DNA from: Mobula hypostoma
Taxonomy: Eukaryota
Length of the DNA stretch: 64,000 nucleotides
Direction of reading: 5' to 3'
Assembly (NCBI RefSeq): GCF_963921235.1
Contig: NC_086108.1
Coordinates: forward strand, 67,334,001 to 67,398,000
Shown: positions 1 through 64,000 of the stretch, piece after piece
Numbering within the stretch: the stretch's first letter is position 1
Layout of the letters: every line of letters begins with the position of its first letter
The notes under the pieces: generated by a model
Database searches by the model: none
What the model was told of the DNA's origin: nothing
The model's input: the letters and a program-made list of their open reading frames with translations, nothing else
Position numbers and translations under genes: made by a program

Positions 1-132
1 TCTTTATCTTATTTTTTCGTGCTGCTTTGGATCCAGAATAACAATTATTTTGTTCGCCTTTACACTTGTGTACCTAAAATGACACCAAAAAATCTTGAAT
101 CTTGAATAAGGTTTAAGTACACTGTGTAATAG

Positions 133-1552
133 CAATTCAGTAATAACTGTGGAGATATCACAGAAACTGTAGCCTCTCATCATTCACAGCAAGATTTACA
201 CAAAGTTCATGATGAATTCACAAGTAAACCTAACTTGCTTCTTGTGCTAGAAGATAATCATGATGTCATTTCACTAGTTGCTAATGGGATATACAGAATA
301 GATTATGAAGCTCTTCAAGGAGTGATGGCAGCTAAATAACGGAAAAAGTCCCAAGAACAGATCATAAACATTAAATCAACATATGTTTAGCATGCCCAGT
401 GAACCTCAGACCATCAGACACAGGAACAGAATTAGACCATTCATAACATTCAGTGTGTTCTGCCAGTCAATCATGGCTGATTTATTATCCTTCTCAACCC
501 AATTATACTGCCTTTTTCCTGTTACCTTTGACACCCTTATTAATCAAGAACTTATCAAGCTTCGCTTTAAATATACCCAGTGATGGCCTCCTCAGCCTTC
601 TATGGCAATAAACTTCACAGAATCCTGCCCTCTGGCTAAAGAAATTCTTCATCTCTATTGTCATGAGATGTCATGCTCTTAAATCTGCCAAAACTGACAT
701 GAACATCATCAATACCCAAAGGAGTTTTGCCGACGTATGTATATACTCTGGTTGTAATTGCTAATGATGGGAACAAAAATATTCTTTTTACCATTCCAAA
801 GTCTGATCTTACATTTACATTCATTGGTGTTTCACAAACTACAAGAAAAGTTGATGGACAGTATTTAACAGTGATGAATTCAGAAAGTTTGCACTCAGTT
901 TTTTCCTAAGTTCAAAGTTAATTTGCTAAATTGGCTCTCTATCTGGGTGCCAGTGGTGAAGGAGCAAAGCTTACCTAGTGCTGAAGAACTCATCCACTCT
1001 ACTTGTGCTGAAGTCAAGTCATGGAAACAAGAACCTTTACGGACTTTACAAAGCTGCATTGTGGCGTTCAACAATGAAACTGTTGCAATCTCCACTACTG
1101 ATGCATATACGTATGCCTTCCAAAGATACCCTGCCAGATTTTATGGTCAAGATCTAAGCAAGTGCAACTGAGCCAAGGGAAAACAGCAGGAATACAAATG
1201 AAATTCAGACAGACACTATTACAGCCTGGGGCTACAGTTCCTGTGAAACACAGTAAACGTACAGACTAGCAAGCAACTACATATGACATTTGCAGGGACT
1301 CCACAAAAGGATCCATGATCTTAGTATTACGTAGTTAACAAAGCATTAACATAAAACACCATCATTCCTTAAAACACTCAAAGCACCACTCATTGTTGGT
1401 GAATCCCAAATGGATAACCTCAAGAGTGATGAAGAAACTGAGCAACTCCAGATGATACAAGCTTCGATGGCTGCACATCTGGAAATCGCTAAGCTTCAGC
1501 CATCTCATGAGCAGAAACGTCTGTTTTATCTGAAGGACTTTGTAACAAAGTG
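133..1552 (+). pseudogene. Unidentified decayed coding-like region, interrupted by a CR1 3' end; possibly an env/fusion-glycoprotein-like remnant
   Basis: Successive + strand stop-free stretches: 133-339 (QFSNNCGDITETVASHH...YEALQGVMAAK), 727-909, 923-1171 (Cys-containing) and ~1349-1552 (...QMDNLKSDEETEQLQMIQASMAAHLEIAKLQ...). No family recognised. Confidence 0.25.
408..657 (-). mobile_element. CR1 LINE 3'-end fragment
   Basis: Reverse complement of the CR1 3' terminus (agaattagaccattc...aatcatggctgatttatt...ctctggctaaagaaattc), similar to 37300-37570 and 9650-9780. Confidence 0.75.
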
Positions 1553-1744
1553 ATACAGGCTTGCAGGAAAATATAAAGACTAAGAAAATCAGAATGTTTC
1601 TTTTAATTAACATGGGGAGGGATGCAATTTTATTTTGTTTTACTGTATATTATTCTGCAATGCTATTACATTTCACTTTTATAAAGATTGTGTACTTCAG
1701 TGAACAGTTTAGAGCATGCTCAGCATCTCTGCTGTGGCAACAGA

Positions 1745-1805
1745 GAAAGCAGCCCCCAATAGACCCCTAACCGGGGGTCTGTGGACCCCAGTTTGGGAAC
1801 CCCTG
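1745..1805. mobile_element. hAT-type MITE terminus
   Basis: Ends ...tttgggaacccctg, the reverse complement of a CAGGGGTTCCCAA hAT terminus like those at 4239 and 26721. Confidence 0.5.
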
Positions 1806-1999
1806 CTTCATCATGCTTGATAGAGAGTACATGTAAGTAATTGCTTATAAGTGCTAAAACAGTCAAAATGTGCAGTTTTAGTCCTTTAAAATCAAACAGG
1901 TCTTTGCAGCTCCTGAGGCATCAGAATTGAAAGTTTTAAACCTTGAAAATAATGAAGTTTTGAAATGCATTGCTACGGCCCTGCATTTTACAACTTTTG

Positions 2000-2485
2000 C
2001 ACATTGAATTCTCTAATTTCAAGTAACCTACCTTTCTCTTTGTCCCTTTTCTCTCTCCTGCTGATCTACCTGGTTCCTCCTACATACTCTCAATACCTAA
2101 CCCCCAGCCCTGTTCACTCAATGTCGTTCCACTCCTTCAGCTACTCCATCTGCCTATCATCCCCACATGCCTTACACTAAGCACCTCCACCGACTGTTAC
2201 TGTCTGCCCACCCAACTTCCCTGATTTGTCTCCATGCTTCATCTTCCTTTTTATGAGATTCTATCATCTGCAGCCCTTTGTTGCCACTACCTATCACCTC
2301 CCAGTCTCTGTCACGATTTCCACTCTTCCATCTGTCTTTTACTCCTCCTCACCCATATCATTAGCCAGTTCTCATTCCACCCCCACCCCAACCACTCACC
2401 TCTTTATAATGGCTATCTCACCCCTCTTCTTTCAGTCTGGATAAAGGATCTCAGCCCAGAGAAACAACTGTCCATATCCCTCTAG
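2000..2485 (+). mobile_element. Old Penelope-like element 3' region with degenerate hammerhead
   Basis: Pyrimidine-rich tract followed by ttcagtctggataaaggatctcagcccagagaaacaactg, a degenerate version of the motif at 60443-60479. Confidence 0.55.
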
Positions 2486-4587
2486 CAATTTGATTTTTTT
2501 TTTGCTAGAGTAATGTTAATATCTGACAATAATGTAAAAATGATGATATTGAACACATTACCCATGGCGCAGCTTGTACAATTCAAAGCAATGAAAGGAA
2601 GTGTTGAATATGATGTATTATAATGGGCAGATGATCCAACCACACCTGTTTTACCCTGTCGTATGAAGTTTATTCTAACATCTGTTTCTGCTGGTATGGA
2701 ACCAGCATGCTAAAAGTCCCTCTTTGTTTAGGAACCTATAGTTTAATTAATACTAAATCAAATCTTAATGGGATGTCTAAAACAGACAAATCGTCCACAA
2801 GCAGCTTTTATAGTCATCCACTGAAGTACTTGAACTCAGTCTGACGTTACCATAAGCTTAAAATTATGAGGTTACCAAAAGTATAACATGACTCGCCAAA
2901 TGAAAACTCTATTTTCTGTAAAAGAGGTATACCCGAGGGAGGTTATTAACCAGAGGTAAAACTTTGAAGGTAATCTGAAAGTTCTCTCTGGGTCTCTAAA
3001 GTGGCATAACAAAATTGCAGGATATCAATCTCACCATTACAACTCATACTATTCAGTCCTAACTGGTTGCATTCCACATATGATATTTTCAGAGTCCCAG
3101 AAGAACCACTGTAATCCTAAATGCATTTAATATATTTAGGTTATTAATTTTTCTTCTGACCTTCAGTCACATTCTTAACCAAAGGTTTACATGGTAAACT
3201 GATATAAAATTGCTTACTTTTGCGCATCTCTTCCCTTTGGAGAGAAAAAAATATTTTTTTTCAATCAAAAGCCAAAAGCCTTGATTTAATTTTGGATTAC
3301 AAATCAGACAAGTGACAATAAGGTGGAATTGGGCTGGTGGAGGAGGAGAGAGTGGGTAGGTGGGTGAGGTTTGTTGGTTAGGGATCGGAATGTGAGTTTA
3401 AGCTAGCCAGAAGTTGAATACATCAATTACAATTATTTGCAGTCAGCTCCTTATTCCCCTTTAAATTATTTTTGAATTCAGATGTGGAAGAGAATTCCAG
3501 GTTTAAATGAGGCTTGTGGTAATGGGTCAACCTCTGCCATTCAACCAGACAACAGGTGATCAGGGCCTGGAATCCACTTTCCATCCCAATCCCACATCCT
3601 GTGATTTGATTGGCACTCAAAAATCTCATAATCATAACCTTGAATGTACTCACCAGCAACCCCCTCAAGTTGAGGATTCTAAAGACTTACAAGCAGCCAT
3701 GCAATTATTCTTTTTCCTTATAGCAGTTACAAATGGCTGATCATTAATCTTATGATCATGTCCTGTTGTGAACTTTCCAGTTTCAGTCACTCAAAGATTA
3801 GTGTGGAAGAACGGTGTCTGAAGTTGTGAGACATTGGCACTAGAATTGGGGAAGGAGGGAGCTGTTTCAATGGGACAGACTCCACCCTGAACCATCTGGG
3901 AGCAGGGCCCTGTCAAAGCATATAACTATGGCTGCAGATAGGGTTTTAAACTAAATTGTAGGGGGCGGGGGTGTGATCAACAGCTTGGAAAAGGTCGGAT
4001 AAAGTAAAAGGGAAGGAGAGTGCAGGAGAGATTACTGAAGTCTCCAGAATAAAGGAGAAAAATTTTAGAAAGGGATAAGAATGTAACTTCAGGCACTCTG
4101 GAGACAAAATTGAAAAGAAGAGTGGTAAATACAGGACTGGAGGTGTTATATACGGATGTATACAGTATACAAAATAAGGTAAATGATCTTATAGCACAGT
4201 TAGAAATTGGTAGGTAGGATGTTATGGTCATCATAGAACAGGGTTCCCCAATTAGTTTTCCACAAGGGCCAAATTATGTCAAGCACGCCAAGCCAAGCGC
4301 CAGAACTTCCCGGCTTTTTTTTATTGCGCCAGTAAGTTGTTTTATGGGCAGATGTTGTTGTTGCTGCTATTACCATTATTATTTTTATTATTAGTAGTAG
4401 TAGTAGTAGTAGTAGTGGTAGTAGTAATAATTTAGGCCTGGGATTCTCAAAGCCTGTGTTGTGGATCACACAAGAAAAAAAATCATCCTTGAAACAAAAT
4501 AAGTCCAAAACCAACCATTTAATTATGACTTCAGCTATCACAACTGTCGGCTGTCACATTGAGAACTCATCTGGGACTTAAAATACA

Positions 4588-4610
4588 TGCATACACACAC
4601 ACACACACAC

Positions 4611-4648
<38 letters not shown>
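4588..4648. repeat. (CA)n microsatellite inside the hAT element; (ATT)/(AGT)n run at ~4376-4430
   Basis: Directly visible tandem repeats. Confidence 0.95.
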
Positions 4649-4655
<7 letters not shown>

Positions 4656-4885
4656 ACATGGTAGTTTTCACCACTTCTCTTCCACACAAAGAGTTTTAGT
4701 AGTACTGCCTTTTCCACTGTTTCTGTTCTCTCATTTAATCTAGTTGTTCTTTTTAATTAAGCTATGTAGCATTTGAAGTATGAAGTGTAGCTATAAATGA
4801 AATTATCAGTATTATTGTTGATGTAATATTATTATACCACAATAAGATTGACAGATGGACAAAAATAAACTGATTCACTCACCAA

Positions 4886-6380
4886 TCAGTGAGAGAATTG
4901 ACAGCGACGGGATGAGGCAATCCTTCTGATGTCGGGCCTGTATTCTGTTGTGGCAATTCTGAGGCACTGGCCAAGATGTGCATTGGAGAGTCTGTTTCTG
5001 TCCTGGTTCTTCATAAAGTTCATTGAAGAAAACGATGACTCACATATGTACGTGGAGGGGAACAGTGTGAGTAGGAGCATTGCAATTGCTCTCGTGTTTT
5101 TGAATTGAGTTTGGGGAACCACGTTGATCCAAAAGTCACTCACCCCAACGTCCTTGTGTTGTGCTTTGAGCAAATCAGATGTTCCCATTTCCAAGGCCTC
5201 CACTTGAAGAGTTGCCTCATCTATGGAAGGCACCAGTCTTTTGGCCTCTGCAGTCCACTGGCCGTCAGCCGAAACAAAGAACGGCTGTCTCAGGAAGAGG
5301 AGGATGTCACCTGAGAGTTTAGGGGAGCTTTCAAGTCGTTCCCTGAAGTTTTCTGCCAAGCTCATCACGAAATCCTTCATTACTGGATCCTCCCGCATTT
5401 CGTTCTTTTCGCAATGCTCCCACAGACGTGGAAAGTGTAACTTTCTCCCATGAATATCTTTCTCCAAAAGGTTCAGCTTTGACCGGAAAGCTTCAATCGC
5501 CTCGTACATGTCCGCAACTGTGTGGTTGTTGCCTTGTAATTGCAGATTAAGTTGATTTAGATGAGACATGATGTCACACAAAAAAAGAACACGTGCCATC
5601 ACCCTGTTGTCACTTAAAAACCTCTTAAATCCTTGGGCATTTTGGCTCTGCAGGCTGGATAAAAATGACACAAGCTCATCGCACAGGTCGCACACCCTCT
5701 CCAACACATGGCCTTCGCTCAGCCAGCGTACATCATTATGCAGCAAAAGACCTTTGTGTTCTGCTGACATTTCCTCCAGCAATGCTCTGAAAAGGCGATG
5801 TTGCAGACTAGAACTCTCACAAATGAAATTTACCAGTCTTGTCACAGTATTTCCCCCACACAGTTTGGCGCACAACACTGATTTGTGAACAATGCAATGA
5901 AATGCCAAGAGTGCTGGGATAACAACGGTAAACCTGCTTACCAAGCCCTTGTGTTGTCCCACCATCGACGGAGCCCCATCGGTGACGACGGACACAAGTT
6001 TGCTCACATCCAAGCCATTCTTCTCAAAGAACTGTGTCAATTCGTAAAAAAATTATTTCCCCAGTTGTGCGCCCAGGCAGAGGAAGCAAACAAAGTAGCT
6101 CTTCCCGAAAGGACTTCCCATCAAAAGATTTTGTGAACACAGATAGCTCTTCCATATCAGTACGGTCACAGGACAAGTCTTTGGCTAGTGATATGGTTTC
6201 TGATTTCTCCAAATCGGTGAGTAGATTGGAAAAACACTCCTCTGCTAAGACTTCTACTCTCCTTGTTGCCGTGTTAGCCAATAATGGCACCGTCTTTAAT
6301 AGCTCCACAACCATTTTCTTGGTTTTCTCATCATTACTTAAAACTTCGCCAACCATATCAATTGCACACGTTTTAATCAA
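4886..6380 (-). pseudogene. hAT transposase (frameshift near 6030; N-terminal BED-finger region apparently deleted)
   Basis: ORFs 6024-6380 and 4886-6040 carry TDGAPSMVG, HCIVH (CxxH), VRWLS and STYICESSFS, the hAT catalytic and dimerisation motifs. Confidence 0.92.
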
Positions 6381-7043
6381 CTCAGCATCGCGCGCTCTAC
6401 GGGGACGTAAGTTCAGTGTATGGTGTGGGATGAGGTTAAAATAAATTAGAGCAGCGCGCGCTTTATTTACATGTTATGACAGGTACATTCACGTAAGTGC
6501 CAATGGGTCGGCGCAGTCCTGACATTTGCTTCTCGCAGTCTGGACCTGGCCCGCGGTCCGCCTATTGGGGCTGTCTGTCATAGAATGATGATTGAAAGAA
6601 AATCGCAGTTGGAAGCTGAAAACCTGGGGATACACATTGTATTGAAAGGACAGGCAGTGGGCAGAGGGGATGGGGTAGCTTTGTTGCTAACATCTGAAAC
6701 AAGAATGTTACTGGGAATGAAAGGGTTAATGCATAAGGAGTGTTTGATGGTCTGAGCCTGTACTTGCTGGAGTTTACAAGAATGAGGAGGGATCTCATTG
6801 AAACCTATTGAAAATTGTAAAGCCAAAAAGTGTTGCTGTGGAGAGGATATTTCCAATAATGGGAGAGTCAAGGACCAGAGGTCACAGCCTCTGATCAGAA
6901 GGATATCCTTTTATAATGGAGATGAGGAGGAATTTCTTTAACCAGATGGTGGTGAATCTGTGGAATTCATTGCCACAGTTAGCTGTGGAGGTCAAGTTAT
7001 TGAGGATATTAAAATCAGAGGGTGACAGGTTCTTGATCAGTAA

Positions 7044-9650
7044 GAATCATAATCAGAATCATGTTCATTATCATCGGCATATGTTGAGAAATTTGTGAAT
7101 TTAGTGGCAGCAGCACAATACAATGCATGATAAAATAAATGGATTACTTTAAGCATATGTACACTAAATAGTTAAATTAAAAATAAGTAGTGCAAAATCA
7201 AAACTAATAAAAGAAGTGAGATGGTGTTCAATTCCCATTTAGGAATCAGATGGCAGACGGGTAGAGACTGCTCCTGAATCACTGAGTGCATACCTTTAGG
7301 CTGCTGTACCTTCTTCCAGATGGAAACACTGAGAAGGGGGCATGTTCTGGGTGATGGAGGTCCTTAATGATGTGAGCTGCCTTTCTGAGGCACCACTCCT
7401 TGAAGATGTTTTGGATCCTGCAGAGGCTAGCGTGTGCTTAGCTCACTGCTCTACTCTCTCTATACACATGACTGTGTGGCTGGGAATAGCTCAAATGCTA
7501 TCTATAAATTTGCTGACGATACATTCATTGTTGATAGAACCTCCGGTAGTGACAAGAGGGCATACAGGAGTGAGATATGCCAACTAGTGGAATGGTGCCG
7601 CAGCAACAACCTGGCACTCAATGTCAGTAGAGCTGATTGTGGACTTCGGGAAGGGTAAGATGAAGGAACACATACCAATCCTCATAGAGGGATCAGATGT
7701 GGAGAGAGTGAGCAGTTTCACATTCCTGGACGTCAAGATCTCTGAAGATCTAACTTGGTGCCAACATATCGATGTAGTTATAAAGAAGGCAAGGCAGTGG
7801 CTATACTTTATTAGGAGTTTGAAGAGATTTGACATGTCAACAAATACACTCAAAAACTTCTATAGTTGTACCGTAGAGAGCATTCTGATGGGCTGCATCA
7901 CTGTCTGGTATGGAGAGGCTACTGCACAGGACTGAAAGAAGCTGCAGGAGGTTGTAAATCTAGTCAGCTCCATCTTGGGTACTAGCCTACAAAGTACCCA
8001 GGACATCTTTAGGGAGCGGTGTCTCAGAAAGGCAGTGTCCATTATTAAGGACCTCCAGCACCTAGGGCATGCTCTTTTCTCACTGTTACCATCAGGTAGG
8101 AGGTACAGAAGCCTGAAGGCACACACTCAATGATTCAGGAACAGCTTCTTCCCCTCTGCCATCCAATTCCTAAATGGACATTGAATCTTTGGACACTACC
8201 TCACTTTTTTAAATATACAGTATTTCTGTTTTTGCAAATTTTTTTTAGATCTGTTCAATATACATAATTGATTTACTTGTTTATTTATAATAATAACAAT
8301 AATAATAATAATACTTATTATTTTTCTCTGCTAGATTATGTATTGCATTGAACTGCTGCTGCTAAGTTAACAAATTTCATGTCACATGCCGGTGTTAATA
8401 AACTTGATTCTGATTCTGACATGAGCTGACAAATTTTACAACTTTCTGTAGCTTCTTTCGATACTGTGCAGTGCCCTGCCCCCCACCAACCCCATACCAG
8501 GTGGCGATGCAGCCTGACAGAATGCTCTCCACGGTACATCTGTAGAAGTTTTCAAGTGCTTTAGGTGGCAAAAACCAAATCTCCTTAAATTCCTAATGAA
8601 ATACATCGGTTGCCTTGCCTTCTTTATAACTGCATTGATGTGTTGAGACCAGGTTAGATCCTCAGAGACCTTGACACCCAGGAACTTGAAGTTGCTCACT
8701 CTCTCTACTTCCGATCCATCTATGAGGATTGGCCTGTGTTCCCTCATCTTCCCCTTCCTGAAGTTTACAATCAGCTCTTTGGTCTTACCGACATTGAGCA
8801 CAAGGTTTTTGCTATGACACCACTCAACTAGCTGGTATATTTCACTCCTGTACACTCCCTTATCTCCATCTGAAATTCTGCTAACAATGGTTGTATCATC
8901 ATCAAATTTATAGATGGCATTTGAGCTATTCCTAGCCACACATTCGTGGGTGTAGAGAGAGTAGAGCTGTGAGGTAAGCACGCACACCTGTAGCGCACCA
9001 TTGTCGATCATCAGTGAGGAGGAGATATTATTTTCAATCCACATAGATTTTGGTCTTCCGGTTAGGAAGTCAAGGATCCAATTGCAGAGGGAGGTACAGA
9101 GGCACAAGTTCTGTAGCTTTTTGATCAGAAATGTAGGAATGGTGGTGTTAAACGCTGAGCTATAGTCAACAATCAGCATTCTGACATAAGTATGTATATT
9201 GTCCAGATCACTTATAGCCACATGAATAGCCATTGAGATTGCATCTGCCATAGACCTATTGTGGTGGTAGACAAATTGCAGCGGGTCCAAGTCGTTGCTG
9301 AGGCAGGAATTGATTCTAATGATGACCAACTTCTCAAAGCTACATTCTTCACTTTTGAAATCGCCCTCCACAAGTCATACCTGGTTTTCTTGTACAGACC
9401 TGGGTCACCAGACTTGAATACCACAGATCCAGCCCACAGCAGATGACAAACCTCTTGGTTCATCCATGGCTTTTGGGTTGGGAATGTAGAGTAAGCTTTC
9501 ACAGGCATACACTCATCCACACAGGTTTTAATGAAATCGGTAACAACTGCAGTATACCCATCCATACTTGAAGATAACTCACTGGACAGTCCAGTCCACT
9601 GATTCAAAGCAGTCCTGTAAGCACTCCTGTGCTTCCCTTGTTAAGAGTGC
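7044..9650 (-). mobile_element. Rex1/Babar LINE, 5'-truncated, split by a second copy
   Basis: RT ORF 8436-9371 (LDPLQF..NRSMADAI..YVRMLIVDYSSAFNT..KFDDD). Its 3' part with the (gaatca)-type tail lies at 7044-7430 and joins 8420. Confidence 0.88.
7431..8419 (+). mobile_element. Rex1/Babar LINE 3' fragment inserted in opposite orientation
   Basis: YKFADD and ELIVDF..KKARQWLYFIRSLKRF peptides; ends aataaacttgattctgattctg. Confidence 0.88.
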
Positions 9651-9789
9651 CAATAGTTATGGGTAGAAGGCAGGAGAATAGGACTGAGAGGAAAAATAAA
9701 TCAGCCATGATCAAATGGTGGAGAGCACTTGATGGAATAAATGGCCTAATTCTGCTTCTATCACTTATAGTCTTATGGCCACCTGGAAA

Positions 9790-10720
9790 ATTACCTATCT
9801 ATGCCCGTTTCCTGCCTAAAGCTTCCATGGTCTTTAACCTTGCCCGTTAAGCTCTTTGTGAGATCTTATTAAGACTTCTTCGAATCCAGCTACATCATAC
9901 TCACTGGCTTTTGCTTAACAATTCTACTAGTTATATCCTCAATGAAAATGTCTTGGATTTGCTAACAATGATTTGTCATTCATAAGCCAATACTGACTTT
10001 GTCCAACCCATTAATATTTTCCAAGAGTTCTGTTTCAGATTTTTTTAATAATACATTCCAGCATTTTCCCCACTGATGATGTTAGACTTACTGGTCTGCA
10101 GTTCCCTGATTTTTTTCTCTTCCCCTTCATTTGAAATTCTGAGATTACATTCGCCATCTTCCAGTTTGTAGGATTTGCCCCAGAAACTAAAGAATTTTGG
10201 AAGATGGACTCCATGTATTTATTATTTAAAAGGTAACTTTCTTAAGTACTTTAGGATGTAGACCATCGAGCCTTGGGGATTTGTAAACCTTTGACCCGAC
10301 TGTTATCTGTAGATTGGCATCTTTACTAATACTGATTTCCTTCTACTTAGCCCTCTCTCTAGAGCCTAACATACCTAAGAGATTGTGTCTTCCTTTGTGA
10401 AGATAATATGAAATTGTGGGTTTAACTTTTCTGTCCTTTCTTTATCCCAATCATAACCTCTCTGCTCTTTCTTTCCGCAGTGGTCCTACATTATCATTGC
10501 CTGCCTTTTATTCTTAACATAATTATGGAAGATTTTACAGTTATTTTTTATGCTCTCTTCAAGATTACTCTCATACTACATCTTCTTAATCATGTTTTAG
10601 TCTTTTTTTTTGCTAAATTCTGGACTCCTCCCAGTCCTCTGGCTTAATTCTTCCTTTGGCAATTTTATATCCCTCCTCATTAGATCACTATGATTGTTAA
10701 TTTCCTTTGCAAGTCACAGC
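9790..10720 (-). mobile_element. Old, heavily decayed CR1 ORF2 fragment
   Basis: Remnants resemble the CR1 RT region on the minus strand (e.g. ccagcattttccccactgatgatgttagacttactggtctgcagttccc; compare 36010-36050). Confidence 0.6.
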
Positions 10721-12084
10721 AGAACGCTTTTTCCTAACTTACTTCAGTGACAGTGAAGAATGAGTAATTGGTGTGATTCACGTACTGTATATATTCTTTA
10801 AAAAGTTTTACATTTGCTTCCTGAGTGTTGTGTGATGATTTTCCAGATGGTCATAAGAATAAGCAGGTCAAAGCAAAAAGAGGTTCACACTTAACAAGAA
10901 AATAATATTGAAAAGGTCCCACATTTTCATTTACACATTTATATACCTGGAAGTATTTTGGAGCATATATTGGAATTAATGTGGTACAGTAATTGCAAAA
11001 TAAATATTGGAAGTAGCCGCCAGGTGAAACGACATCTGTACAGAAGATGGCAACCCAAGTTATCATCTCTGTTTTTCTCTCCACATGCCTGATCTGCTAT
11101 GTATTTTTTTCTGTTTTTATGTTAATTTACTAAATTTTTTGTGCATCCTTTCCAATGTAATCATATCTTTCTGGTAATATGGAGATCAACCTGTATACAC
11201 CACTCAAACTAGGCCCTGACTAGTGTTGTATTTAGTTCTAGTGTTTATTGATAGTAATTTAAGGATAAATTTCTCCAAAGATATGGACGATATTTTATAC
11301 ATATGAAATATTTATCTCTGAAGTACACCCACCTGAGAGAGCAGGCAAAGCTTCGTCTTAATTATTCACATAAAAGATTGTATCTCGTATGGTGCAGCAA
11401 TATCTGCACTGATATGTCAGCCTAGATGTTAATCTTAAGTCACTTGAAATGCAGTGCACTGATTCAGAGCAAAATATCTATACCTTAAAACTATCACAAC
11501 CCAAACCTGGCAGTGCCAGGCTGGTAAGTGTAACTTCAGAAAGCAAAAAAAAACTTTGCAAGTTTTCTATCTCTGTTGAGGGAAAATGGATTTCTGTTGG
11601 AGCAGGTATAGAAAGAATAATATCAATAGCAACACACACAAAATGCTGGAGAATTTCAGCAGGTCAGGCAGCATCTATGGAAAAGAATAAAGAGTCAAGT
11701 AGTATCAATAATACTGCTGCTGGGGCAAAGGAGGTGCAATTTCTATGGAGATTAATAATTTATTTTGCTGCCACAAAACAAATTTCGGTGATAAAGCTAA
11801 TCTGAATTGGAGATTTCATTGAGGCAGTGTTTGGAATAGGGAGAAGGAAAATCTCTTACAATTCATTTGATTTGGAAAGTAAGAACCAGAGCCATATAGG
11901 ATTGATTCGCAAACACTGTCTAAACAGTGAATACCATTAAAACACAATGGGTCATCTGGCTACATAGAAAATTATCTCTATGTAGACAGTCTACTCTTGT
12001 TTCATTCCAGGGAAGTGAAAATGTACCAACTGAAGATAAGTTATTGGAGTTACTGTATATAAAAACAGTAAGATGTTTTTCATC

Positions 12085-12300
12085 TCTACCATGGGCTGCA
12101 AATGCGCTCCAGTCTGTGTGCTGGAATTGGTGCTGAAGAGCAGAGTCAGCCCCCTCCAGCCGGATCTTAATAGTCTTCACTGTGGGTTTCACATGTTTAA
12201 TGACCGGGCTATACTTGGGAAGCAGAAACAATGAAAGATGATCGGACTGTCCCAGGTGGGGGAGGGTAGTTGCTTTGTAAGCATCAGCCACATTTGTGTA
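12085..12300 (-). mobile_element. Rex1/Babar endonuclease-region fragment
   Basis: ORF peptide ADAYKATTLPHLGQSDHLSLFLLPKY (APE SDH motif) followed by FQHTDWS. Confidence 0.75.
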
Positions 12301-12893
12301 GCATTAAGATCTCACAAAATCTGAAAGAAAACCAGCTTTTGCTGCAAGCTAACAACTTGTTTTATCTCATGAAAGGTATCGGCCTGAAACATTGACTGTT
12401 TATTCCTCTTTAGAGATGCTGCCCGAGTTGCTGAGTTCATCCAGCAGTTCGTGTTTGTTGCTCTGAATTTCCAGTATCTGCAGAATCTCTTATGTTTAAA
12501 AATTGTTTTATCTGAGGTTTGCATGAAGTAGCAAGTGGACTTCCCTTCAATCCTTTTTATTTCACTTTCAAAAATATTTTGACGTAATTTCAAATGTAAT
12601 TAAAAGCCACATCAATCCAATGTAGATGTGGGACAATAAGGAGTTGGTTAAAATATATGATACTCTCTGGTATACTCATGCAGGGGATTCGTTGCTACAT
12701 CTACAATCGGTCTATTGAAGAAGATGGGGGTGAGAGGTCACTCCCTCCAACAAGCAATCAAGTCCTTGTCAAATGCAGCAGAAGAAAGCAGTAATTGGGT
12801 TTGGATTAAAAGGAAAGACAACAACTGGGCTGCAAGATGAAGACAGGAGGGTATGCAATTGAGGGGGGTGTATCTGGGATGCCAGGTAGCACC

Positions 12894-12962
12894 GTTGAGC
12901 CCCCTGGAGACGTCGTGGGCTTATCAACGAAACGTCAAAGAAGGAGGGTGCCCACCTGATGA
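12894..12962 (+). ncRNA. Candidate non-circularly permuted (pseudoknotted) hammerhead ribozyme
   Basis: GUC triplet at 12912-14. Stem III GACGU 12909-13 pairs ACGUC 12932-36. Stem I GUGGGC 12915-20 pairs GCCCAC 12950-55. CUGAUGA at 12956-62 and GAAA at 12929-32. Stem II-like GUUGA 12894-98 pairs UCAAC 12924-28. Confidence 0.65.
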
Positions 12963-13252
12963 CCCCAATGACGCACCTACCCTCCCTCCTTGTCACCACT
13001 CCAAACCCACTGCCAACTTCGAGAGTGCTGGCTTACCATAGGGATTGAAACATCAAGTCCTAGTAGCTCTACTGATCCTCTGGGAGAAAATCAGTGACTG
13101 CTGTGAAAATGCAGCTGGCGACAAGGGAAAGACCGTATGACAGCTGGAGAGACAGCTGACAGGAGGAAATAGACCCCAACGGGGCTGTTATGGGCTAGCT
13201 ACCCATAACAGCAGGTTCCGTCACCTTGTCAGGGCATAAGAGCCACCCTCAT

Positions 13253-16200
13253 TTGGCTACAGAAAGTTTAAAAAGAAGTATACCCCCAGAGTCTGCGAGA
13301 GCAAGAAGACTCTCTGACTGACCTCCCGATAACGAACCTTGGCATGGACACGACAATGAATCAAGAAAATGGCAATACTCTTGAGAAAGCAGCAGCTAGA
13401 TATGTTCTTCAGACTTGTAGGTGTAGCTGGACTAAAGTAACATCAACTCGTGGTCTAAAAATTCATCAAGGACAGAAGAAATGCTTGAAAATCTCCAACC
13501 CAGGGCCCCGCATTGACCAGATTCTGTTAAGAGGATCAATGCAGATGTGAGCCTGATCTTAAGTGGCATCAAGGGATCAGCAGAAAAGAAGTTGGAGAGG
13601 GTGGGTGACTTGATCTACAGCTACGGAAAGGAGAAATTTGGAGTGAAGGAACAAGTCAGCAGGAAAGACATGCCTCCTCCCCCCAAATCCCGTCGTCTCC
13701 AGGAAATCCAACGACTTGCTAAAGAGAGAAGAGGCCTGAGGAAGTTGTGGAAAAAAGCAGCAGCCGAAGAAAGGGACGGCATCAACCTCCTTCAAGTGGA
13801 CCTAAAACAGAGGCTCTCGAAACTGCGCAGAGCAGAGAATCTAAGGAAACGACGCAAAAAGAAGGAAAAAACAAGAACAGACTTCTTCAAAGATCCCTTT
13901 AAATATGTAAAAGGCATTTTCACAAAAGAGAAAAGCGGATACTTGAAAGTATCAAAAGAGGAGGTTAAAAGACATCTCAGAATCATCCATACTGCTAAGC
14001 AAAAAGATGAACCGATATTTGTCCCAGCTGACATCCCACCAATCTCACCCCCACAACATCAATTTAACATCAGCCCTCCCAAGCTGAGCGAGGTGAAAGA
14101 GGCAGTGAAGAAGGCAAGATTGGCATCAGTGCCAAGCCCTAACGGTGTTCCGTATTGTGTCTACAAGAACAACCTAGATGTTCTGAAATTCCTTTGGAAA
14201 AACATGAGGGTTGTGTGGGAAAAGCAAATTATCCCCAAAGTCTGGAGAAGAATGGGGGGAGTTCTGATCCCAAAAGAAAAGAATTCGTCCACCATCGAGC
14301 AGTTTTGCCAAATAAACCTTCTGAATATAGAGGACAAGATCTTTTTGGGCAAAGACTTACAAAGTATCTGAAACAAAATCATTTGATTGATACGTCAATC
14401 CAAAAGGCTGGCATAGCAGGCTTCTCGGGATGCCTTGAACATACCAGCGTCATATGGCATCAAATCCAGATGGCTAAGAAAGAAAGAAGGAATCTGCTTG
14501 TCTTGTTCCTTGACCTGACCAATGCCTATGGATCAGTTCCTCATTCCCTACTGTGGACTGCTTTTGAATTCTTTCAGGTGCCTGCAACAACAACAAATCT
14601 GGTAAAACACTACTTCCAGGATCTGCAAGTTTGTCTCACAAGATCAGACTTCACCACAACGTGGCAACCACTGGAAGTAGGCATCATGGCGGGGTGCACC
14701 ATCTCCCCATTGGCCTTTACTATGGCCATGGAGCTCATTATCAGACCCTCAAAATGGGTTGCAGGAGGAAAAGGGCTGCAGTTTGGTCAATGGTTACCAC
14801 TGATATGAGCCTATATGGACGATATAACAATACTGACGATAACTGTCCCCTGCACCAGGAGACTTCTGGAAAAGCTTCATCAAAACACCACATGGGCGAG
14901 GATGAAGATCAAGTCCAGCAAGTGCAGAACCATCTCCATTGTCAAAGGTCAAGTCACGGATAAAAGATTTTAGATTGACGGGACACCTGTCCCAACTGCT
15001 TCAGAAATGCCAGTGAAGAGCTTGGGCCAATGGTATGATGCTAAGCTCAAGGACACTGAGCAGTTTGAATAACTCAAAAAGGATACCATCATGTACATAG
15101 CTCACATCAACAAGACCTTGCTGCCAGGAAAACTCCAGCTGTGGTGCTTCCAGTTCGGCATACTCCAAGACTCATGTGGCCTTTAACAGTGTATGAAATC
15201 CCCATCAGCAAGGTTGAAAAGCTCAAAAGAATGATCAGCACACATGTAAATCAGTGGCTTGGACTTCCACAATGCTTAAGTCCTGTTGGACTGTACGGGA
15301 ACGGCAAATTGGAATTACCAATTGCAGGTCTCGTGGAAGAATTCAAATGCACCAAAGCAAGGTTGGTCATAACCCTCACTGAATCTGAAGATACCGTTAT
15401 TCGAACAGTGGCCCCCCGTGTGGCAACGGGGAGGAAGTGGACTCCATCTGAAGCTGTTCAGAGTGCTATGTCTGCTCTTCGCTTCAGGGATTTGGTTGGC
15501 CAAGTCCAACATGGGACAGCAGGGCTCAGGCTCGTCCCAAAAGCTCCTCAGTGGCACAAGGCAACATCACTGCAGAAGAGACGGCTCGTGGTGGAGGAGT
15601 TGAGAAGACAGGAGGAGGCAGAGCGAAACGACTGGGCCATCTCAATGGCCAAGCAGGGCCAATGGACTAATTGGGAGAGCCTGGAAAAGAGGAAACTTAG
15701 CTGGCGTGACATCTGGGAGATGGAGGGATCTCGACTAAGTTTTGTCATCAGAGCCACTTATGACCTCCTACCCACACCCCAGAACCTGAACCAGTGGTGG
15801 GGAGAAGACCCTGCTTGCTCTCTTTGTCAAGCACCCAGATCACTAAGGCACATTTTAACAGGATGCACCGTGAACCTCACCCAGAGGCGGTACACTTGGT
15901 GGCATAACCAAGTTCTCAGACAGCTGGCATCAGTCTTGGAACAGAGGTGAATTGTCATAAATGCTCTCCCACAAACATCGGCAGGAAATGTCCACATTAC
16001 ACGATTTGTGCCAGCAGGCCAACCTCCAGAGCACCATATAACATCAAAAGATGTAAGCATTCTGCAGGTTGCTCGGGATTAGAAAATGGACGTGGACTTG
16101 GAAAAAAAGCTTGTGTTTCCCCCAGACATTGCAGCTACATCACTCCGGCCAGACACGGTCCTGTGGTCCACAACAGCCAGGCTGGCATATGTTGTGGAAT

Positions 16201-16487
16201 TGACAGTACCATGAGAAGATGGTGTCGAAGAAGCTTATGAGAGGAAAAAGACCAAGTACTCTGAACTGGCAACTGAAGCTGCCCAGAACGGCTGGAAGAC
16301 CAAGATTTTCCCTGTAGAAGTGGGATGCAGGGGATTCGTTGCTACATCTACAATCAGTCTATTGAAGAAGATGGGGGTGAGGGGTCACTCCCTCCAACAA
16401 GCAATCAAGTCCTTGTCAAATGCAGCAGAAGAAAGCAGCAATTGGATTTGGATTAAAAGGAAAGACAACAACTGGGCTGCAAGATGA
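13253..16487 (+). pseudogene. Hero-type ZF-RT-CCHC-RLE polyprotein, disrupted by stops and frameshifts
   Basis: ORF fragments 13344-13550, 13547-14371, 14155-14808 and 15141-15950, then manual translation to ...WIWIKRKDNNWAAR* (stop 16485-87). Confidence 0.88.
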
Positions 16488-16804
16488 AGACAGGAGGGTA
16501 TGGAACTGAGGGGGGTGTATCTGGGATGCCAGGTAGCACCGTTGACACAAAGCACTGCAGATGCCAGAAAACAGAAAATGAGGGTGGTAGGCAAAAGCAA
16601 GAAATGAACAGCAAATTAGGTGTAGAATGTAGAAACAGAAACAGCTAATATTTCAGATCTGAAACTTTTTGCCAGAACTGGGAAAGAGGGAAAAAGAAGT
16701 TAGTTTTCAGAGGCAGTGAGCAAGGGATGGGTAGAACAAAGGGAATAATTCTGGTGGTGCAAGTCCAAAAGGCTTAATGGAACAGGTATCATCACACTTA
16801 GCTT

Positions 16805-16992
16805 AGAACATAGAATGTAGTAAACTTACAGCACAATACAGGCCCTTCGTCCCACAAAGCTGTGCTGAACATGTCCATACCTTAGAACTACCTAGGCTTA
16901 CCCATAGCCCTTTATTTTTCTAAGCTCCATATACCTTTTCAGGAGTCTCTTAAAAGACCCTGTTGTTTCCGCAAACAATAGGGTCTTTTAAG
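16805..16992 (-). mobile_element. CR1 3'-end fragment ending in a fold-back hairpin
   Basis: Matches the CR1 3' end at 56290-56440; 20-bp inverted repeat at 16949-16992. Confidence 0.8.
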
Positions 16993-17232
16993 CAAAACTA
17001 AGCCAACAGGTAGAAACGACCAGTTCATATACATTGAGAAAGAAATAAAGGACCATTTAAAATAGGACAACTTACCATGGCTCCCGTGCTTTGATCTTGG
17101 AAAACGAATAGAACTGCAGATGCTATTTTCATTGAAGTTATTTTTCATCACTGATTGATTTTCATTTGTTTTTCATTGATCCTATTGTGTTTGGAAGAAT
17201 ATGAATTTCAGGGTTGTATATGGTGGCATAGA

Positions 17233-17302
17233 CAGTACTATGCAAAAGTCTCAGGCACAAATATATATATAGCTTGGGTACCTAAGGCTTTGACACAGCA
17301 TT
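17233..17302. mobile_element. Small Tc1/mariner-type MITE
   Basis: Imperfect TIRs cagtactatgcaaaagtctcaggcac / gtacctaaggctttgacacagcatt around a TA-rich spacer. Confidence 0.6.
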
Positions 17303-17630
17303 ATATTTGTCAACCTGGAGTGGAGAGTGAGTTTGTAAATCCGGTGGAAGCAAAGGGTGTTGGGAACGGCGAGGGTGGAGTGTGGGACATGAGGCACAGA
17401 ATGATTGTCAGGGGCAGGGGGTACAAACATACCCAGGCCTCAGACACCAGGCAAGGTCAACTGATTGTAAACAATTGATCATTACAGAATGTTTCTCTGG
17501 TGCTTTCTGTTCCCTCCCCTCGCCCTTCCCCTTTTATTAACCATAATTCCCTTCCCCCTGCCCCCTTCCCACTCTCAGTCCTCAATAGAGACCCATAACA
17601 GAATCAGGTTTATCATCACTCACTCATATA

Positions 17631-18790
<1,160 letters not shown>

Positions 18791-18800
18791 ACATCATTTT

Positions 18801-19084
18801 CTGACCTCAATCCGATAGAAGATTTGTGGGCAGAACTGAAAAAGCGTGTGCGAGCCAGGATGCCTACAAACGTGACTCAGTTACACCAGTTCTGTCTGGA
18901 GGAATGGAACAAAATTCCAGCAACTTACTGTGAGACACTTGTGGAAGGCTACCCAAAATGTTTGACCCAAGTTAAACAATTTAAAGGCAATGCTACCAAA
19001 TACTAACAAAGTGTATGTAAACTTCTGACGCACTGGGAATGTGATGAAAGAATTAAAAGCTGAAATAAATCATTCTCTCTACTA
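18801..19084 (+). mobile_element. Second copy of the same Tc1 3' end, inverted
   Basis: DLNPIEDLWAELKKRVRAR...FKGNATKY* plus the inner DR; reverse complement of 17782-18065. Confidence 0.9.
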
Positions 19085-19880
19085 CACCCACGCTGAGCTC
19101 CTCAATTTCATCAACTTTACTTTTAACTTACACCCAGCCCTCAAATTCACTTGGTCTATCTCAGACACTTCTCTCCCCTTTCTCGATCTCTCGGTCTCCA
19201 TCTCTGGAGACAGACTGTCCACTGACATTCTTCTACAAGCCCACTGACTCTCATAACTACCTCAACTATACCTCTTCCCATCCCGCCACAAGCCTGTGTA
19301 TTCCTAGGCTGATGGTAGCAGTGAGAAAAGAACATTACGCAGATGGTGGGGATCCTTGATGATAGATGTTGCTGCCTTGAGGCAGCACTTCCTGCAGATG
19401 CTTTCAAAAGTGGGGAGGCCTGTGCCATTGAAGGACCAGGCTATATCGCTTACTTTCTGCAGCGTCTTACATTTCTGTGCTGTGATAGTTCCATACTTGA
19501 CTGTGATGCAACCTGTTCCAGTTTTGTTAAGTAACTTCTTTGTGCTACCATTGATGACCTTCTGAAGTTCCTGATACACCACATCCCCTGCATTAATTCA
19601 GATACCCTAGCAGATCTGTACAGCATAACTTTAAGGTGTTAGGAGGAAAGTATAGCAGGGATGTCAGAGGTATTTTTTTTTTACAGAGAGTTAGGTGCGT
19701 GGAACTCACTGTCGGGGATGCTACATTTACAACATTTAAGAGACTCTTAGATAGGCGCAGTCTGAAATAAAAATGGAGAGTTACATGTAAGGGAAGGAAG
19801 GGTTAGATTTATCTTAGAGTGGGTCAGCCCAATGACATGGGCCAAAGGGCCTGTATTGTGCTGTACTGTTCTATATTCTA
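19085..19880. mobile_element. Cluster of short fragments: PLE RT (+, 19085-19295), Rex1 (-, ~19300-19570), CR1 3' end (+, ~19620-19880)
   Basis: HAELLNFINFTFNLHPALKFTWSISDTSLPFLDLSV matches the PLE at 29008-29223. The other pieces match Rex1 and CR1 copies elsewhere in the window. Confidence 0.7.
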
Positions 19881-22589
19881 TGTTCAGATGGGATCCATGC
19901 AAAGATAAGCAAGAGTTAGTGTATCATATTTCAGAAAGACCCAATGTAGGTCATAAACGTGAAACCTTAAACCTGTTCCTCTCTCTAGAAATGCTCTCTG
20001 ATCTGTGGAGAATTTCCTTCATTTTTTGTTAAGTTTTAAAGCATGAGCAATTGTTTGTCAAATCTAAATCTAAATTTCCATGCCTGGTCAGCATGTGATT
20101 TTTGATTTCCTGGTCTCATGAGAGCTATATTTCTCGGGGCAACATTGTCCTGTGAAAATATAAGTTGATGGGCTTTACTTTTGTAGATTTATCATGCTGT
20201 AGTTACACATACAGCTCACCAGATGGCAGTGTACCTGGTCTTCCAGGATTTCAGCCAAATTCCTAATCTCTGAATACCATCTTCTTTTCCCATGTGATAA
20301 ATTTTAAATATAAGATAAACCATTGTTCAGTTTTGTTTTGCATTGTGATTTTAAGTGCTAATATGTTTGCAATATAGAACTTATAAAAAAATTCTTTCTT
20401 GTTTTTCTGGCAAAAGTAAGAACATTAATTATTTCACTTCTGAAACCAGCCAGTGTCATTGCAATATTTGTAACTCCTAACAAATACTATTAAATTTTTA
20501 ATGTAGTCAAAAGTCATGATTATAACTGAACAGCATTGTCATCCGAATAAAAGGAAATAAACATCACTCCATCAATTCCATGGTAGGGGATCTCATAATT
20601 CCTTTTATATTTGAAAAACAAACTTTCATGTTTTTGTTAATTTTGCAAATTAAATTCTAGCTTTTTCTTTTCGTTAAGAATAGCCCACTATTTATTTTGC
20701 TTAGTTTGAAGTGAGTAAATGAATTAATTGTGAAGCATGATTTTTTACTTCCAGTCTTTAATCAGCGAGAGTAGTCTGATCACTGGCATGATAACCTTGT
20801 TTTTCTGGATGGCACAGAATTCACTGTAGATGACAGGCTAAAATCTAGGTTGGGATTTAACCCGTGGAAATCTGGACTTCTTTCTTCACAACCAGTGATG
20901 AAGCCATCCCTTCATAACCGATTACAAAATCCAGGTAAATGACATAATTCAGCATTAATATTCCTGTATGACAATTTAGGCTCTATAAATGATTCTAACA
21001 GATTAGTATCAGGGACATTTTTACATGATTCTCATTCAATTCTTGTAAGTGTATGGTCATGAATACGAAAATCAATGTTGATTGACTTGCTGGGCCTAAG
21101 GATATACATCTCTCATGTATTGCTGCATGACGTAATCAAATGAATGTTACCCATAACTATGTTCCAAATCTCTTACCATTTATCAGCTTGCTGTCTTGCT
21201 GCAGAATTCAATATACCCTCTGAGGATTAGTTTCAACATTATCTTATAAACATTACACTGTCCCTTAGAGACATCAAGCACAAGTAACACATACCCTTTA
21301 CTACCTGTAAAAGAAAAATTCCACTGTAAAATGCCAGATCATCAGAGCCAATGAACTGGCTAAGAACCAGACTAGGACTTCTAAATGCAAGGTAAATAGA
21401 TCCTCCTAAGAAATGCATTAGGCTTGAAATATTAATCTCAATTTTTATAGGGAGAGTTAATACCTGATTTAGGAAACATATCACTGCTCCAAAATAAATT
21501 CTATAAAAGTATACAGTCTCAGTGATGTGCAGTAGTTCACTGTGTCAATGGGCTGAGAAGAAGTAGTTCTCAATAAAACATTTGAAATGACAAAGAAAGC
21601 TAGACTTTTTTTTGTTTTTGATTTTTGGTGGTTGTATAATGGAAAAATTAACAGTGAAATTCACCCTAAAAATGAAGAATTTGCTTTGCTTCAGCTTGCT
21701 AGGAAATTGGTACATTTAAATGCCATATTTTCAGTAGCCCATGAATTGGTTGAGTTCCAGACAATAGTCAAACCCATATGAATTTGTACAGACTTCTTCC
21801 AACGTTGGCATGGTTTAAGTGTCCATAGCCACATGCTTAAAGTCCAACCGCAAATGCTGTCTTGAAACAGCAGTCTTTCTATCCAAATCAGAATCAGTTG
21901 GAAATAAAAAGGACTTAATTTAGAAGGTGCTTCCATATGTTGGCTAAAAATCTCACCCATGTAGGCAATGCAATTATTTGTGTCAATTGTATATGTATAT
22001 GTATACACACAAGTACACATGGCAATGGGTTGCTGTATTGTGTCTTTTAATAGGCATCATTAAATGCATTCATTTCTGGAGGAAAGAATTTCTTCCTTGA
22101 CGTAGGAAAACTACAATTTGTCTTGGCTTAATGGTGCATAAATGAGTACAAAATGCATAAATTGTTGGAAGTTACACTTCCAAGATTGAATTTGAAAATG
22201 AAGTCCATCAGGTCCATCATTGGGTGACTTGAAACTGTCAGCTTCAAAGCCCAGCTGTAGTGTAGCTGCCCATGCTGATCAATGCTGACAAGAAGCTCGC
22301 TGACAGGAAGCTCAAAGCCAATATAAAGAAGGTAGGGTCAACTGCAGTGGCCATTTTGGAATGACCACTGTGGAGTGGGCTTGCAAAAGAGTGGGGAGCT
22401 GAGACTTTGGCCTCAAGAGGCTTGGAGGTGGCCCAGGTGTTGGGAGAGAGAATATATCCTTAAAAAGGCTTTGATGAAGAGGCACAGGTAACAGTGTTTA
22501 TGGTTTTCTTTTGCTATAGATCCTTAGTACTTGATGTGGAGCAGGATACTGGTTAGAGCAGTGGGATGCTCCTCCTGCAGGACAAAATA

Positions 22590-23865
22590 TACAACATGGA
22601 GCAATGAAGTACAGTACAGGCCCTTTGGCCCATAATGTTCTGCTGGCCTACATAAACATTCTCCATGATTAATCTATCCCTTCCCTCCTACAGAGCCTAC
22701 AATCCTCCATGTGCCATTCTAAGAGTCTCTTAAACGTCCCTATTGTATAAGCCTATAGCACCATTCCTGACAGTGTGTTCTTCATGTGAAAAAAAGACTC
22801 TTTCTGACATGCCCCCTAAGCTTTCCTTCACTCCCTTAAATAGATATCTTCTGGTATTGGCTATTACCACCCTAGAAAAAAGATGCTGGCCATCTACTCC
22901 AATCCTTTAATAATATTATACACCACTATCAAGTTGCCTCTCATCCACCTTCGCCTCTAAGGAAAAAACCCTAGCTCCCTCAACTTTTTCTCATAAGACA
23001 TGCTCTCAGAACCAGGCAGCATCCTGGTACATCTCCTCTGCACCCACTCTAATGTTGCCACGTCCTTTCTATCATGTTATGACCAGAAGTGAACACAATA
23101 CTTCAAGTGTGGTCTAACCAGAGTCTTATGGAGCCGCAACATTACCTCGGAGCGCTTGAATTCAATCCTCCGAGCTACCATACACCATTTTGCCCACCCA
23201 GTCAGCTTTCACTGCAACTTTGAGGGGCCTATGGACTTGGACCACAAGACCCATCTGTTCCTCCTCACAGCTAAGAATCCTGCCATTAACCTTGAACTTC
23301 CAAGTATATCACTTCACACTTTTCCGGTTTGAGCTCCATCTTACACTTCTCTGCGTCCTGTCTACATCCCATTTTGACCTACAGTAACCTTCAGCACTAC
23401 GCACAACATCACCGACCTTCATGTCACCTACAAACTTGCTAACCCACCCCTCCTCTTTCTCATCCAAGTCATTTATAATAATTACAAAGAGCAGGGGCCC
23501 CAGAAAAAATCCCCATGGAGCACCACTGGTCACTGACCTCCAAGCAGAGTATACTCCATCTACTATCAGTCTCAGCCTTCTGTGGGCAAGTCTATTCTGA
23601 ATCCATGCAGCCAAGATTCCTTGGGTCCCAAGTACAATGACCTTTTGGATGAGCCTACCATGGTGAGCCTTGTCAAATGCCTTAATAAAATCCATATATA
23701 CCACATCCACTACTCTACTTTCATCAACTTGTTTTGTCACCTCAAAAGACTCAGTCTCATGATGCACAACCTGCCCCTCACAAAATCATATTGACTATCC
23801 CTAATAAGACAATGCTTCTCCAACTGCTCATAAGTTCTAACTCCTCCATTAGTTACCACACCACT
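22590..23865 (-). mobile_element. CR1 LINE RT/3' fragment
   Basis: VDVVYMDFIKAFDKAHHGRL...LGPLLFVIIINDLD (23309-23767); 3' UTR near 22590-22700. Confidence 0.85.
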
Positions 23866-24924
23866 GACAAATCTATTTGAATTTTTTGAAGAGGTTACTA
23901 GGAAAGTTGACGAGGGTAAAGCGGTGGATGTTGTCTATATGGACTTCAGTAAGGCCTTTGACAAGGTTCCACATGGAAGGTTGGTTAGGAAGGTTCAATC
24001 GTTAGGTATTAATATTGAAGTAGTAAAATGGATTCAGCAGTGGCTGTATGGGAGATGCCAGAGAGCAGTGGTGGGTATCTGTTTGTCAGATTGGAGGCCA
24101 GTGCCTAGTGGTGTGCCTCAGGGATCTGTACTGAGTCCAATGTTATTTGTCATATACATTAATGATCTGGATGATGAGGTGGCAAATTGGATGAGTAAGT
24201 ATGCAGATGAACTAAGATAGGTGGAGTTGTGGATAATGAAGTAGGTTTTCAAAGCTTGCAGAGAGACTTAGGCCAGTTAGAAGAGTGGGCTGAAAGATGG
24301 CAGATGGAGTTTAATGCTGATAACTGTGAGGCACTACATTTTGATAGGACTAATCAAAATAGGATATACATGGTAAATGGTAGGGCATTGAAGAATGCAG
24401 TAGAACAGAGGGATCTAGGAATAATGGTGCATAGTTCCCTGAAGGTGGATAGGGTGGTGAAGAAAGCTTTTGGTATGCTGGTCTTCATAAATCAGAGCAT
24501 TGAGTATAGGAGTTGGAATGTAATGTTGAAATTGTACAAGGCAATGGTGAGGCCAAATTTGGAGTATTGTGTACAGTTTTGGTCACTGAATTATAGGAAG
24601 ATGTCAACAAAATAGAGAGAGTACAGAGAAAATTTACCAGAATGTTACCTGGGTTTCATCACTTAAGTTACAGAGAAAGGTTGAACAAGTTCAAGATCAT
24701 TGTCATTCAACCGTACACATGCATATTGCCAAATGTAACTATGTTCCACCAGACCAAGGTGCACAACACAGTACATACGATTCACGCACATAACACAAAG
24801 TAATATTACCACAAATAATTTAAAACATAATGAGGTGCATATATGATACAAGTTAAAACTTGAATGGTATAATGTTACTGATGCTTCATACTGGGAGCTG
24901 GCAGGGTGTTCAGTAATCTGAATC

Positions 24925-25560
24925 TGTCCACAACTTTTCTCAGGATGAGGCTTTCCATTCCAGAACATCTGAGACGTCCTCCTTCCAGGAATGGGGTTTT
25001 CTGCCTCTGCCATCCATGCTGCCTGCACTTGCATCACATCCATTTCCTGGACACCTTTCTTCATCCCATCACCCTACCGCCATAACAGGGTTAGAATTCC
25101 CCTTGTCCTTGCCTGCCATCCCACGAGCCTTCATATCTGGCATAACACTCTCTGTAACTTCCACCACCTTCAATGGGATCTTACCACTAAATGCATCTGT
25201 CCTTCCTTCTCCCACTCTGCTCTCTGCAGAGATTGTGCTCGATGCAACTCCCTTGTCCACTTGTCCCTCTCCATTTATTACCCTCCTGGCATTTACATGC
25301 AAGTAGGACAACTGCTACGCCTGCCCTTACTCCTTCTCCCTCACCACCATTCAGGGCTCCAAGCAGTCCTTCCAGCTGAAGCAACACTTCACCTGCGGAG
25401 TCTGTGAGGACCCCGGTGTGGCCTCCACCTTTGAGACCTGATATTGATTAGGGGACTGCTTCATTGAACTCCTTTGCTCCATCTTCCACAAAAGGACTTG
25501 TCTAGTGACTTACCTTTTTAATTTTACTTCACATTCCGACACGTCAGTCCATCGCCACCT
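24925..25560 (+). mobile_element. Penelope-like element fragment (RT C-terminus and GIY-YIG region)
   Basis: HNRVRIPLVLACHPTSLHI matches the PLE peptide TRDRVPLALTYHPTSLHIQ at 28502-28822. Confidence 0.75.
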
Positions 25561-25562
25561 CT

Positions 25563-26070
25563 CAAGTCAGGTCAAGTTTATTGTCATTTAACTATAAACA
25601 TGTATACCATCAAATGATACGGTCCTTTAGACCAGGATGTGAAACACAGTAGTACACAAAACACACAATAACTTAGGAAAGTAAGTATAAAATCTAGGCA
25701 TAAAGGAAGTGCATAAATTATATATTGTAAGGTACAGAACAGATTGCAATGCAATCCTTTGAATGGAATCCAGCAGGAAGTTCAGAAATCTAATAGCCTG
25801 AGGGAAGTAATGGTTTTGCATCCTGACCATTCTTGTTTTTATGCATTGGAATCTCCTGTCTGATGGTAGAAAGTCAAAGAAGATGCTGGATGGATGGGTG
25901 GCATCCGATACTAAGGGCCCTGCGTATGCAGTGCTTCTGAGAAATTTCGCCGAAAGATGGGAGAGAGACCCCTATGATGTACTTGGCTGGTCTCACAGTG
26001 CTTTTTAGGGACATCCGGTCCAATGCTTGGCTGCTCCCTAACCAGATGGAGGTGCAGCTTGTCAACTACT
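25563..26070 (-). mobile_element. Rex1/Babar 3' fragment
   Basis: caagtcaggtcaagtttattgtc tail; peptides QNHYFPQAIRFLN and TSCTSIWLGSS. Confidence 0.7.
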
Positions 26071-26720
26071 GAAATGGTGAGGCCACTCTCAGGTTGGAGG
26101 AGCAATACCTCATATTCCATTTCCAGCAACACTTTTTTGGCAAGATGGCGGCTTTTATGGGGTCAACAAAAGGTGCTACTGTTCTATCTTCTCAAGACCC
26201 TGCTATACATTAAGAACGTAAAGGTACTGTAGGTCTACACCATCAACAAGTTGCTAGCTGGCTGAGATAATGAAGGAGCTGCACAATGTTTTGTTGCCTG
26301 AGTTGATGGAAACTTACAGTCAAATAGCAAGTGGCCATCATAATTGTTTTTCTTGTGACTGCAAGACCTCTTTGGACATTGTTAATCTAGTGTGCTGCAA
26401 GTTCAATTTGCTTATTTATTGGATGAGAGTAGGAGCAAATGGAGGGGGGAGCTCCTTGGTCATAGCAAGGACTAGGCCTGAAGCCTTGGTGCCAGCTGTT
26501 TGCAGCAGCCTGGAGTGAGGGGATGAAACCATTGGTGCTTCACTGGGGGCAGTGTGGTGCGGCATTGCTGCCCTTCCAAAATTTTGCCGGGCAGCAGGCA
26601 AGCTCTGTTGTGGCCAACTGCAGGTTTTTTTATTTGAGTGCATTCAATGAACTTGGGACCTGAAGCTGTGGAGGGTGCATAGCACAGTTGTGGCAACTGA
26701 AGATTTCAAATGGACTAAGG

Positions 26721-27088
26721 CAGGGGTCCCCAACCTTTTTTGCACTGCGGACCAGTTTAATATTGACAATATTCTTGCGGACTGGCAGTCAAATACGTTG
26801 TGTTTACCCAGAAATAGACTACAATGACCATGAAGCCTTGTGCACGCACCAGTGCGCATGCGCGTCGTAACCTGCTGATTTTTTTTTCCCTGCAAATCCT
26901 TTTTGGCGGTTCTGTACCGGGGGGGAGGTGTTAATCACGACCGGAATATAGGTGATAAGTGGCTAATACACTCAATTTCATTTCTAAAAGGGTTTATCTA
27001 ACGAATTTAATATTAAACACAGCGCATATTTTCCTCGCATGAATATAGTGGTAAGTTAATTATCAGGGGAACTTGAAGTAAGTGTTGA
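26721..27088. mobile_element. hAT-type non-autonomous element, left part
   Basis: Begins caggggtccccaaccttttttgcactgcggacc; no matching right TIR found. Confidence 0.65.
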
Positions 27089-27828
27089 GCGAACTTCCAG
27101 TAGAAGTGGCAGAAGCAGGTTCGATATTATCATTTAAAGTAAAGTTGGATAGCTATATGGACAGGAAAGGAATGGACGGTTATGGGCTGAGTGCAGGTCA
27201 GTGGGACTAGGTGAGAGTAAGAGTTCGGCACGGACTAGAAGGGCCGAGATGGCCTGTTTCCGTGCTGTAATTGTTATATGGTTAAGTTGGGTCTTTATTC
27301 TTTGGAATGTAGAAGGCTGAGGGGGACGAGATAGAGGTGTTTAAAATTATGAGGGGGATAGATAGAGTTGATGTAGATAGGCTTTTTCCATTGAGAGTGG
27401 GGGAGATTCAAACAAGAGGACATGAGTTGAGAGTTAAAGGGCAAAAGTTTAGGGGTAACATGAGGAGGAACTTCTTTACTCAGAGAGTGGTAGCTGTGTG
27501 GAACGAGCTTCCAGCAGAAGTGGTTGAGGCAGGTTCGATGTTGTCATTTAAAGTTAAATTGGATAGCTATATGGACAGGAAAGGAATGGAGGGTTATGGG
27601 CTGAGTGCAGGTCGGTGGGACTAGGTGAGAGTAAGAGTTTGGCACGGACTAGAAGGGCCAAGATGGCCTGTTTCTGAGCTGCAATTGTCATCTGGTTTTA
27701 TATATATGGTTATATAACACTCATTGGTCTATAATTCCCAGGATTATCCCTATTAGCTTTCTTGAACAATGAATCAACATTTGCTGTCCTTCAATCCTCT
27801 GACCAGAGAGGTCACTAAGATAAGAAAA

Positions 27829-30010
27829 GTAACACACACAAAGTCCAGAGGAACTCAACAGGCCAGGCAGCATCTATGGCAAAGAGTAAACAGTCAACAT
27901 TTTGGGCTGAGACCCTTCACTAGGGCTGGAAGAAAAAGATGAGGAGTCAGAGTAAGAAAGTGGGAGGGGGTCGGGAGGGGAAGTAGGTGATAGATGAAAG
28001 CGGGAGGGCTGAAGTAAAGAGCTGGGAAGTCAACTGGTGAAAGAGATAAAGGACTGAAGAAGGGGGAGTTTGATAGGAGAGGACAGAAGACCACAGAAGA
28101 AAGGGAGGGGAAGGAGCACCAGAAGGGGCTGATGGGCAGGGAATTAAATAAAGAGACAGGGAAATGGGAATGGAGAATGGTGAAGGAAGGTGGGGAAATT
28201 GCCAACAGTTTGATAAATTGATGTTCATGCCATCAGTTTGGAGGCTACCCCAATGGAATACAAGATGTTGTTCCTCCAATCTGAGTGTGGCCTCATTGCG
28301 GCAGCAGAGGAGGCCATGGACTGACATGTCAGAATGGCAATGGGAAGTAGAATTGAAATGTGTGGTCATTGGGAGATGCATCTTTTTCTGGCAGATGGAG
28401 TGTAGGTGCTCAGTGAAGTGATCTCCTAATCTACCTTGGGCCACACCGGGAACACTGGGTACAGTAGATGACCCCAAAAGACTCGGAGGTGAAGTGTTGC
28501 CTCACCTGGAAGGACTGTTTGGGGCCCTGAGTGGTAGTGAGGGAGGAGGTGTGGCACTTGTTCCACTTACAAGGATAAATACCAGGAGGGAAATCAGTGG
28601 AGAGGGACAAATGGACAAGGGAGTCGCATAGGGATCGGTCCTTGCGGAAAGCAGAAAGTGGGGTGGAGGGGTGTGATCCTGTTGGAGATGATGGAAGTTC
28701 TGAAGAATTATGTATTGGATGTGGAGGCTAGTGGGGTGGTAGGTGAGGGCAAGAGGAACCCTATCCCTGGTAGGGTGGTGGGAGGATGGGGGTGCAGGCA
28801 GAGATGCGCTTGAGGGCAGCATTGATGGTGGAGGAAAGAAAGCCCATTTCTTTGAAGAAGGAGAGCATCTCCTTTGTTCTCAAATGAAAAGCCTCATTCT
28901 GTGCACAGAAGTAATGGAGGCAGAGGAATTGGGAGATGGGGATGAATATTTTTACAAGTGGCAGGATGGGAAGAGGTCTAGCCCAGGTAGTTGTGAGAAT
29001 CAGTGGGTTAATAGATAAACGTAGATAAACTGTCTCCGGAGACAGAGACAGAGAGATCGAGAAAGGGGAACGAGATGTCAGAAATGGACCAGGTAAATTT
29101 GGGGGCAGGGTGGAAGTTGGAGGTGAAGTTTATGAAGTTGACGAGCTCGGCATAAGTGCAGGAAGCAACACCAATGCGGTCGTTGATGTCGCGTAGGAAA
29201 AGTTGAGTGTTGGCTTGGAACATAGATTGTTAAACATAGCTGACAAAAAGGCAGGCATTTCTGGGACCCATGCGAGTGCCCATGGCTACACCTCTTGTTT
29301 GAAGGAAGTGGGAGGAGTCAAAGAAGAAATTATTGAGAGTGAGGACTAGTTCCTCCGCTAGATGGAGGAGAATGGTGATGGAGGGAACTGGTTGGGGCAG
29401 ATGTCCAGAAAGAAGCAAAGAGATTTGAGGCCTTCCTGATGGGGGATGGAGGTGTATAGGAACTGGACGACCATAGTGAAAATGAGAAGACCAGGGAACT
29501 TGAAGTCATTGAAAAGATCGAGGGCTTGTGAAGTGTCACGGATGTAGATTGGAAGGAGCTGAAACAGAGGGATAATACAGAGTCAGCGTATACAGATACA
29601 AGTTCAGTGGGGCAGAACAAGCTGAAACAATGGGTCTACCTAGACAGGCAGGTTTGTGGATCTTGGGTAGGAGGTAGAAATTGGAAGTGCGGGATAAGGG
29701 AACTATGAAGTTGGTGGAAGTGGATGGGAGATCCCCTGAGTTAATAAGGTCAGTGATGGGGCGGGTGACAATGGTCTGGTGCTCCTTATTGGGGTCTTGT
29801 TCAAGGGGTAAGTAAGAGGAGGTGCCTGAGAGTTGTCGCCTGGCCTCGGCAAGGTAGAGGTCAGTGTGCCAGACTACTACAGCACCCCTCCTTATCTTCG
29901 GGTTTGATGGTGAGGTTAGGATTAGTGCAGAGAGAGTGGAAGGCAGTGTGTTTGAAAGGAGTGAGGTTAGAATTGGAGAGAGGAGGAGTAATGTTGCTAA
30001 GATCATCGTC
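27829..30010 (-). mobile_element. Penelope-like retroelement (RT + GIY-YIG), decayed
   Basis: GAVVVW..YLAEARRQL, FYLLPKIHKP..GRPIVSAC, GVAMGTRMGP, FLRDIND (YIDD equivalent), RLGDHFTEHL..HFNS. Degenerate hammerhead at 27891-27930. Confidence 0.92.
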
Positions 30011-30856
30011 AATGCCCCAGCTATCTCCTCCCTTGTTTCCTCTATTAACCTGGGGTATATCTTCTTTGGTGAGCCAGGGCTTTCTCGGGGTCTTATCTAT
30101 GTGGGAGGTCAGGGAGCCTCACAGTCTTTATTAACCTTATAATTTTAATTTATCATTTTGATATTTATGTTTGGAGTTCATTATTCAACATAGATATTTT
30201 CAATTGCATAAAAAAACTCTAGGTTTTGTCTCCAAGGCTTGTGCTGTAGAGTTAAAAATATGCCATATGTTTCTATAATTCTACTTCTTCAAGGCTTACA
30301 GTATAACATTTGTGATTAGGTTAAGCAACTGTTTTCGGAAAAGAGAGTGCTAATCAAAATGGTATTCAGTATGTAAAGCCAGCACAGAAGCTTCAATTGT
30401 TTTAGTTCCAGCCTAAGGCAAAGCCTGTTTGATGCAAGCCTGCTTTTATTCTTAAAGTCTCTCCTGCTACTTTCCAATTCATGCCAAAAAATATTCAGTA
30501 ATGCCAATCTGAATAAGTTAAAGTTTCTACTTTAACTTGGTGATAAATTTCCTTCCTTGTTTTTTTCTCTCCAATATATTTTGATTTCACAATTCCATCC
30601 ATTTAGTTTGTCAGGTCTTTAATAGTCTAATATGATGATTCTTCCAAGACGATAAACAGTGTGGGAAATATATCATGAATTTGAATGTTTTCAATATGCT
30701 ACTATACTTTCAAGTTATTTTTTACTTTTCTCCATAATACTAAATGCTATTTTGTGCACCAATGCTTTTGTCAGCTTCATATAACTTTAAAGATGAACTT
30801 AAGTTTAACTTATGTCAACAATATTTTTAAGATAACAAAATGGGCCTAAAGTGATG

Positions 30857-30990
30857 AAAACACAAAATAATCTGCAGATGCTGGGGTCAAAGCAACACTC
30901 ACAACACGCTGGAGGAACTCAGCAGGTTGGGCAGCATCCATGGAAAAGATCAGTTGACATTTTGGGTCGGAACCCTTCTTAAGTCCTGAC
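30857..30990 (-). mobile_element. PLE terminal (pLTR) fragment with degenerate hammerhead
   Basis: Near reverse complement of 60450-60572. Confidence 0.8.
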
Positions 30991-33966
30991 CAAAGGTACA
31001 GTATTGCATAGCTGAAGGCCAATGAAGGATTAGTGCACAGACAGAACTTGGTGCAAATTCAGTCTAGAGATAGCATAGAGTGGGGGTTTTGGTTGCAGGT
31101 AAAGTGAGATGAAGTTAAGCAAGGCTATCGAGTTGGGAGTAGGTTGCTGTTGTTATGGCAGAATACTTCACACTCAAACTTTACATCAAGGTTGCTGGGA
31201 GAACAATGGGGTCATGACCTTGGAAGAGTATAAGTGATGTGGAATGAAGCCAAAAATATTAGTTTTCCCAAAACTGGGTCATGGGAAATTTCTGACATTT
31301 AGAAACAGTTGTCAGCTACACACACTGGCAACTCATGAACAATGTTTAGGTCAAAAGGGATGGGAGTGAGTTTGAGTTGGGTGCTGTCAGCATATGAATC
31401 AGTGTATACACAGTGTTTTTAGGTAATACAATATGCAGCAAATATGGAGAGGGTGCTGAAGAAAGTGGGACCATTGGGAGATGGTCAACTGTGATGAAAG
31501 AGATTGTAGCTGCTTTCAATATTGACAGCAGAAGAAAAATGTTTGTAGAATAGTCACAGTCACAGAAAATGCAATTAGTGATTTTGAAAGGAGGTAACTT
31601 GTTAGTTTCAGACACTTTTTTAGACAGTGTGTTCCCTGAAAGTTGTGAATGAACTTTGAAGGCAACCACACATTTAATGACTAGTGTAAAAACTGGAGGT
31701 GATGGATGGGGTGGTACTTTGCATTTTGGAGGGGTCAAGTGTTCGTTAGGTTGAGGTACCAGATCATTCACTCAGACCCAAAGCCCTCTGTCCCACATTA
31801 ATCCTAAAGCTCTCCTTAGCCATGAGAGGCCTTCCTTCTGCTGTCCCTGTGTGATGCAGAGTGGATCACCTGTATCAACTGCTTTCAGAATCACTGCTGT
31901 TCAGAATATTTTCATTGTTAAAATGCAGCTTGATATAAAACATTAAAATAATTATTTAAGATTAAAATATCAAAAAAAAAACACTGTGCTGCTGTAAATT
32001 AATTGAAACTAAATAAAGGAAAATGTGAAAAAGTCCTTAAGTCACCAGTCCCATTCAAATGAAAGAGACAGGCCAATGATTATGAGCTGAAAGGAACCAT
32101 GTCATTACTCAATCAAACCTAATATCAACTAACATAGCAAGGGTTGGGAAAGGAAAACTACCTTCATATAAAAACAGTTCACCTAACACAGAGCACGCTT
32201 TGATTTCCTTTACTTTTACAATCTATAAATTTGGCCAGAAAAGACAAATTTTGTATTGTCCTTTGACCAGGTAAAGCATTTAGTATGTGCAGACATTTGT
32301 TCACCTGCTCCCAAACAAAATCATCAGTATTATTATGAATATTTTAACATTCAAGCTGTGGTTTTATGATGTAATGTGGTTGTTTGACAATGCAGAGTTT
32401 TCAATACACGACTTGCATCAGTTTGAGTGACTTCAGGTCACACATGCTATAACTGGCCTATAATGAACATTACAGGTAACAAAGGAGAAAGCACTCCTTT
32501 GAAATTATAGTTAAGGTATAAAAAAGGCAAACATGATTTACTTTTATCTATTGAAGCAAATGTTATCTTAAATTATCACATTTAGAAAACTTATTCAAAC
32601 AACCTCCAACTCCAGAAAATTCTTGTCTGACGGGGTATTATGGTAATCATCATTTTAAGATATTAAGTACAAAGTATCTATAAGACTATGACACGATTGT
32701 CAAGCAAACACTGCAGAGCATAGCAAGACACTTATATAATGTTCACCACCCAATTTTATCTGCATTTCACAAATTTCTACATGCAAACGTGTGATGCTGA
32801 CATTACCTCCTTATTCTCAAGTTGTATGTTCATAAATCATATTTCAAGTCTAACATTTCAAATAAGCACATCATAAACTATGCCTATGCCTCTAAAGAAA
32901 CCACCACTTCTTAGACATAAGAGCAGCGTAAAGAAATTGCGAAATATACCACTAATGAAGTGGAACTCCATCCAAATCTTTCTAGGCAAAACAGGCATTG
33001 TCAGTTCATTTACATGAGCCTGCACAGATCCACTTTTCTAAAGCAAAATGCCATCCTTAATTATTCCTAAAAGAAAAGATTGCTCGAGGGATTGGTAATT
33101 GCTTTCATTCCAAATGTGTAACAATAACAAACTAGGAGTCCTTTGAGTGAACTTTGAAGCTCCAGACATTTGGTGGGGGGGGGGGGGGGTTGGTGTGCAA
33201 GGTTGTGCAGAATTGTACCAATTTTGAAATGGACTGATGAAGTATAAACAGATTAAAGAAATACAAAGATAACCCAAAAAGAGATGATGACTGTGGGATA
33301 TGGTTAAAAACAGTTTATCTGTCAGAAGAAGTAAGTCAGTTGAGCATGAATTTTTGGTTCTGCTCATAAAAAGGGTTTTCAATTTACTCAGCAAATCAAG
33401 CAAACAAAGCTAATATTTCAGGACCAGACCAATCGTTAGTTAGTCTTTCATGAACTCTTTATCTGCACTGATGCTCCTTGAATGAGTTTTCTGTTCATTT
33501 CTTAATTGCTCATGATTGGACCTTTATTACAGGAATTGTTGTTTGTCTATTTGACTTTGAAGGATATCACAGTTGATTTTAATCCTAACCTCTCATGCAC
33601 TTGTGCCTTCAAACCAAAACTGGTGAATAAAGTTTATGAGCTGATCTTCCCTCCCTCTCTCAGGTATGTAATTCTCAGATGTGTCAAAATTAAGTGCAAC
33701 AGTTGTATTCATTTTTACATAACATTTTAACATATGATTTAACTGTCTCCATTAGTCAAAACAATTTCATAACTTTATTTCCAGTAAAATATACATATTA
33801 TTATTTATTATATTCTATTTTGCTTTCAATGTAGTTTAAAAAACTTTACTTTAAGGTTTATGTAAACATGCATCTTGCTTCTGTTGTTTTCTGTGTCAAT
33901 TTATTCCTTTCAGTATAAACATGAGAGGAAAATGATGTGAGGTAATGCTAAGGAAAATCTACTTAC

Positions 33967-34092
33967 CTGGTAGAAATAGGATTTGTGGATAGTTGATGCC
34001 ACTGAGGTTATTAGCTTACAGGAAAAGACCCCACTATTGATGATTTTAAACCAACGATCAATAAGGGCACCCACAATAGCTTTCCCCCAGAC
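33967..34092 (-). other. Candidate host exon (126 nt, phase 0-0)
   Basis: Polypyrimidine acceptor ttttctcgtcctggtcctctttag and consensus donor CAG|GTAAGT. One open frame: VWGKAIVGALIDRWFKIINSGVFSCKLITSVASTIHKSYFYQ. Protein not recognised. Confidence 0.35.
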
Positions 34093-35409
34093 CTAAAGAG
34101 GACCAGGACGAGAAAAGACTTTTGTTTTAGTTGGGCTGAGGGGGAAGAAATTGTGATCTTTGCCAGAGAAGGAAGGAATGTTCAAGAAAAGCATTTCGAG
34201 GCTTTCTGAAGGGCATTGAGATAAATTTAATTAAAGAAGGGCAGATTCTGCAGGAGGACTATACATTAATGGTTGTTTTGCAACTTATGGGCATTTCTCA
34301 GCCATGAAATTCATGGATTCTGCACAGTCCTGGAACTCCTGACAACCATGTGTTGCATTTTGTACAGCAGTGTTCCAGTGTAACACTCCGTGCAAAATCG
34401 AATTGTAGAGCATGAAGCAGTAACAATTACCCAGCACTTAAACTGGGAAATCTGTTCAAACAACTGTGCCATTTTGGGAGTTCACCTTCACTGATTTTAA
34501 AGGAAACTTTGAGATATGTCAGAATATTTAAGGAGCATGTTCCCTTCTTGCTGCTGCCATCAGGAAGGGGATACAGAAGCCTGAGATCCCACACCACATG
34601 TTCAGGAACAGTTACACTGACAACAAATATTTTGCTTCCTGAATACTTTTGGGTGTATCGTATGGATTTTAGGCTGCTAACACATTTACTTTTTTGATAT
34701 TGCCTGTATTTGTTATTTCAATTCATAATTCAAGTCAATTAAAATATTGCCCACAATTTAAGCTGAAAACTTTTCCATCCTGTCCAGACATGCCTGGGCA
34801 TGCTTAACCAGGGCGGATGCTGCATGACAGGACAGGTTTTAGAAAGGCTATAAAAGCATCACACGCACACACTGTTCGATTCATTGTGTTTACATGTATA
34901 TCAGTTTGTGATCATGTTGATGTGCATGCTCTATGCACATAGCATGTTGTGTGGACTAATTGTAATAAATAAATTATATTTTCAGGAGTATTGTAATAGC
35001 AAAATGTTCTTGCCAATGTTGCAACAGTCGTGATACTTTCTGTTATTTGTGGCAAGTATACTCTTAAATCTCAAAGATGGAGCATGACTTCTCTTATTAA
35101 GAAAGCCTATGAGCTCTACTTTGGGTCTAAAATTGGCAAGCAAGACAAAGCCTGTCACTTGTTGTGCAACAGGCGCTGTCGATCTTAGAGCTTGATTCAG
35201 AGGGACTGGAAAGTCAGTGCCACTTGCTGTCCTGATGATGTGCCGAGAGCAGAAGGATCATTGACAGACTGCTGCTTCTGTCTGACCAGTGTGTCTGGTT
35301 TCTCTGCTAAAAATGAGAAATCTATTCGACACCCTAAAGTCCCTTTGGCCATGAGACCTGTGTCGCTTGATGATAGTCTTCCAGTACCAAAGCCACCAGA
35401 GCCTGGAGT

Positions 35410-37572
35410 CTAGAGGAGGCAGACAAAGATGTCATGATGCAGAAGCCAGGAATGGAAATGACTCGATGATTGGGAAGTTTTTAAAATCCAACAAAAGGCA
35501 ACTAAAAAAGCTATAAGAAAGGAAAAGATAAAATATGAGGGAAAACTAGCCGATACCAAGCAGGATACCAAAAGCTTTTTCAGTTCATATAAAGAATAAA
35601 AAGGAGGTGAGAGTTGATATTGGACCACTGGAAAACGATGCTGGTGAGGTAGTAATGGGGGACAAAGAAATGGCAGATGAACTTAATGCTACTTTGCATC
35701 AATCTTCACTGTGGAAGATACTAGCTGTATGCCAGATGTCCGTGAATGCCAGGAAACAGGAGTGAGGGAGTGAGTGCCATTGCAATTGCAAAGGAAAGAA
35801 TGCTAGGTAAACTCAAAGGTCTTAAGATGGATAAGTCACCTGGGCCAGATGGACTACATCCCAGAGTCCTGAAAGAGGTTGCTGAAGGGACAAAGTATGC
35901 ATTGATCATGATCTTTGAAGAATCACTTGATTCTGGCATGGTCCCGGAGAACTGGAAGATTGCAAATGTCATTCCACTCTTTAAGAAGGGAGGAAGGCAA
36001 AAGAGAGGAAATTATAGGCCAGTTAGCTTAACTTCGGTGTTTGGGAAAGTGTTAGAGTCCATTATTAAGGATGAGATTTCAGGGTGCTTGGGGACAAATG
36101 ATAAAATAACTCAAATTCAGCATGCTTTCTGTAAGGGAAAATCTTGCCTGACAAATCTGTAGGAATTCTTCGAAGAAGTAACTAGCAGGGTGGACAAAGC
36201 AGTCAGTGGATGCCATTTACTTAGATTTTCAGAAGGCATTTGTGCTTAATTGAGGCTGCTTAACAAGATAAAATCCTATGGTGTTGCAGGAAAGATACTG
36301 GCATGGATAGAGGAATGGCTGACAGCCAGGAGGCAGCAAGTGGGAATAAAGGGGGCCTTTTCTGGTTGGCTGCTAGTGGTGTTCCTCAGGGGTCAGGATT
36401 GGGACCACAACTTTTCACATTGTCTGTCAGTGATTCAAATAGTGGAATCGATGGCTTTGTGGCAAAGTTTGCAGATGATACAAAGATAGGTGGAGAAGTA
36501 GGTAGTGCTGAGGAAGCAATACGATTGCAGCAAGACTTAGACAAATTGGAAGAATGAGCAAAAAAGTGGCAGATGGAATACAATGTTGGGAAATATATGA
36601 TAATGCATTTTGGTAAAAGGAACAATAATGCAGACTATTATCTAAGTGTGAAATTCAAACATCAGGGGTACAAAGTGATTTAGGAGTCCTCGTGCATGAC
36701 TCCCAGAAGGTTAATTCATAGGTTTAGTCTGTGGTATAGAAGGCAAGTGCAATGTTGACATTTATTTCAAGGGGAATAGTATATAAAAACAAGGAGACAA
36801 TGCTGAAGCTTTATAGGACACCAGTCAGGCGACACTTGGAATATTGTCGCAACACGCATCAGAGTTGCTGGTGAACGCAGCAGGCCAGGCAGCATCAACC
36901 CAAGGGTTGACCCAAGGGTCTCGGCCCAAAACATCAACTGTACCTCTTCCTAGAGATGCTGCCTGGCCTGCTGCATTCACCAGCAACTTTGATGTGTGTT
37001 ACTTGAATTTCCAGCACCTGCAGAATTCCTCATGTTTGCGCCTTGGAATATTGTCAACAGTTTTGGGCCCTATATCTCTGAAAAGATGTGTTGTCATTGG
37101 AGAGAGTCAGAGGAGGTTTACAAGGATGATTCTGGGAATGAAGGGGTTAACAGATGAGGAGCATTTCGCAGCTTTGGGCCTGTACTCTCCAGAATTTGGA
37201 CGAATGCATGGGGATCTCATTGAAACCTACTGAATGTCCAAAGGTCTAGATAAGGTGGATGTGCTCTGGTGGGGGCATTCTGAACTAAAAGGCACAGCCT
37301 CAAAACAGAACAGAAGTAAGGAGGAATTTTTTTTAACCAAAGTGTGGTGAATCTATGGAATGCTCTGCCACAGACTGTGATTGAGGCCAAGTCTGTGGGG
37401 ATATTTAAAGCAGAAGTTGATAGATTCCTGACTGGTTGGGGCATCAAGGGATATGGTGAATGGGCAAGTGTAGGGGTTGGGTGGGATCCAGGATCAAGCA
37501 TGATGAAATGGTGGAGCAGACTCGATGGGCTGAATGGCCTAATTCTGCTCCTATGTCTTATGGTCTTATGGA
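35410..37572 (+). mobile_element. CR1 LINE ORF2, 5'-truncated
   Basis: KSPGPDGLHPRVLKE, WKIANVIPLFKKG..NYRPVSLTS, SGVPQGSGLGP, KFADDTK, then the 3' UTR ending tgtcttatggtcttatg. Confidence 0.92.
36849..37041 (+). mobile_element. Short fold-back PLE terminal insertion with 14-bp TSD
   Basis: TSD CTTGGAATATTGTC at 36835-48 and 37042-55; ~48-bp inverted arms around a degenerate hammerhead. Confidence 0.85.
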
Positions 37573-38342
37573 CCACTGTTACTGATGCAGATTTTGAACC
37601 CATCATATCGAGTGAGCCTCATCCGATAACACAACCTGAGTTAAGTGACCTGGTCAGAGACTTGGGTTTGTCAAAGGCAAAAGCAGAATTACTGGGTTCA
37701 AGACTGCAAAGTTGGAATCTGCTGTCACCAGGCACAAAACCTGTGTTTCTGCACTGACATTAGTTGGCTTTTGACTGATTTGGGTTGCCAGCATGACCCT
37801 CAACAATGATGTCTTCTATTGATTCTTCAGTGTTAAGCCTGACACTGTGCTGCGACACATCCTTCAACACCAATCGGCTGTGCAGTACACGAGAGAAAAC
37901 TGCTGGAGCTCAGCAGTCTTGTTGAAACACATACAGTACAGCAACTACAACTGGAACATCTGTGGCAATCGGAAACTTGTAGCATTGCTACTAGGAATGC
38001 TGCTCAGATCACCAAGTACTATTGTTTCATTTTGAATGGGGCAGTCCTGATAAAGAACTTCATTATGTTAAAAAGGATTGGCCATTCCATAAGCAATTGG
38101 TTCTTAGTCAGAAAAGTGTGGCACGTAGCCAATTGTAAACCCAAAAGTAGGCCCATGGTTTCTTGAAGGATCGCCAGGATCCTGAAGAAATAACAGATTA
38201 ATACCATCCACAAACCTGTAAGGAAGCTCAAATCACAGATTATGCAGGTCAAAGATGACCTGGGACTCAGGTCGCCTGGTGATTACGGGATTCCCTGTGA
38301 ATGCGGAGCAGCGTATATCAGGCAGACATGACACACACATCA

Positions 38343-41300
38343 AGTGGTAAACCATATATATGCTGTAACTGGGTTAACTGTCTGGACACACCCCTCTGCT
38401 GACTGCCCCTGTGGCTCCTCCCACAGATTCCTGTATAAAGGTGTTTCGTCTTGTCCCTCCCCCTCAGTCCGGGGGCAGACACTCACCATGGAGGTCATAT
38501 TGTACAGCGAATAAAAGCCTTTCAGTATTTTACCCAACTTCAGTCTTTTAGAGTTATTGAAGGTGCTTCAATTTTATTCGCTGTACATTTTAAAGCATGG
38601 AACACACGCTGAGACCCGACAGGTTAGACCTCAATCCGCAAACGCCTGAAGCTGGAAACGCTTTCGAAATCTGGCTGGCCTGCTTCAAAGCGTACCGAGA
38701 GGAGATTAAAGCGACCGACCCCCTAGCGAATTGCAGAGCTCTACTCTCCAGGGTCAGTCCACAGGTCTATTCGCTAATCAGAGACCAGCCGAGTTACGAC
38801 GGCGCGATGAGTGCCCTCAAAGGACAATACCTGCGGCCGATAAACAGCGTCTATGCTTGGCACCGCTTAGCGACAAGGCAACAACGCCCGGGGAATCAAG
38901 TGCTGAGATCGTCCAGGCCCTACGGACACTCGTGTGAGCCTGCAATTGCCGGGAGCTGACGGCGGCGCAGCATGCAGAACTCCTAGTGAGAGACGCCTTC
39001 ATCACGGGGACCAGGTCAGTGTATGTGTGCCAGCGGCTGTTGGAAAAAGCCGATCTTACCTTAAGTTCGGCGATCGAGCTGGCCGACACACTGGAGGCCG
39101 CTCTGCATAATTCCGAGGCTCTCCAGGCATGCGATCTCCCGATGGCCTCGTGGGCACCGCAGACCCCGCAACCCACCTGCGAATCGACCCCGGCTGCCCC
39201 CAGTCATGAGTCCGCGAAATGCTACTTCTGTGGACTGGAGAAGCAGCCCCGGAAACGCTGCGCGGCCCGACAAGCTACCTGCTCCAGCTGCGGAAAGGAG
39301 GGCCACTTCGCCAAGGTCTGTAAGTCCAAACCGCGAGCGGGATTGAGCAGCACCGCGTGCGAGACGTGGGGGTTGCTATCTTGCCTGCTGCCATCTTCCC
39401 TGCACACCGCCACCACGTGCCAGACATGGGGGCGGCCATCTTGGTCAGCTCCCCCTCCCACCACCTACGACCAACGGGTGCTCACGGGGCACCCCACCAC
39501 GCCGGACCAAGACAGTGACTCAACCCTGGCTTCCGTGACCCTCGACCAAAGCGCTCCCCACCAGCTCGCAAGGTCAATGATGGACATCTTGGTGGAGAGG
39601 CGCAGGACAAGCTGCCTGTTTGACACGAACAGCACGGAGAGTTTTATCCACCCGGACACGGTGCAGCATTGCGGACTCGTGATACGGCCGGTAAGTCAAA
39701 GGGTCTCCATGGCTTCCGGGTCGCATACAACAGACATCTGGGGGGGATTGTGTAGCGACGCTAGTGGTGCAGGGCACAGAATATCGAGACTTTACGTTAC
39801 TGGTCATGCCTCAACTGTGTGCCCCTGTGCTATTGGGGCTCGACTTCCAGAGCCACCTGAAAAGCGTGATAATGAAGTATGATGGGCCCCTCCCACCAAT
39901 TACTGTCGTAAATCCCCAGTTTTGTAGGGATATGTCACATACCCCGCTACTGACCACACACACACACCGACCCGCCCAACACCATGCCAACTGCCGCACC
40001 ACTGACGCCACTTGCGGCCTCTCCACCCTCAAGATCCCTCCCCCACTGCTGTTCGCCAACCTGACCCCAGACTGTAAACCCATGGCAACTAAAAGCAGGA
40101 GGTACAACGCGGGGGGACAAAGCTTTCTTTAAGTCAGAGGTGCAGCGGCTGCTCAGGGAGGGGGTCATTAAGGCAAGCACAAGTCCTTGGACGGCTCAGG
40201 TGGTCGTTGTTCGGAATGGGGAGAAGGATAGGATGGTCGTGGACTATAGCCAGACCATCTATAGGTTCACGCAGCTCGACGCGTACCCTCTACTCCGCAT
40301 CGCGGATATGGTCAATCAGATAGCACAGTACAAGGTGTACTCAACCATAGACCTAAAATCCGCTTACCATCAGCTCCCCATCCGCCGGCAGGACCGCCCT
40401 TACACTGCTTTCAAGGCGGACGGCAGACTTTATCACTTTCTGCGCGTCCCCTTCGGTGTCACGAATGGTGTATCTGTCTTCCAGAGGGAAATGGACTGGA
40501 TGGTGGACCAGTGCCAACTGAAGGCCACGTTCCCATATCTGGATAACATCACCATCGGCGGTCACGACTGGTAGGATCACGACAACAACCTCCAAAAATT
40601 TCTCCAACGGCCAAATCTTTCAACCTCACCTATAACAAGGACAAGTGTGTATTCGGGACCACCCGACTTGCTATCCTTGGGTGTCTTGTGGAAAATGGAG
40701 TCATTAGCCCTGACCTCGACCGTATGCGCCCCCTGCTGGAACTCCCTCTTCCCAACACCCTCAGAGCCCTCAAAAGGTGCCTGGGCTTCTTTTCATATTA
40801 CGCCCAATGGGTCTCTAACTATGGAGACAAGGCCCGCCCCCGGTTGAGTCCACCACATTCCCCCTCTCAGCCGAGGCCCGCGTGGCCTTCAACGCATAAA
40901 AGGGGACATTGCCAAAGCAGCAATGCATGCGGTGGATGAGGCCATTCCCTTCCAAGTAGAGAGTGACGCCTCCGACTATGCACTGGCTGCTACCCTCAAC
41001 CAGGCGGGAAGACCAGTGGCGTTCTTCTCCTGTACCCTTCAAGGCCCTGAAATTCGGCACTCTGCGGTGGAGAAAGAGGCCCAGGCCATAGTGGAAGCTA
41101 TTAGGCACTGGAGGCACTATCTCACCGGCAAAAAGTTCACCCTGCTAACTGACCAGCGCTCAGTCGCATTCATGTTTAATAACCAACAGCGGGGCAAAAT
41201 CAAAAATGATAAAATTCTGAGGTGGAGAATCGAACTCTCCACCTACAACTATGACATCATGTACAGGCCTGGGAAGCTCAACGAGCCCTCTGATGCCCTA

Positions 41301-42777
41301 TCCCGGGGAACGTGTGCCAGCACGCAGATCGACCGGCTATACGCCCTACATGTAGATCTTTGCCACCTGGGGGGTCACCTGGCTTTTCCACTTCGTGAAA
41401 GCCCAGAACCTGCCTTACTCCATTGAGGAGATCAGGACGATGACCAGGGACTGCCAAGTCTGCGCAGAGTGCAAACCGCACTTCTACCGACCCGAAAAGG
41501 CACAACTCATCAAGGCCACCTGCCCCTTTGAGCAACTGAGTGCTGACTTTAAGGGCCCCCTTCCCTCCACCGACCGCAATGTGTACTTTCTGAACGTCAT
41601 CGATGAGTACTCACGGTTCCCCTTCGCCATCCCCTGCCCCGACACCACTACCACGTCAGTTATAAAAGCCCTGCACAAGCTCTACACTCTGTTCGGATAC
41701 CCATGCTATATCCACAGTGACAGAAGGTCCTCGTTTATGAGTGACGAGCTGCGCCAATACCTGCTGGCTAGGGGAATTGCAACTAGTAGGACCACGAGCT
41801 ATAATCCCCGGGGGAATGGACAGGTGGAGAAGGAGAATGACACAGTGTGGAAAGCCACACTCTTAGCCCTCAGGTCAAAGGAACTGCTGGTCTCTCGCTC
41901 GCAGGAGGTCCTTCCCGAGGCACTCCACTCCATCCGCTCCCTGTTATGCACAGCCACCAATGCTACCCATCATGAGCGGCTCCTTTCTTTTCCCAGAAAG
42001 TTGACCACTGGGACCACCCTACCAACTTGGCTGACGTCCCCGGGGCCAGTGCTGCTCCGGAAACATGTGAGGAGCAATAAATACACCCCGATGGTCGAGA
42101 GGGTTGACTTACTTCATGCGAACCCTCAGTATGCCTATGTGGTTTTACCTGATGGGCGGGAGGACACGGTCTCCATCCGCAACCTGGCGCCCGCAGGAGC
42201 ACTGGTCTCCTACCCTGAACACTCCATGGTGACTATTGACCCCGTACCCACCGATGTATGTACCCACCAGACACCACGCACTCCAACCCTACACAGACAC
42301 CACACGACACTCCCATACCGGGCGCGACGCACACGCACGAGGGATTAACAACGCCTAACGTGCTGGCACCTCAAGTCAGGCCGGGGCCAGCACAACCGCC
42401 GTCGCCGGTGCGATCACCACCGGTGCTACGTAGATCACAGCGACGGACTCGACTGCCTGATAGACTTGACCTGTAGATATACTTGTTTTAAATACTGTCA
42501 GTCACTTCACCCCACGGGACTCTTTTTTTTTAAAAAGGAGGGGTGAATGTGGTAAACCAAATATATGTTTTAACTGGGTTAACTGTCTGGACACGCCCCT
42601 CTGCTGACTGCCCCTGAGGCTCCTCCCACAGAGTCCTGTATAAAGGTGCTTCGCCTTGCCCCTCCCCCTCAGTCCGGGGGCAGACACTCACCATGGAGAT
42701 CGTATTGTACAGCGAATAAAAGCCTTTCAGTATTTTACCCAAATTCAGTCTTTTGGAGTTATTGAAGGTGCGCTTCA
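38343..42777 (+). mobile_element. Full-length Ty3/Gypsy LTR retrotransposon (gag-PR-RT-RNaseH-IN), inactivated
   Basis: LTRs 38343-38570 and 42548-42777 (about 14 substitutions plus a 2-nt indel by eye). PPT aaaaaggaggggtgaa. CCHC CSSCGKEGHFAKVC, protease LFDTNS, RT IDLKSAYHQ..YLDN, RNaseH ESDASD, integrase DFKGP..HSD..GNGQVEKEN. Confidence 0.97.
38597..42476 (+). pseudogene. Gypsy gag-pol, multiple frameshifts and stops
   Basis: ORF fragments 38597-38959, 38986-39882, 39764-40132, 40140-40574, 40688-40939, 40923-41426 and 41395-42348. Confidence 0.93.
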
Positions 42778-43241
42778 GGAACACAGGAGGTGTTTCTGTT
42801 TTGGTTACCCAGAGAACTGGGCAGTAGCAGAACACTGCATGTGAAGTGGCCATAAGATTGACTTTGATGGCACAAAACTATTGTGCAGTGCCAATGGCTT
42901 TTTGGGACTGCTTGGTAAAGGAAACCATTGAAATAAATCTGGAAGAAAATAATTTTAACAAAGATGAAGGTCTCGCTCTAAGTAAGAACTGGAATTAATT
43001 GTAAGCAAGGTGGGAGAGCGGAAACCTGATTGGATGAGGACTAACTAATCAAGAGGGACAGACTACAGGGGTATAAATACCACCAGACTAGACATGCCCA
43101 GGCATCAATCCTGATGAACTTGGTGGAGTTTGTCATGGAACCGTCAGTTATAATTGAATCCTGTACCCAGCTGGAAGCCCAAAAAGAGTTTATTTGTACA
43201 TACGCCTGGAAAGCACTAGATCCTTTTTCATATTTACTTTG

Positions 43242-46200
43242 TCTTACATTTTTTAACTCCTGAAACTGAAAGGAAAACACAGGAGCTGGGATATTTGTCT
43301 ACTTAGTTTTTCTTTTCTTTTTTTAGTGAGGCACTGACATATGACATGGTGGTGTAATGATGTATGCCATTCACATACTTCTTACATATAACCCTTAATG
43401 AGTTATGTAAACAAAGAATGCTTAATCAAACAATATATTTACAATATTATTGAAATATTAAATACACTACACTCCTCCCTGCTGAGCTATAAACTACCAC
43501 TCAATTTAGAAAGCATTTGAGACTCACATATGTAACATATTGCTCTCTAGTCACCTTTTATATAAACACAAGGTATACTATACAATACAACTACTACATA
43601 GACATCTACAGCATAGTAAATTTTAAATTGTCCCATTCATGCCTGAAGATTTAATCACTGTGGAGGATTTCTTAATCTTGTGGGATCATGTCTTTCCTGA
43701 AAGGGGTGGGGGTGGAGGCGTGGGTCACTGCTTTTTGCTAGGTGAGACTTGTGGCTGTGAAACAATCTCATGTTCTAGGGCCTCCTCTGTGGTGGTTGTA
43801 GGAGTTAACTCTGGGGCTGCACGAAGTGGTTCTGATAGCTCTGGACACCTTTCTTTCCTAACAATTGCCTCTGTTCTCCTCAATGGATCGACATGTTGTC
43901 TCCAGATGACGTCAGACACAATCTCCACTGTGTATGACAGTGTTCCATTTCTGTCCTTAATCTTTCCAAATACCCACTTTTGATCATCTCTGTAGTCCCT
44001 CCTCAGGAATGCTTGTCCTGATGTGAAACATCAAGCCTTCAATTTGTCTCAGCTGTTTATTCTGCATACTCCTTTTGAGATTGGATTTAAGGAGATCCAA
44101 GCTTGAGCGAAAGGGATGACCTAGGAACATCATAGCTGGTGAACTGTTAATTGTGGAGTGTGCGGCACTGTAATATGCAAACAGAAATTGGTGAGCTTCT
44201 GATTCAGTGCAGTGTGTTCTGCTGATATTGCTCGCAGTGCCAAGCTGCTCTATCTGTTGATCTATCCCAGACCACCAGACAAAGCTTTGAGCCAACATTT
44301 TCAGGTTGACCACACCTACATTACTGGCATTTAGCACCTTCAACACTTCATCTATCAGCCTGAATGCTACAACAACACTTAATCCCAACATAAGGCAACC
44401 CTGTCAAGGGCAAGTTCATCCAGCGCTGGTAAAAATGGGGAACTGGACTTACTGCCGCACATTCCAGCCATTTTGGGATGCCATGAGACAGTGAGAGTGC
44501 AAGGGGTCTTTTCTACTTTCCCTTTGTTTCATCTCTGCCGTAATAGGGAGACTTACAATTTACATTAAGGCGAATATATCAAGGGGATTGTCCTCCTTTG
44601 TAAAATTTTTTTAGGTATTTCCTTTTCCAAGTGTAAATACAACAATCCATCAGCATATCTTTGGTTAGTTGTCTTCTTTAATTTGATATTATAGTTTGCC
44701 TCCTCCAAGAAACAGAACCCATCTTTGCATTCATGCCATTGCTGTTAGTAGATCACCTTCAGAGGATTGAAAATGAACACTGGGGGCTGATGATTAGTAA
44801 TGAGGGTACTCTCTCCTGTAGAGGTACTGGTTGATACGTTCTGCATCCCAAACTAGACTCAAGACCTCTCTGTCAGCCTGTACACAATTTTTCTCTGTAG
44901 CAGTAATGAAACACGATGCAAGGCTGTGGGGCTTTCACTTCCATCACTCATAGCATGTAACATGACTGCACCTGTACCATAAGGTGAGGTGTCACAGAGA
45001 AGTTTCACTGGACAATATGGATCATAATGTGTGAGTACAGTGTCTGACATCACCATTCCTTTGTCTTTTGGAAAGCCACCTTATACTGCTTCGTCCATTG
45101 ATATTTCCTTCCAATCTATAGTAATGAGTTCAAGGGATGTAATACAGTAGACAGGTTTGGCAGGAACCTGTTATACTAATTGACAAATTCTAAAAAGGAC
45201 CACAACTGTGACCCATCCTTTGCCATTGAGGCATCCACCACTGGTTGAACTTTCTCAGCATTCTTGTGTAATACTTGTGCGTCAATGGTGTGACCACAGT
45301 AAGTGATGATTGCTTGAAAGAATTCACACTTGTGTTGTGTTCTGAGACGATAATCTTCTAATTTCTTAACCCTGTCTTTAGATTTTGGAAATGTGCCATC
45401 TTCACTGGTAGTAATGATGTCATCCAGGTAACACTGAATGCCAGGGCAGATTTGCAGCATCTGGTACCTAGTGTTCTGCCAGGCAGCAGGTGCAGATGCT
45501 ACTCCAAAATTAAGCCTATTATAGCAATAAAGCCCCTTGTGAGTGTTTATGTGAGCAACACTTTGGATTCTTCTTCCATCTCCATCTGTAGGTGAGGACT
45601 CAGCTAAGTCCAACTTGATGAAGTGTTTCCCTCCAGAAAGGTTTGCAAATATTTCCTCTATCCTGGGCAAAGGGCATTGGCTACTTTCAGTACATTTCTT
45701 AATTCGCTTTTGGTTGACTCTATTCTAAGGCATGGGGCATGCAAATGGTGTAGGGATCTCCTTTCAAGTTGTAGCTGTCTCAACCATTCGGGACCCCACA
45801 ATGATGGCCCTCCTGTTTTCACCACATACAAGCACAATGTAGCTAGTTGTTGTCTTACTTCACTGCTACAAATGTCATTCCACCTAGAGTTATCTTTTCT
45901 CTGGTATAAATTCTTAGTTGGGTATCTCCAAGCTTCAGTTTAGTATCTTTGAACAGCCATTCAAACAAATATTGTGGAAAAATTGATATATAGAAGAGTT
46001 AGTATCCAACTCTACATTAATTAATTTGCTGCTCACTGCTGGTGTGAGCCATATTACTTGTCTCTTGTTAATCACAAGTCTACCCAGTCCCATGTTACTC
46101 TCATCATTATCAGGCTTTTATCAGCAGCATTCCAATTAGTGCTCTTTCTAAAAATGCAACTTGACTTTTTATGTTTTTTCTCTTCCCTGGGCAGTCCACT

Positions 46201-47269
46201 TATTTTTGTCTGCCTGACCTGCTCTTTGAGGGTGTCCTACTTTGTTGCATTTTCTGCAAATTTCACCTTTAAACCTGCATTGGGCTGGTTTTCGTGAGCC
46301 CCTGCGACAACAGTAACACAATTTGTTTGGCCAAATGGGTTCATGTTTAGACATTGCAATTTCATACATTCTCACTTCCATCCCTAACTGCAACTCAACT
46401 GTGTCTATGGCTGCTGTTCCCATTGATACAGTGATTTCTACTGCTTTTTTAAATGTGAGTTGTGCTTCAGTTAGGAATTGACAATGCTTAGACAATTTCT
46501 TCAATTCAGCCACATAAGCTAAAATAGACTCCACTTCCTTTTGATTTCACTTATGAAACCCAAAGCATTCTGCAATCAACAGTGATTTAGGCTCTGAGTG
46601 TTCCTATGTTACATTCACCATACCAGCAAAGCTCATTTCAGTTGGTGTAGTTAAACTTCAAAGCAAACTGTATACTTTTCCAGCCCTTGCACTCACAACC
46701 TGGCACTCATTTTTCATCGGCTATTTCACTTGCCTCATAATACTGCTCAATTCATTCAGCCAGTTATTTGTTGTGCAATCGAACACATCTATCTTGCCGA
46801 TGAAGCCAGCTATTTCTACTTTTTGTTTATCATTATTATCACCCAGTACTCACTGTTTATGAACCCGTGACCATATTTGTTGCTCGTTAATTTTGTCTGT
46901 TTTCTGTTTTTTTTTAAAAAAGTTGTGTTTTTCTCTCTCTCCTTCTGAAGAAAAATGTGCTGCACTCGAACAGGTAGGTAGTTACCTTAGGTTCATTTTA
47001 AAATGCCCTCGTAACCACAGTCATGTTTTGTAACTCCAGAAACTGATCAAAAGAAAAATGCAGCAGCTGGGTTTTTTGTGTAAATAGTTTTACCTTCCTT
47101 TGCTTTTAGTAAGGCACTCATATATGATATGGTGGTGTAATGATGTATGCCATTCATATTCTTCTTATATATAACCTGAAATGAATTATATAAACAAACA
47201 ACAAATGCTTAATCAAACAGCAAATTTACAATAATCCTCAAATATTTCTGAAATATTGAATGCATTACA
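43242..47269 (-). mobile_element. Older Ty3/Gypsy (Mag-like) LTR retrotransposon with 5-bp TSD
   Basis: Diverged LTRs 43242-43471 and ~47019-47269. TSD CTTTG at 43237-41 and 47270-74. PBS-like TGGTTACGAGG (47007-17, minus) and PPT at 43472-82. Peptides CRKCNKVGH, PRIEEIFANLSGGKHF..YLDDI, LTHYDP..CDTSPYG. Confidence 0.9.
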
Positions 47270-49947
47270 CTTTGAACTTTGATATCATGTACAAGACTGG
47301 ATCATGCATGATCTTATTGAAGAGCGGAGGAAGCTTCAATGCCTGTATGACCTGCTAGTGCTGCTGTTTAACTATCAGTGCAAATTAAGATTTTAAGATA
47401 GAGTTATTCACTGTTTATTACATAGGAATTTACTGGAGTTAATGCTTTATTTAAAATCATATTCCCTCATGAAGATAAATTTAGCACTGACAAGCCTGTT
47501 GATTCTTTGCTCTCTGCAGTTAGCACCATAAGCCCAGCAGACTGACCAAATCTAGTGGAAACAGATAAAGAGTTTTTGCCAGATCTCTATCTGCTGCTGG
47601 TTCCTGAAATTCTGGAGTTTTTCCAGTAAAACTGCTGAGCCAGTGTTAGCACATCAGTGGGCAACTGGCAGATGTTACACATCAAAATGGCGCAACCAAC
47701 TGAGTGAGTAATTTAACATATTCCATCAAATCTATTAAAAGTACAAGTAAATTGGGTTTCTGACAGTTCAGGGCCAGAATTCTACAAACAAACAGTGACA
47801 CACACATTCCCTCAATTTTTTTTACAGCTGCGTGGACCAATATTTGCTCTGAGCCGGAAATCTTTACACGCCCTGAAAAGTGTGCAGTACTTTACATGAT
47901 TTTTTTTCTGTAATATGCATACTGAATATTTAAAATGAAAATTGGAAAATCACCTACTTTTGATTTTTTTATTAATTGAAAGATAGAATAAAATGCAGTA
48001 CAAAGAAAATCTTCAATGTTTCGTAAACTTCTTAGCCTACATGCCGTTGATGTTTATTAACAATGAGCTACTGACTTCCATTATATGTTTATTGTTACAA
48101 CTTGTAACAGTTTTGTAACTTGAAATATTGATAATGTAGATATGGTGAAGCTCTAAGATGTTTCAAACTAAAGGGTGTGGTTCATTTATTATTTAGAAAG
48201 TTTATGGATTATATTCATTAACACAATTAATTACAGGGCATTTCATAGTTATATTAACATATATTTCAAAATTATACTTTGAGGAACTCAGCAGGTCAGG
48301 CAGCATCCAGGGAAATTAATAACAGTTAATATTTCAGGCTGACTCCTTTCTCTATGACCTGCTGAGTTCCTCCAGTATTTTGTGTGTGTTGCTCTAATCA
48401 GAAATAGTCAGTTTCTTGATGAGTCAATTTCTACCAAATAATAAATTCTTCAAAGGAGGTAAGAACAAGTTTTTTTTACACCTTACACATTGTAAAGGTA
48501 ACACTGAATGTTAATAAGTACTGTTGAAACCAAACGAAAACCACTGGGAGACTAATCCAGTGTACTCAGCACTGCATGACAGCTTCCAAGTAACAAATTT
48601 CCAATTTGAGAAAGCTACATTCAATCCTTTATTACAAAACCTGCAAAGATCAATGATCTTGTAGTGATGAAAAACTAACAAAACAAAATTAGTGATATAA
48701 CAGTCTAACTTGTGGTCTAATAGCAATATTAGCATTCAAATAGCATAACTAAGCGTTCCAATAGAGTTCCAATGAGTGATCTAGTTAGCGAAATAACAAA
48801 GTTAGTGTAACAATTAGCATATTTAAGCGTTCTAATAACATTCCCATTAATGGTCAACAAAAAATATAATTCCACATGGCTTACTCACTCTCCACTAGAC
48901 TAGAGAGAACAACTAATAAAACAACAATATGTTACTATACTCATTTGCTTCTACCATGCCCCAACCTACTTGAAAGGTTACCATATTAAAAGCGCCAAAA
49001 TATACGATATGGACAGAAAATAGATACATGGCTCCTTCATCCCATTACCATAGTGTAATTATTGCACAATAATAATTACAACTACATACTACTAAAATAG
49101 GAGACATGAATTCATCAAAGGCAAACATCTTAACATTTATATAAATGTCTGCTTTCTTCTTTCAATCAAGGATGGTGAGGTTTTCAGAAGCAAAAGGTGG
49201 TTGGGTGCAAGTGTTTTCAATCTATTGGGATGGGATGCTTTAGTATTTGGATTGCCATTGATAATAGCCTGTATTTCATAATGGACTCCGTGGAAACCCT
49301 CTTTGTCAAGATTCTGTACCTTCATGGTGGAATTGCAAACCTTTCACACAGACCTGATCAATCTCTCCTGTGTTCCTCCATGATGTGAACCAGCCGGGGG
49401 GTTAAAAATCTACTCAATTCCTTATTGAAGAAGGATACCACTGATCTGTGAATGATTTAATTTCTCAATGGCTCCTCACAACTCACGCTCAGCTCCAAAA
49501 AAGTTTATCACATTTTCAGAGCTCAGTTCACAGACTGTCCTCATCTTACTATAAAGTGTCAAAGGGCATTAACAAAGAAATCTGTGCATAAGGAAGATGC
49601 CACTTTAATGCGAACAGCTCGTATAGCTAGACAGGTAAATATAACCCCATACCTCTTCACTGTACTGTTTCTGCTCTTCACCTCAAAAGGTCCAAAGTAG
49701 TCCACTCCCACACACGTAAACGAATGGTCATCTGGAAAGACCCTGTCCAGAGGCAGACCTGCCATGCGCTGGCATCCTGGAGCTGGATGTATCCATTGCC
49801 AAGTAACACGCTGAGACGGGATTCTTCTTACAGCTGTACTAGCACCAGGTATCCAGTACTTTTGGATCAATGTGGACAACATCTTCAAATATTGGATTGA
49901 GCTTGAAAATATCCCTGTTCCTCTTCACACCTTCCATTTGAAAACTT

Positions 49948-50558
49948 CAGAATCAGAATCAGAATCAGAATCAAAATCAGGTTTATTATCACCGGCATGT
50001 GTTGTGGAATTTGTTAACTTAGCAGCAGCAGTTCAATGTAATACATAATATAGAAGAAGAGAAAAAATATAAAAATAAATAAATCAATTGCAGTATATGT
50101 ATATTAAATAGATTTAAACAGAAATAATATATATTTTAAAAGTGAGGTAGTGTTCACGGGATCAATGTCCATTCAGGAATCGGATGGCAGAGGAGAAGAA
50201 GCTGTTCCTGAATCGCTGAGTGTGTGCCTTCAGGCCTCTGTACCCCCTACCTGATGGTAACAGTGAGAAAAGGGCATGCCCTGGGTGCTGGAGGTCCTTA
50301 ATAATGGATGCTGCCTTTCCGAGACAACACTCCTTGAAGATGTCCGGGGTACTTTGTAGGCTAGTACCCAAGATGGAGCTGACTAGATTTACAACCCTCT
50401 GCAGCTTCTTTCGGTCCTGTGCAGTAGCCCAGCCCACCCCCATATCAGACAGTGATGCAGCCTGGCACAATGCTCTCCACTGTACACCTACAGAAGTTTT
50501 TGAATGTTTTTGTTGACATACCAAATGTCTTCAAACTCCTAATGAAGTATAGTTGCTG
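49948..50558 (-). mobile_element. Rex1/Babar 3' fragment in the BEL element
   Basis: (cagaat)n tail; closely similar to 7830-8415. Confidence 0.88.
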
Positions 50559-52360
50559 AGAATTCATCTGAAAATCTCTTTCTTTGGCAAAACCCAATGA
50601 TCTTCATTTCAGCCTTTCTGAGCTCCTCCACTAAGAAAAAAAATCTCAGCCAGTCTCTCCTTTGGCCTTCTCAATTTCTCTCTTCAAAGAATACCCTTGT
50701 TCTTCATCCAACTCACACTGAGCGAGAGTGAAGATTAATTGCTTCCAATTCCACTAAGAAACAAGAGCACATTCTTAAGACTAAGAATCCAGGCCACGAT
50801 CTTCCTCAATGGGTCCAAGACAAGAAGTGATGGATTATATGTGTTAACACGTCCATCTCCTCTTCAATTTGCATGGCATTCATCGTTAAACTCCTCTTGA
50901 CTTCCAGATCATCTAGCAGATGTTCTACAGAATAATTGGGATTCACAGGCCATTCACATTCAGACTGAAAGAGATACTGAGGCTCTGACACCTATGTCTC
51001 ATCCTTTAGGAATTCTTTCAGCTTCACATCTGCCAGGTTGCTTGAAGTGTTTACATACCTCCACTGAAATGCTTGAGAGACCTCAAGAATTTCTGAAACT
51101 TTGTTTGCAACACACATTCAAAACCTGGAAGTTTAATTCTTGACATACTTCAGTAAATAAGTACTATCAGTCCAAAACACTATGAGTCCTATGGGCCCTG
51201 AAGCTACATGTGCAACTCCTTCCTCCTCAATGTGTCCACACGGTTGCTATCATAGCAGCAGTGAGCTCCATTTGAAGGATAGTAACTGACCTCAATGGAG
51301 CTACCCTAGATTTTCCTATGATAAAAGCACTTGCACTTGACAACACTTGTTCTGCAACAAAAGGTAGGTCATTGCTCCATAGCCATCTTCTTTAGCCTCT
51401 GTAAAATGTTGTAACTGTGTGCTTCTCCAAGATCCAGGGGGTTCAAACATCTAACAACATTGAAGTCGTCAAACTAGCAGAGTTCTTCCAGCCAGCTTGT
51501 CCACTTATGGGCAACTGATGTTGGTATGGTGTCATCAAAGCCAAGCTCTTTCTCACAGAGATCTTGTAGGATCTTCTTAGCAGATTGCAGCACCAGAATC
51601 CAGATTCCTAACAAACTGATGTTGGTATACTGTCATCTCAGCCAAGTCCTTTCCTACATAAATATTGTTGGATCTTCTTAGGAGATAGTACACCAGACCC
51701 AAGATTCTAAAAAGGTTATAGATGGAACTAACTGTGGAAAGGATCCCCCTTCTGGTGAGTGGTCTTGGATCATGATCTTAAACCTGAAAGTATCAGACTG
51801 CATGCACCATTGCACACTCAGTACTCTCTCCACTGAAGGTATATCTTGATCCACATCCAAATCCTTCATGCCCTTCGCTCTTTGCTCCTACGGCATCACA
51901 ACTAGCACACTGTTGCTTATCCACTCTGTGAATCAAAAGCCACCTTTAGCCCAAGTGGATGGAAGGTCATGATAGCGAGACATTGGTTCCTCCACGGAGG
52001 ACACTGACACAAGGCAGTCATCAACGTAGAGGCAATGCAAAATCTTATTCACCATCTGCCAGTTGTACTGTTTTTCACTGTCTTCTGCACCTTTTCTAAG
52101 AGTGAAATTGGCACAGTTCGGTAATGAAGTTGCTTCAAAGAGATGTACCACCATTCTAAAGTCCACCATATCTTGGGTGGAGTAAACATCAGGCCACCAG
52201 AGAAACCTCAGCAGATCTGCATCTCCCACTGGTACTTTAACCTGATGAAACATTGATTCAATATCTGCCATGAACATCACTGGTTATGACTCCAATCAGA
52301 GAGCTCATAAGATCTTGTCCCTGTACAAGTTGAGCATTAAATGATATCCCCTGCAAAGTT

Positions 52361-53763
52361 CAAGTCAAGTCAAGTCAAATCACTTTTTATTGTCATTTCA
52401 ATCATAACTGCTGGTACAGAACATAGTAAAAATGAGACAAAGTTTTCCAGGACCATGGTGCTACGTGAAACAATACAAAAACTACACTGAACTACGTAAG
52501 AAAAAAACATAAAAACTACAATAGACTACAAACCTACCCAGGACTGCATAAAGTGCACAAAACAGTGCAGGCACTACAATAAATAATAATAAATAATAAA
52601 CAAGACAGTAGGCACAGTAGAGAGTATAGTAGATTGGTGTCAGTCCAGGCTCTGGGTATTGAGGAGTCTGACGGCTTGGGGGAAGAAACTGTTACATAGT
52701 CTGGTTGTGAAAGCCCGAATGCTTCGGTGCCTTTTGCCAGATGGCAGGAGGGAGAAGAGTCTATATGAGGGGTGTGTGGGGTCCTTCATAATGCTGTTTG
52801 CTTTGTGGATGCAGCGTGTGGTGTAAATGTCTGTGATGGCAGGAAGAGAGATCCCGATGATCTTCTCAGCTGACCTCACTATCCACTGCAGTGTCTTACG
52901 ATCCAAGATGGTGCAATTTCTGAACCAGGCAGTGATGCAGCTGCTCATGATGCTCTCGATACAACCTCTGTAGAATGTGGTGAGGATGGGGGGTGGGAGA
53001 TGGACTTTTCTCAGCCTTCGCAGAAAGTAGAGATGCTGCTGGGCTTTCTTTGCTATGGAGCTGGTGTTGAGGGACCAGGTGAGATTCTCCGCCAGGTAGA
53101 CACCAAGAAATTTGGTGCTCTTAACGATCTCTACGGAAGAGTTTTTGATGTTCAGCAGAGTGGTCGCTCAGTATCCTCCTCTCAACAACCACCTCTTTTG
53201 TTTTGTTCACATTCAGAGACAGGTTGTTGGCTCTGCGCCAGTCCGTTAGCCGCTACACCTCCTCTCTGTATGCTGACTAATCGTTCTTGCTGATGAGACC
53301 CACCACGGTCATGTCATCGGCGAACTTGATGATGTGGTTCGAGCTGTGTGTTGCAGCACAGTCGTGGGTCAGCACAGTGAACAGCAGTAGACTGAGTACA
53401 CAGACCTGCGGGGCTCCTGTGCTCAGTGTGATGGTGTTGGAGATGCTGCTTCCAATCCAGACTGACTGAGGTCTCCCAGTCAGGAAGTCTAGGATCCATT
53501 TGCAGAAGGAGGTGTTCAGGCCCAGTAGGCTCAGCTTTCCAATCAGTTTCTGAGGAATGATTGTGTTGAATGCTGAACTGCAGTCTATGAACAACATTTG
53601 AATGCACGTGTCATTTTTGTCCAGGTGGGTAAGGGCCAGGTGGAGGGTGATGGCAGTGGCATCGTCTGTTGAACGATTGGGACGGTACGTGAACTGCAGG
53701 GGGTCCAGTGAGGGGGGCAGCAGGGTCTTGATGTGCCTCATGACAAGCCTCATGACATGTTTC
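52361..53763 (-). mobile_element. Rex1/Babar RT/3' fragment in the BEL RT
   Basis: (caagt)n tail; [22 protein letters not shown]; flanked by AGTT (52357-60, 53764-67). Confidence 0.9.
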
Positions 53764-56700
53764 AGTTGCTCCACAGTCAAACACAACAGAACGTTTTCCT
53801 TTTAAAGGGTGATAAACACGATGTGGAATATACCAGACTTTCCCATTACTGTGTTCCAGATGCCCTGCTTGCACTCTTTTAGCATAACCTTTAGAGATGA
53901 CATCTTTCATGCAAGCTGTGCAGTATCTGTGAAAAGACAAATCCTTCTTAAACCTCTTCCTTAGATGTAGAACTGTTCAGCAACCTGCCTTTTATTTGAC
54001 ATGTTAACCTCTTTTGTTCTCAAAGGTAAACTAATCTTGTAGTGGCCATCCACCAGTTTTGCAGAATTTATAACTAGCTCCATGAACTTGTGATCTTCTC
54101 TTGACAAACAAAGGTTGTTCATCCTGATTCTATTTTGGGAAGCCTGTCTTGAACTGCCGCTGCCAAAGCTCATCCAAGTTCAAGACTGAGATCCTGTTAA
54201 CCATCAGCTCTGGCACAGCCTCATTCACAGACCAACCTAACATTGTTCTAATTGCTTCGTCCATTATTAACACTATGAATCACCACTCCAATGCTTTAGG
54301 CACATTGTTCCCATCAGCAGCTCTATTTCTAAATCAATCTCTGGAAAATGGACATGTTTCAGGTGAGAGCATCCCTGGAAATCCCTCTGCCGTGGAATAT
54401 TCCATTTGGAAACAGACGTACATTCCCGCACAACTTGCTGATGTGTCCTATACACAAACAGCAAAAGCAGATGCCACTTTCTTTTAGGAAGGCTATCTCC
54501 TCTTTTCTCCAGCCAAGGGAATGAATTCCAATATACACTCACCCTCGTAGAACAGACAAATCCTTTTGGCTGACGAGACCGTTTCCCTTCCATTGGTCCC
54601 TGGTCCATTTTAACTTTACAGTGGCCAAAGTAGTGGCAAAGATGCTCCCGTTAGCTTCAGAAGAAAATTGTGGCTTAGTTTTGTTTACACCTTTGCTTAT
54701 TGCTGGTGACATAGCATCTTGTATACTCCCAATCTCTGGATGTGCAGCAACCTTTACTTGCCTTTCTATAAAACCAATAACATCAATAAATGCAATCTTA
54801 TGGTTATGCCTTTCTTGCAGTTTACAGACCACCATTCTCCATTTAATCCTAAGCATATAGGGCAATATCTTTACGACAATCAATATATTAGCAAGCATGT
54901 CCAGCTCACATATGTACTGCACATTTTGCATGGTATTACAAAAGCCTTTAAGAAAAAGGCTGTAGTCTTGAAGAGTTTTCATATCTTCAGATTTGATAGA
55001 CACCGAAAAAAGAGCCTTTTGTGGATGCAATTTTCTGTTCAATATCAAAATGTTCCTGTAGTAAAGCCTTAGCTTTTAGATATCCTTTCATAGAGTCAAC
55101 ATGCTGACAACTTCTGACAAGTTCTCTAGGCTGATCTCTAGTGCACTGTTCAAGGAAATAAAGGCAGCCACTATAGCTGTCAATGTTGCCTTCAACACTG
55201 TTTTCAAAAGCCCTCATGAACGCATGATAGAGCAACGGATCACCGTTAAAGACATGAATCTCTCACTTCGGGCAAAGATGAAATGTGTTGCTATTTTACC
55301 AGTAAAACTGTTATTTCATTTTGCTTCTTCATATCAATAGTATTATTTTGACCTTTATCATCTAAAACAAAAGTGATTTCTGCTGTAAGTTAATGTCCCC
55401 ATGAGCACTTTGATCTGTTGGATATGATATAGGTTCAGAGTGCCTCATTGGCGCAAGCTGATATTAAACACTTTGTACTACCTCTTGGGGGTCTTGCTCA
55501 TGTTTCACAGACAGCTGAGGAATGAATACATCAGCATTGACATTGGGTGTTTTTGTTTTTCTTTGTGCCTTTTCAATATTGGAATTCACACCATAGGACT
55601 GTCCTGCTGGAGCACTTTTAGCACTCAACACTCTTGAAGCCCTTAACACACTAACTTTGGCCATATGTGCAGCAATTCCTTTCTCCAACTTAAGCTTTCT
55701 TTCCTCTTCCGTAGCTGCTCCTTCCTTTTCTGTAGATGCTTCTCTTGCTCTCCCGGTGCATGTTTGTCCTTCAGTAATCATTGACATGCAATTTATGCAG
55801 TTAAATCAGCCTCTGTTTTCATGCCTGCAGAGGAGATAGTAGATACAGAGGATCTGCTTCCTGCAGCAGAGCTTTGAGCACTGACATTAGACATACTGTC
55901 GTTCAGTTTCATGTCTTCCTGTGGGTCACCTGCTCAATGCCCAGTCAAAACATGCCTTGGAATTGGAGAAACATTGTCTGATGACAGATGAGGCACATAC
56001 TCACTTACTATAGCAACGTGACTCCAATGGAATATGTTTGATTAACTGTTGCTTTGTATCTTCTATGAGTGCACTGCAATAGTGATCAATGTTTGAAATC
56101 ATCGGTTCTATTTTTTTCTGTTCAGCCTTGGAAAGTAAGGAGATTATCACATGAAGGTGCTCAGCAACAGCTTCATTAAGGTAGCCAAGTCCTCAAGACA
56201 AGATTGCCCTTGGAAGACATTTTTCTTTAATTTTCACAAGAACATTAATTGATGTTATTAAACCTTTAATTTAGAAACATAGAAACAGAGAAAACCTACA
56301 GCACAATACAGGCCCTTCGGCTCACAAAGTTGTGCCGAACATGTCTCTACCTTAAAAAATTACTAGGCTTACCCATAGCCCTCTATTTTTTTAAGCTCCA
56401 TGCACCTATCCAAAAGTCTCTGAAAAGACCCTATCGTATCCGCCTCCACCACTGTTGCCGACAGCCCATTCCACACACTCACCACTCTGCATAAAAAACT
56501 TACCCCGACATCTGCTCTGTACCTACTTCCAAGCACCTTAAAACTATACCCTCTCGTGCTAGCCATTTCAGCCCTGGGAAAAAGCCTCTGATTATCCACA
56601 CGATCAATGCCTCTCATCATCTTATACACCTCTATCAGGTCACCTCTCATCCTCCGTCACTCCAAGGAGAAAAGGCTGAGTTCACTCAACCCGTTTTCAT

Positions 56701-57171
56701 AAGGCATGCTCCCCAATCCAGGCAACATCCTTGTAAATCTCCTCTGCACCCTTTCTATGGCTTCCACATCCTTCCTGTAGTGAGGCGACCAGAACTGAGT
56801 ACAGTACTCCAAGTGGGGTCTGACCAGGGTCCTATATAGCTGCAACATTACCTCTCGGCTCCTAAATTCAATTCCATGATTAATGAAGGCCAATACAATG
56901 TATGCTTTCTTAACCACAAAGTCAACCTGCGCAGTTGCTTTGAGGGTCCTATGCACTCGGACCCCAAGATCCCTCTGATTCTCCACACTGCCAAGAATCT
57001 TCCCTATATTCTGCCATCATATTTGACCTACCAAAATGAAAACAACTTCACACTTATCTGGGTTGAACTCCATCTGCCACTTCTCAGCCCAGTTTTGTAT
57101 CCTATCAATGTCCCACTGTAACCTCTGTCAGCCCTCCACATTATCCACAGCACCTCCAACCTTTGTGTCAT

Positions 57172-57990
57172 AGATAGATAGATAGATAGATAGATATACT
57201 TTATTAATCCCGAGGGAAATTTGGTTTCATTACAGCCACTCCAACCAAGAATAGAGTGTAAATATAAAAAATACAAAAACCACCAACAATCAAACAACAA
57301 AATGCAAACTATGCCAGATGGAAAATAAGTCCAGGACCAGTCTATTGGCTCAGGGTGACTGACCCTCCACAGGAGGAGCTGCACGTTCGATGGCCACAGG
57401 CAGAAACGACCTCCCGTGCACCAAGTGTTGTATCACGGTGGAATGTGGCCGAAGTCCAACAGTAAAAGTTCAATATCCAGTCTGCAAACAGGTTCCTTGA
57501 TCGTAATATGCCCCGGATTGCACCATTTGTTGTTAACCAGAACAGTAAGCACCCAACTCCTTTACACTTACCGCTGTCAGTGCACTTCCGGTCAGCTGGA
57601 ACGGTATTACCCACCGAACTCCTCTTCTCTGTAAGTCTCTGTTGTCTCGACCCAGTCCTCTTTCCTTGACTTTGTGATCCCCCTCTGCATCCTCTGTGTG
57701 TTTTCCTCTGGAGTTCAGCAGTGATGTCCGCCGTTCTGTTCGCTAAACTGGCCAGCATTAGCTGGTCCCTGGAATACCCAATGCGACCTTGCTTCTGTCC
57801 TGCGTGTCAGGACGTAACCATTTCCAGCGCTAAAAAAAACCCAAATAAAACTCTCTCTACCAGCATGTTAGAGAGGGTGCAGCTTCAACGTGTTACCATG
57901 AGAAAAAAAATACAAAAAAAATGTAAATTAGAAAGTAAGAATAGATCGGAATGGCTGTACCAGGCTGCATGCACGACCGGCGCATGCGCA
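57172..57990 (-). mobile_element. Internally deleted Rex1-like LINE with (TCTA)n tail and 6-bp TSD
   Basis: TSD TGTCAT at 57166-71 and 57991-96; (taga)n at 57171-97. 5' portion encodes RKTHRGCRGG and endonuclease scraps (DRKCTDSGKCKGVG). Confidence 0.65.
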
Positions 57991-59910
57991 TGTCATCAGC
58001 AAACTTACTAACCCATCCCTTCACTTCCTCATCCAGGTCATTTATAAAAATCACGAAGAGTAAGGGTCCAAGAACAGATCCCTGAGGCACACCACTGTTC
58101 ACCGACCTCCATGCAGAATACAACCCGTCTACAACCATTCTTCGCCTTCTGTGGGCCAGCCAGTTCTGGATCTACAAAGCAATGTTCCCTTGGATCCCAT
58201 GCCTCCTTACTTTCTCAATAAGCCTGCGATGGGATACCTTATCAAATGCCTTGCTGAAATCCACATACACTACATCTACTGCTCTTCTTTCATCAATGTG
58301 TTTAGTCACATCCTCAAAAAATTCAATCAGGCTCGTAAGGCACAACGTGCCCTTGACAAAGCTATGTTGACTATAACTAATCATATTATACCTCTCCAAA
58401 TGTTCATAAATCCTGCCTCTCAGGATCTTCTCCATCAAATTACCAACCACTGAAGTAAGACTCATTTGTCTATAATTTCCTGGGCTATCTCTGCTACCTT
58501 TCTTGAATAAAGGAACAACATCTGCAACCCTCCAATCCTCCAGAACCTCTCCCAGCCCCATTGATGATTCAAACATCATCGCCAGAGGCTCAGCAATCTC
58601 CTCCCTCGCCTCTCACAGTAGTGTGGGGTACATCTCGTTCGGTCCCGATGACTTACCCAACTTGATGCTTTCCAAAAGCTCCAGCACATCCTTTTTCTTA
58701 ATATCTACATGCTCAAGCTTTTCAGCCTGCTGCAAGTCATCACTACAACCACCAAGATCCTTTTCAATAATGAATACTGAAGTAAAGTATTCCTTAAGTA
58801 CCTCTGCTATTTCCTCCACTTCCATACACACTTTCCGTCTGTCATACTTGATAGGTCCCATTCTTTCACATCTTATCCTCTTGCTCTTAACATACTTGTA
58901 GAATGCCTTGGGGTTTTCCTTAATCCTGCCCGCCAAGGCCTTCTCGTGGCCCCTTCTGGCTCTCCTAATTTCCTTTTTAAGCTCCCATCTGTTAGCCTTA
59001 TAATCTTCTAGATCTCTAATATTATCTAGCTCTCTAAACCTTCTGTAAGCTTTTCTCTTCTTCTTGACTAGATTTATTACAGCCTTTGTACACCACAGTT
59101 CCTGTACCCTACCATAACTTCCCTGTCTCATTGGAACGTACCTATGCAGAACTCCACACAAATATCCCCTGAACATTTACCACATTTCCTCCGTACTTTT
59201 CCCTGAGAACATCTGTTCCCAATTTAAGCTTCCAATTTCCTGCCTGATAGCCTCATAGTTCCCCTTACTCCAATTAAATGCTTTTCTAACTTATCTGTTC
59301 CTATCTCTCTCCAATGCTATTGTAAAGGAGATAGAATTATGATCACTATCTCCAAAATGCTCTCCCACTGAGAGATCTGACACCTGACCAGGTTCATTTC
59401 CCAATACCAAATCAAGTACAGTCTCTCCTCTTGTAGGCTTATCCACATATTGTGTCAAGAAACCTTTCTGAGCACACGTAACAAACTCCACCCCATCTAT
59501 ACCTCTTGCTTTAGGGAAATACCAATCGATATTTGGGAAATTAAAAGCTCCCGTCACGACAACTCTGTTATTATTACACCTTTCCAGGATCTGTTTCCCT
59601 ATCTGCTCCTCGATATCCCTGTTACTATTGGGCGGCCTATAAAAAATACGTAGTAAAGTTATTGACCCCTTCCTGTTCCTAACCTCCACCCACAGAGACG
59701 CCGTAGACAATCCCTCCATGGCGTCCATCTTTTCTGCAGCCGTGACACTATCTCTGATCAACAGTGCCACCCCCCCACCCCCTTTGCCTCCCTCCCTGTC
59801 CTTTCTGAAACATCTAAAACCCGGCACTTGAAGTAACCATTCCTGTCCCTGAACCATCCAAGTCTCTGTAATGGCCACCACATCATAGCTCCAAGTACTG
59901 ATCCATGCTC

Positions 59911-60572
59911 AGGTTTCACCGATGTACCGGGAGCACCGGATGCAATAGATGACCCCAACAGACTCACAAATGAAGTGTTGTCTCACCTGGAAACCAAATG
60001 CAGAATGGGGGACTGCTTCATCGAGCACCTCCACTCCATCTGCCACAACAGACAGGATCTCCCGGTAGCTACCCACTTCAACACTGCTTCCCATTCGCAT
60101 TCAGATATGTTCATATATGGCCTCCTTTACTGCCATGATGAGCCTAAACTCAGGTTGGAGGAGTTTCACCTCATATACTGTCTAGGTAGTCTCCAGCTCC
60201 TTGGTATGAACATAGAATTCTCCAACTTCCGGTAATTCCCTTCCTCTATCCCTATTTCACTCTGCCCACTCCCCCTGCTGCCTATCACCTCCCTCATGGT
60301 TCCGCCTCCTTCTTCTACTACCCATTGTTTTCCTGCCTATGACGTCCCTGCTTCCCCTCCCCCACCCCTTTGTCTTTCAAATTACTGGTCTTTCAACTGA
60401 ACCGACAAGCATTCTTCAAATCCTTCTCCCTCCTTCTTTGTTCAGTCCTGACGAAGGGTTCCGGCCCGAAACGTCGACTCATCGTTTCCACTGATGCTGC
60501 CCGACCTGCTGAGTTCCTCCAGCGTGCTGTGAGTGTTGCTTTGATCCCAGCATCTGCAGATTATTTTGTGTT
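59911..60572 (+). mobile_element. Penelope-like insertion with 5' inversion and 15-bp TSD
   Basis: TSD TACTGATCCATGCTC at 59896-59910 and 60573-60587. Minus-strand GIY-YIG start (GVIYCIRCSRYIGET, 59911-59990) is fused to the plus-strand continuation (ETKCRMGDCFIEHL). Confidence 0.92.
60444..60479 (+). ncRNA. Minimal type I hammerhead ribozyme of the PLE
   Basis: AGUC-CUGACGA-A-GGG uuccgg CCC-GAAA-CGUC-GACU: stem I AGUC/GACU, intact core, palindromic ACGU stem III, predicted cleavage after C60475. Confidence 0.85.
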
Positions 60573-63500
60573 TACTGATCCATGCTCTATGCTCATCTGC
60601 TTTATTCACAATAATCCTTGCATTAAAATAGACACATCTCAAACAGTCCATCTGAGTGCATCCCTTCTCTATCACCTGCCTATCCTCCCTCTCATACTGC
60701 TTAAAAGCTTTCTCTATTTCTGAGCCAACCTCCTCTTCCCCAGTCTCTTCAGTTCGGTTCCCACCCCCAACATTTCTAGTTTAAACTCTCCCCAGTAGCC
60801 TTAGCAAACCTCCCTGCCAGGATATTGGTCCCCCTGTGATTCAAGTGCAACCCATCCTTTTTGTACAGGTCACACCTGCCCCAAAAGAGGTCCCAATGAC
60901 TGAGAAATCTGAATCCCTGCCCCCTGCTCCAACCCTCAGCCACGCATTTATCCTCCACCTCATTCTATTCCTATACTCACTGTCGCGTGGCACAGGCAGT
61001 AATCCTGAGATTACTACCTTTGCGGTCCTGCTTCTCAACTTCCTTTCTAACGCCCTGTAGTCTTTTTTCAGGATGTCTTCCCTTTTCCTACTTATGTCAT
61101 TGGTACCAATATGTACCACAACCTCTGGCTTTTCTCCCTCCCACTGCAGGATATCTTGGACGCGATCTGAAGCGTCCCGGACACTGGCACCTGGGAGGCA
61201 AACTACCATCCGAGTTTCTTTCCTGCATCCACAGAATCGCCTGTCTGACCCCCTAACTATAGCGTCCCCTATCACTACTGCCTTCCTCTTCCTTTCCCTA
61301 CCCTTCTGACCCACAGGGCCAGACTCTGTGCCAGAGTCACGGCCACTGTTGCTTCCTCCAGGTAGGCTATACCCCCACAACAGTACTCAAACAGGAGTAC
61401 TCATTGTCAAGGGTACAGCCACAGGGGTACTCTCTAGTACCTGACTCTTCCCCTTCCCTCTCCTGACTGTTACCCACTTGTCTGTCTCCCGTGGCCCTGG
61501 TGTGACCACCTCCCTATAATTCCTTTCTATCACCTCCTCGCTTTCCCTGCCAGACGATGGTCATTGAGCTGCAACTCCAGTTCCCTAACTCCATCCCTTA
61601 GGAGCTGCAACTCGACACAGCATGTGCAGATATGGCCGTCCGGGAGGCTGGGAGTCTCCAGGACCTCCCACATCCGACACCGAGCACAGGAGACTGTCCT
61701 CACACACATACTTCCTTTCTGCAATTAACACAGGTAAACCTACCTCAGCTCGATACCGCCTGAGCCCATTGAGCCTTACCACTCTGCTACCTGTCACTCT
61801 GCTGCCTGCTGGATATGGTGGTCTTCTTTTTAAACTTTTCCCACTCTACTGGCTGATGTCATGCACCTGCGCAGAATTGCCTCTCTTTTACCCCAAGTAG
61901 GAAAATGCCTTCGCTCCAAAAATCCTTAGCCGTTCCACTCGCAGCCTTCTTGCTCACATTTTGTTTACATTTGTTTCATACTCCTTTTGCAGCCTTAGCT
62001 TGTAAGCCCTGACTGCCTGGTCAATTCCATGCTTAGATACATTCATTTTAATTTCTCTGGTTGCATGGCTCACAATTAACTTAGTGTTCACCTGCAGCAC
62101 CAGCGATATTCATTTCAATAGACATAGTCAACAAGCTGTCCGTGCATCTACAGCTCTTAAACCAGACCAAACAAATAGTCTACAATTCAAACACTGACAA
62201 CCAGAATATCCCAGCACTTCAGTAAAAAAAGGTGATAAACCCTAGGCAAACACTTCCCAAGCAACAGTCACCAATGGATGGGCATCACTGACCATTCAAA
62301 CCACAAACACACAACATGAATCAACAGAAGTTCATAGATAATCCTACCACAAGCTGCTCCTATTTCCAACATATTGTTCTCAGAGTTGCAATTCCTAATT
62401 TGCCAATGGGTCTGAGGCAATTATTTTCCACAGACTAGTGTTTGTTATAAGTATCTTTTTTTGTTGGCAAAACATAGTGGTTACTTGAAAACAAACTAAA
62501 ACTGCTGAGAGACTAAACCAGGGTAATTGGCAATGTATGAAACACTTCCAAGTAAGGAATTTCCAAATCAAAAATGGTACATTAAACCTTTTATTACAAA
62601 ACCAGCAAAGAATAATAATCTTGTGCAATAAAAAGACTACTAAAATAAATTAGCGATGTAATGGTCTAATAGCGATGCTAGAATTCGAACAGTGTAACTA
62701 AGCGTACCAGTTAGCCATCCTGTTAGTGAAATAATGAAGTTAGTGTAAATAACTAGCATATTTAAGGGGTCTAATAATGTTTCAATTAATGATCAACAAA
62801 ACCCATGGCTAACTCACTCCCCAATAGATAAGCTAAACAACTCACAAAACAAGGATGCATAACTATACTTATTTGCTTCTACCATGTAACAGATTACCAT
62901 AATAAACACACCACAAAATACAATACAGACAGAAAATAGATCCATGGCTGTAATAGACAGAAAGTAAATAACTGACTCCTACAAGTACTTTTCAAAATCG
63001 TGTTTTTAAGGTAAACATGACGACCAATTTTGCACACAGCAGATTTCTATCAACAGTGATATTTTATTTAATTGACCAGCTCATCTGTTCTGCCAGTGTT
63101 AATATTGGTTACTTCATCAGGATAAACTAGTGTTTTTCTTCAGATGGTGCCATTAAATCATTCACATTTATCTAACTCTTCACTCAAGATGGTGGGGTTT
63201 TGATTTTAATATATAATAGAAAGTGATTACATGGTAGCAGCTATTTGACCCATCATAATCAGGAGCACTTTGTGGCATTCGGCCTCCATAAAGAGATACT
63301 CTACTGACAATGGAAAAACTGAGTGGGCAGCTTCGAAGCCTGTTACTGGCCATTCAAGCCGTTCCTCTCAAATTTAACGGAGTGTGTTATCAACATTTAG
63401 CTGCTGATAAAGGGTGTCTCATTGGAGAAACTGTTCACAGGACTCCATTAGCAACCTGCCAGGCAGAGACATCACAATGGCAACAACTTTACTCCAAGTC

Positions 63501-64000
63501 CATTACCTCTTTGCAATTAATGGTGTTACTCACTCTAAATGAAGACGCATTTCAAAAATGCTGGAATATACAACTGAAAGAAAATCAAATAATGCAAACA
63601 TTGAAAAGCATAAAATTAGAAGTTCTTAGTGCCTCCCTCACTTCATTCGCCTTTATGAAGGTTTGATTTTCTGGTGCCTAGTCACTGTGAGCTCTCTGAG
63701 GCTGCAGTGGTAAGTTGTTTTCATACACACTGAGCCCACACTGTCATCTTGGTGACTCATATAAGCTGTGCATTATTTTAGGTCTTCGATGCCATGGGGA
63801 GTTGGATGCAGGCTGCCTTCCAAAGCAGCAGAGGGAACAGTCTTACTGTATATGGTTGGCTGTGGGACAAGTGTGAGCATGCTCACTCAAGGGAGCAGGA
63901 TGCCATTGTCCTGAATCTGAAAACCAGGCAATCTCTCAGGGGGCTGGGGAGATGAGGGTGTGCAGTGGTTTGTAGGAAACCAAACCATTTCCTCATTGTT

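Follow-up and report, generated by a model that had tools for sequence, protein, structure and literature searches.

A split-core hammerhead-like motif and copies longer than one unit in an R2-like LINE family from Mobula hypostoma

The 64,000-nt stretch of Mobula hypostoma DNA analysed here (the window; NC_086108.1, positions 67,334,001 to 67,398,000) holds one copy of a LINE family in which long copies commonly extend past one full unit. The region that is passed twice carries a hammerhead-like motif, a non-canonical split-core permutation common to the whole clade, with catalysis predicted. Our leaning, a narrow one, is towards a scheme in which the ribozyme excises a monomer, the monomer circularises, and RT, primed at an internal site, goes round it more than once; cleavage and circles are predictions from patterns in the copies. 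An earlier note on this DNA had pictured a ribozyme-cut, perhaps circular template copied more than once around. As a prediction this remains the best explanation, but the RT start does not lie at the cut end. We found no description of the split-core strand order; the combination of pseudo-LTR and hammerhead is known from Penelope-like elements (PLEs) and retrozymes.

The element and its 3′ ends

By its predicted protein the element is an R2-like LINE with RT and RLE. The single ORF is dead in the window copy (stops, frameshifts and a ~200-nt deletion at 13535), and an intact 1,149-aa relative aligns across 13302-16484; the ORF start lies slightly upstream of the first aligned residue (13302). 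The names given in Table 1 to the knuckle and the nuclease core follow the usual definitions of CCHC knuckles and PD-(D/E)xK-type nucleases. R2 proteins were the top solved-structure matches, R2 and L1 being the solved matches, and the protein gave no GIY-YIG family match; a Penelope-like element was rejected on this basis. A retrozyme was likewise rejected, as the family unit of 3,869 nt contains an RT ORF and is neither short nor non-coding.

The family shows the traits of RLE-type LINEs, with a fixed 3′ end, variable 5′ truncation and 5′ inversions (L201, L218, L222). Insertion is dispersed, the flanks of copies being unrelated, and the named homologues come from teleosts and Branchiostoma. 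From domain layout and host range the element probably belongs to the HERO clade, described as inserting mostly non-specifically and occurring in fish, lancelet and sea urchin (PMC9004415, PMC4640811). It shares with HERO/R2-type LINEs a single ORF with RT, CCHC knuckle and RLE (PMC4640811, PMC9004415, PMC13708176), and with HERO the dispersed insertion and a homologue range of fish and lancelet (PMC4640811, PMC9004415). It is unlike R2, for which a 5′ HDV-like ribozyme and priming at the RNA 3′ end are described (PMC4640811, PMC9004415, PMC13708176). Repbase text aside, our literature searches gave no report that HERO elements carry a hammerhead, extend beyond one unit or start internally.

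Table 1. Features of the element in the window (window coordinates)
Feature	Position	Strand	Remarks
Second-pass segment	12678..13073	+	3′ 396 nt of the unit (u3474-3869), seamless before the 5′ UTR; includes upstream repeat 12678-12898
Predicted stem II, 5′ strand (G10.1 first)	12894..12898	+	upstream of the core, not after CUGAnGA
Predicted extra stem P, 5′ strand	12899..12908	+	partner ~12940-12949; ties stems I and II
Block S: stem III 3′ strand, GUC, stem I 5′ strand	12909..12920	+	predicted cut after C12914
Block G: stem II 3′ strand, GAAAC (12929-12933), stem III 5′ strand	12924..12936	+	
Block C: stem I 3′ strand and CUGAUGA (12956-12962)	12950..12962	+	stem II does not follow
Possible closing helix P0	12963..12982	+	partner ~12854-12879; weaker support
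Fixed family 3′ end	13041..13077	+	mode 13073, range 13070-13079; inferred RT start; window copy reads through to 5′ UTR
Conserved 5′-UTR motif, four short hairpins with purine-rich loops	13092..13174	+	
Single RT+RLE ORF	13302..16487	+	tblastn of P0001, 62-77% identity; PF00078 E=4e-11
CCHC-type knuckle (15816-15866) and restriction-like PD...E...K core (from 16149)	15816..16260	+	read from the translation
Downstream 221-nt repeat	16325..16545	+	window copy without the usual last 175 nt

Alignment confirmed the 221-bp direct repeat of the earlier note (12678-12898 and 16325-16545; six mismatches, 97% identity), which comprises the terminal 160 nt of the ORF, its stop codon (16485-16487) and 58 UTR nucleotides; as that note had also said, no poly(A), microsatellite or TSD was detected in the window copy. 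The lack of a TSD is typical of the family, since 69 copies gave no TSD signal relative to a cross-copy null. The upstream repeat continues past GUC 12912-12914 into the 5′ UTR and then the ORF; the downstream repeat ends at the equivalent of 12898, 16 nt short of C12914. This 3′ end is an outlier within the family. Among 77 distinct copies with a visible 3′ end, 70 end at 13070-13079 and two at 13084-13088, and only the window copy ends at 12898; its absent 3′ end was not found further along within the window. The window copy is likely a dead product of 1.06 units, and either a later deletion or off-site priming would account for its 3′ end.

The repeat and 3′ end had been described as in phase with the cleavage site, which holds for the window copy only. 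The family ends lie 159 nt downstream of the predicted cut (window-equivalent coordinates), so that each copy retains the whole ribozyme motif. When copies were anchored upstream of the cut, 26 of 29 ended at 13070-13077 and none at the cut; the proposal that 3′ termini track the GUC site is not supported. Ends at this distance preclude an RT start from the 3′ terminus of a cleaved monomer, and we infer an internal start. Across five families (the four besides that of the window represented by one terminated copy each) the 3′ end lies 13-18 nt before the 5′-UTR motif, whereas the spacing between this end and the cut ranges from 89 to 159 nt. The terminated copies lack this motif. The tracking of the 3′ end with a downstream motif points to internal priming, and the four-hairpin motif may serve in RT positioning, translation or both.

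Free 3′ ends show stutter in 19 of 68 cases, and 11 of 68 read on into the 5′-UTR bases GAT. The missing 3′ ends of five further copies (L206, L211, L214, L221, L235) were not found further downstream. In the assembled contigs of four sequencing runs, a form of data that does not resolve cuts, circles or strand, loose ends fell at 13072-13073 in three. All 24 runs were available as assembled contigs, one being on record as RNA; this RNA run contains high-depth contigs of a diverged relative across UTR and ORF. We rejected a ribozyme of hammerhead or other known type at 13073 itself, with no core seen by eye and no Rfam match; a spread of the 3′ ends over ~10 nt is also unlike a ribozyme cut at this position.

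A hammerhead-like motif with a split core

The core elements CUGAnGA, GAAA, NUH and the C3-G8 pair are present in a set of 27 non-redundant motifs, with C3-G8 changed to U-A twice. The descriptor itself demanded hammerhead core features, and the comparison of strands and shuffles serves as the control: 29 matches on the ORF strand against none on the opposite strand and none in shuffles. Stems I, II and III covary (87.5% of cells paired, 94 double changes, 0/500 shuffles), and the motif stays conserved and covarying over homologues with 31-65% protein identity. The 5′ strand of stem II was located upstream in 24 of 27 homologues and directly after CUGAnGA in none (cross control 6/640), which sets the motif apart from types I, II and III and from the SGC, CSG and GCS permutations alike. 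Stem P pairs at a mean of 5.9 bp within motifs versus 4.25 bp across them, with a duplex energy of -10.3 kcal/mol. The corresponding values for P0 are 8.4 and 6.0 bp; the window copy has only 5 bp of this helix, which partly competes with a hairpin at 12872-12887. The nested MFE fold at the site is no better than shuffles (z 0.84). Rfam gave no gathering-level match in the window and no hammerhead match at E<=5 in 12700-13300, and a canonical type I, II or III hammerhead was rejected on the lack of an Rfam match, on this fold result and because stem II cannot follow CUGAUGA.

The motif most resembles type-SGC hammerheads (HRIMA-1; Eckert et al. 2023, PMC10085705). Both have the 5′-to-3′ order of cut site, GAAA and CUGAnGA, the same core, a short linker between stems I and II, and a further stem that joins these two at their far sides. 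However, that paper's text assumes that stem II must directly follow CUGAnGA, an arrangement seen in none of the 27 motifs compared here. It describes type-SGC motifs from metatranscriptomes and none in genomes of known organisms, whereas the window motif resides in animal retrotransposons, and type-SGC RNAs cleave in vitro, while cleavage by the window motif is predicted. Our literature search returned no report of this strand order, nor of an insertion between A9 and G10.1, where the portion of PMC4209133 available to us mentions only a single unpaired base. The predicted break of the core at A9/G10.1, for which we found no tested precedent, counts against a circular template.

Copies longer than one unit and their possible templates

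In the favoured scheme, a longer-than-unit copy with a ribozyme on each side of its ORF would be transcribed and both ribozymes would cut, releasing a 3,869-nt monomer whose ends would stay paired via stems II, III and P until the ribozyme itself or a ligase of the RtcB type joined them. The protein would bind the four-hairpin motif and prime TPRT inside the circle ~18 nt upstream of it. RT would cross the ligation site after 159 nt, copy the ORF and, on completing the round, extend a few hundred nt further while displacing the hybrid it had made. Such second-pass synthesis would rebuild the upstream ribozyme and thereby a competent source copy.

Of the copies holding the 5′ UTR (40 scored of 110 candidates), 25 continue beyond one unit; 14 traverse the cut a second time, and none stops within 14 nt of it. 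In the unbiased set of long copies only 6 of 29 pass one unit, which counts against a circle. The earlier reading of the insert as one unit plus a partial second pass is supported and extends to the family. The same counts speak to the alternative raised there, that one truncated copy landed by chance beside another. The family does supply ~1,500 candidate 3′ fragments, but 25 exact-register junctions among 40 long copies refute chance by their recurrence. Lineage variants shared between the repeats also speak against it, as does the finding of this layout in further species (L078, L081, L083, L126 and L140, among 80 metagenome loci); we regard this reading as excluded for practical purposes. 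The note had expected chance insertion to show itself by ends well downstream of the motif and by rare upstream 3′ duplications. The ends are indeed downstream, which favours the circle rather than refuting it, but the duplications are common.

The junctions are clean. Across the cut, one gap opening was counted in 1,309 cells, versus 76 in 43,181 elsewhere (119 segments), and at 13073/13074 none of 22 read-through copies showed stutter, against the 19 of 68 free ends given above. An alternative on which this bears is an ordinary LINE transcript, linear from 13074 to 13073 and driven by an internal promoter (the four-repeat motif); template jumps would be frequent at the junction, and the hammerhead-like fold would be a non-catalytic protein-binding pseudoknot. 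Such an RNA would account for the fixed distance of the 3′ end before the motif, for one junction lacking 9 nt (L205) and for one copy beginning at 13075. However, 25 of 26 copies reaching 13075 continue, none of the 22 junctions stutters or duplicates, free ends read on into 5′-UTR bases, and the catalytic core is conserved, including the C3-G8 to U-A double change. We consider such an RNA very improbable.

A cut template might also be left unligated: RT, primed near the 5′ end of a nicked RNA, would copy 159 nt and jump end to end, as in strong-stop transfer, to a 3′ end held by the ribozyme stems. R2 RT is described as making end-to-end jumps (PMC13708176, citing Bibillo and Eickbush 2004), three or four predicted helices would staple the ends together, and variants shared between the repeats would be accounted for. 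The expected 159-nt copies are nevertheless missing: none of the 29 copies that were anchored in the final 159 nt begins at 12915, and no pile-up at that position was seen among the 14 copies at risk. Ragged junctions are predicted as well, so the single gap opening at the cut would require a nearly perfect jump. A nicked template is rather unlikely in our estimate.

Comparison of the upstream and downstream repeats of 18 elements revealed 17 shared non-CpG lineage variants (null mean 6.1, 0/5,000) and no upstream-specific haplotype; against this, 1 of 13 elements was discordant at the main diagnostic site. Upstream flanks were unshared among the 109 compared, bar one duplicate locus and one 72% generic repeat; 5′ transduction was rejected, there being no common junction flanks among the 109. 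These results weigh on a further alternative, in which long linear transcripts of rare dimer-like sources are copied uncut from the internal site, the ribozyme being slow or acting in stability or translation, so that the architecture does not need it. The same scenario has been drawn for the Anolis Poseidon PLE (PMC11167929). It accounts for the internal start, the seamless junctions and the absent pile-up at the cut, and one copy, L206, does have an ORF followed by the 5′-UTR motif. Among the 40 long copies scored of 110 candidates, however, only one is a near-dimer and none combines the required upstream repeat, ORF and second motif, and a static tandem source predicts the upstream-specific variants and shared flanks that were not found. 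An uncut template is unlikely, though we give it real weight. Shared variants would also be expected from jumps between sibling RNAs of one source, which tempers their support for a circle. The rate of stopping peaks in the second pass at 3.5-4.4 per kb, versus 0.6 mid-ORF, but is already 1.6 per kb over the final 700 nt of the first round, where 23 of 29 copies stop; this late first-round rise is not explained by a circle alone.

Known systems show related behaviour. PLEs (Cervera and de la Pena 2014, PMC4209133; Frangieh et al. 2024, PMC11167929) have the partial-tandem pseudo-LTR layout present in the window family, a hammerhead within the repeat and an internal RT start set by downstream RNA, and a circle has been proposed for them too (PMC4209133). 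They are described with a telomerase-like RT, a GIY-YIG nuclease and type I or minimal hammerheads (PMC4209133, PMC11167929), unlike the R2-like RT, C-terminal RLE and triple-crossed split-core predicted ribozyme of the window element. In vitro work on a single PLE speaks against the favoured scheme: its hammerhead could be dispensed with, RT used mainly unprocessed RNA as template, and no read terminated at the hammerhead cut (PMC11167929). In non-LTR retrozymes, hammerhead-cut monomers become circles, as proposed here, and the circles are thought to be copied into head-to-tail DNA (PMC7229834; bioRxiv 10.64898/2026.07.22.740005). Circularisation there involves RtcB (PMC7229834). These elements are non-coding, 170-400 nt long and of type I, against a 3.9-kb autonomous element in the window family.

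Implications for RLE LINEs

The broadest form of this proposal, to which we assign slightly less than an even chance, is that an entire clade of R2-like, autonomous LINEs replicates via a closed protein-coding circRNA made by a hammerhead of a seventh topology (core open at A9/G10.1), with RT starting from an internal site set by the hairpin array and a ribozyme-flanked source rebuilding itself in each cycle as LTRs do. The published permutation scheme counts six hammerhead forms and takes CUGAnGA and stem II to be inseparable (PMC10085705); the window-family motif breaks this rule with strong covariation, its catalysis being predicted. The consensus of a family of this kind is circularly permuted, which makes it easy in annotation to misplace the 5′ and 3′ ends. 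With intact relatives at hand, the way in which pseudo-LTRs regenerate can be put to the test in this element. For RLE LINEs, priming is believed to take place on a linear template, at the RNA 3′ end; an internal start on a circle would, if true, add another route and a convergence with Penelope-like elements. Engineering of R2-like proteins towards RNA-templated gene insertion is under way, and a relative that uses a stable circle would, if confirmed, be of practical interest.

The window element and its relatives

Alignment bore out the direct repeats described in the earlier note (221 nt, 97% identical, 6 mismatches), and the downstream repeat indeed ends 16 nt short of the equivalent of C12914, after which cleavage is predicted, with neither tail nor TSD. 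Between the repeats lies a single ORF, dead in this copy, that matches the RT domain PF00078 and whose translation contains a readable CCHC knuckle and PD...E...K core. P0001, an intact relative of 1,149 aa, aligns over 13302-16484 at 62-77% identity (79-80% in parts). With a profile of 17 proteins the best solved relatives were R2 proteins, and the named homologues came from teleosts and lancelets, a spread matching the range of HERO in the available text of PMC9004415. By domain layout and host range, the window element probably belongs to HERO.

P0001, the closest intact protein, groups with carp and hake sequences, whereas the repeat landscape of the window is reminiscent of a cartilaginous fish; horizontal transfer is possible. 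Two metagenome relatives with the same ribozyme-like motif (L111:274-5577 and L112:11-5740) carry a ubiquitin-specific protease domain (PF00443, E about 1e-29) C-terminally, behind the RLE, and others, such as the homologue P0045, an N-terminal Ulp1 protease (PF02902). Assembled contigs of a diverged relative in the RNA run X18, compared with window 12500-16700, cover the 5' UTR, ORF and 3' region at depths of 500-3,500 and may come from a highly expressed element, although assembled contigs cannot establish expression.

Elsewhere in the window, a second direct repeat (223 nt, 94% identical, 4.2 kb apart) possibly marks the ends of a second element, and a segment with remote similarity to RTs (20% identity to P0001) is probably another LINE fragment. 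A CUGAnGA...GAAA motif in the canonical order typical of Penelope hammerheads lies within a frequent short repeat family; the loose pattern matched the window 5 times against 5.6 expected, no excess over chance.

Positions of features in the window
Feature	Position	Strand
Direct repeats of the window element	12678-12898; 16325-16545	
Predicted stem II 5' strand	12894-12898	
GAAAC block	12929-12933	
CUGAUGA block	12956-12962	
Four-hairpin 5'-UTR motif	13092-13174	
ORF	13302-16487	+
Second direct repeat	38344-38566; 42549-42771	
RT-like stretch	58049-59080	-
Canonical-order CUGAnGA...GAAA motif	60448-60471	+
Related short repeats, same family as the canonical-order motif	11649; 12415; 27848; 30912; 36851-37000; 48281	

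A predicted hammerhead with a split core

The ribozyme-like motif of the window element also follows the ORF in many of the best 80 of 129 metagenome stretches encoding relatives. Its order, 5' to 3', begins with one strand each of stems II and P and then a block made of the stem III strand, NUH and stem I; next come the partner of stem II, together with GAAA and stem III, the P partner, and the stem I partner, which carries CUGAnGA. Aligned with MAFFT without structure (28 of 34 rows, six near-duplicates left out, seven rows visibly out of register), the stems had 87.5% of cells paired and 94 double changes, values reached by none of 500 shuffles; slid controls paired in 33-44% of cells. The G10.1-C11.1 pair was invariant, and C3-G8 became U-A in two rows, a swap known also from PLE hammerheads (available text of PMC4209133). 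Among 27 non-redundant motifs selected without requiring stem II, 24 had the stem II partner (five Watson-Crick pairs) upstream, compared with 6 of 640 cross comparisons, and none had the strand directly after CUGAnGA.

A full descriptor, designed after inspection of the same sequences, matched the ORF strand of 29/80 metagenome loci, with no match on the opposite strand or in five shuffles, and matched the window once, at 12929. Only 15 of 60 own-genome loci passed, as expected because these copies have decayed; 8 of the 35 metagenome loci with an ORF end and enough flank lacked a passing motif, two of which look degenerate. By comparison of sequences, a split-core topology with the stem II strand upstream of the core is well supported for this predicted ribozyme. 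It resembles the validated type-SGC hammerheads of Eckert et al. 2023 (PMC10085705) in block order and tying stem. In the available text of that paper, however, CUGAnGA is never more than 1-2 bases from adjacent stems, whereas here stem II is split off; those RNAs are described there as absent from known genomes bar one GCS candidate.

3' ends and the probable start of reverse transcription

We searched the 3.48-Gb genome. Queries from the final 159 nt, mid-ORF and the 5' end had 1,508, 194 and 94-110 first-look candidates respectively; 40 per query were scored and 30 of them obtained as loci. In a natural copy the unit measured 3,869 nt, and the predicted cut lay 159 nt before its 3' end. The 3' end could be placed in 77 distinct copies: it falls at 13070-13079 in 70 of them and at 12898 in the window copy alone, so that the phase with the cleavage site seen in the earlier note is an accident of this copy. 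Set against the GUC site, as that note had proposed, none of 29 non-self copies ended at the cut (query upstream of it), and none of 29 started at 12915 (query the last 159 nt; closest start 12896). Free 3' ends showed a short stutter in 19/68 and continuation into the 5'-UTR bases GAT in 11/68. L206 has the look of a 1.9-unit product, but amounts to 1.1 units (an excess of 419 nt) if its own 3' end was the priming site. Like it, six further long copies, among them that of the window, are without the usual 3' end, through either off-site priming or later deletion. Priming of a cut monomer from its own 3' end is excluded because every normal copy retains the whole ribozyme motif. Of the earlier proposal, the idea that 3' termini keep step with the cut site falls, while a ribozyme-cut monomer, closed to a circle and copied more than once around, is favoured.

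An array of four short hairpins, conserved among read-through copies, lies immediately past the 3' end, with double changes in 11 of 18 predicted pairs (8 sequences); L118:280-430, from a metagenome locus, has at least five repeats. Terminated and read-through copies could be compared in five families (a single terminated copy per family outside Mobula hypostoma); in these the 3' end lies 18, 15, 13, 15 and 16 nt before the hairpin motif, whereas its distance to the predicted cut varies (159, 154, 123, 89 and 109 nt). The 3' end thus follows sequence absent from terminated copies, and the simplest reading is that RNA lying downstream of the start site would position the RT, as has been demonstrated for one PLE (available text of PMC11167929). 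A typical source copy has the motif once only, before the ORF. For the ORF to be copied from there, its 3' end must be connected with the 5' end, by a circle, a jump over a nick or a dimer transcript.

Copies longer than one unit

The 5'-UTR query, biased toward long copies, matched 40 places (the window and 39 taken as 10-kb stretches). Fifteen end before one unit and 11 within the stretch from 13068 to 12930; the other 14 pass the predicted cut a second time, and none of these 14 copies at risk stops within 14 nt of it. The more-than-unit layout of the earlier note is accordingly a recurrent family trait (25/40), found also in other species (L078, L081, L083, L126 and L140, terminal repeats 93-99% identical), and chance adjacency of two copies is hardly credible. 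L061 and L073, likewise metagenome loci, were assembled with exact terminal overlaps of 55 and 111 nt. Twin-priming-type 5' inversions occur in L201, L218 and L222 of the Mobula hypostoma genome, the inverted piece extending into the second pass in L201 (12977) and L222 (12884).

At the 13073/13074 junction the register was exact in 19/22 read-through copies, with 9 nt missing in one and 3 nt missing just downstream in two, and stutter in none of the 22; the pattern used overlooked three more copies. Template jumps at 13073 on a linear monomer are very unlikely. Gap openings at the cut junction occupied 1 of 1,309 cells, compared with 76 of 43,181 elsewhere (119 segments), and an RT jump over the nick of a pseudo-circle is improbable.

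In 18 elements that retain both repeats, the upstream and downstream repeat have 17 non-CpG minority variants in common (null mean 6.1; 0/5,000), or 8 against 1.9 without the commonest site (19/5,000), at which the repeats agree in 12 of 13 elements (Fisher p=0.014). None has a haplotype specific to the upstream repeat, which together with the shared variants argues that this repeat is remade from the lineage to which the downstream one belongs. The identical signal would arise with sibling RNAs from a single source.

In the sample unbiased for 5' extent, only 6/29 copies run past one unit and 23/29 break off within the final 700 nt of the first round. The number of stops per kb was 2.35 near the 3' end and 0.59 in mid-ORF; it was 1.6 over those 700 nt and reached 3.5-4.4 in the second pass. 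We counted against a circle this rise before the first round ends, the absence of any sign of one in the assembled RNA contigs, and also the dispensability of the PLE hammerhead in vitro (available text of PMC11167929). Uncut dimer-like transcripts, which would supply the join as well, are unlikely, if the least so of the alternatives. With modest confidence we consider a circular template with internal priming the best explanation: reverse transcription would be primed internally on circular RNA.

Hammerheads, RLE LINEs and pseudo-LTRs are kinds of component already known. In the open-access literature we found neither a hammerhead or ribozyme linked to HERO or R2-Hero nor HERO tied to a circle; subscription papers or Repbase Reports may contain an earlier mention. 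The family offers two surprises, a split-core topology well supported by comparison and what would be a rolling template.

Follow-up and report, generated by a model that had tools for sequence, protein, structure and literature searches.

Hammerhead ribozymes can be described as three blocks, S, G and C, and their six permutations have been enumerated with block C assumed never to be interrupted (Eckert et al., 2023, PMC10085705; this and the other papers given here by PMC number are cited from the portions of their text available to us). One permutation, type SGC, was validated in that work through cleavage and compensatory mutants, and comes almost only from metatranscriptomes rather than from genomes of known organisms (PMC10085705). 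In the HRIMA-1 alignment of the same paper, stem II has 5 bp, the linker between stems I and II 4 nt and the link to the I–II helix 1 nt, with an unpaired U between A9 and G10.1. In the literature available, A9/G10.1 stands alone among the core positions in being known to accept an additional base, as it does in Penelope hammerheads too, and the accessible text of PMC3088659 describes only short core insertions.

Among retroelements, the hammerheads in the terminal repeats of Penelope elements and retrozymes are of type I and minimal; their stem III is unstable and they work in dimeric form (PMC4209133, PMC6765202), and a circular-template model has been proposed for Penelope elements (PMC6765202), which carry a GIY-YIG endonuclease. 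Self-cleaving RNA is likewise known from the non-LTR retrotransposons R2, L1Tc, RTE and Baggins, and HDV-like ribozymes sit at the 5′ end and free the element's RNA from a co-transcript (PMC6765202). The Hero clade (HEROFr, HEROTn, HERODr) has a single ORF in which the reverse transcriptase (RT) is followed by CCHC and PD..D/E endonuclease motifs (PMC2790886, PMC3636483), and neither a ribozyme nor a terminal repeat nor a circular template is mentioned for it in what is available of PMC2790886, PMC3636483 and PMC9004415. In the literature searched, with subscription papers and Repbase lying outside the search, we found neither a ribozyme in Hero elements nor any follow-up of type SGC; as a keyword, ‘Hero’ is absent from PMC10085705, PMC6765202 and bioRxiv 10.64898/2026.07.22.740005.

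Here we describe a candidate ribozyme in a Hero-like element, which belongs to the same RLE group as R2, in a 64,000-nucleotide stretch of the Mobula hypostoma genome (hereafter the window). An earlier note had proposed a rearranged hammerhead at 12894..12962 within a Hero-type retrotransposon, cleaving after C12914. Our reading, to which we give a probability of roughly 0.7, is that the motif is a hammerhead ribozyme of new topology in the 3′ UTR of Hero-like RLE retrotransposons. The features of the window copy are as follows.

12678..13073, + strand: duplicate of the element's own 3′ end, at its 5′ side; 12678–12898 is 97.3% identical to 16325–16545 (221 nt)
12846..12853, + strand: 5′ strand of the distal P0 helix, pairing with 12978–12985 (8-bp duplex, seen in this copy's subfamily)
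12863..12866, + strand: 5′ strand of the proximal P0 helix, pairing with 12963–12966, the bases directly 3′ of A9 (from pairing and covariation)
12867..12893, + strand: hairpin H, between the P0 5′ strand and G10.1 (−14.3 kcal/mol)
12894..12898, + strand: stem II 5′ strand, starting from G10.1 and unlinked to A9 (from pairing and covariation)
12899..12905, + strand: P4 5′ strand, of the helix that links stems I and II at their distal ends, the interaction helix of type SGC (from a run of pairs)
12906..12908, + strand: non-bulged strand of the k-turn, G3n, G2n and A1n (k-turn definition of PMC4382518)
12909..12920, + strand: block S, with the stem III 3′ strand, U16.1 (12913), C17 (12914) and a stem I strand (12915–20)
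12924..12936, + strand: block G, with the stem II 3′ strand, G12-A13-A14-A15.1 (12929–32) and a stem III strand
12937..12949, + strand: 3-nt k-turn bulge (12937–39), G1b-A2b-A3b (12940–42) and P4 3′ strand (12943–49)
12950..12962, + strand: block C without its stem II strand, with a stem I strand (12950–55) and C3-U4-G5-A6-N7-G8-A9 (12956–62)
12963..12985, + strand: P0 3′ strands, 12963–66 and 12978–85 (from pairing and duplexes)
13074..13301, + strand: 5′ UTR, joined seamlessly to the 3′ end (from copy comparison)
13302..16487, + strand: single RT and RLE ORF, broken (Pfam RVT_1, E 4e-11; TGA at 16485–87)
16488..16546, + strand: 3′ UTR belonging to the window copy, truncated after the stem II 5′ strand (from alignment)

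The duplicate comprises the last ORF codons, a TGA at 12838–40 and the 3′ UTR as far as ...CTACT; dispersed copies end in ...CTACT near 13073 and have unrelated flanks. The motif lies inside this duplicated 3′ end, in the 3′ UTR, 74 nt 3′ of the TGA. What the window holds is a dead insertion that keeps the core intact. Its ORF is damaged by frameshifts, stops and the absence of ~200 bp at 13535, and the second copy of the candidate ribozyme was lost at the 16546 truncation. The whole structural unit spans ~12846–12985 and is thus wider than the motif first noted; 12860–12990, the stretch that the earlier note would have transcribed, omits the distal P0 helix. P0, hairpin H, the k-turn signature, the position in the 3′ UTR and the 3′-end duplicate are all additional to that note. 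A first look at the 3.5 Gb genome gave 1592 candidates for the 3′ end and 96 for the 5′ UTR, which are not copy numbers.

At the start of the 5′ UTR (window 13078–13175) we observed a conserved row of short purine-looped hairpins with UGAC-like tetramer spacers, adjoining the proposed start point of reverse transcription and lying just past it. This row recurs in L064, L072, L073, L080, L099, L101, L102, L110, L113 and L192–L211, its fold reached a z of −2.4 in two of four tested, and it is a candidate binding platform for the element's protein.

Elsewhere in the window, broken ORFs at 4886–6473 (minus strand) resemble what we take to be a hAT-type transposase remnant; RT-like ORF fragments at 7588–9640 (both strands) and 11920–12303 (minus strand) presumably derive from another LINE type, and fragments at 18213–19006 (minus strand) presumably from a Tc1/mariner-like transposase. 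Short dispersed repeats flank the element at 12366–12498 and 16803–16972 and recur at 36914, 60453, 56271 and other loci.

The element's ORF is 62–77% identical to a relative, P0003, and 37–43% identical over 959 aa to the fugu protein BAC82598.1, which we take to be HEROFr. The available text of PMC2790886 lists HEROFr only as AB097130. In its single ORF an RT is followed by CCHC and PD..D/E endonuclease motifs, which is the Hero plan (PMC2790886, PMC3636483), and it has no specific target site, as the flanks of loci L004–L030, on many contigs, are unrelated. Its relatives at the protein level are found in bony fish, lancelet and bivalves; in ORF plan, lack of target specificity and hosts the element and the Hero clade are alike (PMC2790886, PMC3636483, PMC9004415, in the parts available). 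Solved R2 proteins match P0003 only at E 3e-23, in the RT part. Near the N-terminus, the element's ORF and P0003 carry a CxC...H...C stretch in a region that the fugu protein lacks, and in PMC2790886, as far as its text is available, no Cys-His motif upstream of the RT is reported for HERO. We call the element Hero-like rather than Hero because the label is based on similarity, to one fugu protein, and not on an RT tree. Membership of the Penelope-like elements was considered and rejected: four ORF pieces scanned gave no match to a GIY-YIG endonuclease, and the element has RLE motifs instead, so it may work like a Penelope-like element but is not one. No relatives were found among the viral contigs scanned.

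When checked on the sequence, every hammerhead core element and pairing named in the earlier note proved to be in place: stem III (12909–13 with 12932–36, 5 bp), stem I (12915–20 with 12950–55, 6 bp), stem II with its upstream strand (12894–98 with 12924–28, 5 bp), GAAA at 12929–32 and CUGAUGA at 12956–62, with C11.1 at 12928, C12914 as position 17 and the predicted cut at 12914/12915. A further helix between 12899–905 and 12943–49, here P4, which the note had called possible, is real and conserved, being present in 31 of 31 motifs. The block order is indeed S-G-C, a non-circular permutation, as opposed to the circular orders CGS, GSC and SCG of types I, II and III; the expectation that standard descriptors would miss it was borne out by an Rfam scan of window positions 10000–16000, which gave no ribozyme match up to E 10. 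The hammerhead reading itself stood in its core and helices; as a plain type SGC it did not, since A9 does not lead into stem II.

A strict descriptor, which demands in S-G-C order an NUH flanked by stems I and III (each ≥4 bp), GAAA and CUGANGA, found one match in the window, the motif at 12894..12962, and none on the minus strand. All 12 core positions are kept in 27 of the 46 family copies examined. Folding of single sequences is uninformative for a fold with a pseudoknot: a pseudoknot-free fold of 12885–12970 is unremarkable (z = +0.35), as expected because the helices cross, and the minimum-energy fold of 12840–12990 differs from the one proposed.

Conservation was assessed in 79 metagenome loci encoding relatives at 39–76% protein identity. 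Within ≤400 nt after the ORF end, the strict descriptor matched 47 of the 79, as against 0/79 in an ORF control and 0/79 in a reverse-strand control. A relaxed scan with positions 16.1 and 17 left free, from which the seven of the 79 loci with <130 nt of 3′ flank were left out, matched 60/72 loci vs one in each control. A covariance model, run on 28 of the 79 loci (L098 left out), added 21, so that 68/79 have the fold after the stop codon; it recognised 0 of 12 unrelated pattern matches. Six of the 11 loci without a match end before a complete motif. At L065:2179-2303 and L108:2196-2319, the covariance-model motif lies 350–580 nt after the ORF match, further than usual.

A chance arrangement of short motifs within one repeat family, which unremarkable single-sequence folding and the missing Rfam match might have suggested, has next to no probability: 2.56 Mb of shuffled window gave only two strict-descriptor matches, in 68 of 79 loci the motif holds to a fixed position 3′ of the stop codon, and its helices covary (see below). 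Chance is already refuted.

The earlier note had named as a check the alignment of the equivalent UTR from other families, and the core was found conserved in distant related elements (60 relaxed matches, 33 clusters). Among these 60 matches U4, G5, A13, A14 and A15.1 are invariant, C3, A6, G8 and A9 are kept in 59 and G12 in 56, an invariance that is partly built in, each box having been permitted no more than one mismatch in the scans; at N7 all four bases occur. At the two positions left free in the scan, U16.1 is present in 58/60 and position 17 is A in 25, C in 20, U in 15 and G in none, vs a background of ~30% G, so that the NUH rule for the cleavage triplet holds. A near-invariant core with a free N7 and a non-G position 17 is the hammerhead's own pattern. 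From sequence evidence of this kind, we consider it highly probable that the motif self-cleaves after N17, which in the window would be after C12914.

At least three further families in the Mobula genome carry the motif with different helices (L142–L168, L148/L163 and L166), and ORF remnants lie upstream in most of the further-family loci checked. A fifth motif variant was observed at G000:C1:43857375-43857425. In this genome, a loose S-G-C pattern gave 7064 matches vs 2823 for the reversed pattern; the motif may be very abundant, because standard descriptors and Rfam miss it.

For analysis of the structure, 54 motifs were reduced to 33 (80% identity or short flanks) and then to 31 by excluding two decayed own-genome copies (L147, L163). 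Anchored on the core, these 31 motifs show pairing in 171 of 186 cells of stem III (cross-family null 71%), 173 of 186 of stem I (null 49%) and 146 of 155 of stem II with its upstream strand (null 58%), where the first pair is G-C in 25/31 and four of five pairs show two-sided changes. For P0, 204 of 248 cells are paired (cross-family null 46%), and two-sided changes occur in 7/7 pairs. Hairpin H, directly 3′ of the P0 strand and directly 5′ of G10.1, is paired in 166/186 cells, placement ties having been broken in favour of P0. P4 has 5–10 bp, and a run of at least five pairs occurs in 28/31 motifs vs 33% in the cross-family null. We tried and rejected the canonical stem II formed by the bases after CUGANGA: it is paired in 65/155 cells, equal to its 41% null, and has its first pair in 3/31 motifs. 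The bases directly after CUGANGA pair instead with the P0 strand 5′ of hairpin H.

Covariation, the other check that the earlier note had named, is evident in 26 of 29 pairs of five helices, which show two-sided changes. In a sequence-only MAFFT alignment of the 31 motifs, 82.3% of cells are paired, vs 58.1% when shuffled and 34–42% when slid, and two-sided changes occur in 231 cells vs 76.5 when shuffled; paired cells are not independent events, because the motifs are related by descent. The six helices (P0, H, II, P4, III and I) occupy disjoint nucleotides and covary together, in the strand order P0 - H - IIa - P4a - S - G - P4b - C - P0′, an order that we did not find in the literature searched.

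On this pairing evidence, the hammerhead core is opened between A9 and G10.1: in the 31 motifs the stem II 5′ strand follows A9 neither directly nor after 1–2 nt. P0 and H would close the A9/G10.1 gap as a four-way junction, holding stem II on the A9/G12 pair. The resemblance to type SGC is close, in the S-G-C order, in the short I–II linker and in a helix that connects stems I and II on their other sides, and the medians match HRIMA-1 (stem II 5 bp, I–II linker 4 nt with a range of 1–8, link 1 nt). Unlike type SGC, the stem II 5′ strand lies at the 5′ end, that is, 5′ of block S, and block C is interrupted; a P0/H four-way junction appears to stand in for the A9–G10.1 link, and both strands connect P4 with stem III, mostly via a k-turn signature. 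In effect, the motif can be read as the SGC fold with its 3′ end joined to its 5′ end and the chain re-opened between A9 and G10.1. We have not filed it as type SGC because the defining feature, an uninterrupted block C, fails, although it would work like one. The split-block-C topology falls outside the six permutations of Eckert et al.

The k-turn signature, a 3-nt bulge followed by GA opposite GA, lies between stem III and P4 in 23 of 31 motifs; at other bulge lengths it occurs in at most 4/31. The bulge and the following G.A and A.G pairs are those of the standard k-turn Kt-7, and in the window copy 3b.3n is A.G, as in Kt-7 (McPhee et al., 2014, PMC4382518, in the parts available). The third bulge base is U in 18/23. 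Unlike in Kt-7, the k-turn would here bend a hammerhead's stem III into its I–II helix, giving P4 the sharp turn away from stem III that it needs to meet stems I and II; nothing related to a k-turn in such a bend was found in the literature searched. The signature is absent from eight of the 31 (L094, L097, L103, L107, L109, L124, L125, L139). In some k-turn-less variants, stem III is joined to P4 without a linker on one strand, as in several HRIMA-1 sequences.

A conserved fold need not be catalytic, and the motif might be a 3′ UTR structure that docks the RT/endonuclease, possibly as a hammerhead relic. Such a role would suit its place near the 3′ end, where LINE proteins bind, as the R2 protein does to its own UTRs (PMC6765202, in part), as well as the missing canonical stem II, the intact cut site of inserted copies and the k-turn, often a protein site (PMC4382518, in part). 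Yet six covarying helices on separate nucleotides, without clash with stems I and III, argue against it; there is no evident reason for a docking fold to keep G8, G12 and the NUH rule while leaving N7 free; and in 18 of the 23 k-turns only one of 3n=G and 3b=C holds, a combination that by the rule in PMC4382518 needs nothing but ions to fold. We therefore regard a purely docking role as improbable; protein binding may be a second role of the motif.

Copy ends bear on the life cycle. Among the 26 loci of the first family that reach the 5′ UTR start, 24 pass without a break into a second copy of the element's own 3′ end and 14 extend past the predicted cut site; in a second family, 30 of 32 matches have a single junction and 12 of the 18 examined pass the cut site. 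Because copies usually continue in this way, long copies carry two candidate ribozymes: the covariance model found two motifs in 9/9 long loci given to it. The junction between 3′ UTR and 5′ UTR has no added letters in the loci inspected, and terminal repeats measure 55–1300 bp among 20 longer stretches and the window. A run-on from 3′ UTR to 5′ UTR is also seen in nine metagenome loci, where short-read assemblies may collapse repeats. Since copies are continuous past both junction and cut site, the template was most likely continuous across both.

Whether the two ends of a locus share a template was judged on shared derived sites only, because raw identity between the ends (81–97%) did not exceed identity to other copies. 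In the 13 of 21 long loci with both ends, 24 derived sites are common to the two ends of one locus, vs 13.7 +/- 2.6 in shuffled pairs, an excess to which one dimorphic site and CpG sites contribute most and which lends modest support to a common template. Six of 27 3′ ends run 4–5 nt into junction sequence, a weak support because those bases may be the true 3′ end.

No 5′ end lies at the cut site in 26 loci of the first family or in 18 of the second, and a genome search for 5′ ends piling up there returned two rows, both internal 3-nt deletions, where controls gave five and two rows, about one each resembling a true 5′ end. Absence of a pile-up is expected for a circle and equally for RNA that is never cut. 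The two deletions, in L170 and L171 (G000:C1:162306408; C59:51590123), lack 3 nt at the predicted cut site; this could be a ligation scar or CGT-CGT slippage, and both loci carry other deletions. One insertion, represented by two sequencing runs (X1, X2) of one study, begins at 12916, 1 nt past the predicted cut; the runs compared, four of the 24 listed and three of them presumably RNA, consist of assembled contigs, in which RNA ends do not show.

The ribozyme might also be active without any circle: an upstream repeat would free a defined 5′ end while the downstream copy stays inactive, for instance protein-bound, and overlong copies would be uncleaved tandem transcripts or RT jumps between RNAs. 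End-to-end template jumping is a property of the R2 RT. All structural evidence for a ribozyme applies equally to this alternative, the RNA of R2 and L1Tc is released from co-transcripts by HDV-like ribozymes, and for Penelope the proposed templates include uncleaved oligomers (both from the available text of PMC6765202); the insertion starting at 12916 also fits. Against it, a linear template from 12915 should leave 5′ ends there, and we count 0/26 and 0/18, whereas 14/26 and 12/18 copies pass the cut site and the junctions inspected hold no added letters. We consider it unlikely, though less so than a docking fold.

A circular-template life cycle of Hero-like elements is, on the sequences compared, somewhat favoured. 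Transcription across a terminally repeated copy and two cuts would yield a unit-length RNA; stems III, II, P4 and P0 would keep the 5′ product bound after cleavage, and the ends might be sealed again, by the ribozyme itself or by a ligase of the host. The protein would then start target-primed reverse transcription at a fixed internal point ~160 nt past the cut, and synthesis could run past full length on the circle, which would account for variable terminal repeats and for the intact cut site in inserted copies. With a circle made by two cuts and re-ligation, a ribozyme in the 3′ UTR would not remove the end at which reverse transcription starts. A motif placed in the 3′ UTR suits the Penelope model better than that of R2, with its HDV-like ribozyme at the 5′ end: the Hero-like candidate has a hammerhead core in the 3′ UTR instead. 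Unlike Penelope elements, with their GIY-YIG endonuclease and minimal hammerheads, the Hero-like element has an RLE and a large, monomeric, pseudoknotted fold. That an active split-block-C hammerhead with four-way junction and k-turn is present throughout a clade of RLE LINEs, which use it to propagate via circular RNA and more-than-unit reverse transcription, we consider an even proposition.

If true, this reading would overturn the working rule of an uninterruptible CUGAnGA block in hammerheads, and animal genomes would be seen to hold a non-circularly permuted ribozyme. For testing, at least 33 clusters of natural sequences are on hand, among which the k-turn-less variants are natural controls for the role of the k-turn. 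The R2 LINE group is being engineered for gene insertion; here a relative of R2 would be relying on a hammerhead in its 3′ UTR, on terminal repeats and, probably, on a template that is circular. The circular route has so far been proposed for Penelope elements and retrozymes, and the rolling-template model for Penelope would become testable in a second, unrelated retroelement.
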